Shown piece after piece: positions 1 to 15,526 of a stretch of DNA of 15,526 bases; position 1 is the stretch's first letter, and the number at the start of each line of letters is the position of its first letter. Position numbers and translations under genes: made by a program. The stretch is from the IMG/VR virus record IMGVR_UViG_2869924733_000009. One strand, 5' to 3'. Origin of the DNA: a virus. Lineage: Duplodnaviria; Heunggongvirae; Uroviricota; Caudoviricetes. Below the pieces are notes generated by a model. That model saw nothing but the letters and a program-made list of their open reading frames with translations. It searched no databases and had not been told where the DNA came from.

Positions 1-300
1 ATGGATCAGGTCGTTGTTTTTCAAAAGATGTTTGAGCAAGTGAGAAAAGAGCAAAACTTCTCCTGGTTTTATTCAGAATTAAAACATCACCGTATTGCAC
101 ATTACATTTATTATCTGGCTACGGATAACATCAGAATTATTACTCACGATGATACGGTTTTGTTATTAAGAGGAACCAGGAACCTGTTAAAAGTTAGTAC
201 GACCAAGAACCCTGCTAAAATAAAAGAGGCCGCATTGCTTCATATTTGCGGAAAATCTACATTTCGGGAATACTGTTCAACACTAAATAGCTGCGCTTAA
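1..300 (+). CDS. Hypothetical protein, 99 aa as it stands; the last ~14 codons are read from the IS630-family left end
   Basis: ORF beginning at ATG at window position 1 (may extend upstream of the window). AT-rich, no motif I recognise. Stop codon lies inside the IS terminal inverted repeat; without the IS the frame would run on to about 1513. Convergent with the cro-side operon. Confidence 0.3.
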   Translation: MDQVVVFQKMFEQVRKEQNFSWFYSELKHHRIAHYIYYLATDNIRIITHDDTVLLLRGTRNLLKVSTTKNPAKIKEAALLHICGKSTFREYCSTLNSCA

Positions 301-1451
301 TACCGCTACACTTTTGCCAGTCCATGTTTGCCTCCGGGGAATGGGCTGACGGTTTCCATAAAATGGCGAACTTTTTTCAACAGTTGCCACATTGAGCGGC
401 ACTGATGATTACGCGTTATTGTGTCGTGAAGTGCCTGCCATAGCCGTTCAACATGATTCACCCATGGCGAGTAAACCGGCTGATAAATGACCCTGAACTT
501 CGGGTTCTCCTTCAGCCAGCTCTGTGTTTCCCGGCTTTTGTGGATAATGTAGTTGTCCACGATCAGCGTGATGGTTTTCGCCCGACGGTATGTCGCTTTA
601 AGCCGCTTCAGCAGGCTGATGAACAGCGCCGAACTTTTGCTGTTGCCGCCCACATAGCTGACTTTACCTGTCCCGCTGTGCAGCGCTCCGGCCAGATAAT
701 ATTTTTCATTCTGTCCCGGCGTGACCACCCGTTTTTGCTGTCCTCGCAGTTGCCAGTCCGCACCGATTTTGGGATGAAGATGGATATCCACTTCATCTTC
801 ATAAAAGACCGGATGCTCTGCGCTGCATTCGTCCAGTGCTTTATGGATTGCTGCCATCTTTTCATCTTTATACGGGTCACGGATACGCAGAGTTGGCGCA
901 GCCCTTCGCCACACAATCCCCGCAGACGGCAACCAGCGGCGAACGGTTCCGGCATTTAACTGGCAACCGGTTATCTCATTGATTTTTATTGCCAGCAGTT
1001 CTGTACTCCAGCGTGAACGCTGGTAGCCAAAGTCGCCGGGAGAATGTTTTACCAGCTCACGTAACAGTGTGCAGATATGCTCAAACGGCCAGCGACGGGC
1101 ACGCCCGGCAGGTAATGATTTCAGTCCCTCAACACCCGACTGCGTGAACCAGTTAATCCAGCGTCCAACAGAGGAACGGGCGCAGCAGAGCGTTCTGGCA
1201 ACGTCGCTGACACGGTCGCCCCGGTGCAGCATCAGCATGGCAGTCAGTCTGCGGGCATAATTTTTATCGTGTGTTTTATGGATGGCTTTCTGCATCAGGC
1301 GTCGTTCGTCACGGGAAATTGGTGCTATGATCGGCATTGCTCAGTCCGGTTGGTGATTTGTTTTGATTTGGCGATTGATCAGATCGCACAATCCGGGCTA
1401 AGTTCCCTCAAAGTGATCTACTATTCCGCGCAGCTATTTAGTTCCCGAAAA
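260..1451 (-). mobile_element. IS630-family insertion sequence (~1.19 kb) flanked by TA at 258-259 and 1452-1453
   Basis: Single transposase ORF bracketed by terminal inverted repeats: left 260-298 CATTTCGGGAA[TACTGTTCAACA]CTAAATAGCTGCGC, right (reverse complement of 1428-1451) TTTTCGGGAACTAAATAGCTGCGC. Left repeat carries a 12-bp internal insertion. TA duplication is the IS630/Tc1-mariner signature. Confidence 0.75.
306..1337 (-). CDS. IS630-family DDE transposase (343 aa)
   Basis: N-terminal HTH region, C-terminal DDE_3-like region with motif YSPWVNHVERLW typical of IS630/Tc1 transposases; lies between the terminal inverted repeats. Confidence 0.85.
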   Translation of the reverse strand: MPIIAPISRDERRLMQKAIHKTHDKNYARRLTAMLMLHRGDRVSDVARTLCCARSSVGRWINWFTQSGVEGLKSLPAGRARRWPFEHICTLLRELVKHSPGDFGYQRSRWSTELLAIKINEITGCQLNAGTVRRWLPSAGIVWRRAAPTLRIRDPYKDEKMAAIHKALDECSAEHPVFYEDEVDIHLHPKIGADWQLRGQQKRVVTPGQNEKYYLAGALHSGTGKVSYVGGNSKSSALFISLLKRLKATYRRAKTITLIVDNYIIHKSRETQSWLKENPKFRVIYQPVYSPWVNHVERLWQALHDTITRNHQCRSMWQLLKKVRHFMETVSPFPGGKHGLAKV

Positions 1452-1747
1452 TAGGCTGAGCTATGACTGCGCATTCGGGCCACCAGCAGAGGTGGCATTG
1501 CTTTTTCGATAGCTGGTAACAACGCCTGAATTTTTTTAACCGCATCAGGGGTGTCTTTCTCCACCCAGCGGAAAATTTTCTGAGTATTGCGAGCCAGGGC
1601 TTCCGGATGGCTGTCGTCATACAGTTCCGGGAACGTCATTCCCAGCTCGAAATACGCTTTGGTAATTTTCGCAGCCGGTACTTTTTCGCCGTCCGGATGC
1701 GCCCAGGCATTCATCGCCATGCGGATGTGTTCATGCTTGATTTTCAT
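1421..1747 (-). CDS. Phage CII/YdaT-like regulatory protein (tentative); 98 native codons plus a 10-aa extension read from the IS630 end
   Basis: ATG at 1747-1745 overlaps the TGA of the upstream Cro-like gene (ATGA coupling); GGGAG Shine-Dalgarno 7 nt upstream. Removing the IS and one TA copy recreates a TAG stop exactly at codon 99. Family call is from memory. Confidence 0.5.
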   Translation of the reverse strand: MKIKHEHIRMAMNAWAHPDGEKVPAAKITKAYFELGMTFPELYDDSHPEALARNTQKIFRWVEKDTPDAVKKIQALLPAIEKAMPPLLVARMRSHSSAYFRELNSCAE

Positions 1748-1998
1748 GAATCAACTCCCATCAGCTTTTTCGTAGTAGTTTTATTCCTGCCAATAGTTAA
1801 AATTGCATCGGCAGAAAATAATCCGTTTGATGCAAGAGCGATTTTTTCAGCGTAATTTGTTTCGCCGGTATATTCTGTGCGAGGCAATTTTCCGTTATCC
1901 ATCCATTTATAGATTGCTCTTTGGCTGACACCACAAACGTCGGCCACAACAGCAACGCGAACAGTTTTGATTACATCTTCAAGTGTTTTCTGGTTCAT
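1744..1998 (-). CDS. Cro/YdaS-like HTH DNA-binding protein (84 aa from ATG at 1998; the longer ORF starts at 2070)
   Basis: HTH segment VCGVSQRAIYKWMDNGKLP resembles P22-Cro/YdaS-type proteins; divergent from the repressor-like gene; GAGGGTG Shine-Dalgarno 5 nt upstream of the 1998 ATG. Confidence 0.6.
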   Translation of the reverse strand: MNQKTLEDVIKTVRVAVVADVCGVSQRAIYKWMDNGKLPRTEYTGETNYAEKIALASNGLFSADAILTIGRNKTTTKKLMGVDS

Positions 1999-2077
1999 AT
2001 CACCCTCACAATGTGAACTTTGAGTACATGCTATAACAGAACTGACAGTACATTCAAGAGCGAATATCATTGAACTT
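1999..2077. promoter_or_regulatory. Divergent promoter/operator region between the Cro-like and repressor-like genes (OR-like)
   Basis: 79-bp gap between divergent starts containing AGTACAT (2023-2029) and AGTACATT (2047-2054), plus TGAACT/GTTCAT repeats. The same 8-mer recurs downstream of the repressor gene. Confidence 0.4.
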
Positions 2078-2497
2078 ATGGTTCATGAAGATAAAGCGCG
2101 TAAAGAGTTCGCCAGTAGGCTTGCGCTAGCCTGTGAAAACGCTGGTTATGAACAACATGGAAGGCAGGCAGAAATTGCCCGTCGAATGAAATTAACACCA
2201 AAAGCGGTTAGCAAATGGTTTAATGGCGAAACAATTCCTCGCCGGGAGAAATTAAGGGAATTAGCAACACTAATAGGAACAACACCAACCTATCTTTTGG
2301 GAGAGGATACAGAAGAAAGTGGACAGGTACGTTTCTATCAGGAGTTAAATCCAAGACAAAAAATCATCATTGACCTTCTGGACGAGCTCCCTGACAGTGA
2401 GACAGATGAACTTTTAAAAACTCTTGAAGAGAAAAAACAGAAGTACAATGCAATTTACGAAGAGTTAGCACGAAAGAAAAAACAAAAAGCCTCTTAA
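2078..2497 (+). CDS. Phage repressor-like XRE-family HTH protein (139 aa), no LexA-type peptidase domain (RacR/DicA-like)
   Basis: HTH segment GRQAEIARRMKLTPKAVSKWFNGETIP, C-terminal charged coiled-coil-like tail; divergent from the Cro-like gene and transcribed toward the integrase, as for lambdoid cI. Confidence 0.65.
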   Translation: MVHEDKARKEFASRLALACENAGYEQHGRQAEIARRMKLTPKAVSKWFNGETIPRREKLRELATLIGTTPTYLLGEDTEESGQVRFYQELNPRQKIIIDLLDELPDSETDELLKTLEEKKQKYNAIYEELARKKKQKAS

Positions 2498-2571
2498 ACC
2501 AGCATAAATCCGGTAGCGCCTTCCTCCGGGTTTGTGCTTCACTTTATCCCATCTCATTTTTTTACACACAA

Positions 2572-2614
2572 AATGTACTAAAAGTACTTTACAACAATGA
2601 ACGCAAAGTACATT
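2572..2614. promoter_or_regulatory. Operator-like palindromic cluster downstream of the repressor gene (OL-like candidate)
   Basis: AATGTACT (2572-2579) and AGTACATT (2607-2614) form an inverted pair around the perfect 10-bp palindrome AAAGTACTTT (2581-2590); shares the AGTACATT motif with the divergent promoter region. Confidence 0.35.
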
Positions 2615-2732
2615 ATATGCCTGCCACCCACCCCGCCCCACAGAATGCAGGGCAATACTTCGAGTTACCAGGCAGTGGTCAGGGGTTAAGTAGCCAGCCC
2701 GAGGCGTAAGAACATGACGGCAGGGTTCAACT

Positions 2733-2740
2733 TTAATAAC
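2733..2740. repeat. 8-bp target-site duplication TTAATAAC of the outer IS66-family copy (partner at 8213-8220)
   Basis: Identical 8-mers directly abut both GTAAGCG... termini of the element; 8-bp duplication is characteristic of the IS66 family. Confidence 0.85.
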
Positions 2741-2772
2741 GTAAGCGCCCCGAGAAGTACGTAGCGTAAGGA

Positions 2773-3630
2773 TTATTTTACAGACGAGAAGTTCCAGGGC
2801 AGCAGTTCATGCACTTGGTTCGACGGCCAGTCATTGAGCTTCTCGATCACTTCGCGCAACCAGTCCTCCGGCTCCACTTCGTTCTGTTTGCAGGTGACCA
2901 GCAGACTGTAGATGATCGCCGCACTTTCTCCTCCCTTGTCTGAGCCGAAAAAGAGATAATTTTTTCTTCCAACCGCCACCGATCGTAACGCGTTTTCACC
3001 GATGTTGTTGTCTATTTCCACCCAGCCGTCACGACAGAACTCGTTCAGCGCATTCCAGTGATTCAGGATATAGTCGAACGCCTTCGCCATCTCCGCATGT
3101 TTCGACAGCGTTTTCCTCTGCAACTGTATCCAGTCGTACAACGACTGCATCAACTGGACGCTTCTGGCTTTTCTGACTGCAAGCCGTTCCTCTGCCGGAC
3201 TGCCACGTATCTCCGCTTCTATGTCGTATAACTCTGCTATCCGTCTGAGCGCTTCCTGAGTCATTTCTGTCGGACGGCGCACATCCTCGTCATGGATTTT
3301 TCGGCGGGCGTGGGCCAGGCACCCGGCTTCCTTCACCCGGCCCGTTTCGTACAGTACGTTATAACCTGCATAGGCATCAGCCTGCAGTACGCCCTGATAC
3401 TTTGCCAGGTGGAGCTGCGGATGTTCTCCTTTGCGATCTGCCGAATACGCGAACCAGACGGCTGCCGGCAGGGATGAACCCGCATTACGATCATCCCTGA
3501 CGTATACCCACAGACGACCCGTTTTCGTCTTTCCGTTCCCCGGGGCCAGTACTTTCACCGGAGTGTCATCTGCGTGCACCTTTCCTGCCTCCAGAACATA
3601 GTCATTCAGCGCTATATACAGAGGACGGAG
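2773..3630 (-). pseudogene. IS66 tnpC C-terminal fragment of copy B (equivalent to residues ~266-533)
   Basis: 268-aa ORF identical to the copy A TnpC C-terminus except one residue (HWNALNEF versus HWNTLNEF); severed from its N-terminus by copy A. Confidence 0.85.
3623..3630. repeat. 8-bp target-site duplication GGACGGAG of the nested IS66-family copy A (partner at 6385-6392)
   Basis: Identical 8-mers flank copy A; the uninterrupted sequence CAGAGGACGGAGTTTGTC is present once in copy A's own tnpC (reverse complement of ~5497-5514). Confidence 0.9.
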
Positions 3631-3712
3631 GTAAGCGCCCCATCAGCGACGTCTTGTGAAAATTGTCCTGTCTGGCAACAATCGCGCCCATCTATATTGA
3701 TGGACACGAACG

Positions 3713-4387
3713 ATGAATTCCCAGACAACAAAAGATATTCCCTGCTTCCGTTCTTATTTGCCTGATGCCCTACGTTTAAGATTTGAAGATAAACTGACCA
3801 TCCGGGCCATCGCTCAGCGTCTGGGTCTCAGTCATTCCACAATACATACGCTTTTTCAGCGATTTCTTGCATCCGGTATCGCATGGCCATTGCCCGATTC
3901 AGTTTCATTCGCTCAACTTGACGCCATCCTTTATGCCAACAGAAAGAAGGAATTAACAGAGCCTCAAATCAGAGAAGGCTCATGGCGAAAAGAACGGCGA
4001 ACCAGCTATAGCCGTGAATTTAAGGTCCGTCTGGCTAAGCAGGCGTTACAGCCTGGGGCTGTTGTTGCCCGGATCGCCAGAGAACACGATATCAATAATA
4101 ACCTGCTGTTTAAATGGAAAAGCCAGTACGAGGACGGCTTACTGAGCGATGATGACATACAGGAATGCATGCCTGTCCCGGTGGCACTGACTGATACGCC
4201 GGAGCCGACCAGACCAGTTACAAATCCCTTCTGGCGTAACAAGCATGATGAGCGCCCTGAGGGGGCTCCCGGAAACGTCCCACGGTGCGAGCTGCATCTT
4301 AAATCAGGTGTGGTAAAACTGTTTGACCCTCTCACTCCGGAACTGTTACGGGCGCTAATCCGCGAAATGAAAGGGGGTATCCGATGA
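3713..4387 (+). CDS. tnpA: IS66-family accessory protein TnpA (orf1), 224 aa
   Basis: HTH-containing; C-terminal half (SYSREFKVRLAKQALQPGAVVARIAREHDINNNLLFKWK) matches the IS66/IS3-type orf1 pattern; stop overlaps the tnpB start (ATGA). Confidence 0.8.
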   Translation: MNSQTTKDIPCFRSYLPDALRLRFEDKLTIRAIAQRLGLSHSTIHTLFQRFLASGIAWPLPDSVSFAQLDAILYANRKKELTEPQIREGSWRKERRTSYSREFKVRLAKQALQPGAVVARIAREHDINNNLLFKWKSQYEDGLLSDDDIQECMPVPVALTDTPEPTRPVTNPFWRNKHDERPEGAPGNVPRCELHLKSGVVKLFDPLTPELLRALIREMKGGIR

Positions 4388-4731
4388 TAACGCTGCCGAC
4401 CGGTACCAAAATCTGGATCATCGCTGGCATCACAGATATGCGTTGTGGCTTCAATGGCCTGGCTTCGAAGGTGCAGAACACGCTGAAAGATGACCCGTTC
4501 TCCGGGCATATCTTCGTCTTCCGGGGCCGCAGTGGCAAAATGGTGAAAATACTGTGGGCCGATCGTGACGGGTTATGCCTGTTCGCCAAACGCCTGGAAC
4601 GGGGCCGCTTCGTCTGGCCGGTGACCCGGGAAGGGAAAGTGCACCTGACGCCAGCTCAGTTATCCATGCTACTGGAGGGGATCGCGTGGCAACATCCCAA
4701 ACGGACAGAACGGCCTGGCATCCGGATATAA
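4384..4731 (+). CDS. tnpB: IS66-family TnpB (orf2), 115 aa
   Basis: Typical size and sequence (MITLPTGTKIWIIAGITDMRCGFNGLA...); translationally coupled to tnpA. Confidence 0.85.
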   Translation: MITLPTGTKIWIIAGITDMRCGFNGLASKVQNTLKDDPFSGHIFVFRGRSGKMVKILWADRDGLCLFAKRLERGRFVWPVTREGKVHLTPAQLSMLLEGIAWQHPKRTERPGIRI

Positions 4732-4750
4732 CCCGTGATAAAACAAGGGA

Positions 4751-6352
4751 ATGAACAATGAACTCCCCGATGATATTGAGCTGCTTAAAGCCATGTTGCG
4801 TAAGCAACAGAGTCGGCTTCGACAGTATGCCTGTCAGGTCGCGGGCTATGAGCAGGAAATTGAACGGCTGAAAGCGCAACTCGACAGGTTGCGTCGTATG
4901 TTGTTCGGCCAGAGTTCAGAGAAAAAGCGTCATAAGCTTGAAAATCAGATCCGACAGGCAGAAAAACGACTGTCGGAACTGGAAAACCGGCTGAACACAG
5001 CCAGAAATCTTCTGGAAGATGCATCGTCAGTCACAGATTCACCTGACACCAGTCCCCCGTCAGAAAACCCGATCGCCAGTAAGCCTGAATCCCCGGGACG
5101 AAAATCTTCACGAAAACCGCTGCCGGCAGAACTTCCCCGGGAGACACATCGCCTTCTGCCTGCTGAAACCAGTTGCCCGGCCTGTGGAGGTGTTCTGAAA
5201 GAAATGGGGGAAACAATCTCAGAGCAACTGGATATCATTAATACCGCCTTTAAAGTTATCGAAACCATACGTCCCAAACTGGCCTGTAGCCGGTGTGATG
5301 TCATCGTTCAGGCACCACTTCCCCCTAAACCGATCGAACGCGGTTATGCCAGTGCAGGGTTACTTGCACGGATCCTGGTCAGCAAATATATGGAACATAT
5401 CCCTTTATATCGCCAGTCAGAAATATACGCGCGACAGGGCGTGGAGCTGAGCCGTAATACCATGGTGCGCTGGGTATCAGAAATGGCAGACAAACTCCGT
5501 CCTCTGTATATAGCGCTGAATGACTATGTTCTGGAGGCAGGAAAGGTGCACGCAGATGACACTCCGGTGAAAGTACTGGCCCCGGGGAACGGAAAGACGA
5601 AAACGGGTCGTCTGTGGGTATACGTCAGGGATGATCGTAATGCGGGTTCATCCCTGCCGGCAGCCGTCTGGTTCGCGTATTCGGCAGATCGCAAAGGAGA
5701 ACATCCGCAGCTCCACCTGGCAAAGTATCAGGGCGTACTGCAGGCTGATGCCTATGCAGGTTATAACGTACTGTACGAAACGGGCCGGGTGAAGGAAGCC
5801 GGGTGCCTGGCCCACGCCCGCCGAAAAATCCATGACGAGGATGTGCGCCGTCCGACAGAAATGACTCAGGAAGCGCTCAGACGGATAGCAGAGTTATACG
5901 ACATAGAAGCGGAGATACGTGGCAGTCCGGCAGAGGAACGGCTTGCAGTCAGAAAAGCCAGAAGCGTCCAGTTGATGCAGTCGTTGTACGACTGGATACA
6001 GTTGCAGAGGAAAACGCTGTCGAAACATGCGGAGATGGCGAAGGCGTTCGACTATATCCTGAATCACTGGAATACGCTGAACGAGTTCTGTCGTGACGGC
6101 TGGGTGGAAATAGACAACAACATCGGTGAAAACGCGTTACGATCGGTGGCGGTTGGAAGAAAAAATTATCTCTTTTTCGGCTCAGACAAGGGAGGAGAAA
6201 GTGCGGCGATCATCTACAGTCTGCTGGTCACCTGCAAACAGAACGAAGTGGAGCCGGAGGACTGGTTGCGCGAAGTGATCGAGAAGCTCAATGACTGGCC
6301 GTCGAACCAAGTGCATGAACTGCTGCCCTGGAACTTCTCGTCTGTAAAATAA
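4751..6352 (+). CDS. tnpC: IS66-family transposase TnpC (orf3), 533 aa
   Basis: N-terminal coiled-coil/leucine zipper, CPACGG...CSRC zinc-finger-like motif, DDE catalytic core region ([10 protein letters not shown]...); intact ORF. Confidence 0.9.
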
Positions 6353-6380
6353 TCCTTACGCTACGTACTTCTCGGGGCGC

Positions 6381-7092
6381 TTACGGACGGAGTTTGTCTG
6401 CCATTTCTGATACCCAGCGCACCATGGTATTACGGCTCAGCTCCACGCCCTGTCGCGCGTATATTTCTGACTGGCGATATAAAGGGATATGTTCCATATA
6501 TTTGCTGACCAGGATCCGTGCAAGTAACCCTGCACTGGCATAACCGCGTTCGATCGGTTTAGGGGGAAGTGGTGCCTGAACGATGACATCACACCGGCTA
6601 CAGGCCAGTTTGGGACGTATGGTTTCGATAACTTTAAAGGCGGTATTAATGATATCCAGTTGCTCTGAGATTGTTTCCCCCATTTCTTTCAGAACACCTC
6701 CACAGGCCGGGCAACTGGTTTCAGCAGGCAGAAGGCGATGTGTCTCCCGGGGATTCAGGCTTACTGGCGATCGGGTTTTCTGACGGGGGACTGGTGTCAG
6801 GTGAATCTGTGACTGACGATGCATCTTCCAGAAGATTTCTGGCTGTGTTCAGCCGGTTTTCCAGTTCCGACAGTCGTTTTTCTGCCTGTCGGATCTGATT
6901 TTCAAGCTTATGACGCTTTTTCTCTGAACTCTGGCCGAACAACATACGACGCAACCTGTCGAGTTGCGCTTTCAGCCGTTCAATTTCCTGCTCATAGCCC
7001 GCGACCTGACAGGCATACTGTCGAAGCCGACTCTGTTGCTTACGCAACATGGCTTTAAGCAGCTCAATATCATCGGGGAGTTCATTGTTCAT
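6381..7092 (-). pseudogene. IS66 tnpC N-terminal portion of copy B, frameshifted by a 44-bp deletion between CCCCGGG direct repeats
   Basis: Two overlapping ORFs (6721-7092 and 6381-6824) together cover TnpC residues 1-~265. Copy A has two CCCCGGG copies (5091-5097, 5135-5141); copy B has one (about 6746-6752) and lacks the 44 bp between. The fragment's stop codon is supplied by the copy A terminus. Confidence 0.85.
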
Positions 7093-7111
7093 TCCCTTGT
7101 TTTATCACGGG

Positions 7112-7459
7112 TTATATCCGGATGCCAGGCCGTTCTGTCCGTTTGGGATGTTGCCACGCGATCCCCTCCAGTAGCATGGATAACTGAGCTGGCGTCAGGT
7201 GCACTTTCCCTTCCCGGGTCACCGGCCAGACGAAGCGGCCCCGTTCCAGGCGTTTGGCGAACAGGCATAACCCGTCACGATCGGCCCACAGTATTTTCAC
7301 CATTTTGCCACTGCGGCCCCGGAAGACGAAGATATGCCCGGAGAACGGGTCATCTTTCAGCGTGTTCTGCACCTTCGAAGCCAGGCCATTGAAGCCACAA
7401 CGCATATCTGTGATGCCAGCGATGATCCAGATTCTGGTACCGGTCGGCAGCGTTATCAT
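7112..7459 (-). CDS. tnpB: IS66-family TnpB of copy B, 115 aa (one K-to-R difference from copy A)
   Basis: Near-identical to 4384-4731 on the opposite strand. Confidence 0.8.
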   Translation of the reverse strand: MITLPTGTRIWIIAGITDMRCGFNGLASKVQNTLKDDPFSGHIFVFRGRSGKMVKILWADRDGLCLFAKRLERGRFVWPVTREGKVHLTPAQLSMLLEGIAWQHPKRTERPGIRI

Positions 7460-8130
7460 CGGATACCCCCTTTCATTTCGCGGATTAGCGCCCGTAACAG
7501 TTCCGGAGTGAGAGGGTCAAACAGTTTTACCACACCTGATTTAAGATGCAGCTCGCACCGTGGGACGTTTCCGGGAGCCCCCTCAGGGCGCTCATCATGC
7601 TTGTTACGCCAGAAGGGATTTGTAACTGGTCTGGTCGGCTCCGGCGTATCAGTCAGTGCCACCGGGACAGGCATGCATTCCTGTATGTCATCATCGCTCA
7701 GTAAGCCGTCCTCGTACTGGCTTTTCCATTTAAACAGCAGGTTATCATTGATATCGTGTTCTCTGGCGATCCGGGCAACAACAGCCCCAGGCTGTAACGC
7801 CTGCTTAGCCAGACGGACCTTAAATTCACGGCTATAGCTGGTTCGCCGTTCTTTTCGCCATGAGCCTTCTCTGATTTGAGGCTCTGTTAATTCCTTCTTT
7901 CTGTTGGCATAAAGGATGGCGTCAAGTTGAGCGAATGAAACTGAATCGGGCAATGGCCATGCGATACCGGATGCAAGAAATCGCTGAAAAAGCGTATGTA
8001 TTGTGGAATGACTGAGACCCAGACGCTGAGCGATGGCCCGGATGGTCAGTTTATCTTCAAATCTTAAACGCAGGGCATCAGGCAAATAAGAACGGAAGCA
8101 GGGAATATCTTTTGTTGTCTGGGAATTCAT
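7456..8130 (-). CDS. tnpA: IS66-family TnpA of copy B, 224 aa (one N-to-D difference from copy A)
   Basis: Near-identical to 3713-4387 on the opposite strand. Confidence 0.8.
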   Translation of the reverse strand: MNSQTTKDIPCFRSYLPDALRLRFEDKLTIRAIAQRLGLSHSTIHTLFQRFLASGIAWPLPDSVSFAQLDAILYANRKKELTEPQIREGSWRKERRTSYSREFKVRLAKQALQPGAVVARIAREHDINDNLLFKWKSQYEDGLLSDDDIQECMPVPVALTDTPEPTRPVTNPFWRNKHDERPEGAPGNVPRCELHLKSGVVKLFDPLTPELLRALIREMKGGIR

Positions 8131-8274
8131 CGTTCGTGTCCATCAATATAGATGGGCGCGATTGTTGCCAGACAGGACAATTTTCACAAGACGTCGCTGA
8201 TGGGGCGCTTACTTAATAACTATGCAGCAGGTTTTTGTTCCGCTACCCCGGCGTTAAGGGGAAATGAGGTCAGC

Positions 8275-8430
8275 ATGGATACTATCGATCTTGGCAACAA
8301 CGAATCTCTGGTGTACGGCGTGTTTCCCAACCAGGACGGCACCTTCACCGCAATGACGTATACCAAAAGCAAAACGTTTAAAACCGAATCTGGAGCGCGT
8401 CGCTGGCTGGAAAGAAATTCAGGTGGGTGA
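8275..8430 (+). CDS. Small prophage early-region protein, 51 aa (YdaF/YdaG-type by size and position; tentative)
   Basis: ATG at 8275 with GAGG 7 nt upstream. The longer 8152 ORF on the track begins inside the IS66 terminus and is rejected as the start. Confidence 0.55.
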   Translation: MDTIDLGNNESLVYGVFPNQDGTFTAMTYTKSKTFKTESGARRWLERNSGG

Positions 8431-8431
8431 T

Positions 8432-8560
8432 ATGGATTTCGACACAATCATGGAAAAGGCTTACGAAGAATACTTCGAAGGCCTTGCCGAAGGCGAAGAA
8501 GCTCTCAGCTTCAGCGAATTTAAACAGGCGCTTTCCAGTTCGGCAAAATCTAACGGCTGA
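8432..8560 (+). CDS. Small prophage protein, 42 aa (MDFDTIMEKAYEEYFEGLAEGEEALSFSEFKQALSSSAKSNG); absent from the ORF track because of its length
   Basis: ATG at 8432 lies 1 nt after the TGA of the preceding gene, with GGTGGG just upstream; clean ORF ending TGA 8558-8560; acidic helical-looking peptide. Confidence 0.5.
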   Translation: MDFDTIMEKAYEEYFEGLAEGEEALSFSEFKQALSSSAKSNG

Positions 8561-8589
8561 TAAGCGAAACAGCACCGCGAGGAATCAGC

Positions 8590-15526: not shown

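Follow-up and report, generated by a model that had tools for sequence, protein, structure and literature searches.

An intact ISSfl3 element nested in opposite orientation within the tnpC gene of an older, defective ISSfl3 copy

The window analyzed here, a stretch of 15,526 nucleotides, is part of NCBI record CP027027.1 and carries two copies of one insertion sequence, referred to as copy A and copy B. Copy B occupies the intergenic stretch that separates ydfA from a dicA-like repressor gene in a Qin-like cryptic prophage adjoining mtfA; the host locus would be a cryptic prophage on a Shigella-type chromosome. The Shigella assignment draws on a chromosomal ipaH-type gene (L002), a plasmid in the same assembly that carries OspC (L124) and the absence of the record from the E. 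coli RefSeq set. The insertion stands 62 bp upstream of ydfA, parting the repressor gene from the ydfABC-dicF-dicB genes, and probably uncouples this operon from its native control region. The following features were identified (positions refer to the window).

2733-2740: left 8-bp target duplication TTAATAAC from copy B; occurs once in IS-free E. coli genomes
2741-3630, minus strand: IRR-proximal part of copy B (IS positions 2754 to 1865), carrying a 3' fragment of tnpC (ORF 2773-3579, 268 aa)
3623-3630: left 8-bp duplication GGACGGAG from the insertion of copy A; belongs to the tnpC sequence of copy B
3631-6384, plus strand: copy A, complete ISSfl3, 2754 bp; terminal inverted repeats begin GTAAGCGCCCC (11/11 matches, 17/26 overall)
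3713-4387, plus strand: tnpA of copy A, 224 aa; HTH_Tnp_1; NF038385, 283.9 bits (cut-off 150)
4384-4731, plus strand: tnpB of copy A, 115 aa; PF05717; NF033819, 125.6 bits (cut-off 50)
4751-6352, plus strand: tnpC of copy A, intact DDE transposase, 533 aa; LZ, zf-IS66, DDE_Tnp_IS66 and C-terminal domains; NF033517, 465.8 bits (cut-off 180)
5090-5142, plus strand: two 9-bp direct repeats TCCCCGGGA in copy A (5090-5098 and 5134-5142), bounding the 44 bp absent from copy B
5495-5502, plus strand: site CTCCGTCC, the reverse complement of GGACGGAG; single copy in tnpC of copy A, duplicated in copy B
6385-6392: right 8-bp duplication GGACGGAG
6385-8212, minus strand: IRL-proximal part of copy B (IS positions 1872 to 1) with the 44-bp deletion (junction at 6745-6753)
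6721-7092, minus strand: N-terminal, frameshifted tnpC stub of copy B, 123 aa, the diagnostic product of the 44-bp deletion
7112-7459, minus strand: tnpB of copy B, intact, 115 aa, R9 allele
7456-8130, minus strand: tnpA of copy B, intact, 224 aa, D129 allele
8213-8220: right 8-bp target duplication TTAATAAC from copy B

In copy A, tnpA, tnpB and tnpC are all intact, and the tnpA stop overlaps the tnpB start as ATGA (4384-4387). All three proteins scored above the curated IS66 cut-offs (TnpC also matched PF03050 with an E value of 4.5e-101), in agreement with the IS66-family assignment made in the preliminary description. The other traits of the family are likewise present: a DDE TnpC preceded by tnpA and tnpB, imperfect terminal inverted repeats and an 8-bp target site duplication, which is the rule for IS66 elements (PMC6778807). 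Elements whose transposase is annotated in RefSeq as 'IS66-like element ISSfl3 family transposase' match copy A at 99.6-99.9% identity along all of its 2754 bp. We provisionally follow this name, while the original pCP301 annotation labels the same element ISSfl4. A protein identical to TnpC of copy A is encoded at two further sites of the same chromosome.

A repeat search of the window against itself yielded three inverted-repeat pairs: 3631-5098 with 6745-8212 (1468 nt), 5134-5502 with 6385-6753 (369 nt) and 2740-3630 with 5495-6385 (891 nt). These match a layout in which copy A splits copy B, giving one arm of 890 bp and another of 1828 bp on the B side and 1872 bp on the A side, in agreement with the 890 bp and 1.83 kb first stated. 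Both ends of copy A begin with GTAAGCGCCCC. On the plus strand, GGACGGAG occurs only at 3623 and 6385, directly bracketing copy A, and its reverse complement occurs once, at 5495, within tnpC of copy A itself. The octamer TTAATAAC is found only at 2733 and 8213, bracketing copy B. Both duplications and the single internal site had been described beforehand and were recovered here; the chance probability of each 8-bp match is about 1/65,536. An intact ISSfl3 sits inside an older, defective ISSfl3, in the opposite orientation and interrupting its tnpC.

The successive states of the locus are also found in other genomes. An 800-bp query representing the IS-free junction with a single TTAATAAC aligned without gaps at 99.8-99.9% identity among the matches listed, and 208 E. 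coli genomes contain most of this query. Copy B without copy A, likewise lacking the 44 bp, is present at the same site in L007 (CP026824.1) and L010 (UYIS01000021.1), and copy B alone also occupies this site in L120. When copy A and one GGACGGAG were removed in silico, a 2710-bp element was restored that is 100% identical to the uninterrupted copies L114, L117, L121 and L123. Together with the repeat pairs, boundaries and duplications, these data bear out the nest at 2741-8212. The nested state itself is known from a single assembly, GCA_002943855.1. The A/B junction had no match when positions 3331-3930 were searched by megablast against 5426 complete E. coli genomes and 72,556 plasmids, and none in exact 35-mer scans of GTDB representatives and JGI metagenomes. 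The longest ORF over the junction (147 aa) matched no recorded protein because the gene caller had chosen a later start; in its 100-aa form, this junction-specific product is known from CP027027.1 alone.

Copies A and B differ by exactly four substitutions, as the 'handful' noted earlier had suggested, each being A in copy A and G in copy B when read in the orientation of copy A. The termini of the two copies are identical.

3772/8071: substitution in tnpA, synonymous
4097/7746: substitution in TnpA, N129 in copy A, D129 in copy B
4409/7434: substitution in TnpB, K9 in copy A, R9 in copy B
6074/3051: substitution in TnpC, T442 in copy A, A442 in copy B

In addition, copy B lacks 44 bp of tnpC, and the gene is frameshifted. 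The preliminary description had placed this deletion between 7-bp direct repeats (CCCCGGG); deletion and frameshift stand, but the repeats are 9 bp long (TCCCCGGGA). About a dozen further loci have the same deletion, among them L114 on the same chromosome, which has its own duplication GGCTTATA, and two loci on a plasmid of the same strain. The deletion is a marker of a dispersed defective ISSfl3 variant and not private to copy B. An origin in situ, by slippage between the 9-bp repeats after an intact element had inserted, was implied earlier and has the classic slippage signature of flanking direct repeats in its favor, as well as a copy without the deletion at the same ydfA-side junction in L008 (CP026875.1). 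The L008 copy, however, is recombinant and uninformative because its other flank differs. We consider an origin in situ rather unlikely, given the identical deletion at so many other loci, although the data would fit copy B as founder, product or converted copy of the deleted variant equally well.

Two successive ISSfl3 transpositions very probably explain the nest. In the first, copy B would have inserted between the dicA-like repressor gene and ydfA, duplicating TTAATAAC; it would either have arrived with the 44-bp deletion or have gained it before the strains that share copy B diverged. The second event would have taken place in the lineage of GCA_002943855.1, with the intact copy A being made from an autonomous copy in the same genome. 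The transposase would have cut tnpC of copy B at GGACGGAG with an 8-bp stagger and joined copy A in the opposite orientation, and gap repair would have created the second duplication. The chemistry would be staggered DDE strand transfer; to our knowledge, the biochemistry of IS66-family transposition is not worked out. As the outcome, copy A should still be autonomous, while copy B would be dead for TnpC with tnpA and tnpB intact. Transposition of IS679 reportedly needs all three proteins, TnpA, TnpB and TnpC.

The copy L001, located 2.9 Mb away on the same chromosome, differs from copy A by 1 nt, and copy A shares its alleles at 4097, 4409 and 6074 with L001 and L002, both on this chromosome. 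Copy B has the G alleles of its orthologues. Several strains share copy B, whereas copy A is found in one assembly alone and departs from a sister copy by a single nucleotide; ISSfl3 must therefore have been active in this lineage recently. ISSfl3 alleles have been reshuffled among loci, so that any donor named for copy A, and any timing given to the deletion in copy B, would be tentative.

Transposition of copy A into copy B could reflect a preference of ISSfl3 for its own sequence rather than a chance hit. The genome has at least nine copies, which amount to about 25 kb or only about 0.5% of the 5.04-Mb chromosome; a second array of ISSfl3 beside ISSfl3 exists in the same genome (L002), and tnpA of other copies contains tandem duplications of 8 bp, as long as an IS66 target duplication. 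Nevertheless, we regard such self-targeting as improbable. The sample is tiny, hits in dead IS copies are neutral and hence survive preferentially, and the observed duplications share no strong motif. Nor can the L002 array be counted as a simple nested insertion, a reading that was considered and rejected, as its inner copy is flanked by a 29-bp repeat and not an 8-bp one.

Homologous recombination or inversion between neighboring copies that had inserted separately is a far less probable origin of the nest than transposition of copy A into copy B. ISSfl3 copies do recombine in this genome: ATATGGAC flanks both L115, on its IRL side, and L116, on its IRR side, two copies 0.72 Mb apart that are in opposite orientation, and several ISSfl3 copies are without matching duplications. 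Such exchanges yield hybrids with mismatched flanks, not a contiguous element bracketed by an 8-mer from the interior of the other copy. Had the block inverted an even number of times, its structure would be unchanged, and the nested insertion would still have had to come first. An assembly artefact, with two ISSfl3 copies wrongly joined or nested where the true chromosome has a single copy, is barely credible: although the nest is seen in only one assembly, of a genome with at least nine chromosomal ISSfl3 copies or fragments and many other IS elements, a mis-join would not, at both junctions, duplicate perfectly an 8-bp sequence that is single in the intact element, mis-joined halves would not rebuild an element matching four other copies at 100% identity, the SNPs partition cleanly with A-lineage alleles in copy A and B-lineage alleles in copy B, and many 2.7-kb repeats are resolved in the record, one contig of 5.04 Mb presumably built from long reads.

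Comparison of other ISSfl3 copies revealed allele mixing and small lesions. At IS positions 467, 779 and 2444, six of the eight possible allele combinations were seen. Orthologous insertion sites carry differing strain-specific lesions, namely the 44-bp deletion, alone or with a duplication of 8 bp, or else a duplication of 5 bp. In tnpA of some copies, 8-bp tandem duplications are found, AATACATA at about IS position 203-210 and CATACAGG at about 518-525. The 5-bp tandem duplication in the S. boydii copies was compared with pCP301 as a possible IS2 scar, but the IS2 of pCP301 lies outside the element, which makes the comparison uninformative. Ten duplications gave no convincing consensus for an ISSfl3 target motif; CA at positions 5-6 in three of the ten and in both 8-bp 'scars' is a pattern picked post hoc. 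One speculative reading, which we think doubtful, is that Shigella ISSfl3 copies evolve in concert by frequent gene conversion and that the tnpA duplications may be scars of self-insertion, left by clean excision or aborted integration. If true, the scars would provide evidence from sequence, the first of its kind, for the way IS66-family elements depart from a site.

The assembled order corresponds to the un-inverted parental arrangement, with no allele exchange between copies A and B. Inversion between the arms is plausible; an exchange of flanks between ISSfl3 copies is seen at another place in the genome (L115/L116). Because the termini of copy B are identical to those of copy A, the 5.47-kb block as a whole could in principle be mobilized by the proteins of copy A. 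Such later inversion or mobilization would be a possible fate of the block; of its movement no trace was found, neither the sequence of the A/B junction nor the protein encoded across it occurring elsewhere in the E. coli genomes, plasmids, GTDB representatives, JGI metagenomes and protein records searched.

For annotation, the region should be described as one intact ISSfl3 in one defective ISSfl3 with the 44-bp deletion, not as five unrelated 'IS66 family transposase' fragments. For assembly, short reads cannot resolve the 5.5-kb inverted-repeat structure, and a flip is possible in principle. The event is real but ordinary, of a well-known kind, and leaves the knowledge of insertion sequences unchanged.

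ISSfl3, known from the Shigella flexneri virulence plasmid and from EIEC/Shigella chromosomes, agrees with copy A in its three genes and its ends, without structural difference; copy A would simply be a member of ISSfl3. The TnpA of copy A (224 aa) has an N-terminal HTH_23 domain that would be extra relative to the TnpA of IS679, and it would also be longer. Copy A has in common with IS66 and IS679, the prototypes of the family (Machida 1984 and Han 2001, as cited in PMC6778807 and PMC12898284), the order tnpA-tnpB-tnpC, a DDE TnpC, 8-bp duplications and imperfect terminal repeats starting with GTAA. The transposition mechanism of the family has been called insufficiently characterized (PMC12898284). 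Nested insertions are treated explicitly by IS-annotation pipelines (PMC4072520), and in IS-rich genomes one element likewise interrupts another while each keeps its own target duplication. Here, however, the same IS is involved twice, an autonomous copy lying inverted inside a non-autonomous deletion derivative. In a deletion of Agrobacterium pAt15955, mismatched 8-bp flanks were taken as evidence of IS-IS recombination (PMC6778807). The same signature is found between L115 and L116 in this genome, whereas both elements in the window keep matched duplications and show no recombination with each other in the assembly.

Comparison of the window with itself revealed three long inverted-repeat pairs and no more, which fits the preliminary description of 2741-8212 as an intact IS66-family element (copy A) nested in opposite orientation inside a near-identical, defective one (copy B). 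Direct inspection bore out the positions proposed for both copies and for the two 8-bp duplications:

2733-2740 and 8213-8220: TTAATAAC, duplication flanking copy B, with no other occurrence in the window
2741-3630 and 6385-8212: copy B, strand opposite to A
3623-3630 and 6385-6392: GGACGGAG, duplication flanking copy A
3631-6384, plus strand: copy A, 2754 bp, with GTAAGCGCCCC beginning each end
3631-5098 with 6745-8212: first inverted-repeat pair
5134-5502 with 6385-6753: second pair
2740-3630 with 5495-6385: third pair

The complement of GGACGGAG occurs only once inside A, in tnpC at 5495-5502, as had been stated; this 8-bp A-side overlap of the second and third pairs is the target site. Base-by-base comparison of the copies, described earlier as differing by few substitutions, gave exactly four (3772, 4097, 4409 and 6074 in A coordinates), at each of which copy A has A and copy B has G. 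The inverted arms, put at 890 bp and ~1.83 kb, measured 890 bp and, for the longer arms, 1828 bp versus 1872 bp. The reported 44-bp deletion indeed frameshifts tnpC of B, leaving a 123-aa stub, but the repeats bounding it are 9 bp long (TCCCCGGGA) and not 7 bp; the repeat remaining after deletion is the 9-bp B-side overlap of the first and second pairs (6745-6753).

Copy A encodes three proteins (224, 115 and 533 aa), which match HTH_Tnp_1, TnpB_IS66 and the complete IS66 transposase domain set in Pfam and score above the NCBIfam thresholds for IS66 TnpA, TnpB and transposase. The tnpA stop and tnpB start overlap in ATGA, and the terminal repeats match at 11/11 positions, then at 17/26. Full-length copies found by megablast in complete E. 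coli genomes are 99.6-99.9% identical to A, their transposase being annotated as 'IS66-like element ISSfl3 family'; the original pCP301 annotation labels the same element ISSfl4.

For the empty site, 2341-2740 was joined to 8221-8620 with one TTAATAAC retained. This 800-bp query gave gap-free matches of 99.8-99.9% identity among the matches listed, and most of it is present in 208 E. coli genomes. A 92-aa ORF spanning the end of B into ydfA is on record in 6 contigs. Two database loci, L007 (CP026824.1) and L010 (UYIS01000021.1), carry B without A, with the same site, duplication and 44-bp deletion. Removal of A and one GGACGGAG in silico yielded a 2710-bp element that is 100% identical to four uninterrupted copies: L114, at 0.39 Mb on the same chromosome with its own duplication (GGCTTATA), L123 on the plasmid of this strain and, from other strains, L117 and L121. 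Empty site, B-only state and reconstruction agree on the nest, and the preliminary observation holds together with its reading, apart from minor corrections. Entry of A into B by ordinary DDE transposition with an 8-bp staggered cut best explains it; we infer the cut and its repair, whereas their products are observed. An 8-bp duplication is a published hallmark of IS66 (PMC6778807).

It is possible that ISSfl3 prefers its own sequence as a target, as a second ISSfl3 array exists (locus L002) and the element makes up only ~0.5% of the chromosome, but the pattern is accounted for just as well by survival bias and the very small sample. The A/B junction was not found in 5426 E. coli genomes, 72,556 plasmids, GTDB representatives or JGI metagenomes, and its specific 100-aa product occurs in CP027027.1 only. 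A mis-assembly is nevertheless very unlikely, since it would not result in perfect duplications of an internal 8-mer, in two halves that together restore an element matching four others exactly, or in alleles that partition cleanly. Origin by recombination instead of transposition is ruled out by the matched duplications.

The window belongs to the 5.04-Mb chromosome CP027027.1 (assembly GCA_002943855.1), and its exact 2600-8400 segment is present in three database loci (L003, L009, L013). We infer a Shigella or enteroinvasive-type host, because the chromosome carries an ipaH-type gene (L002), a 149-kb plasmid of the same assembly an OspC-family gene (L124), and the E. coli RefSeq set lacks the record despite 99.7-100% identity of the flanks to E. 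coli. The two copies lie in a Qin-like cryptic prophage adjoining mtfA, whose genes include dicB, an exonuclease VIII gene and an integrase gene. Features mapped in the 15.5-kb window are:

306-1337, minus strand: IS630-family transposase gene, 343 aa
2078-2497: dicA-like repressor gene
8275: start codon of ydfA
9151-9202, plus strand: DicF sRNA, 76.7 bits
12394-12909, minus strand: truncated IS5-family transposase gene, 171 aa (281 aa in L010), lying between the genes for exonuclease VIII and integrase
14549-14635, minus strand: tRNA gene, 87 nt, close to the integrase/mtfA end of the prophage

Copy B lies 62 bp upstream of the ydfA start codon. Because it sits between the dicA-like gene and ydfABC-dicF-dicB (interval 2498-8274), it probably separates this operon from its native control region.

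Copy A has its alleles at 4097, 4409 and 6074 in common with L001 and L002 on the same chromosome, and differs from the L001 copy (yjaZ-rpoC intergenic region, 0.88 Mb) only at 3772. On these alleles, the source of A would be an autonomous ISSfl3 lineage resident in this genome, and its insertion recent. Copy B has the G alleles, as its orthologues do. There has been no exchange of sequence between A and B since A inserted, and the assembly shows the parental isomer, not inverted. Nor is the 44-bp deletion private to B: it recurs identically at roughly twelve other loci, of which some have 8-bp duplications of their own, and its 123-aa stub appears in 127 blocks of the protein collection. B therefore belongs to a non-autonomous variant that is dispersed. 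The copies at the yjaZ-rpoC site have identical unmatched flanks, yet that of L001 is intact whereas that of L117 has the deletion. Most parsimoniously, the deletion was already in B before A arrived; B may have inserted deleted, founded the variant or been converted.

Lesions were also seen in other copies. Exact 8-bp tandem duplications lie in tnpA of L005 (PSSP01000001.1; AATACATA x2, position about 203-218 along ISSfl3) and of L010, L118, L122, L125 and L126 (CATACAGG x2, about 518-533). These copies are otherwise near-identical ISSfl3, and 8 bp is the family's target-duplication length; the duplications may be scars of insertion and clean excision, or of aborted integration. Because CATACAGG duplication and 44-bp deletion occur together at several loci, the former would have arisen once and then spread. 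In one strain (L097-L106, CP026836.1; L015, NZ_CP026837.1, the S. boydii ATCC 49812 plasmid), a 5-bp tandem duplication (ACTGC after position 2106) splits tnpC in 12/12 ISSfl3 copies examined. They are spread over different sites, and several have an 8-bp duplication of their own; some of the sites are orthologous to sites with other variants in other strains. One lesion across dispersed copies points to gene conversion among them or trans-mobilisation. Positions 467, 779 and 2444 are biallelic among the ISSfl3 copies of L001-L126, with six of the eight possible combinations seen and therefore all four gametes for two site pairs, a pattern that would indicate recombination or gene conversion among copies.

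Several E. coli records (H1, H7, H11) have ISEc11 (IS110 family) annotated within the tnpB of ISSfl3. A metagenome contig (L023, 954-2393) has a 1.4-kb insert at position 917-920, and in several diverged relatives similarity ends upstream of 916-917, pointing to a site-specific IS-in-IS target or to a mosaic breakpoint. The second ISSfl3 cluster in the genome of the window (L002 8554-16907; CP027027.1, about 2.63 Mb) begins with IS[1-327] and a complete copy, followed by a 29-bp repeat of IS[299-327] and a further copy broken at 1763-1765 by some 2.5 kb of IS3-family sequence. It does not fit a simple insertion with 8-bp duplication; the orthologous L102 site (CP026836.1) has a single, plain copy whose outer flanks are the same.

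Copy A is complete, and B has intact tnpA and tnpB and termini identical to those of A, so in principle the whole 5472-bp block could move as one unit; a second copy of this block was not found. The arms would be adequate substrates for RecA-dependent inversion, and after inversion at either pair one intact element would remain. Elsewhere on CP027027.1, L115 (0.65 Mb, minus) and L116 (1.37 Mb, plus) are oppositely oriented copies 0.72 Mb apart. Because the L115 IRL flank and L116 IRR flank have ATATGGAC in common, recombination between ISSfl3 copies has occurred in this genome, the flanks being the signature of a roughly 0.72-Mb inversion through them. Further events there are likely, given that their reciprocal flanks are mismatched. 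Several other ISSfl3 copies lack matched flanks.

On Shigella virulence plasmids an inverted ISSfl3 pair brackets the effector gene ospI (L015 26607-34786; L096), a layout resembling a composite transposon. Nested IS insertions are common enough for annotation pipelines to model them (PMC4072520), and for this nest the element, its family and its behaviour are all already known.
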